A stretch of DNA of 57,574 bases, filler included, from Sphacelaria rigidula (Eukaryota): assembly GCA_964200075.2 (NCBI GenBank). It is 5 parts of 5 records of this genome, joined end to end, with 100 filler letters (N's around TTAATTAATTAA, not from the genome) between each part and the next. Parts side by side here need not be neighbours in the genome. Positions count along the whole stretch, not along the records: positions 34,609 to 46,042 come from CAXNAA020004928.1; 4 more parts are not named here. One strand, written 5' to 3'. The position numbers and the translations under genes were made by a program. Position 1 is the first letter of the stretch. Each line of letters opens with the position of its first letter. Positions 1 to 57,574 of the stretch are shown in pieces. The notes under the pieces were generated by a model. It saw only the letters and a list, made by a program, of their open reading frames with translations, did not search any database and was not told where the DNA came from.

Positions 1-590
1 ATGAAGGGTGAGCTGCACCCTGCTAAGCTTGTTCGGCCCAAAGCCTACTGATCATCTTGGATTTGGATGACAGCCTACAATGAATTGCTTTATTCTCTGG
101 TATCACGGTGAGGGGGGGGGAGGTTTCAACGAACCCCGTTCCGGACGAATTTTGATCTCTTGGACACACTCTGATTTTTTCGACGAGATAGAGTCACTTT
201 TCTAGAAAACACGGATCCCTTCTCCTCGAAAAGGGTCCGTAGCAACATTTTTTGGCCGCTTCTTATGGGTTGAGAACGCAAACCGTCGTTTTGGTTTTTT
301 TTCGTCGCTTGACGCCCGAAAATTAGGCAACGTGGATTTTGATACCTCGAGATGACCTGCTATATACTCTTTAAGACAATTCCAGGGCACTTGTCAAAGT
401 ATTGAAAAAATATCATTTGGCACTCTCATGTTTTCCGGTGGCCGCAGTGCTTTCGGCAAGACTCGCAATTCTTCGGACAAACACTCGAAATTTATCAAAA
501 CTTGGACTTATTTCATACGTCTCAGGGCACATGGCATTTTGAGGAGATCAGGCGGGTGGTTATCGAACATGTTTCTCCCTTCTAAAAAAA

Positions 591-957
591 TGTGTGTGTG
601 TATGCTGTGTGTTGTCGTCCCATCTATTCTGGACGCCGATCTCCCCCTTTCGGTATACGTGGGCGCACCAGCCGGGGTCACACAGGAGAAAGGACAACAC
701 AGAAGTTTTTATTTTTAATTTGTTTTTAGTACCCCACCATCCTTTTGCGGTGCTTGCCTTTATTTTTGATGGCGAGAGGGGCTCAGCAGTCCCTTTCCCT
801 CATCGACCGGTCAGTCGAATTTTGTGAACCCGCGACATAGTCGCTCTCCACTGTTGGAGAAGGTGTAGGGAAAAATCCTAGATCGTACCGAGATTCGAAC
901 CCACGACCCAACCGTCAGAAGGTTTCGAGGTTACCAACTGAGCCACCGGGGCGACCG
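591..957 (-). mobile_element. tRNA-derived SINE
   Basis: The minus-strand head GCCCCGGTGGCTCAGTTGGTAA...GTGGGTTCGAATCTCGG carries Pol III A box (TGGCTCAGTTGG) and B box (GGTTCGAATC) but no complete cloverleaf. It is followed by a ~280-nt body and an AC-repeat tail. Confidence 0.75.
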
Positions 958-1794
958 CCAATAAAAAAATCACTTTTGAAAACAGCCAGCCCTGCAACGA
1001 CCTGCTTGGGTCTCATCGATCGAGAAACAGTTTTCGTCCAGATGGAAGCCCAGATCTACGCACAGGTTTGGGAATGCGGCGGTACCGGAAGTGGCCGTTA
1101 GTCCAACATCTCTGTACTCAACTGTACAGACACGACGCAACAAGGCAACACGATACCTACATACTGAGCCCCGAAACCCAATGCAGACACACACCACTCA
1201 CGCGCATTGGCTCTAGCGTCAGCCTCGCTCATCTACACACGACTGTCTTTATTGCACGGAAATTCATCCCGTATTAGAGGAATGGCGGCCGCGTGCGTGT
1301 CGAATTCCGACCGAAAACGTCACGTTGCTGACCGTTTGTTTGCATGTGCTGTGTGCGCATCTCACCCTGATGATCGTTTTTCATCGAATTCTCCACGGAG
1401 TCGAGCAAGGTCACGCACAACGTGCTCAGCAAATGAGCAGCTACAGCTCGAGCTATGTATTTTTGGTGTGTTGGAGCAATGCGTTTCTCAGGTTCACCTT
1501 TGATCGTGTTCGTTTGTATGTCAAGCTTTCTACATGTACCCTTGTCAGCGGGACGCACGTTATGTTCGCCGTTGAGGCGCACACGAAGTCACTTTTAGAA
1601 AAGTGATATTGGGCTACTTCTTGGGGGGGTGGGGGAAGGGCAGTATTGCACTAGCCAATCACAGGCCGTATTCTTCACAAGAGACTGTTTGAAAAGTGAC
1701 AACCATCTTCGATGAGAACTCGCCTTTGTGCGGAATATCGTCTGCACCGGAAAACGCGAGCGCCGGAATTTCCTCGGATAGTGTAGCGAATCTT

Positions 1795-2821
1795 CCAAGG
1801 TTGGGTTCTGTAAGGTACGGTTTTCTGTATACCCGGGGTATTTTTCCGGGTATGTACCGAACCCGACAGTTCTGTGATTGCTGTAAGACTTTCATACCGG
1901 TACTCGACAGTTCTGTAATCTCTGTAAGACTTTCATACCGGTACCCGACAGTTCTGTAGGTTCTGTACGATACATTTACCCGAACCCGAGGGGCGGGTAT
2001 ACCCGAAAAGAGTTACCCGACTGCCGGTCCCGGTTCTCTGTGAGCCTCCCGTGCGGTACCCGACAAGTTCTGTAAACTCTGTGAGACTTCCATACCGGTA
2101 CCCGATACTTCTGTAAGCTCTGCAAGCTTCCTGTACCCTTACCCGGGTTTAGGGCATACCCTTGCAGATATGCCCCGTTGCAGGTAGGAGCACAGGTATA
2201 TACCCTCTCGAAGTATGGATATAGGTTCAATCAAACATAACCTAATGGCCCGAACATGTACCTCCCAGCTCCTACCACGACACCCTGCCCTCTCATTCAT
2301 TTTAGCACCCCAACCAAAAAATCCAAGGTTGGGTTCTGTAAGGTACGGTTTTCTGTATACCCGGGGTATTTTTCCGGGTATGTACCGAACCCGACAGTTC
2401 TGTGATTTCTGTAAGACTTTCATACCCTCACCCGATAGTTCTGTAACTTCTGTACAATACATCTATCCGAACCCGAAGGGCGGGTATACCCGAAAAGAGT
2501 TACCTGATTGCCGTTACCGGTTCTCTGTAAGCCTCCCTTACCGTACACGACGAGTTCTGTAAAGGCTGTAAGACTTTCATACCGGTACCCGACAGTTCTG
2601 TAGGTTCTGTACGATACATTTACCCGAACCCGAGGGGCGGGTATATCCGAAAAGAGTTACCCGACTGCCGGTACCGGTTCTCTGTAAGCCTCCCGTACCG
2701 TACCCGACAAGTTCTGTAAACTCTGTGAGACTTCCATACCGGTACCCGACAGTTCTGTAAACTCTGTACGGAATCTCATACCCTACAGAACGTACCCGTT
2801 CCTTACAGCACACAACCTTGG
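1795..2821. mobile_element. Non-autonomous TIR DNA transposon with internal tandem repeats (composite; second left end at 2323)
   Basis: Left end CCAAGGTTGGGTTCTGTAAGG (1795, repeated at 2323) and right end CCTTACAGCACACAACCTTGG (2801-2821) are imperfect inverted repeats. The interior has many GTACCCGACAGTTCTGTA-type units. Flanks AATCTT and AATCTA resemble a target-site duplication. Confidence 0.7.
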
Positions 2822-3598
2822 AATCTACGATGTGGCAGAATTCGCCTAACCTTATCTCCGGCGAAACGTCGCGGTTGGGTCAAAATGTCCTTTCGGAAAG
2901 ATGCCCCCTCTCAGACCACGAAATGTGGTCTGAGGGGAAAAATGTCTGCAAAAAAAAACTTTTTTTTTTCCACAGCGTTTTTCAGGATCATGAAAAAAAC
3001 AGCTCTAGTGAGCTGCAACGACGCCTTATACGTTCGACCAACCAGCACAGAGATGACGATGCCTCCACTTACACAGCACTTATCGAGAAAAATCTACTTG
3101 CTCTGCATCGCGAGATGCACGCCTACTGTGTCATCACACATGGTCCGAATGCATACACCATTGCCACAAATGAAACAGCCACGGTACTGTACTGTAGGAT
3201 TAAGACTACAATAAACCACGAGCGGCAAACATTGCACAACTCCGGGGTGCAATGGGCACAGACTTGGCCTTGAACGATGGCCGCTAGTCAGCCCTATGGA
3301 TATTTATAATGACAGCAGGAGTATAGCTATCCGCGTTTGAAATACAGGATAGAAAATGACCATCTTGTTTGAACAAAATGGGTACGATATGCCCAGATAT
3401 CCGTTGCCGTGTTTGTGCGCTGTCGCGGGCATCGCTGAGCCGGAAAATTGAATGTAGAATTGGAGGTTATGTATAGGTTTGTTCTAGAATGTATGTGATC
3501 ACAAGCTTCATCGAGGCTTCTCTGTCCATCGTGGCTTGTTTTGGGGGGGGCAGTTGAAAAGTGTGACACTAAGTCGGGTAAAACACTGAAACACTGAC

Positions 3599-3740
3599 CT
3601 TGTGTGCGGGTGTCTCGTAGCCGCGGGACAATCCAAGCATCATGGAGGGCGGATCGAACATCCTCGACAGCTGCCCACAGACCCAGGAGACATATGCCGT
3701 CAGAGGAGGATAGTCTAGGCCCCAGTACTCCAGATCATAT
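3599..3740 (-). CDS. ALG6: ALG6 exon 2 (later exons not found in this scaffold)
   Basis: Acceptor CTGAAG|A, phase 2, matches exon 1. Translates to YDLEYWGLDYPPLTAYVSWVCGQLSRMFDPPSMMLGLSRGYETPAHK, containing the conserved YWGLDYPPLTAY and SRGYE motifs. Donor AAG|GTCAGT. Confidence 0.93.
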
Positions 3741-4038
3741 CTTCAGACGATATATAAAGCGGGGCACGACGAAGCGGTTGCAGTGCACAAGGCAACACGA
3801 AGTGGCGGTCGACGATCTTTGGACGGCAGGCATAACATTTCCACGATTGCCATCTGCTTCACGATTTGAAAACTGTCTACAGTATCTTGTACACATCACT
3901 GTAGTGACCGTACAGTCGGAACATGGCAAGGACCAGGCATCAGCTGTTGCACACATGCCACATATACTGCCTAAGCTCTTCGCCCGGAATGCCGGCACAG
4001 AAGCCCCCCTGATCAGACCGACAGCACCGATTGCATAC

Positions 4039-4247
4039 CTATACCATTGCGACAGCGGCAGTGCCGTAGTGATCTCCATCCAGTGTCGCTGAGCTTCATA
4101 GTCCCCGTACATCGGAGCATCCGTCTGACCCGAGTACGGCCACAGCGACACCATGTATCGTAGTAGTGAAGCACAACATAATACCAGCGATGGATCTACT
4201 GGACGTAGGGTGGGTGCAATATCCCCGAACCGCGGTGGTGCTGACAT
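4039..4247 (-). CDS. ALG6: Dolichyl-P-Glc:Man9GlcNAc2-PP-Dol alpha-1,3-glucosyltransferase (ALG6/ALG8 family), exon 1; start ATG at 4247, alternative ATG at 4364
   Basis: Translates to LLRYMVSLWPYSGQTDAPMYGDYEAQRHWMEITTALPLSQWYR, matching the ALG6 N-terminal signature PM(Y/F)GDYEAQRHWMEIT. Donor AG|GTATGC, phase 2. Confidence 0.92.
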
Positions 4248-5939
4248 AGTTATCACGGGTTGTACTGGGATACTACTGTTGTCCGCGAAACCCTTTGGGA
4301 TCAAATGCTCGTATTTTTTACTGTTCACAAAACTCTTTCTCGGGAATGCTCGACCCGCTGTCATGTTTTCGTGTTGGTCGGCACCTCGTGCCGATGCTAC
4401 AGTCAGTTGTGGCAGGAGGACTCTCGACTTTGGTCCATGGAGTGTATTCCCCACCTTTTCCCCCCGGCGGGGGGGGGGGGGGGGGGGTTCAGGGGGTGAG
4501 AGGGGGGTTGTAATCCGATCTCTGTACAGTTCATGTTTGTACTGTTGTAGCGGTGGTGCATAACAATGAGAACATGAAACAGGCGAGGGTATAACCTCGA
4601 TGCTAGCTCAGGACTGTTTCAACAGTAATAATGGAGCCCCATGCTTGGAGTACACTGCGACGTTCCTGTAAACCAGTACATCCACTTATGAAGGCTGTAC
4701 ACTGAACTATTTATACTGCAGATTGCGTCTGAATTGATGACCCAACATATGCTCTGAAGTCCTCCTTCAAAATTCATTGTCAACATACTCCTCCTGACAT
4801 GGACAGATAGTGCACTAGTTTCTGTTCCGATTATCTCATACTGGAATATATAATCGTCCTGTCAAAGTACTGTATGGAAATGGAAAGAAAATATAAGTAA
4901 GTGGGCTATGACCCACTGTGCCACGGAGTGGGGATTTTTAGAACATGACGACCGCATATAGCAAGCACCGCAGACCGGCTAAAGGTGTACATCACATGAA
5001 TAGCTACCGCCGCAGCACCAGCGGACGGAAAAACGCGAGGAGTGCACAGGGCTATTGCTACAACGTGTAGAACCACTTGAGCAAGTGGAAACGTCTCAAT
5101 ACGTCCGGTGAGTGGCGAGAGCGTTGCCTCCAGCGGCATGTATGTGCTCTACGTGCAGCACTCCCCCCCCGCATACCCCTCACGTGCAGCCAGTGTATTC
5201 GAGTTGCTCTCTGCGGGTTGAAGAAACGGCGGGGCCCCGTGCTTTGTGGTGTGCTTGGCCGATGCTGCGCAATTTTTGGGGACGATCGATGGACGATGCG
5301 TTGAGAACGGCGCGTATTATCTGCCTGGAAGCCCCCAGGATTTTGTTGCATGCTAGAGGACCCTACAAGACGGACAAAAACGAGTCGCCTGTACAGGAGA
5401 AATATGCTCCGTTTGAATTTTTCACACGGAGCGGATTTCGGATTTCCGGCAACCTGATCCCCATCAATCCGCGGCGTGAAAAAAAGTGGCGGATATTCGG
5501 ATATCCGGATATCCATGTATCCGGATGTCCGATTTGAAGACGAATTTCGAGGAAAACGAACGATGGATACTTCTCGACTTTCCCCACATGCATGTTATGC
5601 ATATCTGAGAGAGGTACTGTAGTGGAGCCTTGGATCACGTACCACGAGTCAGATGCGCGAATCACATGAAGATTGGAATGAACAAGGTCATCATCGTTAT
5701 CCCCGCATTGTGCCAGCGATGTGCAACTATAAACGCCTCTTCTATGGCAAACCAATAAAACCGAGTCCGACCACGACATCCAACTTTCGAAAGACCACTC
5801 CCAACCACAGTACAGCACGCGTGTGATGTGCTTCATGACCAGCTGCATGGACACAACTTACTATCTCATGACCGAGCACCGGTGGCGACGACTGTGTCGG
5901 ATTCTTTTCAACTGAGTGCTGATCGAGCAAAGTTCTCGG

Positions 5940-6185
5940 CCGCCTCCCAAGAATCCCTTTCGAAACATCGGCATCTCAAGCCGTTCCGACTCGAGTCTGA
6001 TTCTCCGTTGCGTCAAGATATGCCCACTCTGAGAGGATGCTCGTTCTGAGGGACCTGACGATGCTGGAACAGCCGGGGCGTTCCGAGCGACATGCGCAAT
6101 GAATGGGTACTCATGCGCAAGCAGCGCCCACCACTTGAGCGGGTTCTCGTTGATGGCCAAAGCAGGTTCCATCGCAATGTCCCCC
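5940..6185 (-). pseudogene. hAT transposase remnant (C-terminal dimerisation domain)
   Basis: Part of ORF 5861-6277: NPLKWWALLAHEYPFIAHVARNAPAVPASSGPSERASSQSGHILTQRRIRLESERLE fits the hATC pattern PLxWW..YP..AR...VPASS..SER.FS..G...R.RL. CGGATATCCG/CGGAGCGG subterminal-like repeats lie at ~5490-5532 and ~6243-6275. Confidence 0.85.
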
Positions 6186-6319
6186 CCCCAAAAAAAATCC
6201 GTGTCTTTTTTTTCAAACGAAGGGATTAGGATTGGACTCAAACGGAGCGGATATCCGGAGTGGACGGAGCGGAGCACATCTCAACGATACAGGCTGGTTC
6301 AGCCTTGAAACGGGTTTAA

Positions 6320-6421
6320 CTCTTTGACAGCGAGGGCAGGTCAACTGCTCAATCGGCATCAATATTCACTTGAAAAAAGTATGCAAGATCCAGATGGACA
6401 ACCCGCATCGCGGTCTAACGG
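6320..6421. mobile_element. piggyBac-like MITE (~100 bp), degraded copy
   Basis: TTAA on the left, TTGA on the right. The body matches the copies at 28171 and 33118. Confidence 0.55.
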
Positions 6422-7189
6422 TTGAGCTCTCGAAGCGATATCTCATCGACATAGACGAGTTGGACCGTGATCCGCATACTATATTCATCGTTTAATCAAG
6501 CGGGAGGTGCCGATTTGGTCAAAGATGTGGGCCAATTTGTTTTCCGTGATTGAGCATCATGTCTAGTAATTTCCATTCCGTACGGAGATAGCGTCCATAC
6601 TGAAATCTGTATGAAACCCCGATCCCTATATGGGGCGGATGACGACGACAATTGGTGTGGACATTCCTTGGGGCACTGGGAGACGATAGATACCATCACC
6701 TTCACCTAATTCGTCATCTATCTCAAGATATGGCGCACATAAGGTTCATAACTAATATCAATATATTACGAGCAGAGGCACCAAGTACACTAAATCTGGA
6801 TACTGCATCTCAGTTGTTGAGAGTGGTGCTTGGCAATTTCGTACGGAGAACTGCAAGTGCTTGATAAAGTAGTAAGTTTTTTCATTTTTTTTAAAGCGAG
6901 TTTTGAGGAGAAAAGTGAACATTGCTCTTGGACCTCGTCTCAGTTAATCAGCTCATTTTTTGGAATTGTGATTCGAAACCTGGCATGGAGAACCACAGAG
7001 GTATTCTGAATAAGAAAAAGGGTCCTTGGATTTTGTTTTGGAGAGGTTCGGGCGTCCTCGTTTAAAAGTGATCGTTCCTATACTAAAACGCCCTAAACCA
7101 GTGAATAAATAAAATAAATACCGAACGGACCCACTTTTTTGGTTAATTAAGACCTAGCGAGGTCCCACATCAAATTTCAATACACAAAC

Positions 7190-8415
7190 ACCGGCCGGCA
7201 TATATCTCCCTATAGAGGCAGATTCACAGAACCCGCATGTGCGATAGAACCAGTTCCACAGCATGTTTGAGCAGACCCGCCGGACTAAAAGAACAAACAC
7301 ACTTATTCTTTAATACACCCGGAACGCTCAAGAGAGACGACTCACCATAATGCGCGCTCAGGACACGGCACGGCACGCACACGCACATCACTATAATCCA
7401 CACACACACACACGTCGACGAACCATCACTAGCAGCCCTTCAACTCATCGTACACGCTTGGCAGGAAGGCAACCCGCCTGCTTTCTTTTGTATATGTACC
7501 AAGGTTGATTGTTTTTGGTATTGTAGATACTCCTCAGACAATCAGTACAGCTCTACCGCAAACATTGTTCGCAATACAGATTAAAACGCATAAGGTGAAT
7601 GCTGTAACAGGTGCGTTACATGCTCCAACACTATAGTTGTGGGGAGGGGGGAGGGATGGGAAGGTTGTCGAAAGCACAACAGCGGGGAACAATGATAGTT
7701 TTGAGCATTCGTTTCATGGCGACACCCCCGTGAACATCTATGTGGACGGGGAAGCTTGTCATGTTCAGGGCTATGACTACAGCACATGCTGCAGTCAGAT
7801 TCAGCACATTGGGTAATCGCGTTGTGTTTCAGGAGGATATGTATTTCAGAAACAACCAATTTGTATACACAGAAGTAGATGGTTAAGCATACTATGGCCT
7901 CGTAGTAGGTACAAGAATGACAGCAGTGCGATTTATTTTATTCTACATCTGCCCAGACGGTGAAGTTTGTTTCGTTCAGGGCTTTGAGAAGAATACACGC
8001 TGCAGTCATCACATACATTACAGCATTCACCGTATGCGTTTTAGTCTGAACTGCGAAAAAGGTCTGCGCTGGAAGTGCTGCACTGACTGTCTGAGGAGTA
8101 TCTAGTAAAACAACTAATCTGCACATACAAAAGCAGGTGGGTTGCCTGCTTGCCAAGCACGTACGATGAGTTGAAGGGCTGCTGGTGATGGCTCGTCTAC
8201 GCGTGTGTGTGGTTTGTAGCGCTGTGCGTGTGCGTGTCGTGCCGTGTGCTGACCGCGCATTGTGGTACATCGTCTCTCTTGAGAGTGGCGGGTGGATTGA
8301 AGAAAAATATGTTCGTTCTTTGACCGGCGGGTCTGCTTCAATGTGCTGCAGAATTGGTTATATCGTACAGGCAGGTTCGGGTATCTGCCTGTACAGGCAG
8401 ATATGCGCCGGCCGC
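7190..8415. mobile_element. Long imperfect inverted repeat (~430-bp arms, ~370-bp spacer); foldback or Mutator-like element
   Basis: 7190-7625 aligns to the reverse complement of ~7995-8415. Shared blocks include CAGCCCTTCAACTCATCGTAC, GCAGACCCGCCGG, CTCAAGAGAGACGA and AGATACTCCTCAGACA. Confidence 0.75.
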
Positions 8416-8486
8416 ACAAACACCAAACATGGGACGGTAAGTGGCCTGCAAATACTGTTCCGAATTTCTACCGATCCGGTTACTAG

Positions 8487-8753
8487 ACGGCCCATTCCCA
8501 TCTCATTTTTTAGAGTTGGCCCCTGAAACTTGGTATGGACAATGAATAGGGCATAAATATCGAACGGAACGCCAGAGTCGAGGATTCTTTTCCCCCATGA
8601 CGAGAGGCCATAATCACTTTTTAGGTCTCAGTGAAATGCCGTTAAATTATGAATAAAGAAACTTTTGGTGTGGTCTTTCATTTTTTATGTCCTGTTCATT
8701 GTCCATACCAGATTCCAGGGACCAGTTCTAAAAATTGAGGCGAGAATGGGTCT
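8487..8753. mobile_element. MITE with ~68-bp imperfect TIRs
   Basis: CCCATTCCCATCTCATTTTTTAGAGTTGGCCCCTGAAACTTGGTATGGACAATGAATAGGGCATAAA is mirrored by TTTATGTCCTGTTCATTGTCCATACCAGATTCCAGGGACCAGTTCTAAAAATTGAGGCGAGAATGGG. Confidence 0.65.
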
Positions 8754-11437
8754 GCAAACTCCAATTCCGCTTCTAGCCCGGCCCAACTCGTACTCGTGTG
8801 CTGCCATACTGTCTGTACTTTTTTTTGAACAATTCATTTTCTCGCCGCTATTTTTTCCATGAATCATGTACATGGATCATTCCACATTTTTCACAATTTT
8901 TGCCGAGTTTTCTCTGGCAGCAAGGCATTTTATGCCGCGCTATCTTTTGCAGCGCACGAAGAAGGCGCAGCGGTACATTGCCGTTCAGGTTTGGGTGTCA
9001 TCTGATACCTGTGGCGCGTGTCCTGGCCACCGAAAGTTGCCCAAACTGGCTCTTTTTCGCGGGGTGTCGACCCCGAACCACAAAATCCTTTTCAAGGTCG
9101 GGGAAACCTTCAAACAGGAACCCGAGCCACACAAGACTGTTCGTGGCAGGGGATTTTTTCACCGTGGTTTTATTTGCGTTCTCGTTGATTTGGGAGCACG
9201 AAAGACAGCGATTATGCAGCGAATGTCGCGAGAACATGAGAGCAAAGCAGTTGAAAACAGTTGACCACTGCCTTCGCCTTCGTCATCAGCAAGCAGGAGT
9301 CGAATGGTCTGAAATCCCTTCTTACTCCATTGTGACGAGAAGCCTCTAACACCGTCATATCTGCGTAATGTGGATCCTAGTTATGCGAATCCAACATTCT
9401 ACAGAGGCATGTTGAAGATCACGGGAGAGATTAGTATAAGAGGAAGGTGTCACGGTCATAGCTGCAGCAGGGGAAGTCGCTGATGGCACGGTCCGTATTG
9501 ATACAGTGGATACCCACGGTGCGTGGGATTTTTTTTTTCGACACCCTGCTGTCTGATGACGGCTATAGTGGGTACAGTGACAGTTGAGCACGCAGGCTGT
9601 GACGGATCCTGCCGGCGTCATCATCAATCTTCGCCCGGTTATGGATGAACGCTCGATGAAACCCAACAAACAAGCATCGTTCATGGTCCGCTATATATGT
9701 GAGGGTTGGGAGCTGAACATTTCTGCTTCAAAAATCTCGACAGTCGAAGGTTAAGCTTCTGTCGCGCGACCAGTGGGTAGTGCCACGGACCCTTGCCGGC
9801 GTACCTGGCACTGGGGGCGACATCCCGGTGCAGACAGTCCCATCACTACCGGGACGACCGTGCAAGCAGGCCGGCAGCCGGGATGGCCGTTCTATTGGTG
9901 TTCTTCTAACGTTATCAACCTAGAGTACGGCCGCACAGGCGTTTCACGTGAATGTTTCGGTGATTGCCTCACTTCCACTTCGGCCATGTGCTGTGGGTTA
10001 TTTCACGATCTCACCGCTTAATATGTGTGGAAATGTCTTACACCCTGAACAAAGCTTTCTACAGTCAGTACACAGTATACAGCATACATTTGAAAAGAAT
10101 GTACTGTGCACAGTATGGGAACTATTGCCTACTGCGACGTGCGCAATACTCGTAGTGGGAAAGGCACGCAGTATCACTTCAAGACAGTGTAGAAATCTCC
10201 CCGTTGCATGAATTGTTACAGCCGGCCTGCGCGCCATAGCGGCTGTGTTACCATACAGCTCCGCTCAAGATACAGGCAGGAATTATAGCCGTAGATGCGA
10301 CCTATTACTCTTGCGTGCACCACAGGGCAAATGCACGGTTAGCGGCAACACCGACCGCTGTACTAGACGTGGCGGAGCGAGGGGTGGTAAACTACGTACA
10401 CACAGACAACAAGCAGTATCAAACATGAAACTGTATACAAGTGTGATTTAGACCCCGTGCGCGCGGGGTGGAGCCAGCATGTAGAGAACCCTGCACAAAT
10501 TCGCCGTGTACTGTCGAGACGCGAATTTTTTTCAGTAGCAATAATTTGCGATGTGTGCTGTGACGGGTCTCGTGGGTGATGGTGCTTTTCCCACCTCCGC
10601 ACACCGCCCGTGAAGCGAGCTTTTCACGCTGGAAGTGCACACCCCTCTTCCCGTGATGATCTCCACTCTTGGTCTGAGACAATTAAAACTGCGGAAATTG
10701 ACAGTAGCTACTGGAAGGTATATATTCTCCCACACAAATGCCTCCATATTATGGAAAAGGAATGACAATGTTTTCGACTTGCGTCACCCCCGAGAGGCCA
10801 GTGCCAACCTCCCGAAAGGCAACCTTGCATATATGTACATGTGAGCAATGCAGTTGAAAACAATTGAACGTTGCCTCGGCCTTAGTCAGCAGTAAACACC
10901 AGACCGTGCGGGGAGCCTTTGACGAGTTGAACAAGGCACACACGTGGGCAAACGTCCTCACTGATGGTCACCTGTTTTGACCAGCAAAAGGGGGTGCCGA
11001 AATCCCTGTGATCATGCAACCCGTAGGATGCACCTGTGAAGTACAGACGCAGGGATATCCTTGTGACAGGTTTGACAGGTTTGTCCCTGTGTGACAGGGA
11101 GAATCATACGAGTACACACCTCATGTATCTTTCGACGGCTTAGTACTGTATTTTCAGTACAAGTCAAGCGTTACTTTGCTTGTGGATTTCTCCGCCGTGT
11201 CTGAACGAACTAGCCTGAAAATTGGCACAGAGGGGAACCACAACACAGGCAGCATATTCCCGGATCGGCGGCGCGTTTCACGTGGTGCGCCATTCGCACG
11301 AAGTGAGCACGGATTTTGGGCAATGCCGTCGATACGCCCTCAAAACGAACCCCCCTCGGCCCAGACTGTGAGAGACGTCAGTGAATGCATATATAGACAC
11401 GCAGATGCGCTCACTTCCACATCATGACCTGCTGGGT

Positions 11438-11537
11438 NNNNNNNNNNNNNNNNNNNNNNNNNNNNNNNNNNNNNNNNNNNNTTAATTAATTAANNNNNNN
11501 NNNNNNNNNNNNNNNNNNNNNNNNNNNNNNNNNNNNN
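11438..11537. other. Artificial scaffold spacer N44-TTAATTAATTAA-N44
   Basis: Exactly 100 nt. The central 12-mer gives stops in all six frames. Confidence 0.98.
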
Positions 11538-11605
<68 letters not shown>

Positions 11606-11606
11606 C
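11538..11606. repeat. (AAC)n microsatellite at scaffold end
   Basis: About 23 perfect AAC units. Confidence 0.97.
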
Positions 11607-12305
11607 TACGTGGCTTTACATCTTATCCTTAGCGGGAGATAAAAAAAAAGGGGGAATGGTCGAAATAGGAGGATAGTCGAGTACTATTTTGGAGACAAGT
11701 AGGAAAGATGGGCACCGATCTTTTTGCGCTCGTGCATGTGTCACCACAACAGTAGACATACTGTGATAGCCGCCTACCCCAACGTGTTCATGTTGGCGCT
11801 GTTTCTTGATGCAAGATCCGAACGATCCTGGATTCGCTATTTTCAGATAGTACACACAACAAGATTACAACGAAGCGTTAAAGTGGCAAACGTTCTTCCT
11901 TTTCCGGGTACAGGACAAGATTGGTCAACGTAGTTCCAAGATGGCTTCCAGGAGCTTGCATCACATATCGTGACTATCGGGTAAGTAATCATGTGGGTTA
12001 TGCGGCGTCGTACGATTTCACCATCATGAGGCGGGTTGTACAGGGGAAATACGGTTCAGCAACGTGTGTCAGTGACCCCACGTGTAGGAATGGCGATTAT
12101 TCATGGTGCTGTTGTGCGGAATATCTTCCGCGATGTTGATGTTCTTGCATTTTCTGTATCGCTCGAAATCTCGTATTTCTTTGACCATGTTGTGATGCAG
12201 GTTAGTCAATTTGCCGGACGGTATACTTGGGCAATAGAAGTACTGGTGAAGAACAAAGGAGCGCCGTTGTTTGAGTCGGATTGAACCGAAGACTCTCACA
12301 TCAAG

Positions 12306-12554
12306 AGTCATCCTACGATAGGCGGGGGGGGGTATTGGATTGCACGAAAAAAGAGGCTCAAAAGTATGTCAGACGATCTGCCACACTCGCGGTGCCCTTG
12401 TATTTGGTTCAAAACGGTGTCCATCGGTATTATTGGGCGCTATATATCAATGAGAAGCTTGCTTGAGCAACCGTTGCTCGTTCGAACGACGATTTGACTC
12501 GGAATTTCGTGCAAGACGTGGCCCAAAATACTTCCCCCCTATCGTAGGATGATT
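12306..12554. mobile_element. MITE of the AGTCATCCTACGATAGGG family (~250 bp)
   Basis: TIRs AGTCATCCTACGATAGG and CCTATCGTAGGATGATT. The body is homologous to 18591-18842. The TSD is not preserved. Confidence 0.8.
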
Positions 12555-13151
12555 CTTAAACGGAACGAATTGCCCGTGGCGGACCGTGAAAAAGACGAAT
12601 TCAAATACGCAGAATCTCAGTTGGTACGGTAACCTTTCCGCCGATCACCTGAGGCACAGTACGTTTGTCGTATTACAAGGGCAGGTACGTTCTCCAACTT
12701 GCTTTCTTTCCGCGGCGCACATGAGTTGGCACCCCGCGGCGAGTCTGTTGGGTGATACATCCCTGTGGGTCCCTATCAAATTCAGTTTCCAGCTATACGT
12801 AAGCGGCCCGAACATATCCATTTTGCGAAAAAAGGAACGATTATCGATGCATGGTCAATCGACGAGAAATCACGTCGCCCTCCCATGCTTTCGGAATGCC
12901 ACCGCGGGTACGCTTAGCTTTGCCTCCCAGCGTTTCCCATGGGTTTATATCAACTTTCGATAGAGTGGCGAAAGAAGCCTTTCCTGTTGAGAACAAATTG
13001 ATGCGATGATATCGATGTTTGCCGCAATGCAATACCCAGCCACGATATACCGATTTGTTAGCTAGGCGCAAACTTTGAAACTGCAATAGGGTTGGTATGG
13101 CAATGGATCCTAATCCCAATCTATCCGTATAAGCATGACATACTCATTTAC

Positions 13152-16100
13152 CTTGATGATTCGGAACGTCTTCCCTCCGTGAACAAAAACTTCTCCGAAG
13201 CTTAGCAGCGGCTCAGGTCCGGAAAGATTTAGCCCCAGCGCCTCTCGCTTGAGGACAAGAGGGGAACCTTCCACAACCATCTTTATTGGCATGGAGGCCG
13301 TAGGCGCCCCTGCGTCCGGATGAGGCAAGCGCCGGTAGGGTTGGGGAAACGGCTATGGTTGTGGTTAGGAGTGGGGCTATGAAATACGGGATTGATTGCC
13401 CGAGTACGAGATCAACATAGTGTTGGCCGCAGTGAAGGCGTAAAAACGACAGTAGGTCATGCAAGAGCAACCAATACCAATAATGATTCGTGAGATTTGG
13501 AGTAGAGCGTTGAATGAGAGAGGGGTTTATCGTTCGCCTTAATTTGACCATTACTTCATTCTTTGTGATTTTTTCTTTGCCTGTAGCAGTGGTGTGTGCT
13601 TACAGCTATGCATCGATATCCCATTCAGGGATGTCAAGGGCTTCAGTTGCAAGCTACCACAAAAAGCGTATCGGCCCTCGTGGAAGGGCATTTCGGAACT
13701 GAAACTAATATTTTATTATTTTCATTACTTGACCACTTTTCACTCTTAATTGTATCCTTGGCTTTCGACATTCCGAAAACTTTGTTTGCCCTAGACGGGG
13801 CAGACACATCCTGCCACACCCGCTCATATGTTTTGTGCTACAATGAAAAATCGAACCCTTGACAGCTGGGGCATATTCGCTACTTATCGGTTTCCCTCAT
13901 CATTCACCACGAGCGGTGACGGCACATATCCACCACGCAGTCAATGCAATGATGAAGTAATCTTGTCACCTTTCGTGTTTATTATCGTGTCGAACCTAGT
14001 TATGTCGAGGCGATGTCTGATTAATATGCGATGACGGCGTGGCAGACACTCGCCTGTGAAGATACACTCCAGCTTATCAGAGTAACGTCCTGGGGTGTCG
14101 TTGAATGCCGTGATGCTTATTTCTATCGTGCCCCACGGAGGTAAGATTCCTGTCGCGGGCTCGACAAGAAAGGCCGCGCCCAACCCTGGGAGCCAACAAA
14201 ACATGAAATTGGAACAGCCGTATTGCGAGGCAACGAAGTTAAAAGTCGGCGCAAAGTTCCACACTGGAAGCACGTACCACCACCAGTAGCCATTAGCCAG
14301 ATGCAAATCATACCATGGCTGTCTTGAGTCAGGAGCTTTCATACACCTTTGAAAATGAGGTCATCCGACCACTCTGGTTCCGGTGAGTGAGTGTACATTC
14401 GAATTTGTATTGGTGGTGTAGGTATCAGGGACATGCCGGACTCGGGCAAACTCTGAATCTACCCGCCGCCATGCTGGGCATATTGCGAAAGCAATCGGTA
14501 GTCTTCTGCGTGCTAAAGTGGTGACATTTTCTACAGACGAGTATTTCGCCGTTGGTGTGCTTGATTACTTCCAACTTCCCACGATATGTGTTCAGATGCA
14601 TGGTTGCACATTGGCAAAGTCGCGCAACATGGGGCTCCACGACTACAGGACATACAACAGCGGCGTTTGAAATATTTCGATGACTGGGTGGACCAACGAT
14701 ACTAGGAAAAAACATTTATACCAGGAAATGACCGAGAAGTCGACGGTAATTGGTGTGCCCATGTATGATTCAAGTGTGTAGACGAAAAGAAGCAACCAAA
14801 AAACCATGGATATTGACATCACAAGTCGCGCTTCGCACGCTGAAAGCAATTGCTTTGATAGACACCAGGAGTTGAAATATGTTCGTCGATATTCTGAGCA
14901 CCTATTCAAGTAGTCCTTCTTCGTCAGGATCCGCAGATAGGACCCTAGTGAAAAATTCACGTTGCCACCGTTCGGAGCCGGAAGCATCGGCAGTTTTCGA
15001 TCGTCAGTCGGGCGGAGTTGTCAGTCATTGTGAGTTGACGGCCATGTGGTCTTGGGAAACAATTTGTGTCTTCCATTTGATGTTTCTTCATCATGACACA
15101 ATAGAGAAGACAGTCACAGGTTATTATGCCGTAGGTGACAGGTGTTTGTAGATATCCTCGCAACTTGACGTGCTTTGAGATACTAAGGCTGAAGTATTTC
15201 AAGACCCGTTGCGGTCACGAAGCCGACATAGCAAGCATGGCCCGAAGGCCTCTGCCGAGATCGATTGATAAGAAGACCATTAGGGTATACAGGGTGTGTT
15301 CTCAAGACAAGGCCAACGGAGGGAAACATGAAACTGTAGTCGTTGCTTGCATCCCATTCAGTTCAGTTCAGTTCCCGGCACACTACACCTTCCGCAAGGT
15401 GCTCCCGAATAGACAGCACCTTCTTTGAGGATGAAGCAGTCCTCCCTCTGGTCGATTTGAGCTTCTGTCCTTGCACGACCGTCTGAAGAAAAAAACACCT
15501 GTTGTCAGGCGTATGTGTGTGCCTGTTGGTAACTCATGACTATTCTCATGGCGCAACCGCAAACGTTAAACGTTTCCCGTATTATCTTGGCTATTCTTGT
15601 CATCTCGTAACGCAGCAAGGTGATAAAGTCTATTGACGACCACTATGTATACACCGGTGGCAGCGATACCACTTTCTACCCTGGCAACAATTCTGCCCTC
15701 GTGGTCCCCCAGACGTGCCTCTGAACATTCTTGTCATTTGATTTGCTCTCATATCAGCCCGAATTTAGTACAGCATGGAGCACGAAAGGATGATCTTGCC
15801 AGAGTAGACGTCTCACAAAACAACCTACCGCGTCTCCGCATTGTGTCGCACGAGTCTAGTAGCGCTGCTGCAAAATGAAAACAGGCAGCGTGGCGACCCG
15901 CACTCACCTTAGTTGCCTCGTGTTCCGCTCCCAAGACCACTTTGCCCTCAAGATTTTCCGTGGAAGTGAATCTCGAATTGTTTTTGGAACTGGGCACAGA
16001 ACTATCCCCGTGAGTCTGTCCGGCTCCACCCGCTGTTTCCCTCTTTGTGGGACCTCCACGACCAGGCTCTGGTGTCAGGCACAACGTGGCAACGGCGGAA

Positions 16101-19100
16101 AACTCGCATAATGTAGTTTAGTATGAGAAGTGTAACCCTTGATATGTGTAATCGTTGGTTCTGGAGAACCGAAGTTTCGTGTCTACGAAAAAGGGCCGCA
16201 AGAGTGTTTCTAGATGTGGCTGTGACAGCACATATGTCGAATATCATGTCTTTGCGGTTTTCGCGGTTTGTTTAAACGAAGCCCGCCGTGTGTCGTGTCA
16301 TAACCTCCTCCAAGCTCGGTTGCTACATGGTTCCTCTGCGACGCAAATCGGGCTCGCGCGATAATCTACCCACCGCGAACGTTGCTACCACACTAATACA
16401 GCGTGCTAATCTTGACGACGGAAGTTGAAGGAATTGAATATTTTCGCTCTTCACACACGGAGCGTCGAATTACTTCAGTCCTCAGGTTACTACCGCTGCG
16501 ATCCTGTCCAACTACATTGCGGCCATGAAGAGGACGGGTGTCAGAGCTACTAGTTCTACTTCAGCGTAGTAGGTCAGCTTTCACAACTGCAGTAATACGA
16601 AATGCATGTCCACATGTGCCATACCGACACGTGTGAGCTTGGTTCTGCATCTGATTCGATATCACGTATGGTCCCATCGATGTGAAGGTATGCATCCCCA
16701 CAGTGTGCTCCAAAGGCGGACAATAGTCGGGGACATGGCAGTAAACATGGATATCCCCCCAGGTTCACCATCGAAGGAGCTATCCATTTTCAGACGTTCC
16801 CCACTTTTTTGGGAGAAAAACTTTTCCCCCGAAAATGTGTCAGCAAATATCTCAACCAGGTCAAAAATAGAATACTTTACGAAGGACTACGTATTACTCG
16901 AAAAACCTAGCATTGGCGTTGTCGTTCAACACCTTTTTTAAATAGAAAAGTCGGAACATTTCCGAAATAGCCACAAGATTCTGAGGGAAAAGTCCCGTCA
17001 AAAACGACCCTAAAGAACCCGCTGTCAGGATTAAAGATGCTAACCTCCGTTCCTCGTTGTAGCCATCGTCGTGGGAGGTGGTGGTGGTGTTCTGTGCTGC
17101 ACCGAGTCCACCACTGGCCGAGTGTCCGGGAAACTGCTTCCAACAGCAGCAGCCGTCCCGCGTGGCGGATCATGACCCAATTTGGGTACTGTGGACTGAG
17201 TGGCTGTTGATGATGAGACAGGGTCGGTGTATGCCTCGAGAGCGCGGGGGTTTGCGACGATTCTCTGTAAGGCCGAGTAGCTCATGTTGGATACCTTCAG
17301 GCGCTGAGGGCACGGCGTGCACGTATGCTGTCGAACCTACCGAATAATAGGACCGGGAAGGGAATAAGGGGCGGAGCGAGCCTGGTCGAGGCCGCACTTG
17401 AAAAGCCAGACGAAATGTGAATCGGACGTGACAGTTAAAGTAGCCCACGCTTCAAAGGGAATGGAAAGAGAGCAGCTGGCTTCAGTCAATCTACTGCCCT
17501 GGCGTAGTTCTATGCATGAAGGAAGGGTAGAGTAAGTATAAGGCGAGGTACCGCGAGAAGTTATCGCAGTCTGGCTTGGAGTCTTAATATGTTATGCGGG
17601 CAATCGTGACCTTGCCACCTTGCGCTGCTCAAAGCGAAAAACATCTGCGGAGGACAAAGGAACGTACAACCCGGCTTCGTCGGGCCTTGGCATACTACAT
17701 GTGAACCCTTCAGTTGCCACGGCATACATAATCGTGTGTGCGGCATACAGGTATATGCCTGTTATTATTTTGTCGAGACTGAACCAATTCCACGGGCACA
17801 TAGCTCACCGGCCGACGTAGAACGACCAACAAACAGCGTCAACGGATGGAGTATGGCGAAAAAAGAGGCGTCCGCCCCGAATATGCAACTGCTGTGTATC
17901 GTGTATATACTCACAGTTAGGTGTACATTTGTAGTCAGCCACGTAGGTTTCTGCGGTGAATCGTTTGATTCCAGTACTGGAAAAGTAGTGCTTACCACCG
18001 GCCACTTCCAAGGCCTCCGTCGTGGCCGGTGAATATATACATATTGATCCTCGTGCCCACATAGATTCGCATATTTTTGGCCCAACCGAAAACAACATGT
18101 GTACCAAACGACGGGAGCGGCTAGCAAGCACGCGAAAAAAGTAGCTGACACATCGATGCCTGCGTCTGGTACACCCTCTGCCCCGAGCACCCCATGGTGG
18201 CAGCGTACGCAGCAGGTGGTGCGATGTCCGCTTCTGTGACGATTCCCAGTGACTACCCTCGGCGCACGCAAATATATGGTTTTTTCCGTACGATATTCTG
18301 TGATTTCAAAGAAGACAAAAACGGCGGGTCCCCTGATGGATATTGGCCGTAAAGAGTAGCCATCGACGAGAGGCATACTCTGGCTTTCCAAACTGATCAT
18401 CCGGGCCTGTTTATGATAGAAACGATAGACATTGTTGCCACAAATCACACGGTTCTTGCCGTAACCTGCGTGACAACATCAACACTCGCCGTCGCTGCTG
18501 CACAGGCATACACCTTACTGGCAGCTAAGTCAAGTTACATGACAAGGTGGCGAAGACTCTCTTCTGCTCGTGCAGACATCCTACCGCCAGAGTCATCCTA
18601 CGATAGGGGGAGGAGGGGGGGTATTCGAATGCACGAAAAAAGAGGCTCACAGGTGTGTCGGACGACCTGCCACACTCGCGGTGCGCTGGTATTTGGTTAA
18701 AAACGGCGTCAAGCAGTATAAATGGGCGTTATTCATTCATAACAAGCTCGTTCGACGACAGTTACTGCTTTCAACAACAATTTGACTTAGAATTTCGTGC
18801 AAAAAGTGACCCAAAATCACCCCCCCCTATTGTAGGATGACTCGCCAGGTCTCAGGACAGCCAGTTGGACTACTACTGCTCTAACTGCACTATTCTGTGC
18901 AACTACAACAGTATGGGGCTACACGTTTGTGACCCGAACATGTTGCATGTTACACAACGAGCGTCAGGCCAAAAATGTCGCTTCCTGGTGACTTCCCATG
19001 ACGTGTCTGTGTACCAGCGAACGAATGCCTCTCGAATAGGAGCCTTGGTTGTCAGCAGGCCGTGGTAGCCAAAGGGTTACCGGAATTGCCCCTCGAACGG

Positions 19101-21565
19101 AGGATTGCGGGGCAGTGAAAACTATAATCTACAATTTTCTCACAAAAACAAAACGCTGAGACTCACTGTCATCAAGAATGGACAACACAGTATTCGAAAC
19201 AACACATATTCAACGGCATATCACCTTCGCTGTGAAGGGTGTTGATATGGCAGAGAGATTCCTGACAAAAAGCCGAAGCTGCCTGCGTCCCCTCAGATCA
19301 ATCCTCCCGAACTTTCGGCGCGCCGTCGTTACCAAGAGGAGGAAAAATTGGGCACCATAAACTGACGCGATTAGTTCTCGCTGTAACCGGTAGGGTTACT
19401 TCTGCGTTGTCGACGTTGCGGTTCTCAGCTCTTTCCCTTGGTTTAATGTAAGAGTCCAACAACGGCTACTTTCGTAATAATAGGTCAGCTTCACGTCATC
19501 TCCCACGGGACAAGCAAGATGCCAACGCCGGCGGCGCCAGTGGGATTTTGACGTCCTTGAACTTCACAAAGAAACCCAGTTTCGACGTACGTACGAATCT
19601 CGACAATACATGTCGCATGTTGGTGTAAACAAGAACATCCGACACAATGACCACGCCGGATCACCGGATCCCTCCGACACATGGATCAGAAGCTTATTCT
19701 TCCGTACAGGACAGGAATTCCCCGAAGTAATTTCCAACAAGAGGGCGTTGTACAACGTACCGCCACCTTCAGGGTGTGATCCTTCGGCTTCATCAAAATG
19801 GACACGAAAATGATGCGTGAGGGGAGCCGACTATCTCCACTGCGACACAGTGATTTCCTAATCTCGACCCACTCTCAGGGGAAATTCACGGTATGTCACC
19901 ACTGCGGGAAGGCGCCGACTTGAGTGCGATCCTCTTGGCTCTGTGGCCCACTTAACTATGGATGAAATCGCTGAGCACAACATCAACCCGCAGTGCCATT
20001 TCTGCGCCACTCCACTTGACCGGCTTACTGAGTGTCATAATTGAAGAGCTATATGCGGATGTCACTATCCCATGCTTGAGAGACACATCCATTCTAAGCC
20101 GGACTCACGTCAAGAAGCGGCGCTGGAATGGGGTTGGGAAGTGGTTCCTCGCCTAGGTATTGCGGGAGATTTGGTCTTTGAATAGGACGTGGACGTTTCT
20201 CTCCTTCTTCCAGTAGGCCAAAGCTGAGTGTTGGCCCCTGGTCGTCGATGCCGGTCAAAACCAACACAGGGTGACTCAGAGAGACAGGAGGGAATGATGT
20301 CCGGAAAACGGGTTAGCAAAGTCAAGCGAAGAAAGTACAAACTGAAATTCGCATTCCATTACTTGCCCTTGGATAGGACCGTATCCTCTTCATGAGAGAC
20401 ATGCTTCGAATTCAGTCACGTGTGTGGGATCTTGATAACAACCCCTTGATCTCCGTCGCACTACAGCTTGGTTCATGCACACGCTGTTCATGCTTACCGA
20501 GTAGCTGAGTTTCAGCGTCATTACATTCTCGATGAACGCTGTTGCCGTACCCATGCATCGAATTGGTCCGACGTACGTCGTATGCCGAAACTAACGGAGC
20601 CAGAAATGAATCTGCTTGTATCTCTACCAAAGTTGACATCCAAACTCATCAAAGGTGAATATCTAGATTGGCATAGCTTTCAGAACAACATACACACCCT
20701 ATTCATGGCCTTGAACGTAAATCCTAGCGGAGACGCCATCCCGAACACGCGACAAGCATAAACCTCCTCCACCGGACCGGCAAACCGAGCTGTGTAGCGA
20801 ATCGAAACATCTTTGGACTGCACGAAATGGAACGGTGAGAAACATAGAGAACAACATCTCCGTTATTCCGTCGGTGTCGGACCACGCGGCGAGCTGTCTA
20901 TATTTGAGCGTTCGAAATAGCCGGTTACAACATTTTGAGAACTGCGCACCAATCTGTCTAGTGCAGGCAGGCGGAATATCCCTCAGAATATGTCCGCATA
21001 ATGGGGGGGGGGGGGTGCCGTTACCGGGAAAAAGTCAAGATCGGTTTGCCTTTCCCGGGAAAAAGTTAGGATAACACTTGGATAGTGTTTGGTATGCATG
21101 TTCCGATATGACTGAGCTTCTCACAGAGCTTCTCACAGAGCTTCTCACAGAGCTTGGCAGCTGTGACCGGCTGTGCAGCACGAGAAACCAGGTCTCTGTG
21201 CAGTGACCATCTGCGCTCGAACAGATTGAAGGCATTCATTTTCTTCGGTTCGATAGTCCTAGACTGTACAGCATCACCAAGCGACAACTCGCGCGATGTT
21301 CACACCCATTCTACAAAAACGGGGGGAATGTAACAGGACAAAGTCCCAGCCAAGCAGGCGTAGGCGTTCAAACCGTATTGAGCTACGAGAGTAGCTTTTA
21401 CAACACCTGCATAGTGGTTGCATTTACAGGAGCGCACGCGACGAAAACTGCTCAACCCAGCAAACGTCTTCGATACGTTTTCGCACCTGCCGGCCCGTCA
21501 GTGTACCCTTCTCGGGGGAAACCTCCAGGTCGAAGGCCGCCGCGCGTCCTCCCGGTCGTTCCCAC
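13152..21565 (-). CDS. DLEC1: DLEC1/CFAP81-like flagellar central-apparatus protein (ASH-type Ig domains), internal fragment. Exons: 21565-21487, 20817-20698, 20237-20109, 19311-19225, 17294-17045, 16068-15908, 15498-15420, 14185-14054, 13309-13152
   Basis: All nine exons join in phase. Translation: WERPGGRAAAFDLEVSPEKGTLTGRQ / SKDVSIRYTARFAGPVEEVYACRVFGMASPLGFTFKAMNR / GPTLSFGLLEE...PIPAPLLD / FGRIDLRGRRQLRLFVRNLSAISTPFTAK / low-complexity insert ...VVLGAEHEATK / VFFSSDGRARTEAQIDQREDCFILKE / GLGAAFLVEPATGILPPWGTIEISITAFNDTPGRYSDKLECIFT / GAPTASMPIKMVVEGSPL...PLLSFGEV...RIIK. The motif order matches the C-terminal half of DLEC1 as I recall it (LDFG, GxGAAF, N.PG.Y.D.L.C, V.G.P, FG). Confidence 0.82.
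13503..13790 (+). repeat. Dispersed repeat (copy 1), in a DLEC1 intron
   Basis: Homologous to 42725-42995, sharing GTGTGCT.ACAGCTA, GGGCTTCAGT.GC.AGCTAC and GCATTTCGGAACTGAAACTA. Confidence 0.7.
18591..18842. mobile_element. MITE, 252 bp, AGT...ACT termini, 6-bp TSD CGCCAG
   Basis: CGCCAG|AGTCATCCTACGATAGGGGG ... CCCCCTATTGTAGGATGACT|CGCCAG. Confidence 0.9.
21114..21155. repeat. 12-bp tandem repeat (GAGCTTCTCACA) x3.5, intronic
   Basis: Read directly from the sequence. Confidence 0.9.
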
Positions 21566-21954
21566 CTGAACCGCGCCTATGGCAATGGCAGACGCGAACG
21601 TAGAACAGCCGTTTTTACGGAAATGCCTCGGGGGATCGAGAGGTAGCCTAGCAAGATTCGTCGACGATTACCAAATGACGTCCATTATGGACAAGTGCGG
21701 TGTAACCTTACCAATGTCAACCATGTTTGTCTGGAGTGGAATGCACCGAGGCAGGTACAGGTCAATGTTTGCTGTCTTGCTAACGAGAGAAGGGTTTACA
21801 GAAGACCTAGTCACGGTGACTCACAAGCATGTACCCTTGGCTGTAGTCGCCGAAGAGGTATTTTTCCCAGCAACGGCCTTATTTGTGCTGTCATATGCAT
21901 GCTACCCGCGCCACGAGCACAGTCTACGGACGAGCTGACGTACACTTCTTCGTC

Positions 21955-22260
21955 AATTGATTGATTGAATGATTGATTGATCATTGCAGAATATCTGATC
22001 CCCAAGGGATCCAGCCCTTGTCACAGGATAGACGTGCCCGACACGCACTCACGGAAGAAGGGAAAGGGGAAAAGGAGGGGAAAGAAGAGTAAAAACAAAA
22101 CCCAGAGCAGGTCAAGGAAACGAAGGGAAAGGATAACAGGAAAATAAGTGGAAAAGGGAAAATCCGTATCGATGGAACATGATTTGAACAAACAAGACTG
22201 GCCAGCCCCCGCAGCATAGCCCCAGCACAACCAGGTAGAGCACAAAAACACACCTATGTA
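21955..22260 (-). mobile_element. Retroposon (SINE or LINE 3' end) with (TCAA)n tail
   Basis: ATTGATTGATTG tail followed by CCCAAGGGATCCAGCC..GTCACAGGATAGA. Related copies at 24200-24420, 25560-25785 (opposite orientation) and 25981-26040. Confidence 0.6.
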
Positions 22261-22552
22261 AAAAATAAAAAGAGAAGGCCGCGGGATCAGATTCCGGCTA
22301 TTGTAGGCTATTCCGGAACCACACTATTTGGGCATTACCTTTCATACACGAGCCTTGTGGAAGCAAGGGACAAGTACTGCCACTGTATGACACTGGAATT
22401 TGGGAAGGAAAAGAGAGAGCCTGAGAGTGAGAGAGGGATAGAAAGGGAGAGACCGAAGAAGAAAAATACGGCACTCACGTATACCGTTTTACGTGGTGTC
22501 TTCTGACTTATCGCCACCGCCTGTAAAATTAGGATGCTCGCATCCACCGCAG

Positions 22553-22803
22553 AGCCATGCTACGATGGGGGGGGGGTATTTTGGGCCGTTTCCTCCCACG
22601 AAATTCTACTTTAAATTGTCGTTGATAGTAGCGACGGTTATTCGAATGCGCTTGCTCCTGATAAGTAAAGCTCATTCATACTGCTTGACACCGCTTTTAC
22701 CCAAATACAAGCCCACCGCGAGTGTATTAAGTCGTCTGAAGCATATATGAGCCCATTTTTCCGCGGGACCAAGCACCCCCCCCACACCCTACGTAATGAG
22801 GGC
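22553..22803. mobile_element. Degraded, reverse-oriented copy of the AGTCATCCTACGATAGGG MITE
   Basis: Starts AGCCATGCTACGATGGGGG. The internal AAATACAAGCCCACCGCGAGTGT is the near reverse complement of the core of the 12306 and 18591 copies. Confidence 0.65.
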
Positions 22804-22973
22804 CAGAATGTTGGAGATGTCTCTAGTAGGAGTAGGAATAGTGCTCCGTCTCGAGAAGGATGCGTGGTCAATGGTCACACGACTAAGGCAAGCAACGAAT
22901 GGGTAGGGCCCTCCCCCCCCGCACAGGGCCCCCGACCCCGTACATGCTCTGCCCCCCCCGCAACAGCGCCCCG

Positions 22974-23073
22974 NNNNNNNNNNNNNNNNNNNNNNNNNNN
23001 NNNNNNNNNNNNNNNNNTTAATTAATTAANNNNNNNNNNNNNNNNNNNNNNNNNNNNNNNNNNNNNNNNNNNN
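22974..23073. other. Artificial scaffold spacer N44-TTAATTAATTAA-N44
   Basis: Identical 100-nt linker. Confidence 0.98.
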
Positions 23074-24199
23074 TGCTGAAAATCCGCGTATGTAACCGCA
23101 GGGTTATGACAAAGACCGAAAGTTCTGATCTATTTTCAGGTGCAGGGTGCGCATTAGGTTGTGTACATCCAATGTAGCAAGCAGTATGGGTCGTGGTCAA
23201 GAGCTTCCAACAGGATGCGACGACCGGCGGGCCGTCCGCCACTTGTGGCCTTAGATGATACTATTGTCCCCATCACCTTGTCACACAGCCCTTTGTGGTC
23301 GGGGTGGGCCGTCATTTCCCACCTTGTTGCATGCGGCAAATTCTCTTCCAACGGTATCAGCGTTGCGGCGCGCATGCATACAACAGTATAGTACAGTACA
23401 GTCTAGTATGCCTCTCCGACTAAAGCNNNNNNNNNNCCGCTGCATACTCCCTTGCACGTTCTTGGCAATTCTCAGCTACCGAAATCAGCTGCCTATATAC
23501 AGCTTTGTCATCCCCGTCCACAACATACATGTGGACTGCACACTGCAAGTCACCCGCAGAGGGATAGGCAGAATCCATGACGGTAGCTCCTTTTGTCTTC
23601 CCACAGCCCACCTGGATTTTGTGCCTCGTGAAAATGGCCACATGATGGCATGTACACTCCTTCCCGGCTTTTTCCGGACCACCCTGTGTTAGTGTAAATT
23701 ACTACGTTCTAGTATGGAATTGGGACCCAAAAAACACTCCGGAAAAACTCGGGAACGGTATACTGAGTGCAGGTAAAACCATAAAACCAAGCCGCGACCA
23801 TCCTGCGCTCGGAAACCTGGAGAGGCTTATCTGGGCCAGGGATAGGGCCCCCACACGATCTTTACGGTGGCACCACACTCAACAACAATCCCTGTGTTGG
23901 TCGTTCGGGTCTGGTCGATAATTTTCGCCTCGCCGTGGTTGGACAGGTCGCTCCAAGACTTATTTTTCATTATTTCACGAACACAGGGTCAACCCTGTGT
24001 TAGTGGGGGTCCGGTCCCAAAAGAGTTAAACTGTAGTTTCCAGTCCCACCAGGAAAAAGACACAAGCGCGAAACTCAACTTTCCGCTCGGTGCATTGTAC
24101 TACAAGAAAATAACCTCTTATCCGTCATATCGTTGACCGTATTTTCGTCAACTGAACGGGGTTGTTCTGTATGTATGTATACTCCCGCCCCCTCTACAA

Positions 24200-24420
24200 C
24201 TGATTGATTGATTGATTTTGATCGATTGTCGCACTTCAACCGACCCCCCCAGGGATCCAGCCGTGGTCACAGGATAGACCCACCCGAGACAAAACAAAAC
24301 TCAACCACTCGCTGAAGAAAAAGGAGGAAGAACAGAAAAGGCTAAAACAACGAAAACAATCCCTCGAAATTCAGAACATTCAAAACAACAGAACCAACCA
24401 ACCAACCAACCAATCAAGCG
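24200..24420 (-). mobile_element. Retroposon copy with (TCAA)n tail
   Basis: TGATTGATTGATTG...CAACCGACCCCCCCAGGGATCCAGCCGTGGTCACAGGATAGAC, same family as 21955. Confidence 0.6.
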
Positions 24421-24612
24421 AACGTGCACGTGACTCAAATGAATGCATTGATTCTTTGCTAAATTTTACGAAGCCACGGCCGAACTGAAATGGAACAATC
24501 ACGCCATGAAGGGCACCCATGCGGGACGCAATCCGCGCGCAAATCCTTCTGCAGAAGGCGTGCATTTTTCTTGTATCTCTATCCCTACCTCCCTCTCCTC
24601 CCCCTCCCCACA

Positions 24613-24616
<4 letters not shown>

Positions 24617-24654
<38 letters not shown>
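24617..24654. repeat. (CA)n microsatellite
   Basis: Read directly from the sequence. Confidence 0.95.
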
Positions 24655-24655
<1 letters not shown>

Positions 24656-24942
24656 GGGCGTATACGGTGTGGAAAGCACGTCCCTGATATGCCTGAAGTT
24701 GCGCAACTGTTGTACCCATAGAAAATCTCCACGAAGGGTCATCTCCTGAAGCCAGATAGCCTGCGAGATGATCTGTTATTCCCCTCGAGAGGCGTCACTG
24801 TCTCTTGCGGCAACTCTATTTTCCTCCGCATTTTTCGGCACACTATATCGGCTAAAATCGGGGCTCGACAGTCAAAAGAACGAATGGAAACAGCTCTCAG
24901 AGCAGCCCGTCTTCGGGGTGGACCGCAGTGTTCTGCACTCAC

Positions 24943-25074
24943 CACATTTGCCCCAACGGCGGGCTCGGTATGAATCAGACCCCACTCGTACATGCGTCCG
25001 GAGGAAGTCACCGCGAGCGAGTGAAATGCGCCGCATGCCACTGAGACAACCGTTTCATTGGATAAGGCTTCCAC
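24943..25074 (-). CDS. RCC1-repeat protein, exon
   Basis: ACTCAG|GTG...GTG|GTGAGT, 132 nt, phase 0/0. VEALSNETVVSVACGAFHSLAVTSSGRMYEWG completes the RCC1 blade begun in exon 31031-30870. Confidence 0.88.
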
Positions 25075-27314
25075 CTGAGTTTTTTTTGTTTTGTTCATTC
25101 AACGGTAGCAGCAGCAGCAGTAGCAAAACAAAATTGCACGCGCGTCGGTTTCAAGTATTTTTCATGCCAGTGAGGGAAAATAAAGAAAACAGTCAACATA
25201 TACTCGTACAGCGGTGGGTGTTCGACATACTTCTAAATTAAATAGGCGAGACGTCTTTCAGGACGATGAACCGGCAGACTGGGGCGCCTCCATCTCTGTA
25301 AGCGATGGGGGAGTTGGCTGGGCGCGGGAGGGGGGCGGGGGGCGGGAGGCGATTTCCAGCGAATGCTGTGCCACCAGATACTGAAGAGTGACTTTGCACC
25401 TACATTTAAGCATACATATCGCTGGAAATCAACATCGACTCCACAACGATTTCCCTCAACGACCAAATGTCAACATTGGGGGCCTTGGTGCCTTCGTTCG
25501 ACGTCACGGACACTCCCTTTGTTAGAGCCATGAAATGTCTGCACACAACAGAATACGGTGTACAGCATATTTCTGTGCTTTGCTTGTGTTAACTTTTATC
25601 ATCATCATTTTTCTTTTGTTACGACTTAGTCTGCTACGTCGTTCTGTTCGACTTTTTCTTTTTTCTTCTGTTTCTTCTTTTTCCCAGAGCGTGTTTTCAA
25701 TTTTGTTTTTCTTGGGTATGTCGATCATGAGACCACGGGCGGACCCCTGGGGGGTCAGTTAAAGTGCGACAATCAATCCATCAAAAATCAAGCATACAAT
25801 CCCCGGCTGTTTCGGGCACGACAACTCACCAACTTCTTCCCCAGCCAGGAGTGACATTTATGGGGGGTGATGTACGACGTACCCCGATACAGTTTTGCAG
25901 GTACTGGAACGGTGCCAAAACGACTGAACGCTCATGGTACGGGGGGTATTGCTAAGGGGGTGATATGCTATACACGGGTGTTGATTGATTGATTAATTTC
26001 GCACATCAACTCAACCCCGGGGGATTTAACCGTGGTAGACATTTCCAGGGTCTTAACACGACGGAAATGTTCGCTTAAGGGAGCTGAAGCAAGGGGGGGA
26101 AAACAATAAATAAAATATACTGTTTGGTATTCCCACTATTCGAGACCAAAAAAAAAAGCGCGACCCTGGCCTTTTCGTTTTACGTCGAACATTTGAGGAC
26201 CCGAAATAATCGTGGAAGTACGTATTGATCATTTCAAGGTCATCCCTGAAGCAGTTCTCTGTCTATGTGTCTGTCCATCCCTCCCTATCTCTGCTTCTGT
26301 CTCTGTCTCTGTCTCTTGTCACTGCATGTCTGTCTGTCTGTCTGTCGCTCTAGACTTGGGTCCATTTGGCTGAATTACCGATAAAAAGCGCCCCTTGGTT
26401 TGAAAAAAAGTTCAAATATGACTTGAAATACCATCAGTTTGCGCCTCTCCTCAACATTTCGGGTCCACACTCTCAAACCCCGCGCGAAATATCCAGGATG
26501 TGAAGCTTTCTGAGTGCGTGTAAATCCCAGATTTTGTCTTCGGGCGAAAAAAATGCCCAACATTTGTTTTGGCCGTCATTTTCCGACAGCCACGAGTTGG
26601 GCGCCCGAAACAGGTACCGTTGTTCTTGCCTTGATGTCAACTAGACAGCCACCATTCTTTGGTACATTCGAGTGAGAATTCGGGCATCTTGTTATTTGTA
26701 CCACACCTAGGACATTTCATCATTGTCAAAAAGGACACTGCGTACGGTACGGAACCTCTTGTCTACTGATGCATATACGTATGTATTTGCTATAAGAGAC
26801 TCGATAGCCGATCCTACACGCAGTACACTGACAGCGTGATCTTTTGTCCAGAATGTGATTTGTACCAAACCGCCACCAACGTGGGCCGCCACCAGGTGGT
26901 ATTTTGCGTCCAGAAATGGTTCGAAGTGATGAAAGTGCTTGGATGGCCGATCAGAGCGTACGGCGCACTCCAGGATAGCAAAAATGTTGGAGGACCCTTC
27001 TTTTGTTGTGTTACTTTTGCTGATGTTCGTCCTACTTGCGCTGGAAACTTTTTCTGTCCCGCAAGCAGTGAGACCAGCCTGTAGAACATCGTGAACTGAA
27101 ACGAGAAGAAAAGAAAGCAAAAAAGGAGAGGAAAGGAAAGGAAAGGAAAGGAGCAAACAAGAAAAACGCCGACATGATAAGATGTATTATTATCGACCCT
27201 GTTTTTCGGAGATCTCTGAACTTTTGATTTTTCGGGACTGGCGAGGTACCTCATGGCTCTCCATGCATGCGAGCGCCAGGGCGTACACATAGGGCAGCTT
27301 TCCACAAGTCAGAC

Positions 27315-28990
27315 AGATGAGCTCCCTGTAACTCGAGCTAGCTCTTTTGTAGCATAACTCCCCAGTGAGCTATGAGAGCTACATGAGCTACGCGTATTTT
27401 CCCTGGGTGAGCAATAAGAGCAACATGAGCTACGCATGTTTTCCGTGGGTGAGCTACCAACCCACAGCTCATCAGCTCATATTCACCCTGAGTGAGTTAT
27501 GAGAGCTACATGAGCTACATATCTTTGCTCTGCGTGAGCTACCAACCCGCAGCTCATTAGCCAACATACTCCCTGGGTGAGCTCAGAGAGCTGGATGAGC
27601 TACGCATGTTTGCCCTAGGTGAGCTACCAACCCGTAGCTCGTCAGCTCATATTCGCCCTGGGTGAGCTAGGCTGCGTGAGCTATGCATGTTCGTACTGGA
27701 TGAGCTATGAAAGCTAGGTGAGCTATGCATAATTGCCCTGGGTGAGCTACCGGACGCAGCTCATCCGCGCAATTTTGCTCTGGTTGAGCTAAAGAACTAC
27801 GGGGGCTACGCCAATTTTGGAGTTGTTTCTGTTCAGATACTTAAGCACGTTGAAACTTGAAAACGGTTACATGTGTACACACCTGTGTTCCGCTTTGTGC
27901 GGCGATGAATTTACTTCATGTGAACATCAACATGACCTCATCAGAAGCAATCCGCACCGTAGCCACTACTCCCATACACAACCTTACTAACACACAACCC
28001 GCTCTGCATGGCAACCGCCGGGGGCAGCAGCTCTAGCGGCGCTTCAGTCGGAAAAGATGCCGTGGATCGCTAGGGTAGGCGATCTATTGAATCGGCATCA
28101 TTCACACCCGCAAAATAATATGAACTATGCTGATGTAACAGATCGCCCACCCTCGAGGTCTAACGGTTAACCCTTTGACGACGAGCACAGGTCATCTGTT
28201 GAATCGGCTTCAATTTCCCTTGAAAAAAATGAATGACTAGATGGACTCGTACCCTCGCGGCCAAGGGGTCAAAATAAGTCAATTGGTCGACTATTATTGA
28301 TCTTTTTTTGAACCATTCAACCAGGCGAACGAGAATTTGTGTTTACTTCTTCTCTTTCCACCGCGAGGAGCGAGGTAGAACATCAAAACCTAATGATATG
28401 TTACACCATCCGTTCCAACAATAATTTGGCATCATGAGCGACGCCAGGTTTGCCAGCGGCGAGCTAGGCACATGACGTGAGCGAGCTTCGAGTATGTGTT
28501 CCTGGGGTGAGCTACCGGGCGTAGTTCATCCGCTCATGATTTCCCCGGGTGAGCTATAAGAGCTGTGTGAGCTACACATGTTTGTCTCGAGTGAGCTACC
28601 GATTGTAGCTCATCCGTATGTTTCCGTTGGGTGTGCTACAAAAGCTGCGTGGACTACACACGTTTTTCCTGGGTGAGCCACAAGAGCTAGGCGAGGTACG
28701 TATGTTTGCCTTGGGTGAGCTACCAGCCCGTAGCTGATCCGCGCATGTTTGCCCTGGGTGAGTTACCAACCCGCAGCTCATCAGCTCATATTTGCCCTGG
28801 ATGAGCTATGAGAGCTACATGGGCTACGCACGTTTGTCCTGGGTGAGCTACCAACCCGTAGCTCATTAGCCCACATTCTCCCTGGGTGGGCTATGAGAGC
28901 TGCATGAGCTACGCATGTTTGTCCTGGGCGAGCTACCAACCCGTAGCTCATCAGCGCACGTTCATCTTGGGTGAGCTATCGGACGTAGTT
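27315..28990. repeat. Palindrome-rich GAGCTA/TAGCTC minisatellite in two blocks (27315-27810 and 28480-28990), inside the 5.8-kb RCC1 intron
   Basis: Recurring GGGTGAGCTACCAACCCGTAGCTCATCAGCTCATAT and GAGCTATGAGAGCTACATGAGCTACGCATGTTTG units, with a composite period of about 80 bp. Confidence 0.85.
28171..28268. mobile_element. piggyBac-like MITE (~98 bp), with a related copy immediately upstream (~28070-28166)
   Basis: TTAA|CCCTTTGACGACGAG ... CTCGCGGCCAAGGGG|TCAA. Confidence 0.65.
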
Positions 28991-30869
28991 CGTACGTACA
29001 TGTTTGACTACAAGCGAGCTAGCACATGTGCTGTTCGACGTGTGCTTCGGACTTCTCCACAGTGAAGCTTCGGAGAAAATGCTAAGCCGCTTCGTTTTCG
29101 GACAAGTCTGAACGCAAGGGTCTGAAAAGTCCGCCAAATTCCGAGATCTTCGAAAAAAAATACCGTCGATAATAATTGGCCTAATACTTGTATACACCGT
29201 ATGTATTCTTCGGTATTCGACCAATCCTGGGATCCGGTGCCCAGAGGGTGGATGTTGATACAGCATGCATCCCAGGATATACTTTGACAGGTCGGTCGAC
29301 ACCCACGCACTTGGAGCGGATGAAAAAAAACGGGGCACTTGACTTGCCGTTTCTTATTGTACTGTACTATGTATTGCTTCATTATAGTCTGCTGCACGAG
29401 TCTTCTTTTCAAGTCTCGGAATAACCGTAATGTAATGAAGTTCAGCTTGATCGTGGTACCCACGTGCGCGTATGGAATGTCGTGTGCCGTGGACGTGAAC
29501 ATCTACACAGTCATATTGTGAAAATGATACATGATATCTACAGCAAGTGTGATGTTGCTCAATAGACATGCTCGTAAAGAGAAGGGGCGGACGGGAAGTA
29601 CACCACTACACCGAAAGGTATACAGCACAGCGCAGCTCAACAGTACACAGTACATACTACTACGGTGCTTCACAGTTTTTACACCGTGTCGTGTGCAATA
29701 GGAGAGTACAGCTCCGGCCATTTCAAGGGAGGGCAACGCGAATAGGTGTGAAGTGGCACTTCATCATCATGGTCCCCAGTCTGAGACTCGCGTGCGACCA
29801 AGTGACGTGAAACGACTGCATTCGCTCGAAACCAGACATCATAAAACTGTCCCGTGCTGCGACCATGTTGGCGCACTTGTCAGACGGCCGCTGCACTTTC
29901 CAAATGGCCATGATAAAAACACCAGAACGGTGGGTTGCTGGTTGTACGCTATCCCTTATTTGTTGATGATTGAAAGCTCAACATTCAGCAACAGTTTCTG
30001 CAACAGTGCGAACTGTTAATGTTACGAGGTACGTGGGTCGCCGCCATTACACAGACACACAAAACCAAAACGCCTCCCCGTCCGACATCCAGAAAAAAGC
30101 AAGGCGGGTAAAAATGAACAAGGGAATGGGGAAACACGGAAATCCGAGGTGTGTAGGGTGTGAAGCGTTCCATCAGGAAAGTGTGGCGTTGGCAGACTTC
30201 AAAACGCCGCCGCAGGTGCCGATTTTGACGAAAACGCGTTCTGCGTACGCGGGGGGCCGTTGGGGCTATCATCCCCGCTAAAGATCCGAATATCGGTGTT
30301 TACACTCAAATCAAGTAATAAAATTCCGGGAAGGTTCTACTTGACCAAGTGGTGAACACTACCGGAGGAGGATCCGAAACACTTATACCAGTGTTCCGGA
30401 GTTACGCGCAGAGAGACTAAAACTATGGACACGATAACAGCAGCTCTTCACACTCACTCGTTTCCTTCCGGGGCGCGTCGCGTATCCCCGCACCACAAAC
30501 AGTAGAGAACCATAATAATAATGCCGGTAGCAAGCTGCACGAATAATGCCCAGCACAACGGCCACGGTAAAAAACGGTAAAATGAATACCGTGCATCCAA
30601 GGGAGGAACAGCCGGGGAACAGCGCTCAGCACTCCACACTTCAATCCCGTCAAATCGGGCCAAGAGTCAAATCATATCCATTGTTTGACGACACAAAAAT
30701 TAGCACAAAAATCAGCGAAGGTTGTGGAGATATGGTACATTAGGGTTACCCGTACTTCGCCAAGGCACATAATACTATTCGGTGACCGTCTTAGACTACT
30801 TTAACTTAATCAGAATAGGGATAACCCGAGCATTATAGTTATGAACATGGTAGGTTACTAGAATCACAC

Positions 30870-31031
30870 CTTACAAGGCGAGTCTTCGCCGGGTCTTGAT
30901 GCTTCGCCGTTCCCGAGCTGGCCTTCTTTCCCCCTACCGAAGGAGTAGACGTCTCCCCACTGGGTGACCACTAGGCTATGGTGCTCTCCGCATGCCACGC
31001 CCACAATGACACTATCACACTCCACACGGGT
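30870..31031 (-). CDS. RCC1-repeat protein, exon
   Basis: GAAACAG|ACC...AAG|GTGTGA, 162 nt. TRVECDSVIVGVACGEHHSLVVTQWGDVYSFGRGKEGQLGNGEASRPGEDSPCK contains the canonical VACGxxHSL, VYSFG and GQLG motifs. Confidence 0.9.
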
Positions 31032-31652
31032 CTGTTTCACATGACAACGGCAATCGGTGTTGATGACCAATCTTGAGGGCAGTCGGGGAGAGGTCGCATC
31101 AGCGAAGTACAGTCTGTAGTCAGGAGTCCGTCCCGTGTTTGAGATATGAAGTATCGAAGTTTGAAGTTCAAACTCCGTGCACAGTACAGTACAGTAAAGT
31201 ACAGTACAGTACTCACTGCCTGTTGTTCGTGTTCTCGATAACTGCGGAGAGAGCTAGTGAGAACCAGGGAAGATGTATCTTCGTATGCACTGTATCCGGA
31301 AGATGACATGGGAGAGAAGAGGGAAGTCTCGGTTGAAAGGTTGGGGGATGAATGAGGAGATCCATCTCTTGTTGAGGCTGTCTCGAACTGACCATGATAT
31401 TACCTGTGCTGACTGCATGAGGGCAAAAATAGTTGAGCGACACATGTATGAACGAGTCATTCCGCTCAATTTCCCGGCGACTGAAGAAAAACTGAAGAAA
31501 ACCTCCGCTCTACAGGAGCAGTAGAACGGAGACGAGATATCATTAGACCACTTTCGCAGTGGTACGAAGTGATGCAGTGATGCTATCAAATAAGTACGTA
31601 CACTTGCCCACTTTGCATTTTGATGGATCGATCTACGTTGTGCGTAGCTCAC

Positions 31653-31791
31653 CGGTTTTTGGCCTTGACCTGCTTTCGCGAATCCTGGAGCTCTGGCCTC
31701 TGCCCCTGTTGCCTTGTCTCGATGAAGTTGAAGCTCGTCCCGTTTCAGGCCAAGCTGGTTCGTCGCATAGTGGAGTGGTTCGGGGCGCTTG
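31653..31791 (-). CDS. RCC1-repeat protein, probable exon 3
   Basis: Open frame KRPEPLHYATNQLGLKRDELQLHRDKATGAEARAPGFAKAGQGQKP ends at the strong donor CCG|GTGAGC in phase 0, giving P-TRV into the next exon. The acceptor is uncertain. Confidence 0.5.
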
Positions 31792-31892
31792 CTTAGAGGG
31801 TGGGTGTCACGTAAGATCAGTCAGTCAATGAGTGTAGGGGAGGGGGAAAATGTGTGTCTTGCGTTCTACTAGGCAGCGTGCGATTGAGGAAC

Positions 31893-31917
31893 CTGTCCCT
31901 TCCAACTTGGATGCCGC
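31893..31917 (-). CDS. RCC1-repeat protein, possible 25-nt micro-exon 2
   Basis: GGCAG|GC GGC ATC CAA GTT GGA AGG GAC AG|GTTCCT bridges phase 1 to phase 2, giving GQVGGIQVGRDSKRPEPL. The donor is weak. Confidence 0.3.
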
Positions 31918-32037
31918 CTGCCATGGTACGGTGCAGGTTCTACTAGTGTCGTCCGGATCGTAGCGATCAAACAGCGTTGTACACAGACAGATGGTAAAAC
32001 ACAACAGATAGCACAACAGTGCAGTGGCACCGCTCAC

Positions 32038-32080
32038 CGACCTGGCCGTGAGTATTTTTGCCCCACACGTACAGACTCAT
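32038..32080 (-). CDS. RCC1-repeat protein, first coding exon
   Basis: ACCATG context. MSLYVWGKNTHGQV fits the RCC1 pattern LYxWGxNxxGQ. Donor G|GTGAGC. Confidence 0.8.
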
Positions 32081-32208
32081 GGTGAAAATCAAGCCCGAGC
32101 GCCTGAAGACTCCTGCCGTACGGTAAGTCTTCTCTGCTATGAATGTTGCAGGTACGCACGGCTCAAGGGTATTCCGAGGCAAGACCGGTCCTCGGAAACT
32201 CGTGGCGT

Positions 32209-32209
<1 letters not shown>

Positions 32210-32241
<32 letters not shown>

Positions 32242-32242
32242 T

Positions 32243-32271
<29 letters not shown>
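32210..32271. repeat. Poly-C tract (poly-G on the RCC1 coding strand), ~130 nt upstream of the ATG
   Basis: About 60 C with two T interruptions. Confidence 0.9.
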
Positions 32272-32274
<3 letters not shown>

Positions 32275-33117
32275 CAATTGTGCATACCCTTATCCGCCAC
32301 CCTCTTGAAATCTTCGGAGATGTGTGTATTTCCTCCGCGATAAGAGCACTCCAAACCCTGTCCGGGATCACACGAAGCGAGGTATCATTTTTGTCTGGAG
32401 ACACTGCGGGGATCACGGCCTGTACTGTATGGGCGTAACTATTTCCTATTTATCGAACACCATTCTGTTGACCAGGTTTCCGAGGCGAGCTGTGAAGAAC
32501 TGCGTCTCTTATTCGGAGCGTAGATACAACAGTAGATACTGTACTGTACTACTGTAACTGTTGTGGTGTTGTTCGTAGTCGTGGGCGCAACGTAGAGGAG
32601 GCCAGATGCTGGTACCCAAGGTCAGCGTTGTGCTTTCCGATGGATGCAGCGTGGGCGCAGCTCTCGCGCACAGGCTGGGTACCGATGGAATTGCTTCGCA
32701 GGTCCGATTATCGCCAGTGTTGGACAGCTGGGATGGGCTATCTGATGTAAGTGGGCAAGGATCATGTTCCGGCTTGCCGTTGCATGCGCCTTGTGTGGCA
32801 GCAGCTGTCTCCGCCTGATTTAGTGTCCCATTTTTCAACACCCCCTATAATCAAAACAACGTGGAATCAGCAGACTTAATGAAGCGTGTAATGAAACGCA
32901 TGTTTCCATAAAACTGGTGACCACCTCCATATTGACCTCCTCCAAGAGCTCTAGCCCAATTTTATCCATGACAGCGCACAAACTGACGACGAATGCTTCG
33001 CAAAAGGCAAAAACTAACAGCATGTGGTTTTTACGCGAAGAGCAATGGTCATGTTCCACTGTGATCTCCGAAACGCCACTCACGAGTTTTGCGCCCACGG
33101 TAAGGTCAACCGGTTAA

Positions 33118-33215
33118 CCCTTGGACCGCGAGGTTAGTCTTCTGTTGAGTCGACATCAATTTCAAGTGAAAAGAAGTATGCATGATCCAGAAAAACTAAT
33201 CTCGCCGTCTAAGGG
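33118..33215. mobile_element. piggyBac-like MITE (~98 bp)
   Basis: TTAA|CCCTTGGACCGCGAG ... CTCGCCGTCTAAGGG|TCAA. Confidence 0.7.
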
Positions 33216-33982
33216 TCAAGACCCCCAAAGTATAGGAGACGGTGGAGTCAACGAAGTCAATCAAGCATGTAATCATTAATATGCGGGTGACTATTTCACT
33301 TGCAAGATGCCTCTACACATGAAAATACTACTGGCTGAGAGCCGTCATTTGAGCCAAATTTGTGCTCATAACCTCGGTGAATTGTGCGACATCTGCTGGC
33401 CATGCTTTCGACTTTGCCTCTGATTATTACGTCACGGCAAGGCTATATCACAACGGAACTCAATGGCATTGGTAGCCATGTTTCTTAGCTACGCGGCGCA
33501 AATTGAACTATCTCAGGTGGCAGCGTGTGGTACATGCATCGTGAACTATGTACACGGTGTTCTGAGCGTAGGAGATGCGGTCGAAACTATCACTATTACA
33601 AAACAAGCATAATAAGTGCGGCGGTTTCGCCGCACATGGCTCTTGCCAACGAACTCTCTGATCCTCGTACTGATGCACCTTTGGTTTATAGTTTAGCTGC
33701 ATGATGCACTCAGAGTAAGCATCACCTGATTCATATGCTTGTTTGGACTTGAGATTCTGTCGGCCAGCCTTCTCCTCGGGTTTGAAAGCCAGCACAACAC
33801 ACTGCAATGTACATTCAGTGTTGGATATGGGCTGCGCACTCAAGCCGAGTCAACCTTTCACGTCTCGGTATTCGTACGGTTGCCCAAACTTATGCCGCAC
33901 TGGTGTGTTCACAGCATGGATAGAATCGGTACGGTTCCCTGCACTGCAGTCATATTCCAATGCAATATAATGCAAGGGTAGG

Positions 33983-34415
33983 TCGAGTAGAGTATACTCA
34001 TTACTCAGTATTTTTGAAGAGTCATACTTTTAGTACTCGAAGTTTGAGTAGAGTATTGAGGTCATACTCAAGCGATACTCTATACTCAAGTATTACTGAG
34101 AGTGCTCATTCAGTATTTGACTAGAGTAATTGAGGTCGTACTCGACGTACTCAAAATTCGAGTAGAGTATTGCAGGCCGTACTCAACGTACTCAAAATTT
34201 GAGTACATTATTTGAGACCACACTCGACCTACTCAAACGTCGAGTAGAGTATTTGAGGTCGTACTCGATCTACTCAAAAATTGAGTAGAGTATTTGAGGT
34301 CGTACTCAATCTACTAAAAAATTAAGTAGAATATTTGAGGCCGTACTCTTCGTACTCAAAATTTGAGTAGGGTATCTTAGGCCGAACTCGATCTACTCAA
34401 AACTTGAGTAGAGTG
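33983..34415. repeat. ~40-bp palindromic minisatellite
   Basis: About ten degenerate units of GAGTAGAGTATTTGAGGTCGTACTCGATCTACTCAAAAATT. TACTCAAAATTTGAGTA-type hairpins span the unit junctions. Confidence 0.85.
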
Positions 34416-34508
34416 TCGGAGGCCGGGTCCTATGTACCGAAACCTATAACTTCAACGTCTTTCTTCCTCTGGTGACTGTTGCGATGTTTTCCCGTCTTGC
34501 ACTGTTTC

Positions 34509-34608
34509 NNNNNNNNNNNNNNNNNNNNNNNNNNNNNNNNNNNNNNNNNNNNTTAATTAATTAANNNNNNNNNNNNNNNNNNNNNNNNNNNNNNNNNNNN
34601 NNNNNNNN
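34509..34608. other. Artificial scaffold spacer N44-TTAATTAATTAA-N44
   Basis: Identical 100-nt linker. Confidence 0.98.
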
Positions 34609-34650
<42 letters not shown>

Positions 34651-34651
34651 T
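34609..34651. repeat. (AAT)n microsatellite at scaffold end
   Basis: Read directly from the sequence. Confidence 0.95.
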
Positions 34652-35294
34652 ATCTCAGCTTCCCAGTCCAAAATGCCTCCGAACGCTCTCATTAGTGAAT
34701 GATTAATCCGCCTGTGGTCGAGGCCTAGATCTCGAAAACCAATTCTTCAACGGGTAGGGCTCTCTCCCTGACGTGAGGCCGAAAAGAATGGAAACCACTA
34801 CTTTGATGGGTGAGTTTTCCGCGCTACTGAGATCCAAATATCTGCTTGGGACTAGTTTGATGTCCGCGGTGCTCAGAGTACGGTGCGAACAGATGAACTT
34901 TAGGCTGGTTGATAGGCAGGTCGGAGGTGGATTTTTCGTCAGGACCTGCTCAGCACTATTGTTTAGTCTAGCTGGTACCTGGACTCTTACCGAAGCCGAA
35001 TGTATCGTTATAGGTTCCTTCGGGTACTGCGCTAACGATGACATGTGGGAAAGTGGACTGCTGCGAAGTATTGACAGTTTTGGAGTCCGATATTTTGATC
35101 GGTGGTTTGCATTGATTATACATGACGCTCAAGCTATGCAAGCTACTTGCGAAACACTCTTCGAGTACGAAGGCTGGATACTCTGCACCGTTTTTCGACT
35201 TGTGTTGCTCACTCTGAGCATCTGCTTGATTGTGTCATGTACTTTCTCCATCTTTTTGTGAGACTTCGCACACGATCCCACTGAAAAGACTATG

Positions 35295-35450
35295 GTATGA
35301 CAAGCAAATCACCTTCTCGGTGTTAACGGTAACTGTTCTAGTTGTTGTATGACAAGCAAATCACCTTATGGGTGTTGAACGGTAACTGTTCTAGTTGTTG
35401 TATGACAAGCAAATCACGTTATCGGTGTTGAACGGTAACTGTTCTAGTTG
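35295..35450. repeat. 52-53 bp tandem repeat x3
   Basis: GTATGACAAGCAAATCACCTT.T.GGTGTT(G)AACGGTAACTGTTCTAGTTGTT starting at 35295, 35347 and 35400. Confidence 0.92.
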
Positions 35451-38400
35451 AAGATGCAGACCGAATGATATTTTAAAGGGAGTATGAACAGTTCCGATTA
35501 GCAATTAACAGCGACTGCTTGAAAACAGTTGTGCGGCAGGGTGCCCATGTGTCACATGGGATGAAACGTTACCGACCCTTTGGGGTACTGCGCAAAATGC
35601 CTCTCCGTATGAGTCTCCACCGTTTTGGACCCGTGTCCGGTGTAACGCTTTTCGACGGCTATAACAAAGGCTGCTCAGAAACTAACTCCCAGGGCGGAGG
35701 CTGGTGATATTATATACCGCACTCCTTTTTCCGACCTGTGTTGCTCTTGTGCAGCATATGCTTTATCCTGGACTGTACTTTCTGTCACCACTGGGACTGT
35801 TTTGGTGCCTCACCAGAGGAGTTACTGTACGTACTGACTGGAAACCTCGCTTCCCTTGTGCATATTTGACCAGAGGGTTGCTACTTTTTCCCCATTGCAT
35901 GCGCTCTGAGACGTGAAAAAATGAACCATCTGCTGTTTGCAACTCCTCTCAACTTGCGAGCTGAGGTTCGGCACGACCGTCCAATTCACCCTCTTCTTTC
36001 GTTTGCTCAATGGTAGTAGGCTATAACAAGGTGATGCATTCGCAGGTTGAGTAGAATTTTGTTCGTGCGATTTCGAGTCACCGCGTTTCCAGGGGTCGGT
36101 CTGCTTGATTGACAGCCGTCCCTCTTGCACTATAGTGGTCGGAGGTGGGAAAATATGTGCGTTTTTGCTCTTTGACCAGCCTTGCCGGTGACACATAATG
36201 CACACTGGACGCTAATTTTGCGTTTCGCTGGCTCCTACAATCCTCTCAACTCGAATAACTGTGCACAAATGGCCCATACGTTTTACCTGCGGAAGTGTAC
36301 CTCGGTTCCTTTTGTATCGGATGGTGTCGCCAGTGCTAAGGCAGTGTGCTCCGCACGTCAAAGTGCCCTGCAATCGTGGGTTCAAATCTCTTCGTTGACG
36401 CCATTGTGAACTAAGCTTCGCTAGGGGTGAGGCAGTAGAGTAACGGGCACCTAAGAAGAGCGTTGTCGTACCCTGCTGCCGAAGGATCTCCAGAGCGAGG
36501 CGTCATTCTATTTCTTGTCATTTGGGCAAGGATGCGGCCGTGACCGATGGTAGGCAAGGAGAAGAACTGAACGAGGTGGTACGGTAGTACCGGCCCCGCG
36601 CATGAACCCTGGTGTTGTTTTGGGCTCTTGTACCGTAGACCAGGTGGTACGGTAGTACCGGCTTCGTTCCACCAGGGTCCATGCGGTGTTCCCATTGTTT
36701 TGGGCTCCTGTGCCGTAGACCCGGTCTGCTTAGGTTTCCGAAGATTCAGTTTCACAGGTTTGAACGTTTCGGGTCCGCTCATGTGTGTCACTGGCAGACC
36801 CCGTTGCTGAGACTGTTTTTCCGGCTTACATGTGTATTTGGATGTCATTACGCTGATACATATGTGGCCTCCACACTTAGCAGGATCTGTTCAGAGTGTC
36901 CTATATTCTACCCTCAAAACATGGAATATCATATGTATGTAGTATCCGCAACGAAATTGCCGTATCAAAACCCGACAGAAAAATAATATTCCGCCTTCAA
37001 CCAAATTAGCCGCCCTACTCTGCTTTTCTCCGCTGCAACGTCCTATTCGAGGTCAACATCCTGACGCTCCCATCTGTCCTCACCAGTGTTCGTGGCCAAC
37101 GCCACCCCCCATCCTCGCCACTTCTTGTCGATGTTCGTAGTCAGTGCTCCCTCTGCTTCCTTTCATGATGAAACACTTCCTCCTGCGTAATGCACTCCGG
37201 TTCTGGTCTTCAAGTGTCTCGTGTAGGAGGCTCAGCCAGATCTAAGCCGTCCGTCGACGACCGCTTCTCCTCCATCGTTGTCCCCGAAATCAGCCTAGAC
37301 ACCGGCACACGCTCCTTTATATCAAATGTGTGCGTGCTAGCCTTCGGCAGCAGTGTCATCTGCCTCCGCTCACACACCGAACCCCACCATGCCCGCAGTC
37401 AGGATGTTGACTCGTGATCACTGCTGCATTGTAACATGGGCGGGTGTGCCTGATGGACACGGCGCTGACCCGACTCCATCGCCACGCCATGGCCTTGGCC
37501 ATGGGTATTGGCGATAAAGAAATCACTCCTCGAGGGTAAGTCCGGCCCCACACCCGCCGGAACGACCCTTCCCACACCGTACCGACAAAAACGATCATGG
37601 TCTTCGTTGGAGGACGGGGAACGGCGAAGTACTAACCAATACGAGAAATGGCGAAATAAACTCGCAAAACATAGAGGTTGCCTCGCTCACCACACCACAC
37701 CAAACATGACAAGAGGCTCTTGTCCCATCATCACATAGAACCGTTTTCTATAGTATCGTACGGACATTTCACTGTACCAAAATGCGCATGTTAGAAACAA
37801 GGAATGAGTTGGCTTCCTCAAAAGCGGGCAAGAGGTTTTGTGATCAACCAGCTCGGAATCAGAAGCTCGACCACCTCGCCAGCTACTTCCTCGTGCACGT
37901 CGGCAGTTTTCCTCGCCATTTTGTTTTCATCATGCGATAGTGCCGTTTGTTTCTTAGGCCCGTGGTGACACGACACAAAATAGGACCAGCAGTTTAAAGC
38001 CACGTTTTGTGGAGAAGCACTTCCTCGAAATGTGGTGATTTTTCCCATGTGATGTTTCTCAAACACTTTTTTCTGAGACCCCTGAGGGCAAAACTTTGTC
38101 TGGGATATGAAGGTCACCCCAGATAGATGCTTTCCATGCCCCTCGTACTATGAAGGAACCGAATGGGGGGTCATTAGAGCGCTCCCATCAAGCATGGTAC
38201 AACTAGCTGTCTAGATCTAACAGTACATAAATGAAGCACAGCTGCACACGCAGGGTACCAACAGCACAGTGTACGGTGCAGCAACATCACAGTATCGCCA
38301 GTGTCGCGGTGTAACTGCACGAGGAATACCCACAGCTTAGCACATAGCTGTGCAGTACGTGCGATACATCCACAAGCGGCAGCAAAATGCTGCACGGTAC

Positions 38401-39379
38401 ATGCAATGCAGCCATACAGGTGGGGCACTACAGTATACAGCACATTGCTCCAGAAAACGGAGAGTATAGCGGCCGCCGTTTCACGCGCCAAGTAAAACAT
38501 GGCGAGTATCACGAGTATCACGGCGGGCGGGCGCACCCGTATCGGTTTGAAACGTTCCAGGCTTTTTTCAGAAGTGCCATGAGCAGTTTCGGGAAGTGTT
38601 GTCGAAAATTCGTCTCTGCCCGACCTCTTGGAGTGTCGTCGAATCACAAGAAGCGGTCTCAACAAAAGAGATATTGAAGAAAACATATAATGACTATTCT
38701 CAGAAATCGAGCCGCAGCAGGTGCCATACCCACCATAGAGCCAAACGTCACACGATTGCCGCGGGTTTTATATGGTGAGTTTATGGTCGAGCATGGGTTT
38801 TACGGCATCTGCACTGTATGATATGTGTTTTTCACAGCGCGGCATGGCGTGGTACACATGATCTGTTCTAACGTACAGCACGACACGGTGCCAAAAACTC
38901 ACGGTACGGCGGATTTCATTGTAAACGGAATCTATGATTTTGCGTTTCCGCAGTATGGCACGGTGCTGGAGTCGCATATTTGTGCGTAAACTACGGGGGG
39001 AAGTGTGCTGTTCCGCTGAAACATTTCGGGCGAAGAGATTCTTGCTCGACTTGTGTTCTCTTGCTGGAACCGCAAGTCTAAGCCTTACTTGACCCACCAG
39101 CAAAATGTTTGTGGCGTCTCCATTTCTGTGTATGCATATATATATATATATATGACATTCGTTTTGCCGTTTTTCGCGTGACGTGAATGTTTGCTTGTTT
39201 GTACAGCTTTTTCTCAAGATTGGCCAGGTGTGAATCCGTTTCCCAAGGCTGGTGACGCTCATCTTATCAGCTCACTAATGACTATTGTATGCACTCGCAC
39301 GAGTTGCACGACGAGGGCATCATATGCTGCAGCGAGTAGCTATTAGGGGGAGTTCTGCGCCACACACGCCGAAGTGGGC

Positions 39380-41362
39380 ATGGTCGATGTGGTGAACAAG
39401 CGGTGCGGCGGGAAGGACTGCTCTACAATAGCATCGTTCGGTGCAGCCAGTAGCAGGAAGGCGGAGTTCTGCGCCGCACACGCCCGAGCGGGGATGGTCG
39501 ATGTCAAGGGCAAGCGGTGCGGCGAGGAGGGCTGCTCCACATACCCATCGTTTGGTGCAGCCAGTAGCAGGAAGGCGGAGTTCTGCGCCGCACACGCCCG
39601 AGCGGGCATGGTCGATGTGAGGAGCAAGCGGTGCGGCGAGGAGGGCTGCTCCAAAAAACCATCGTTCGGTGTAGCCAGTAGCAGGAAGGCGGAGTTCTGC
39701 GCCGCACACGCCAGAGCGGGGATGATCGATGTCAAGCGCAAGCGGTGCGGCGAGGTGGGCTGCTCCAAACACCCATCGTTCGGTGCAGCCAGTAGCAGGA
39801 AGGCGGAGTTCTGCGCCGCACACGCTAGAGCGGGGATGGTCGATGTGAGGAGCAAGCGGTGCGGCGAGGAGGGCTGCTTCACATACCCATCGTTCGGTAC
39901 AGCCAATAGCAGAAAGGCGGAGTTCTGCGCCGCACACGCCCGAGCGGGGATGGTCCATGTGAAGAGCAAGCGGTGCGGCGAGGTGGGCTGCTTCAAACAA
40001 GCATCGGTGGGTGCAGCCAGTAGCATGAAGCCGGAGTTCTGCGCCGCACACGCCCGAGCAGGGATGGTCGATGTGAAGAACAAGCGGTGCGGCGAGGAGG
40101 GCTGCTCCACATACCCATCGTTCGGTGTAGCCAGTAGCAGGAAGGCGGAGTTCTGCGCCGCACACGCCCAAGCAGGCATGGTCGATGTGAGGAGCAAGCG
40201 GTGCGGCGAGGTGGGCTGCTTCAAACGACCATCGTTCGGTGCAGCCAGTAGCAGGAAGGCGGAGTTCTGCGCCGCACACGCCCAAGCAGGAATGGTCGAT
40301 GTGAGGAGAAAGTGGTGCGGCGAGGAGGGCTGCTCCACATACTCATCGTTCGGTGTAGCCAGTAGCAGGAAGGCGGAGTTCTGCGCCGCACACGCCCAAG
40401 CGGGGATGGTCAATGTGAGGAGCAAGCGGTGCGGCGAGGTGGGCTGCTCCACATACCCATCGTTCGGTGTAGCCAGTAGCAGGGAGGCGGAGTTCTGCGC
40501 CGCACACGCCCGAGCGGGTATGATCAAAATGAAAAACAAGCGGTGCGGCAACGAGGGTTGCTCCACTCAGCCATCGTTTGGTAAGGTCGGTACCATGAAA
40601 GTTGAGTTCTGCGCCACACACGCCAGCGCAGGGATGGTCTTCATGAACGGCATTGCGGAATCCTCGCGGCGTTTTTTCAACGGGATGCGGGAACAAGGGA
40701 ACAACTATCGCCCTGGTGCACGTGACCTGACCATGGCGTCTGATGCCGCAGGACGTGTCCGAGAAAGAATTTACCTGAACGATGACTCGGCCGTGGGAGA
40801 GACTGGTGGTGCTATCGACACAAGGGGTGGAAAATCCAATCATTCATCGGGACGTGGTTCCAATACGCACGATCGTGGTCGTAACGTTGATTCTCGTCGC
40901 AGCTCGCGTGCCATCCATGTCGGGCGACGGGGTGCGAACTCTGCGACCATTTCACCTGCCACCTGGACGCAGTCTCCTGGCACGGCGACAGCAGATAGAG
41001 TTCCGTTAGGTGGGGCAGAGACGTACATGAAAACCAAAGTGGAGACGACTGTCGCGCCTGCGCAAGGTTTCGAGGGGATGCGGACAAGCGAACTGGTCAC
41101 TGCGCGATCCAGCAGATGCGACGGCATGAGCCGTGGCGGCTCCAGCAACACCACCAGAAACGCAAGCTGTGATGATACCATCACCAATGGAAGGGGCACG
41201 AAGCGGCTACGCCGGGCGGCGCAGGTGGAGCCGGTAAATGACGCAGAAACGGAGGGCTCTATGATGTCTGAAGAAAAGGGAACCGATATAAAGTTGGAAT
41301 CGGATGTGTGTGTTCCCTCTCTTCACGTGTCCGCAGCCTTGTCCCGCCCGCGAGCGAGGTAG
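39380..41362 (+). CDS. EsV-1-7 cysteine-rich repeat protein (660 aa from ATG 39380; apparent original ATG at 39278 with in-frame TAG at 39344); 11 intact 38-aa repeats plus a low-complexity C-terminus
   Basis: Intronless ORF. The unit KRCGEEGCSTYPSFGAASSRKAEFCAAHARAGMVDVRS (C-x4-C-x16-C-x2-H...GMVDV) is the EsV-1-7 motif known from Ectocarpus virus 1 and the brown-algal IMM family. Confidence 0.92.
   Translation: MVDVVNKRCGGKDCSTIASFGAASSRKAEFCAAHARAGMVDVKGKRCGEEGCSTYPSFGAASSRKAEFCAAHARAGMVDVRSKRCGEEGCSKKPSFGVASSRKAEFCAAHARAGMIDVKRKRCGEVGCSKHPSFGAASSRKAEFCAAHARAGMVDVRSKRCGEEGCFTYPSFGTANSRKAEFCAAHARAGMVHVKSKRCGEVGCFKQASVGAASSMKPEFCAAHARAGMVDVKNKRCGEEGCSTYPSFGVASSRKAEFCAAHAQAGMVDVRSKRCGEVGCFKRPSFGAASSRKAEFCAAHAQAGMVDVRRKWCGEEGCSTYSSFGVASSRKAEFCAAHAQAGMVNVRSKRCGEVGCSTYPSFGVASSREAEFCAAHARAGMIKMKNKRCGNEGCSTQPSFGKVGTMKVEFCATHASAGMVFMNGIAESSRRFFNGMREQGNNYRPGARDLTMASDAAGRVRERIYLNDDSAVGETGGAIDTRGGKSNHSSGRGSNTHDRGRNVDSRRSSRAIHVGRRGANSATISPATWTQSPGTATADRVPLGGAETYMKTKVETTVAPAQGFEGMRTSELVTARSSRCDGMSRGGSSNTTRNASCDDTITNGRGTKRLRRAAQVEPVNDAETEGSMMSEEKGTDIKLESDVCVPSLHVSAALSRPRAR
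39398..40651 (+). repeat. 114-bp coding minisatellite x11
   Basis: Near-identical units; CGGAGTTCTGCGCCGCACACGC is invariant in units 1-10. Confidence 0.95.
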
Positions 41363-42724
41363 GTTCAAGAGAGGATCCGTGCACGTATGTTCCCCGGCAA
41401 TTGTTGGGCAAAGCGTTGTTTCGCCGTATTTCTGGTGCGCAGGTCCTGAATTCGTCCAAATCTTCGCGGTAGATATCCGTTCGTTTCGAGTTCAAATGAT
41501 GCCACTGTATTTGGACGATGGCTAACGAAGGCAAATGCCGCGTCATTTTCGTGGATTTTTTCACGCGTCACATAGCTTATGAGCTACCTGAATATTACTT
41601 CTGATTGATGCACTGCTCCGGATCATGGGCTAGCTTACTCGCCTCCTTTCTTCACGTTTTCCGCGTAGAGAGTTGGGCTCTGAGCACGCGAGGTAGCGGA
41701 AAGGTAGCGCTGAGGCTCGTGGTAAGCCCTGTCAACGCATTTGGCGTTCTTAGCCGACGGGTCTGAGAGTTCTCTTCGATCAGTGTTTTTAGTTAGCTCA
41801 TGATCTGTCCGATGTGTGGGTGTTTTTGAGGTGGCCAGTTACCTTCGGTCACGGTTTCCGCGGCGCGGTACATTGTATTGTTTGTTTTTTCGTATTTTCG
41901 AGCTCTTTCAGCATGTTGCGTTTTGTTTTGCTACTTTCGATAGGTCGCTGTTCAGAAAGGTGAATTTATATCCATACTCCACCACCGCGTCCCCATCATG
42001 CAGCTGATGAATTCGAAAGGCGTGCATGCGGGAGTTTCAGGGTTTGAATCCGATGGATCCGGTCCATCACATGTATCTGGTATGTCATGGATAAGGTGAG
42101 GACGTGAGTAGAGGGGACTTTGATGACAGTCGACACAATGCAGGAGTGCTGATGTCATTCACGGTACCGAAAGGTCGGGCGTGTACCGAGAAGGAGATGG
42201 TATCGTTCCTCGTGGCTACAGATGCGACTCGCAGAACGGGAGAAGTTAAACGAGGGAAGAAAAACAGCCAGTTTGCTGATGGTACAACCATTTTGTTTTT
42301 TTCCCGACATAACAGGGTGCCCAGCGGCAAGAGTGCGAAGCTGGAATGTGCACCGCCAGTAAACAGGGTATTCCATAAAATGAGTTTTTCTTGACTAGCC
42401 AGTATGCGTCAAAAAGCCGACAGAAGTACCGTCCGCAAGCGCCCCCCATCATTTCCGGGGAGAGGAAACAAGTGTCGATGGCTTGGGCGCCTATGGTCTA
42501 CGTAGCGTTTTTCGACTGCTCATAGCTCTCTGCCGGCGGCGTCGAAATTTGTTGTCGAAAAAATTGAGGATAAAAACTTTACCTGTTCAGTATAGCTGGG
42601 ACCCGATAATTCTACCCGCGACTCTGTGTCCCGAAGCCGGTCCCTCATTAACAATGTCGGGGTCTGGTGTGCCCACCTCCTCGTCGTGAACACTCACAAC
42701 AACGTTTTCGTGAGATAAAGACTA

Positions 42725-42995
42725 GAGCGCTGATTAAGAGGGGCTTTGATCATTCGCTTTAACTTGGCCATTTTTTCATTTTGTGTGCGATTCGCTTTGC
42801 CTCCATCACCAGCGTGTGCTCACAGCTACACGTCAATATTCGACTCAGAGATATCGAGGGCTTCAGTGGCGAGCTACTACAGAAAGCATATCGGGCCTCG
42901 TTGATGAGCATTTCGGAACTGAAACTATTCATTCACTAACTGACCGCATGTCACTCTCAATCGTATAGTCTACTCTCAATCTCACGAAAACGTTG
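42725..42995 (+). repeat. Dispersed repeat (copy 2 of 13503-13790)
   Basis: Shared blocks as listed for copy 1. Confidence 0.7.
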
Positions 42996-45954
42996 TTTCA
43001 CCCACAGTAATGGCTCAGGGTAGAATTGTTGCAGTTGAGGTATTCACCATTGCAAGGAACGTGACACGAAAAAAACGACTGGAGGTGTTCATGGAGTCCT
43101 TCACGCCTGTTTCAACATACATGATGGACCGTCAACGATCACTCGACAGCGACGGCAAAATGAAAATAATCATCCTGCTCTCATTTGTTCGGTCGTTTTT
43201 GCTCGCCATGAATCGATGTAATCTGTTTCGATTCCACGTGATGTCTTCACATGGCTTCTCGCCATCCTCATGAGCAGTCCTCCTCGTACATGGAGACGCA
43301 CTGTGAATCACAACATATCCATATCCCTCACACGGGCGCATAAACCTATCGTGCCTTTCTTTCCTAAAAACCCATGTCTCACGCACTGCACTTCGAAGCG
43401 AGGACGATCATTTTACCCACACTGTCAAGCGAGCGTCGTCGAAGCTCCCAGTCTTGCTGCCCTGATCGCTGCGATAAATCGGCAAGGTTGAACAAGCCGT
43501 TGCTCGGCACCCATTCTCCTGATGGCGAAATTCGACGCCGCCGTCGGCAGGAAGCGGCCAATTGTGTCGCGGGCCATAAGAGAACCGATGTGCGCCAGCA
43601 CGATATAATTATTTTCTCCGGCGCTGTTGTCGAGCTGTCCGTGTTGGCGCTCTGCATATCCCCCCTGTCAGTCGTCGCCACGCGCACCGTGCGAGAGCGT
43701 TGTCATTTTGTCGAGGAACGGAAGACATCGTGGAGGTTTCACAGTACGGACGCCTAGCTTTGGTTTGCGAAGGCGGGGTTTAACGAGAAAACGGCCTGTG
43801 AAGTCCGTGAGAGAACCTTCGCGATCGCGGTGTAGGATATCCCGTCATCACACTCGATCGGCGGTTCTCCACCCACATGACATCTCGTGTTCCCCAATAT
43901 TGATGACCGCAACAATAAACGCGGAATCCGCAGCTTGTCTTGAACCAATAACCGATCGACCTGTTAATTACGTAATGTCAATGTCGCACCTCCGAATCAA
44001 ATGAATAGAGTAAAAGCGAAATTCATGCAAGATATCGACACCAACACGAATATAATACGTGAGGAACGCGAAAAAACAGACATTCTACTGAGGGTTGTCA
44101 AATGTACTGTCAAATGTATTATTTGTGATGAAGCTTGGTGGCAGTAACATATTACGATGTGCGGGTCTGCTCGTCGACCCTGGATTCCGTGACGCGTTGT
44201 TACTGCGTTTGCTACTGTCATTAGTTAGGAATGTCCGGCCGCGGCCTGGACCCACCTTCATCAGATAGTGGCTTGCCTTGGTCTACTCGGGGCCATCACT
44301 ACGCTCTGCTCCTATGGCTGCGCCGCGTCTGTGCTGAGTAAGAGAGCTGCTTGTAGATATGACATCATGGTATGAAACACGTGAGCTGCTAACCGGCAGT
44401 CTACACATGAATGAACCTACTCTGTGATTGTTCGTGGTGGATAGCTATAGGTCGTACGGTGTACCCACGTGAGAGCTTGGTTAGCTGGAACCAATGGCAT
44501 CTCCTGCCTCTCGTACTGAGAGACCTCAGCCGGTGCATCAGCTACACCATTATGACAGTTGGCGTCGATAAACAGACCTTGTTCTGCTTGGTCAAAAGGT
44601 CTTTGTGTTGACTGGCGTTGTGTTTTTCTGCTCACGCTGTAGTCAGTAACTCGCCTTTAATTTTTGCGTTTGTTCACTTGTATTTAGTATTGCGCCCCTG
44701 TGCTGTTTTGATGGTCGGGGGCGTGAGCTTACTCTATGTTCGATTGCATTGTACGATGGTAGTAAAGACTGCTGTACGTTGCCCCTGCTTCGCGTATTAA
44801 TGATACGCATCTGCCCCCCCATCGATACACTGCTTGTAGCTGCTGAGCGATTTGCTGTAGCTGCCCTTTGGTCTTGTTCCCCCTCGTTTACATCCACGTG
44901 AGTGCCATGGTGGCGCATATTGTTGGTTTCCCGACTACGCGTCGACCTGGCCGGAACTGTGTTCAGCTTCCGCCTTGTGTATGTAGCTAACCGTTACTCT
45001 GTCTCACTCCAGTTTGTTCACTCTGCCTTCGAACAGGGTATCGCACGAGCCACTGTGCCACGTGCAAACTGTGTGCCCGCCGACAACTATTACATTGGTG
45101 GTGGTTAATAGCTGGTTTTGACGGCTCATGCTGTAGTAGCATAGGGTTGGTTTGCCTCGTGCAGAATTAAAACGCCCCCTCCCCCCTGTACCTCGGCGAG
45201 CACCCCAGATATTACTAGGTGCGCAACTCCGCCCCTTCCCCGCCGGGCGCCCCTTTGTGTATTGCGGTACTCCACCGCGCAGCATGGTTGTGAGGTGTGG
45301 GATGCCGAACCGTCAGTCGTGGAGACTGTAGCTTCCCCCTGTGACAGCTCACGCATGTAATACCGGACGTCGCGTTGTTGATGTTGGCACAATTGATTCG
45401 AGTCTACCGTATTTGATTTCCGCCATTGTAGGACAACGCCGCCTGACCGATTTCCTTGTGATGGTGTATTTTTTGTTTTCCGTCAACGGTACTACAAGTC
45501 GAGTCTCTTTTCAAGACTCGCTTAATAATTGACGGATTGTGGTTTTAGCGACAACATTTGCGGTCGGATGTAAGCCCACGAGTTTTGCGTGACCACCCCC
45601 CCCGATGTATTCCCACATCGCTTCAGTCAGGTCTGATTGACCTCTTCCGGTGTTTCAAGATGACTCCAGTCGGGGAGTACTGTGGTTTAAGCGACAAAAG
45701 TTGCCCTCGGATGGAAGCCCACAAGTTTTGCGTGACCACCCCCCCGATGTTTGACCCCACTTCAGTCCGGCCCGATTGAGCTTTCCCTTGTAGCATTAGA
45801 TGGTCCCCGCCCCTTGTGGAGGAGAGAGAAATGGCCCCGTAACCGTGCAGGGTTTTCTAGCGCATCATGTCCCCCCTTATCAGTGCAAAGTATCATCGTT
45901 TGCTGTACTATGGAAATAATATCCGAGCTCGAACATCATGTCTTGTAGGGGAGA

Positions 45955-46013
45955 TGTTACGAACAGGATAGTGTTGACCATAGTTGTTGTCCACATGCGT
46001 ATCTCTACTGTGG
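45955..46013 (+). mobile_element. LTR-like terminus (TG start after the purine tract AGGGGAGA), followed by a MITE left end at 46014
   Basis: TGTTACGAACAGGATAGTGTTGACCA...GCGTATCTCTA is homologous to 49963-50025. AGCCATCCTACGATAGGGG starts at 46014 and is cut by the scaffold end. Confidence 0.45.
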
Positions 46014-46042
46014 AGCCATCCTACGATAGGGGGGGGGGGGGG

Positions 46043-46142
46043 NNNNNNNNNNNNNNNNNNNNNNNNNNNNNNNNNNNNNNNNNNNNTTAATTAATTAANN
46101 NNNNNNNNNNNNNNNNNNNNNNNNNNNNNNNNNNNNNNNNNN
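46043..46142. other. Artificial scaffold spacer N44-TTAATTAATTAA-N44
   Basis: Identical 100-nt linker. Confidence 0.98.
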
Positions 46143-49100
46143 CTTGACTCGCACCCCTACCTGATGCGCACCGTCTCTTTCCCCCCGCTGTCGCTGGCAC
46201 CTTTTCCACGAACCAGACGAACCTCCCCGACGGAGACACGATCGAGCTCGACAAGGCCTTGGAGGATGTCGTGTCTAATGTCGCCGGAGTCGAGAGTGCC
46301 CAGCCGCTCGGCATGATGAGTCCAAGTCTTTTCGATCGTGAATATCCGCGTAGTGTTGAATGTGTCGGTATCGTCCTCGCGTGGTGCCAAGTAAATGGAT
46401 ACGTTTGGAAGCATCATCCCCACACGGGACAAAAAAACGTCCTGTTTGCGCCAGTTTCTAATTTGAAGTTGTTGAAATTCGCCCAACTGTACTGAAGCGC
46501 CCGATGTATCGACTGTAACCTGCCCCATTAAGTCTTGCGATCCCCCGTACCCTTCGCCGCTGCCCCCGATCAATCATTTACGCAGGATCATGCAGACGAC
46601 GTGCAAGACGCATCCCTTTCAAGTGTCGACGCTCGGCGTGACACCAAATTGCGCAGAGTCAGCGATTTGTGTAGGCCACGTACTGTCCCTCAAGGAGGAG
46701 AGCACGGATGGGGTAGAGGTGGAACAGGAGCGGCGGTCTTGGAGTCTACCGAGACCCAGCGTCCGGTGTTCGTTGTACCGTTGATTGCTGTTCGGCACAG
46801 CATGACGTCTTGTTTTTGGTTAGCCAGTTCTAAGTGCTCCCGGTGTTTTGCAGCCAATTTGCTGATGCGGTAGTATTTGTTTTCCCGTGTTGATGGCTCA
46901 TGAGCTATTCTTGATGGGTCCGGTCCGTCGGCACATTTTTCGAGTGCATTTTCGGAAATCCGATGCGGTTGGCGAGAGTCCCTGGCAAAATCGGTTTGCT
47001 GCAGCTCATAGACGGGAGGCGCTCCATTGGCTTCGTGCAAGAGAACTTGTTATGGTCCTCTGCCATCGAGGGTGAGATCATGGAACAGAATCCAGAGTCT
47101 CACCACGTTTTGCGACTTTTCTCGGCACGAAAAGGCGGGATATCACCAGTCATATCACACGCAATGACTTGCGCTTTCAAAAACAACGACGGAAACTGCG
47201 GCGAAATGTTTGAACAGAAAAGTGATTTCAAGATATCCACGAGTGAATTCGGGCACAACCTGGCTTAATCGTATCTTTTACTCGAACCGCACGACTCACA
47301 CTACTTTGGAGACATCTTGAACGGTGCATTTTTCCACAAATGCGACCTGCGGGCCAGCGCGCAACATCTTAAAACATTAATCTGCCATTCCATTCAGGCA
47401 ACGAGTGGGAGGAATGTTCCAACATGCTACACATGTAAACGTTTCATCCCACTATCGGAACCGGCGAAGCGAGACATGTTATGAATAAAACCTCACTCTC
47501 AATCGTACTTTCAACGCTCGATTTCACGGAAACATTGTCAGTTTTGCCGGCAGGATTTTGCACCAATGTGCGAGGTAAGCGTTTTGTCCATTAATGATGC
47601 AGACACACCCGGCCGCTGAAAGCCATGAAAAGCCTGCTCTCAATCGTATCGTAGATGCTCAATTTCACGAAAACATTTTTTAAAGCAGAATTCGTGTGAA
47701 GAGAAATCATGAAGCAGGAGAGTTGTCCGTGCCAAATATGACGGTTGTTGGAGAAGCGCTTGTTTGCACATTGACCACCACTCAGTCCAGACGTGAATGC
47801 AGGAATACAATTTTGTGTGCCCAACGGATACGGCGATTGTAAGCAGCAGTTCAGACAGTGCAACACAGAACGGCGTCGTGAATTCTAGACCGCGGTGCGG
47901 GTAGTCCCTCAGCGCCATGCATATCTTTTTCCAAGTAAATATTGATGCCGATTCAGCACGTAACCTACCCTCGTGGTCAACAAGGTCAATATTCACAACG
48001 AAATGGCGTCGTAGAGCTATGTCATCCAAGAATGCAGCAAAGCACAACGGTGCAGAGAATCATTTCATCTTGGCGTCAAGTTGTCTGTCTCACCTCACAG
48101 CATCTTTCACGATCGACTTTTACATTTCGATCCTGTGCACTCATCCGTGAGGGCAAGTTTTAATTTCAAGGCGTAAGGGAGATCACACCGCTTCAACGTT
48201 TTCATTGCTCTGTGCGAAAGATTGGACCTGCCACCGCGTGTAAAGCAGGATAGCATAACATGGTATTTTACGTGGTCGCAGGTGATGCCACCCCTGGCTT
48301 CATGTAACATCATGTTTCCCTGTGTACGCCTTCTTGCACTTCACTCACTATCTGTTTGGCGGTTTGCCTCTCGGTTACAACGTGTCAAGGCTAAAGCAAG
48401 GTTGGATAGCAGCAGATCGATGATAGTACTTGGGGCGGGGGATTGCACTTTAAGTACCCGCTATCCTGTTGAATGCATACTCATATGGCATCGCTGTCAT
48501 GCAGCATGCACCCCAAGCATCACTACATTGGCTCTTACCCAGATGCAGCATGAAGCAATCGTTATCCAAACGGTATCCAGTAAACCATGAAATGAATGCA
48601 AGCGGGTAGCACGATGTCTTCAGGCCGAGCCATCATTATCTTTCCTTTCCTTGGTTGTAGCTTGTCATGGCAGGGCAAAGTTGACTGATGACATCGCCAA
48701 GTTCTTCAAACAAATGGACCCGAGTGATGGACGCAGTGCGGTTAGTTGAACTTTCAAATCCTCCGCGGTTATACTCTCAAATGTATAGACTATACGGTAT
48801 GCAGTATGAACCCAACCTGAACAGCTGTAACCGCTGTTACGGGCGCACCCCAAACATCAAACTCAGTCGTTTGGCAATAACCGCTGCGTTAACGCTGTGG
48901 ACACGCATCTTCAGGTGACGTACGATAAACACAGCCGACAACGTGTTCAAGCGCACACGGGATTGACCAAGGACCAGTTCGTTCATTCGTCATTCTCAGG
49001 CAGCAAAATTCGTCATCACATGCGGGGTTCTCGTTTGAGGCGAACAACGAATCTTTATATATGGGGGCCGAAACATCACACTGGTGTATGCGTTGTTGAA

Positions 49101-49482
49101 GGAGCGCATTTCGGAAAATCGCAAGAGGAGTGATCAATATTTCACAGATGACAACAGTAGACACAATAGTCCCGGTTGTAGAAGCGCCATGATACAGACA
49201 ATCGGTATAGTACATATCTGGCTTGTCGGTGCACTAGTTCGTTTTTACTATCGTCTCAATTGTTATGGTTACCATGATCGCTGCTCAAGCACTGTGATGA
49301 CGGATCTTCACAAGACGGGGCATAAAGTGAAATTTCTTACTTCAACCAAGCATGCGGCATATTCACCCATGTGCAATACAGTATGCAATGATTTGTACGT
49401 ACTCGCTCACGTTTTATCGCAGGGCAAAACAGTTTTCCAGCCCAAGGGATTATCAGTTTATCGAGGAACAGCTCATCCTGAA

Positions 49483-49816
49483 TGTCAGGGTATCTTGTTC
49501 ACAGCTTCAGGCGATGGTATTTCTCTCTTGCACTGGTAGTTTCGAATCTCATGTCTCAGGCCACTTCGTTCCCTTCCATAGGAGTAAAAACCAGGGGGTC
49601 GACTTTCACCGATTCTGAAAGAACCGAGTTTAAGTCGGATGTAAAGAGGCATGTTTATGTAACCGTCTTCGTACAGGCTCAAACATCCTCCCCCCTGACT
49701 GCGGCACATTGCCAGTTCCCGCAGTCAGCCCTCCGGGACGTTTCCATCAGATTAGATGGGCCCATCATTGTACTGCCCTTCCTCCATGTATGCCGCGACC
49801 CATAACACCCCCCCTC
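49483..49816 (-). mobile_element. LTR (325 bp, TG...CA) with upstream polypurine tract GAGGGGGGG
   Basis: Minus strand GAGGGGGGG|TGTTATGGG ... CCCTGACA. Homologous along its length to 50557-50868 (CGGATGTAAAGAGGCATGTTTATGTA; GCCAGTTCCCGCA.TCAGCCCTCCGGG). Confidence 0.75.
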
Positions 49817-49900
49817 AGGCGTAGGGTTGACAAACCCTGGGACTGAACGTGGTTCGACAATGGATCGCCGCGTTACCACCTTCCTCGTCCTCGAGTATTC

Positions 49901-49962
49901 GGCGTTGGTTTCGTGTACTGAAGTTGCTAAGGTCACTGGTTCGATCCCGGTTGGAAGCACCA
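49901..49962 (+). pseudogene. 3' two-thirds of a tRNA ending in CCA (reads as a primer-binding site on the minus strand)
   Basis: GGCG-TTGGT-TTCGTG-TACTGAAGT-T-GCTAA-GGTC-ACTGG-TTCGATC-CCGGT-TGGAAGC-A-CCA gives an anticodon stem, variable loop, T-arm and acceptor 3' strand. The 5' acceptor strand and D-arm are absent. Confidence 0.7.
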
Positions 49963-50153
49963 TGATACAAACAGAATAGTGTTGGCCAGTGTTGTTGTTG
50001 ACACGCGTATCTCTAGTGTGCGAGCCGATATCCTAGAGCGAACAAGCATCTAGTTAAGTCAAATTATGCATAGACAAATGCGTGATGATTAATATATCTC
50101 ATGTTGAATACGCAAGAACACATTGAAAATACATCATCCTGATTGTGCACTAG

Positions 50154-50410
50154 AGTGATGCTGCGATAGGGTTAGCACTTTTACGGCCTGAGAGTAGAAT
50201 TTTTAGGAACCCTTTATCTCATCCAAAACACGGCTTTCGAAATAGGTGAGAGTACGCCAGGGTTTTTCTTCCAATTTGCTAGAGATATCCCGAATCAATT
50301 TGCAAACGGGGATATCCTGGCCCATATTCTTGTGTAGTTCCTAATTTTAGGAACCCCTGAATCAGGCCGGTTTTGGCCCCAAAAAGTGCAGGCCCTATCG
50401 CAGCATCACT
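50154..50410. mobile_element. MITE, 257 bp, 18-bp perfect TIRs, 6-bp TSD CACTAG
   Basis: CACTAG|AGTGATGCTGCGATAGGG ... CCCTATCGCAGCATCACT|CACTAG. Confidence 0.92.
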
Positions 50411-50556
50411 CACTAGTTCATTTCTAACTACTATGCCGACCTTCATGCATCTGCTCGTTATCTAAATCAACCTCGTTACAGTCTCACCGTTATGTATGAA
50501 ACAAGCGTAAGCTCACAGCACGTGGGTAAGTCCAACGCAGAACGATACACGACGAG

Positions 50557-50868
50557 TGTCACGATATCTTGATCACCTCTTCAGGTCGATTCAATTTCTT
50601 CTTCCACCTGGTGGGATTTACCTCAGCACTCAAACGAGAGTGAACCACAGGGCGCCAGCTGGATCGATTCTTGTAAAGAACCGGATCCAACCGGATGTAA
50701 AGAGGCATGTTTATGTATGCCGTCTTTTGACGGATTACACCGCCTTCACCCCTGATCACGGTACTAGCCAGTTCCCGCAATCAGCCCTCCGGGTGTAGTG
50801 TCGTTTTGAAACAGACGGCCCATCATCGTACTATCTCCATTCACCCCGCCACGCCACAATCCGTGACA
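50557..50868 (-). mobile_element. LTR (312 bp) with TGTCACG...CGTGACA termini
   Basis: 7-bp terminal inverted repeat. Diverged homolog of 49483-49807. No clear TSD or adjacent PBS. Confidence 0.7.
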
Positions 50869-51849
50869 ATACCTGGCTGCAATCGACCAGTTTCAAATCC
50901 GCTAGCGTAATTGATCAAGAGAACGTCTCTTCGAGGACGCGCTCTCGACGGGGGAAAGTGGCTTACCTGTCCTCCCGATAGGTATACAAGAAGGACGACA
51001 GAGATTTTGCAACCGCATGAAGCACTCGCGGGGAAACATACAGGTTTCCCTCTATGAAATTCCGCGTTTTGCAACCGGCAAACCGTTTGATGCCCGTTGC
51101 TTTCTAATAAGAACGTTCAACCGTCAATTTCTGATCCCGTCTGTTCTGATTGAGGTATCGCCATGCCAGGAAAGTTTGGTATTGCTGTTATACAGTATCT
51201 TCGCGCGTGTGGACGGACCCAAAGCGGCCACTTTCCCTCAGACCACTAGGGTCCTTTTGATCATGTTTATGTAGCTGAAAAACACGAACTGTTTTGTTTT
51301 CACAGTGGTTTCGAAATTTGGTACATGTTGCTACGCCGGGCGACCTCTATGCAGACGTCGGTTAGTCCAGTGGAGCGACGGAAACTAGCCATGATCGGGT
51401 TTGCCTGCCGTACTGCCGCCAGCGTTGCTTGAAAGCCACAAGACCTTTGCGGTTGGCGGTTGATGGCGTGGGTGTCAAATGCAACGACAAGTGGTTGATC
51501 ATAGAGCACCCTTGTTCTTCGTGGGTTCATATCTGGCCCCAGTTGGTAATACGTGACCTCGTCACATCGGAATCAGTTCTTCAAAGCTTCTCTACCGAGG
51601 TGTTCACGCACCCAGCGCGTGCTCCAGATTGCAGCATGGACGCACCCCTCTGCACCACGCTCGCAACGGTTAGATCACTACCATAGGTATGTTTTTTCAC
51701 TCCGCATGTCAAGAAGGCCTCCACAAGTGTTTGATGTCTCATACACCCCCCCCCCAACTGGCGTCTCGCACGCTGTTGTCGTTGGGCACCCAGAGGGTCG
51801 CTCACATACATGTCGGGTAAAATTAAGGATGAATAACACCCCCCCAAGT

Positions 51850-52248
51850 TCAAATTGAATGTATCTGTTGTTTTCGCCGCACCACCGCCCTTGCTGGCAT
51901 GTGTGTGACAGAGAACAGTAGTAGCGGTGACGGGAACCTTGCCCTATTTTTCAGCATGTTTTTCAGCGCACAGAGGCGCGTCCTGTCCAGAAAGAGAGGC
52001 AGAGAAAAATCCATCCTCGCATTGGCCACACGCAAGAAGAGACGGAATCTCTCCGCATCTCGATGTTCTGGCACATGGAAAATTGGGTACATGCTGGTAA
52101 CATCGATGATGCCAGTTTCTCGAGCGATTGGTAATCGCCGAGCGAGGACACACAAACGACACGGGCGAGGAGCTTCCTCTCTGTCGTTGCTTCTCTCTCT
52201 GGTGATATCGTTATCGACACGCGTGTACACCGCATTCGTTAGGTGCAC
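51850..52248 (-). CDS. Possible terminal exon of an unknown protein
   Basis: A 132-codon open frame begins directly after the candidate acceptor GGTTAG|GTG. No family recognised. Confidence 0.25.
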   Translation of the reverse strand: MHLTNAVYTRVDNDITRERSNDREEAPRPCRLCVLARRLPIARETGIIDVTSMYPIFHVPEHRDAERFRLFLRVANARMDFSLPLFLDRTRLCALKNMLKNRARFPSPLLLFSVTHMPARAVVRRKQQIHSI

Positions 52249-54293
52249 CTAACCACAGCTGCTTAACTGCTGCGGACATTTTGGGGGGAAGGTGGCTTCG
52301 CTCGGTCGTAATTGTTTCGCGTCATCCCTGCAAGCAAGAAATGTCATTTCAACCTCATTTTGATATGGACTCCATTTTTCAGGACCCGCTGTGTGGTGGG
52401 TCCTGGACTCTAGAAGTAGTTTGTTTTAGCGGTGTGCCATAGGTCGAGTTATTTCCCCGTGCTATTATTTTGCGTTGACTGTACACTTTTTTAGCGGACA
52501 GAAACTACTACCTTTGGCTACTGATAGCTCGCCGCAGCAGTGAGATACTCCTCATCAGAGAATATGTTTACTGTTATTTGTGTAGTTGCCCCGGAATATT
52601 TCAGTATTCACATCTTCAAATCTTCCATCTTACGGTCGCGGGTCTGAACGAACGGGCCGATCCGAATATTTTGAAAATGATCTTGCATGATCGCGTTTCG
52701 TTGCTATGCCAACACCGCCAACTGACCAGACAAAGGGGGGGAGACGACGCCTAGTGTGTTTAATAGTAATGGCGATGTCAGACGATGATACATCCATTTC
52801 AGTCGAGATCCAGGTGAGGATAACGAAGAGTACCGGGAGGGTCTATTTTGCAAGAATCTTCGGATCCTTGAAAATTTAGCTGCTGTGGTATCAAGGAGAC
52901 AAACGGAATGAAGGAATCGACACCATAGATAGATGTGCGCCATGCTACCTGGTGTCGTATCGGAACGCGAAACAATGGACTCGATGAAGTGATGAGCCCC
53001 GCGAAATTCCAACCCAAATCCCTACGGTACACACGGAGCATAAACATAGGGAGGACAGTAGTAGTAGCGTCTAACAAATCCGAATATCAGGTGAGCATAC
53101 GCGCGGGCAGAGGCCATCTCAACGCCTTCTCGTATTCACCGCGGTGCTTTCCTATTTTCGCTGCCTAGTATACAGCACACGACACTTCCATGCGATGTGC
53201 TACTGTGCTGGAATATTTTACAACATAGTATGGAGAATCGGAGGTACACGGCAGTGCGAACGCATCGTACGGATATACAGGGCTTGATTACGGGGGATAA
53301 CACCCCCATACCAGTGACTGATTAATTGTCGCCATCATATCAGAGTATCTCGACCGTAGGGCTGTGGATAGGTCGATTTTTATATGTCAATAAATCGAAA
53401 GCATTACCAATAACAATCTCACAAATACATCGCAGTATATTGTTGAACACCTAAGGCCGAGCGAAACCGCGTCCTCCAGCTGGTGAGGAGGTTGGCGCCA
53501 GAGGCGTCGTCAGGGAAACACGCGTAAGGGCTTCACTTCTCTCTGACATCGAGCTCATTATTGACCACCCGAAAGGCAGCACTTCACGTATGTAAAGTAA
53601 TTTTCGCAGAGAAAAAACGCCGAAAGCTCGCCATAGGAGACTCAAGTACTCGTGCGTTGCACTAAGTGCCGTTGGCTAACGTGTGCCGGCAAAGTTATGT
53701 ATATTTCCATACATTTAAAGGGAACGATTTATCACAACGAAACAAGATACTACGGCGGACGTGTCCACTTCCGCGTGCGGCTGCAGCAACCCGAGGATTG
53801 AGCATCAAAGTTGGGGGACTACCGGTAGCCGTAGAGTTAGCTGTCGAGTTTGAGGGAGTGCTCCCGATGACATCACCATCATCGGACTCGTTGTCGGTGC
53901 TGTCGGTGTTGGGAGACACCGCTTCAGTGCTTGGGAGGCGTATCATATATCGCGAATTATATTTGTGACGACTGAAATGTATTGGTACCAACACACAAAG
54001 CCTCACGCTATCGTCGCACATCATGGCAACATCATTCTCTCGACATCGCTGTGTTTTCCTTGCCAAATTTTGTGTCACTCGAAAGATCACCTTCAAGTTG
54101 TGCATTTATCTCGATGTGCGTTATTTATCAGTTTTCAAGAGTCTTGATCCTTCTCGAGAAACCACTAGGGTTGCTGATCTTATCGGCCGGACGAGTCTGG
54201 TAATCCGTGACCTCGTCAAAGGCAAATCGCGCTCGAGATCGGCAGAACGTGTCGTGCACAAAAAAACATGAACATCATCTCGCATTCTGCACA

Positions 54294-54541
54294 ATGCCTT
54301 CATTTTCTCATCAGGAGAGTATACAAGAAGAGGTGGAAGAATACTACTCCGACTATAGCTTGGAGTTTGACGAAGACGAAGCAAGCGGACGAGATCGTAC
54401 TCCCAACCGTTACGTCGATCAGTCCAGTCCAAGTAAGGATGCTGACGAAGATCCCCCTGGGTACGAAAAGTCACCAGCAGCAGTGGTCAGGGACGGCGGG
54501 CGCAGCATTACATCCTTAGGTGATCGTGATCCCGAGGAGAG
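54294..54541 (+). CDS. Probable first exon of an unknown protein with an acidic N-terminus
   Basis: ACAATG start. MPSFSHQESIQEEVEEYYSDYSLEFDEDEASGRDRTPNRY...DRDPEER has protein-like composition and ends at donor AG|GTACGA. Confidence 0.5.
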
Positions 54542-56259
54542 GTACGATCGACATGCGCACGACTGTTGTTTTGTGCTTATAGCGCAGTAAAACCTCCAAG
54601 TCGGGTATGGACGGGCGGCGAGAGCTACGGCCTTACGGACAGGGTAGAATGCGGTTAATCGGGCGTTAAGAGTCTTGAGTTTTCTTATATTTTATGTATA
54701 CGGCGTATGACTGACACCGCGCAGCCGGCCACACACACAGCTGGTCGGGACCATTGAGGAAACGAGAGATGCTGGGAGATGGTACGTGATGGTACGTGAA
54801 CCCAGAGAGTGACGAACATAAAACTACACCAATGCGCCCATTATGCCTTAGACGAGCTCCGGTAGGAGAAACCTGCTCAGGGCGGATTATAGATTTTGGG
54901 CGTCCTTATCCGAAGAATTCCCCAATCACTTTTCTTGTAGCCTCTGCACACTGTTACCTCGTCGTACTAACTTATCCCTGCGTCAGCAACGGCACAGCAC
55001 ACATCCGTGTATGTTGTTTTCCGGGGGGGGGGGGGTGACGGGGAGAAATGGACGCCGACAATCGAGGACTGCTACTTGGACGTTGACAGTGCGGGCAGAT
55101 CTTAGCGCCGGGTAACACGCAGTCACCTACATGTCAGCGAGCTTGTGCGACCTGGATCTATTTCGTGGGCAACGGCGGTGAATGGCGCGTGATCCAGTAG
55201 CATCGCGAAGATAATCATAATCGCTGCGGTCACGTCACAGTACTACAGTAGCAATATGCTTCAGAATTTGCTGTAGAATATGACCGTACAACTACTAGCC
55301 ACCGCAGTACGGCACAGGCGCATTGTCCTACTGCAAGAGAACTTTCACAAATATACAGAGCAGTGAGTACATTACGGTCTCGCGCAAGACGATCGCTAAA
55401 TCTATATTCTTACTGTACAGCTCTAAATCAGCAGTTTGACTGGTCAACATGGTTTATTTTGCTTAATTCGAACATGGATGATGACCGTATCGCCAAGAAG
55501 GGTGACTGCAACTCTACTTTGTTAACTATGCTGTGCTGTCCTGTACAATCAGGACAGTTGAATGATAGTCAGTGGTCTTCGAGCATCCCTGTATCGTGCA
55601 GAAGATTCATAACCGCGACATCAAAGACATGCTCTTTTAGCGTCAGCCAGGTGCCTGTTTGAAGGTTCTCCGAAACGAGGAACTGTTTTCGTCGAGAAAC
55701 GTTGTCAGGAGGATTTCACTGCTCGAACTCTCTCCAGAATATTCTCCCGGGTTACAAGAAACGGCCTCACGTTCCCATCAACCTCCATATCGACTCCAAT
55801 CATATGCCACATATTCTGATCCCAAAGTCCAAGCAATCATTCTTACACGACATTCATGACAAAAACTATAATGACGTTACTTCACTCCAAATCCCAGAGA
55901 GGAAATCTAGTTACGATATACGCGGACCATGTCGTAGTTATTTCATTCGAGAAGTCTCATCGAGTTACTACACACGAAATGAACACAGCAGTTGCTTGCC
56001 TCCTTAGTACTTGGATAGGCCAATAGTCAGCAGTAATATGAGAAAATTACTTTCGTGTCAACGTGATATTTGGGTACAAACACAACCTACCCTTCGAAAA
56101 ATAAGTGTATGTTCGATCGCTTCAGGCTAAATATTTGATCCGCAGATAGTCCTAAGGTCAAGGCCGTCTTGGTGAGGTCGTCACGCACTATGCGCCTAAA
56201 GGAGGTGTCACGGAAACGTCCACGCGCACACTTCTACGAGCATTTCCATCTTTTCCTAG

Positions 56260-56555
56260 GTATCCCCTCCGATATCATTGCTTATCCCGAAAGACGTTTG
56301 AAAGTTCTCCGCCGGTGGCTTCCAGTCAAACAGAACGATCTTGCTGCTCCACCAAACCCGTACGCAAACTCGGGCAGAAAGGGGCATGCTTGGCAATCAG
56401 ACGTCGTACCGCAAGACAAAAAGTGCACCTCGCATGGAGGCACTTGTGAGGTGGAAAACCTTTTTATGTTCACGCCCTGGGCCGTCATGGCCTCTTCCAA
56501 TATGCGCCACGAACGCAACATGGGGTACGTATCCAAAGCGTCGAAACGACGCAAG
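56260..56555 (+). CDS. Possible downstream exon of the same unknown gene
   Basis: Acceptor CTTTTCCTAG|GT, open frame, donor AAG|GTAAAG. No homology recognised. Confidence 0.3.
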
Positions 56556-57574
56556 GTAAAGCATCTATGACATCACTTTCAGGCTTATACGACAAAGTTC
56601 TAGTTTAGTCTACTTCACTTGATTGTCAACGCTATATAAGGCAAGCGAAGTTAGCAATCCGCCACGCTGAATAGCGCAAGCATCACAAAAAAAGGATAAT
56701 TTGAATGAACATAGCTCAAATCACGGAACAGCCGCTCTCCCCACAGAGGATATCATCCCCACAGAGAGATGCACGTTTGCACATAAGATGCTAAAATGCC
56801 GAAAAAAGTCAAGTTTGAAGACCCGGAATACCCACCACTGGAAGTACTCTCCGACGAAGTCGTGCTTTCAAACCAGCTGCGGTGAATAGGGCTAAGAAAA
56901 CTGAGATAGTAGCTACTCTCGCAGTTTTTCTCACCTCAGCCGTTGGAACGTGCAACCGAGTCGCGTCACCACCGCGCTTTATCACGTCTTGAGAGTGTAT
57001 GAGCAAGGTGTTGCCTGACGGCATAACGGACTGCTTACATGCTATTCTCTTCGCGTCTATTGCGACGGGTACAACAAGGAAGCGTCAGAGTGTAACAGTG
57101 TGTCAGAGGGCACAACGATATCCCTCCTGCCCACTTCATACGTAGAACGCTCCGCAGAACGTTCAAGAAAGGCTCGCCAAAAGTCAGCGCTTGCAGAAAA
57201 TGTCGACTGCGGTCTCACTCATCATGTCTCCAGTATGAAAATCCTCGAGTCACACTTCCCCCAGGGCTCGCTCTAGCTCGGCCTGTGCCGAGCTGTCAGC
57301 CCCCGCCCTCAAAAAGCAAACTCCACGACATTGTTCCCTCCCACATGCAAATGTGCTCTCTTTCGGAAGGGATACATGGTCAATGGTCAAACAGCTATAG
57401 CAAGCAACAAATGAGTAACCCCCCCCCACCCCCCACTTGAGTCTGGTCCGGCGAAACTCCGGCGTGCTCCGTCCCGGCTTTGTAGGGATGCGAGGTCAAT
57501 GGTCTTATGCATACAAGATCAGGAATACCCCTCCCCCCGCCCCCCCCCCCCACCGCCCCCCCCCACCCACGCAC

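Follow-up and report, generated by a model that had tools for sequence, protein, structure and literature searches.

Members of the EsV-1-7 family include IMMEDIATE UPRIGHT (IMM), a developmental regulator of Ectocarpus, and a gene of Ectocarpus siliculosus virus 1 that is itself named EsV-1-7. Among other tandem-repeat proteins, TALEs have repeats that differ hardly at all apart from the RVD, and some arrays of small CCCH or CCHC knuckles read RNA. The EsV-1-7 family is large in brown algae—among their largest expanded gene families, in the accessible part of one study—and its genes tend toward tandem clusters; the same source counts 2018 members across 31 genomes, and gives IMM five units (10.1101/2024.02.19.579948). 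In the accessible part of a second study, the EsV-1-7 proteins of Ectocarpus have no further Pfam domain (10.64898/2026.04.27.720984). The accessible portions of the literature found name no ligand for the domain. What the present locus adds is one more member of this known family, together with an idea—testable, though unproven—that its units read DNA.

The array gene

The window, by which we mean the whole 57,574-nt stretch of Sphacelaria rigidula DNA that was analysed, contains a single EsV-1-7 gene by a scan for the spacing pattern (Table 1). Judged by its sequence, the protein looks ordinary for the EsV-1-7 zinc-repeat family, which is large in brown algae. The sequence-only reading had described eleven 38-aa units, C3-x4-C8-x16-C25-x2-H28, and had assigned them to EsV-1-7, and on both counts it was right. 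TRF reports one array (39345–40639, period 114, 11.4 copies, 87% matches, 0% indels); in-frame units begin at 39398 + 114k, 11 of 11 with the full pattern; and the Pfam profile EsV_1_7_cys (PF19114) matches in 12 stretches, with 541.4 bits against a cut-off of 25 (E 6.9e-167). The array protein thus combines the PF19114 match with the ligand pattern in tandem units of ~38 aa, and its relatives span brown algae and large DNA viruses, as befits the family. All 44 ligand residues are intact and are encoded by identical codons. The units probably bind zinc through these C, C, C and H ligands, to judge from their invariance and from a confident structural model (pLDDT 88.5). The net charge per unit ranges from +1 to +5.

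Table 1. Features of the EsV-1-7 array gene (positions in the window)
Feature	Position	Strand	Details
Probable 5' untranslated exon part	39205..39379	+	contig starts of runs X1/X5; contains decayed twelfth unit
Probable CDS	39380..41362	+	660 aa plus stop; stop codon 41360-41362
Eleven tandem EsV-1-7 Cys3His units	39398..40651	+	114 nt (38 aa) each; TRF, Pfam, unit translation
Codon 11 of each unit	39428..40570 (39428-39430 + 114k, k = 0..10)	+	I, Y, K, H, Y, Q, Y, R, Y, Y, Q
C-terminal tail, 236 aa, rich in small residues	40652..41359	+	alignment with nine Sphacelaria rigidula paralogues
TKRLRR basic motif	41198..41215	+	tail alignment

The named matches listed in the protein database search come from Sphacelaria, Ectocarpus, Pylaiella, Scytosiphon and Laminaria. 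The top ones, all from Sphacelaria rigidula, carry the same tail, and the identical protein is absent from the matches listed. The closest relative among them, P0001, also from Sphacelaria rigidula, is 84% identical and starts MVDVVSKRC; the predicted protein starts MVDVVNKRC from a probable ATG at 39380, and the ORF listing opens with a GTG at 39374. A broken unit reading TR at residues 10–11 had been noted directly upstream, and it is there, at 39284–39397, with an in-frame TAG at 39344–39346.

Contigs of runs X1 and X5 start at 39206 and 39205, directly behind an AG at 39203–39204. Runs X1, X5 and X7, of unrecorded kind, have no contig across 38300–39103, which the probable DNA run X9 covers. 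One X5 contig has 116 extra letters missing from the window, and the X1, X5 and X7 contigs mismatch the window at 5 places and so may derive from an allele or a paralogue. Because the kind of runs X1 and X5 is unrecorded, all this is no more than weakly suggestive of a spliced transcript and of an exon start near 39205. Read depth within the array, inflated as it is by the repeats, was left unused. The gene is cellular and probably has introns; long ORFs are few in the region around it.

Wherever a residue is invariant among the nine paralogues, the tail has it too, and within TKRLRR the T, K and third R do not vary across the alignment (10 of 10 tails). This motif might act as a nuclear-localisation signal, which would place the protein in the nucleus. 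Pfam gives the protein no other domain: its further rows lie in the array, none with an individually passing stretch. Further Pfam co-matches of the relatives (Gallidermin, Phe_ZIP, Rieske, zf-A20, DUF1936 and others) either fail to pass in any single stretch or fall within the repeats, and were set aside as noise summed over cysteine-rich repeats. Neither Pfam nor hhalign against the tail profile of the viral proteins described below (probability 0.04, E 0.87) finds a known DNA-related domain in the array protein, a nuclease included, and the D..ExDENxH..RxNPD residues of the viral tail are absent from it. A protein atlas search with the tail gave no usable match.

Variation among the units

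In unit order, residues 10–11 read TI, TY, KK, KH, TY, KQ, TY, KR, TY, TY and TQ, and the codons for position 11 are ATA, TAC, AAA, CAC, TAC, CAA, TAC, CGA, TAC, TAC and CAG, exactly as first listed; the five Y11 units use one and the same codon. In amino-acid entropy position 11, at 2.22 bits, exceeds every other position of the array, and positions 38, 16, 35, 37, 6 and 30 follow at 1.24–1.86 bits. The rest of the unit had been described as nearly identical even at synonymous sites, a homogenised, TALE-like scaffold with variation localised to residues 10–11, and that description does not hold. Internal units differ from one another at 4–18 of 114 nt (pairwise pS 0.11, overall pN/pS 0.90), the first unit differs at 11–20 and the last at 28–33. 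At least one change has occurred at 27 of the 38 codons, and codon 35 ties with codon 11 at six changes each, out of a minimum of 63 in total. The excess at codon 11 has a binomial P of 0.006, which becomes 0.24 after Bonferroni correction for 38 codons; in the internal units alone codon 11 takes 4 of 38 changes (corrected P 0.66).

Position 10 behaves differently from position 11. It has two states, K and T, coupled to E or V at position 6, in alternating A and B units. Codons 10–11 of this array have a pN/pS of 3.5, a figure that comes from few events. Synonymous differences are concentrated in the linker (pS 0.26, pN/pS 0.50), and the ligand-bearing core is conserved.

Position 11 across the family

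The wider comparison rests on 65 mostly algal arrays of at least five units each, drawn from 120 matches listed, with 536 units scored. Position 11 again has the highest within-array entropy, 1.86 bits (95% CI 1.72–1.98), ahead of linker positions 37 and 38 at 1.67–1.68 bits (Wilcoxon P 0.04 and 0.02) and of every other core position (1.38 bits or less). It ranks first, alone or tied, in 20 of the 65 arrays and among the top three in 33, and it beats all other positions in 97% of bootstraps. The peak is modest against a background of ~1.2 bits, and the arrays within this set and within the viral set below are mutually related, so they are not independent samples. The viral set is nonetheless topped by position 11 as well (1.75 bits), so the entropy peak that had been predicted for residues 10–11 does appear in both sets, at residue 11. 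Of the proposed variable di-residue, that half survives family-wide; residue 10 shows a mere K/T dimorphism (K245 and T125 of 536).

The alphabet at position 11 is restricted (R, Q, I, H, L, V, K). Most of its residues are R, Q, H, K or aliphatics, and D and E together account for only 7 of 536 residues (P 9e-16, against 9.8% over whole units), although Q, K and H are each a single base change away from E or D. Acidic residues are also scarce at positions 10, 12 and 13 (8, 1 and 2 of 536), so their avoidance is regional, and the mean net charge per unit is +2.7.

In close pairs of units from the same array, the window excluded, position 11 differs in 65% of 119 and ranks first. In close pairs from different proteins it ranks third (47% of 68), after positions 30 and 5. 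Fast change of the PRDM9 kind leaves no sign between corresponding units of related arrays, where position 11 differs in 33% of 18 comparisons—very little data—and is not the top position.

Giant-virus arrays and their tail

On IMG/VR giant-virus contigs, 92 of 96 candidate stretches are relatives of protein match P0103; the same search for relatives with the window's own array found none in viruses. Across 35 unique viral arrays (240 units), position 11 is followed by position 13 (1.66 bits) and position 38 (1.55 bits), and its alphabet is R85, Q76, I34, H18, L14 and S9 of 262. A comparison of 449 close intra-array pairs, taken from 40 arrays, puts pN at 0.44 for codon 11 and 0.47 for codon 13; over all codons pS is 0.31 and pN 0.14. 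Divided by the overall pS these values give 1.44 and 1.54; with its own pS (0.55), codon 11 has a pN/pS of ~0.8, which is neutral-like rather than clearly positive.

An array ORF is present in 67 of 80 viral loci, the other 13 being excluded for want of an ORF with at least three units under the spacing pattern used, and in 61 of the 67 it is followed by a tail of 150–205 aa. Forty-one of these tails align, with invariant D..E-x-D-E-N-x-H..R-x-N-P-D. The predicted model of one tail (pLDDT 82.5, pTM 0.80) best matches PD-(D/E)xK nucleases of the Vsr-like kind, with middling scores. Foldseek lists McrC (E 1.9e-3) and Hjc (E 2.7e-3), none reaching an E of 0.001, and VIA lists 3hrl (Z 7.4), Vsr 1cw0 (Z 7.3, rmsd 3.6, 113 aligned) and I-Bth0305I 3r3p (Z 7.2), all below a Z of 8, with the tool's warning that such matches may reflect a common arrangement. 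Pfam found nothing significant in ten viral tails (Hjc E 0.036, NurA E 0.14), and a profile search of the tails against the PDB found nothing.

Predicted structure of the units

The sequence-only reading had named a solenoid as support; a four-unit model, predicted without DNA (pLDDT 88.5, pTM 0.48), gives no rigid one. In the model the units look like flexible beads on a string, with no fixed geometry between them and little secondary structure; in DSSP the only helical part is a three-residue turn at C25–H28. Foldseek gave this model no match at E 0.001 or below, the best being coronavirus nsp13 (E 1.2), with PHD, LIM and FYVE among weaker rows, and VIA, against 48,161 chains, returned one row (Z 2.5); no solved DNA-binding fold was matched, and the units are assigned no fold. 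Searched against the PDB, the 424-aa array sequence found only recA (E 0.69), the array profile one chance match (E 0.71), and the single-unit profile 0 matches at E up to 10.

What the array might bind

The reading that we tentatively prefer, while giving it somewhat less than an even chance, is that this is a Sphacelaria-type EsV-1-7 protein whose array has grown by crossing-over of two units at a time and binds nucleic acid through residue 11. Its eleven Cys3His units, putatively zinc-binding, would form a strongly basic array, followed by a subfamily-specific tail with TKRLRR. The array is longer than those of its closest relatives (eleven units against ~4 to 9), and most likely it lengthened by unequal crossing-over of a two-unit block, as the alternation of E6-T10-Y11 with V6-K10-x11 would suggest. 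Its most likely function would be nucleic-acid binding, with DNA the probable ligand: strung like beads, the units would each offer a small surface around residues 9–13, behind the second cysteine, with residue 11 as the main unit-specific contact. DNA as the ligand and residue 11 as the contact are both inferred. Such a scheme would be closer to the finger-to-finger contact residues of C2H2 arrays than to a sharp TALE code.

Quite possibly, instead, position 11 varies only because, of the exposed loop residues in a small zinc knuckle, it tolerates change best; the arrays would then bind proteins, or nucleic acid non-specifically, and the bias toward R, Q, H, K and I would reflect solubility and a generally basic surface, not base reading. 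Linker positions 37 and 38 are nearly as variable, so simple exposure could explain much of the signal, and numerous other positions vary in this array too. The neutral-like ratio at viral codon 11, the regional character of acid avoidance and the failure of the four-unit model to match a DNA-binding fold all fit such a loop. A tolerant loop accounts less readily for a position that comes first in each of two independent sets, draws on almost the same few residues in both, and nearly lacks acidic ones although these are one mutational step off. In the viral proteins, the fusion of an array to a conserved tail with a nuclease-like predicted fold argues that arrays target DNA, since such a tail calls for a DNA-targeting module.

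Less probably, and we think it unlikely, this is a copy of recent origin, under weak constraint or in decay, with an array lately inflated by unequal crossing-over. The differences between units would then be mostly neutral drift, and the pattern in the array would say little about function. The pN/pS of 0.90 among internal units could be read in this way, and so could the broken unit with its stop immediately upstream, the excess of units over the closest paralogues, the single codon common to the five Y11 units, and the lack of this exact protein among the matches listed. Against decay, the 660-codon frame is open across array and tail, the zinc ligands are intact (44 of 44) down to their codons, the tail retains the residues invariant in nine paralogues, and it is the linker that accumulates synonymous differences while the ligand-bearing core is conserved. 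That the units read RNA rather than DNA, in some post-transcriptional role, is more doubtful still: basic units, a flexible model with little secondary structure and its lack of a matching DNA-binding fold would suit such a role, whereas the nearest solved folds to the viral tail include DNA nucleases of the Vsr and I-Bth0305I kind, and TKRLRR, if it is what it seems to be, fits a nuclear protein.

A bolder form of the preferred nucleic-acid-binding reading is improbable on present evidence. EsV-1-7 units would be an unrecognised class of modular DNA-reading zinc fingers, in which residue 11 (R, Q, H/K or I/L/V), helped by residues 9 and 13, specifies a base or short motif per unit. Were it true, the brown-algal arrays, IMM's included, would be sequence-specific regulators, those of giant viruses would aim a Vsr-like nuclease, and rearranging the units might in principle direct an array elsewhere. 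If DNA reading holds, brown algae would have a lineage-specific class of transcription factors, and there would be a new modular DNA-binding scaffold. The peak at position 11, the non-acidic alphabet common to algae and viruses, and the nuclease-like fusion in the latter turn an 'unknown cysteine motif' into a concrete, testable hypothesis.

Comparison with known systems

TALE repeats resemble the Sphacelaria array in being fixed-length tandem units among whose positions one stands out in variability within the array. Their scaffold is near-identical from repeat to repeat, whereas here many positions differ, and they are helical hairpins, whereas here the units appear to be zinc knuckles, with no superhelix predicted in the four-unit model. 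C2H2 arrays such as those of KRAB-ZNF proteins and PRDM9 come closer, being small zinc modules with a few module-specific positions occupied by R, Q, H, K or aliphatics. Their ligand spacing and fold differ, and in the model no helix bears the variable site; nor, in the 18 unit comparisons above, was the orthologue-level hypervariability of PRDM9-type arrays seen.

The first zinc site of the SBP domain offers another likeness, its spacing being, as we take it, the same C-x4-C-x16-C-x2-H as in these units. The whole protein matches the first half of the SBP profile (PF03110, positions 1–38 of 75) with 30.7 bits against a cut-off of 27, and P0001 scores 21 bits; 0 stretches pass individually, so the score is one summed over repeats. 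Searched against the PDB with E allowed up to 10, neither the single-unit nor the array profile retrieved an SBP structure.

The closest system is the EsV-1-7 family itself (PF19114), with which this protein has in common the C-x4-C-x16-C-x2-H unit of ~38 aa, in tandem. Its array has eleven units against the five that the accessible account gives IMM, and its tail is common only to Sphacelaria paralogues. Like the Ectocarpus proteins, as far as the accessible description of those goes, it has no additional Pfam domain. The giant-virus proteins carry a tail resembling, in predicted fold, nucleases of the Vsr-like / EDxHD type (nearest solved structures 1cw0, 3r3p and the DUF559-like 3hrl) that is absent from the Sphacelaria protein, and have the same repeat unit, the same variability peak at position 11 and the same alphabet there.

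The gene and its flanks

Tandem Repeats Finder detects one array (39345–40639; period 114, 11.4 copies, free of indels at 87% matches), and in the frame of the long ORF C3-x4-C8-x16-C25-x2-H28 is present in 11 of its 11 units. Pfam finds EsV_1_7_cys in 12 stretches (541 bits against a cut-off of 25, E 6.9e-167); the further Pfam rows are weak and lie inside the array, none passing individually. The first ATG after the decayed upstream unit, at 39380, gives MVDVVNKRC, and P0001, an unnamed Sphacelaria rigidula protein that is the closest among the matches listed (84% identity), has a matching N-terminal start. A motif scan of the whole window found no EsV-1-7 motif beyond the gene. This is a new member of an already known family, and a cellular gene of brown-alga type; a viral insert is not indicated, as far as the window shows.

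Features of the EsV-1-7 gene (positions in the window)
Feature	Position	Strand	Remark
Twelfth unit, decayed	39284–39397	+	directly upstream of array; in-frame TAG 39344–39346
Long ORF	39374–41362	+	from ORF listing
Eleven 38-aa units	starts 39398 + 114k	+	in frame of long ORF
C-terminal tail	40652–41359	+	236 aa, small-residue-rich; ORF beyond array
TKRLRR motif	41198–41215	+	T, K, R among invariant tail positions

The window's 57.6 kb contain five ORFs of at least 200 aa. Two antisense ORFs (321 and 407 aa) that cross the array on the minus strand, 39320–40566, are by-products of the stop-free tandem repeat. G+C is 0.53–0.56 near the gene (38001–42000) versus about 0.42–0.52 in the rest of the window. 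Runs of N, paired as 44 N around 12 bases, recur about every 11,535 bases (11438–11537, 22974–23073, 34509–34608 and 46043–46142), a regularity more suggestive of masking or processing than of biology; an additional single run of 10 N occupies 23427–23436.

Upstream, a (TA)n microsatellite (39138–39155) is followed by a pyrimidine-rich stretch (39198–39204) with a terminal AG at 39203–39204. Contigs from runs of unrecorded kind start directly behind this AG, at 39205/39206, those of two runs among them; they give no coverage of the 800 bases upstream, which a probable DNA run does cover, and one such contig continues on its upstream side into 116 letters absent from the window. The AG may be a splice acceptor, and together these starts hint only weakly, at best, that the transcript is spliced.

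The protein atlas gave no match for the C-terminal tail. It is common to nine Sphacelaria rigidula proteins, with 15 invariant positions, and its basic motif is a possible nuclear-localisation signal. Relatives with a matching tail carry some 4 to 9 units, versus eleven here. One relative, P0043 (a eukprot gene model), joins a GNS1/SUR4 (ELO) fatty-acid elongase domain (E 1.3e-46) to eight EsV-1-7 units, and may be a merged model.

Variation among the units

The sequence-only reading saw nearly identical units varying at residues 10–11, just after the second Cys. Its list of those residues, and of the position-11 codons, is exact, and position 11 has the highest amino-acid entropy of the array, 2.22 bits. 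The rest does not hold: internal units differ at 4–18 of 114 nt (pairwise pS 0.11) and end units at more, and positions 38, 16, 35, 37, 6 and 30 reach 1.24–1.86 bits. Of a minimum of 63 changes, codon 11 takes six, and so does codon 35; the codon-11 excess (P 0.006) falls to P 0.24 when corrected for 38 codons, and to a corrected P of 0.66 in the internal units alone. At position 10 the units carry either K or T, in step with E/V at position 6. Unit types alternate, E6-T10-Y11 with V6-K10-x11, suggesting that the array grew as two-unit blocks were duplicated. Among internal units pN/pS is 0.90 overall, 3.5 at codons 10–11, 2.3 in the core (codons 3–28) and 0.50 in the linker; few independent events lie behind these ratios, so we draw no claim of selection from this array alone. 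That the gene is simply a young copy under weak constraint strikes us as unlikely.

Homology searching returned 229 proteins at E <= 0.001 among 7998 scored candidates. In the best 120 of the 229, units that match a strict spacing pattern number 541 (536 unique), and 65 arrays have at least five of them. In these 65 arrays mean within-array entropy peaks at position 11 (1.86 bits, 95% bootstrap CI 1.72–1.98), followed by linker positions 38 (1.68) and 37 (1.67), with all other core positions at or below 1.38. Position 11 exceeds every other position in 97% of bootstraps, ranks first, alone or tied, in 20 of the 65 arrays and is among the top three in 33; paired tests separate it from position 37 (P 0.04), from 38 (P 0.02) and from 26, 13 and 9 (P below 1e-4). 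When close unit pairs (1–8 differences, the window's array excluded) are compared, position 11 is the one that differs most often within arrays (65% of 119 pairs) and the third most often between proteins (47% of 68), behind 30 and 5. The idea of the sequence-only reading is partly borne out: the proposed hot spot survives family-wide as residue 11 within arrays, but not as a di-residue, position 10 being mostly K or T (245 and 125 of 536).

Position 11 is R in 130 units, then Q (108), I (49), H (41), L (32), V (28) and K (27), with D in three and E in four. Glu and Asp codons lie one base change away from those of Gln, Lys and His; acidic residues occupy position 11 in 7 of 536 units against 9.8% overall (P 9e-16). 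Positions 10, 12 and 13 are likewise acid-poor, and mean net charge is +2.7 per unit (+1 to +5 in the window's units). Such a small, non-acidic alphabet is typical of side chains that contact bases or thymine methyl groups.

Giant-virus arrays and their tail

Querying IMG/VR with P0103, another relative from the protein search, gave 92 relatives among 96 candidates, of which 80 loci were kept. An ORF with at least three units is present in 67 of the 80, and in 61 of those 67 a tail of 150–205 aa follows the last unit. The 41 non-identical tails aligned share invariant D30, R41, D43, E56, D58, E59, N60, H62, R90, N92, P93 and D94, in the motif ..RRPD..E-x-DENQH..FIRFNPD. Pfam and PDB sequence searches put no name to this tail. 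Its AlphaFold model (pLDDT 82.5, pTM 0.80) best matches PD-(D/E)xK nucleases: in Foldseek McrC (E 1.9e-3) and Hjc (E 2.7e-3), then Bax1, R2 endonuclease and restriction enzymes, no match reaching E 0.001; in VIA-align 3hrl (Z 7.4, rmsd 2.9, 91 aligned), the FAST1-FAST2-RAP module of FASTKD4 (Z 7.4), Vsr 1cw0 (Z 7.3, rmsd 3.6, 113 aligned) and I-Bth0305I 3r3p (Z 7.2, rmsd 3.7, 95 aligned), scores that the tool itself flags as middling. The consistency of these matches, together with the conserved acidic motif, makes a Vsr-like nuclease fold likely. The Sphacelaria tail is unrelated to the viral tail profile (hhalign probability 0.04).

In about half of the viral tails (the giant-virus loci L015, L017, L026, L033 and others) an additional cysteine element, C-x4-5-C ... 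Y-x-G-Y-C-x2-C, separates the nuclease-like domain from the last EsV-1-7 unit (columns 1–40 of the tail alignment A2). This element could be another kind of zinc knuckle.

In the viral arrays, too, position 11 has the highest within-array entropy (1.75; 35 unique arrays of at least five units, 240 units), ahead of 13 (1.66), 38 (1.55) and 2 (1.49), and the alphabet nearly equals that of the search set (R 85, Q 76, I 34, H 18, L 14, S 9 of 262). Codon comparison of 449 close unit pairs, each taken within one of 40 viral arrays, gives an overall pN of 0.14 that rises to 0.44 at codon 11 and 0.47 at codon 13; pS is 0.31 overall and 0.55 at codon 11 itself. At both codons, then, change is no more restrained than at synonymous sites, a freedom that is compatible with diversification or with neutrality.

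Structure of the units

A four-unit model (39722–40195, 120 homologues; pLDDT 88.5, pTM 0.48) gives each unit short beta bridges at 14–15, 24 and 34–35 and a three-residue helical turn at 26–28. High pLDDT with low pTM means well-defined beads whose mutual orientation is undefined; the solenoid looked for is not predicted. Fold searches with the model gave no convincing match, nor did three sequence or profile searches of PDB with array and unit give a meaningful one. Variability is raised at 9, 11 and 13, an i, i+2, i+4 pattern that suggests residues 9–13 may form an extended segment with a single exposed side.

Pfam also gives a weak cross-match to the SBP domain, over the first half of the profile (30.7 bits summed over repeats, no single stretch passing), and the first zinc site of SBP presumably has the spacing of the EsV-1-7 unit; this is a lead, not a result. 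Zf_WRKY19 (PF24906) also matches weakly in P0011, P0016 and other relatives (35.9 and 26.5 bits, cut-off 27), over about the first 11–13 of 24 profile positions, and the units may be distantly linked to this plant zinc-finger motif.

What might the arrays recognize?

The literature covered, preprints and a review, portrays the EsV-1-7 domain as a cysteine-rich motif and a possible new zinc-finger class. It makes no mention of a ligand, of variable-position analysis or of nuclease fusion for EsV-1-7.

The pairing of viral arrays with a tail of predicted Vsr-like fold argues for DNA targeting. We tentatively favor an array that would bind DNA or another nucleic acid, with residue 11 as the unit-specific contact. 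Position 11 might instead be a tolerant loop, a reading that we hold to be only slightly less probable: the freedom of the viral codon suits it, and the near absence of acidic residues sits beside it less comfortably. RNA as the ligand seems quite improbable.

A true code, one unit to one motif, seems unlikely. The predicted entropy peak is found at position 11 in the search and viral sets, but not at position 10; in this array, position 11 is also highest, but its codon excess fails the multiple-test correction. Turnover of the PRDM9 kind left no sign in arrays of like unit number with at most 25% difference, very thin data of four array pairs and 18 unit comparisons, in which position 11 differs in 33% and is not top. 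A TALE-like code is disfavored by the same failed in-array statistics and by a linker nearly as variable as position 11. Nor does this array have the homogenized scaffold of TALEs or a predicted solenoid.
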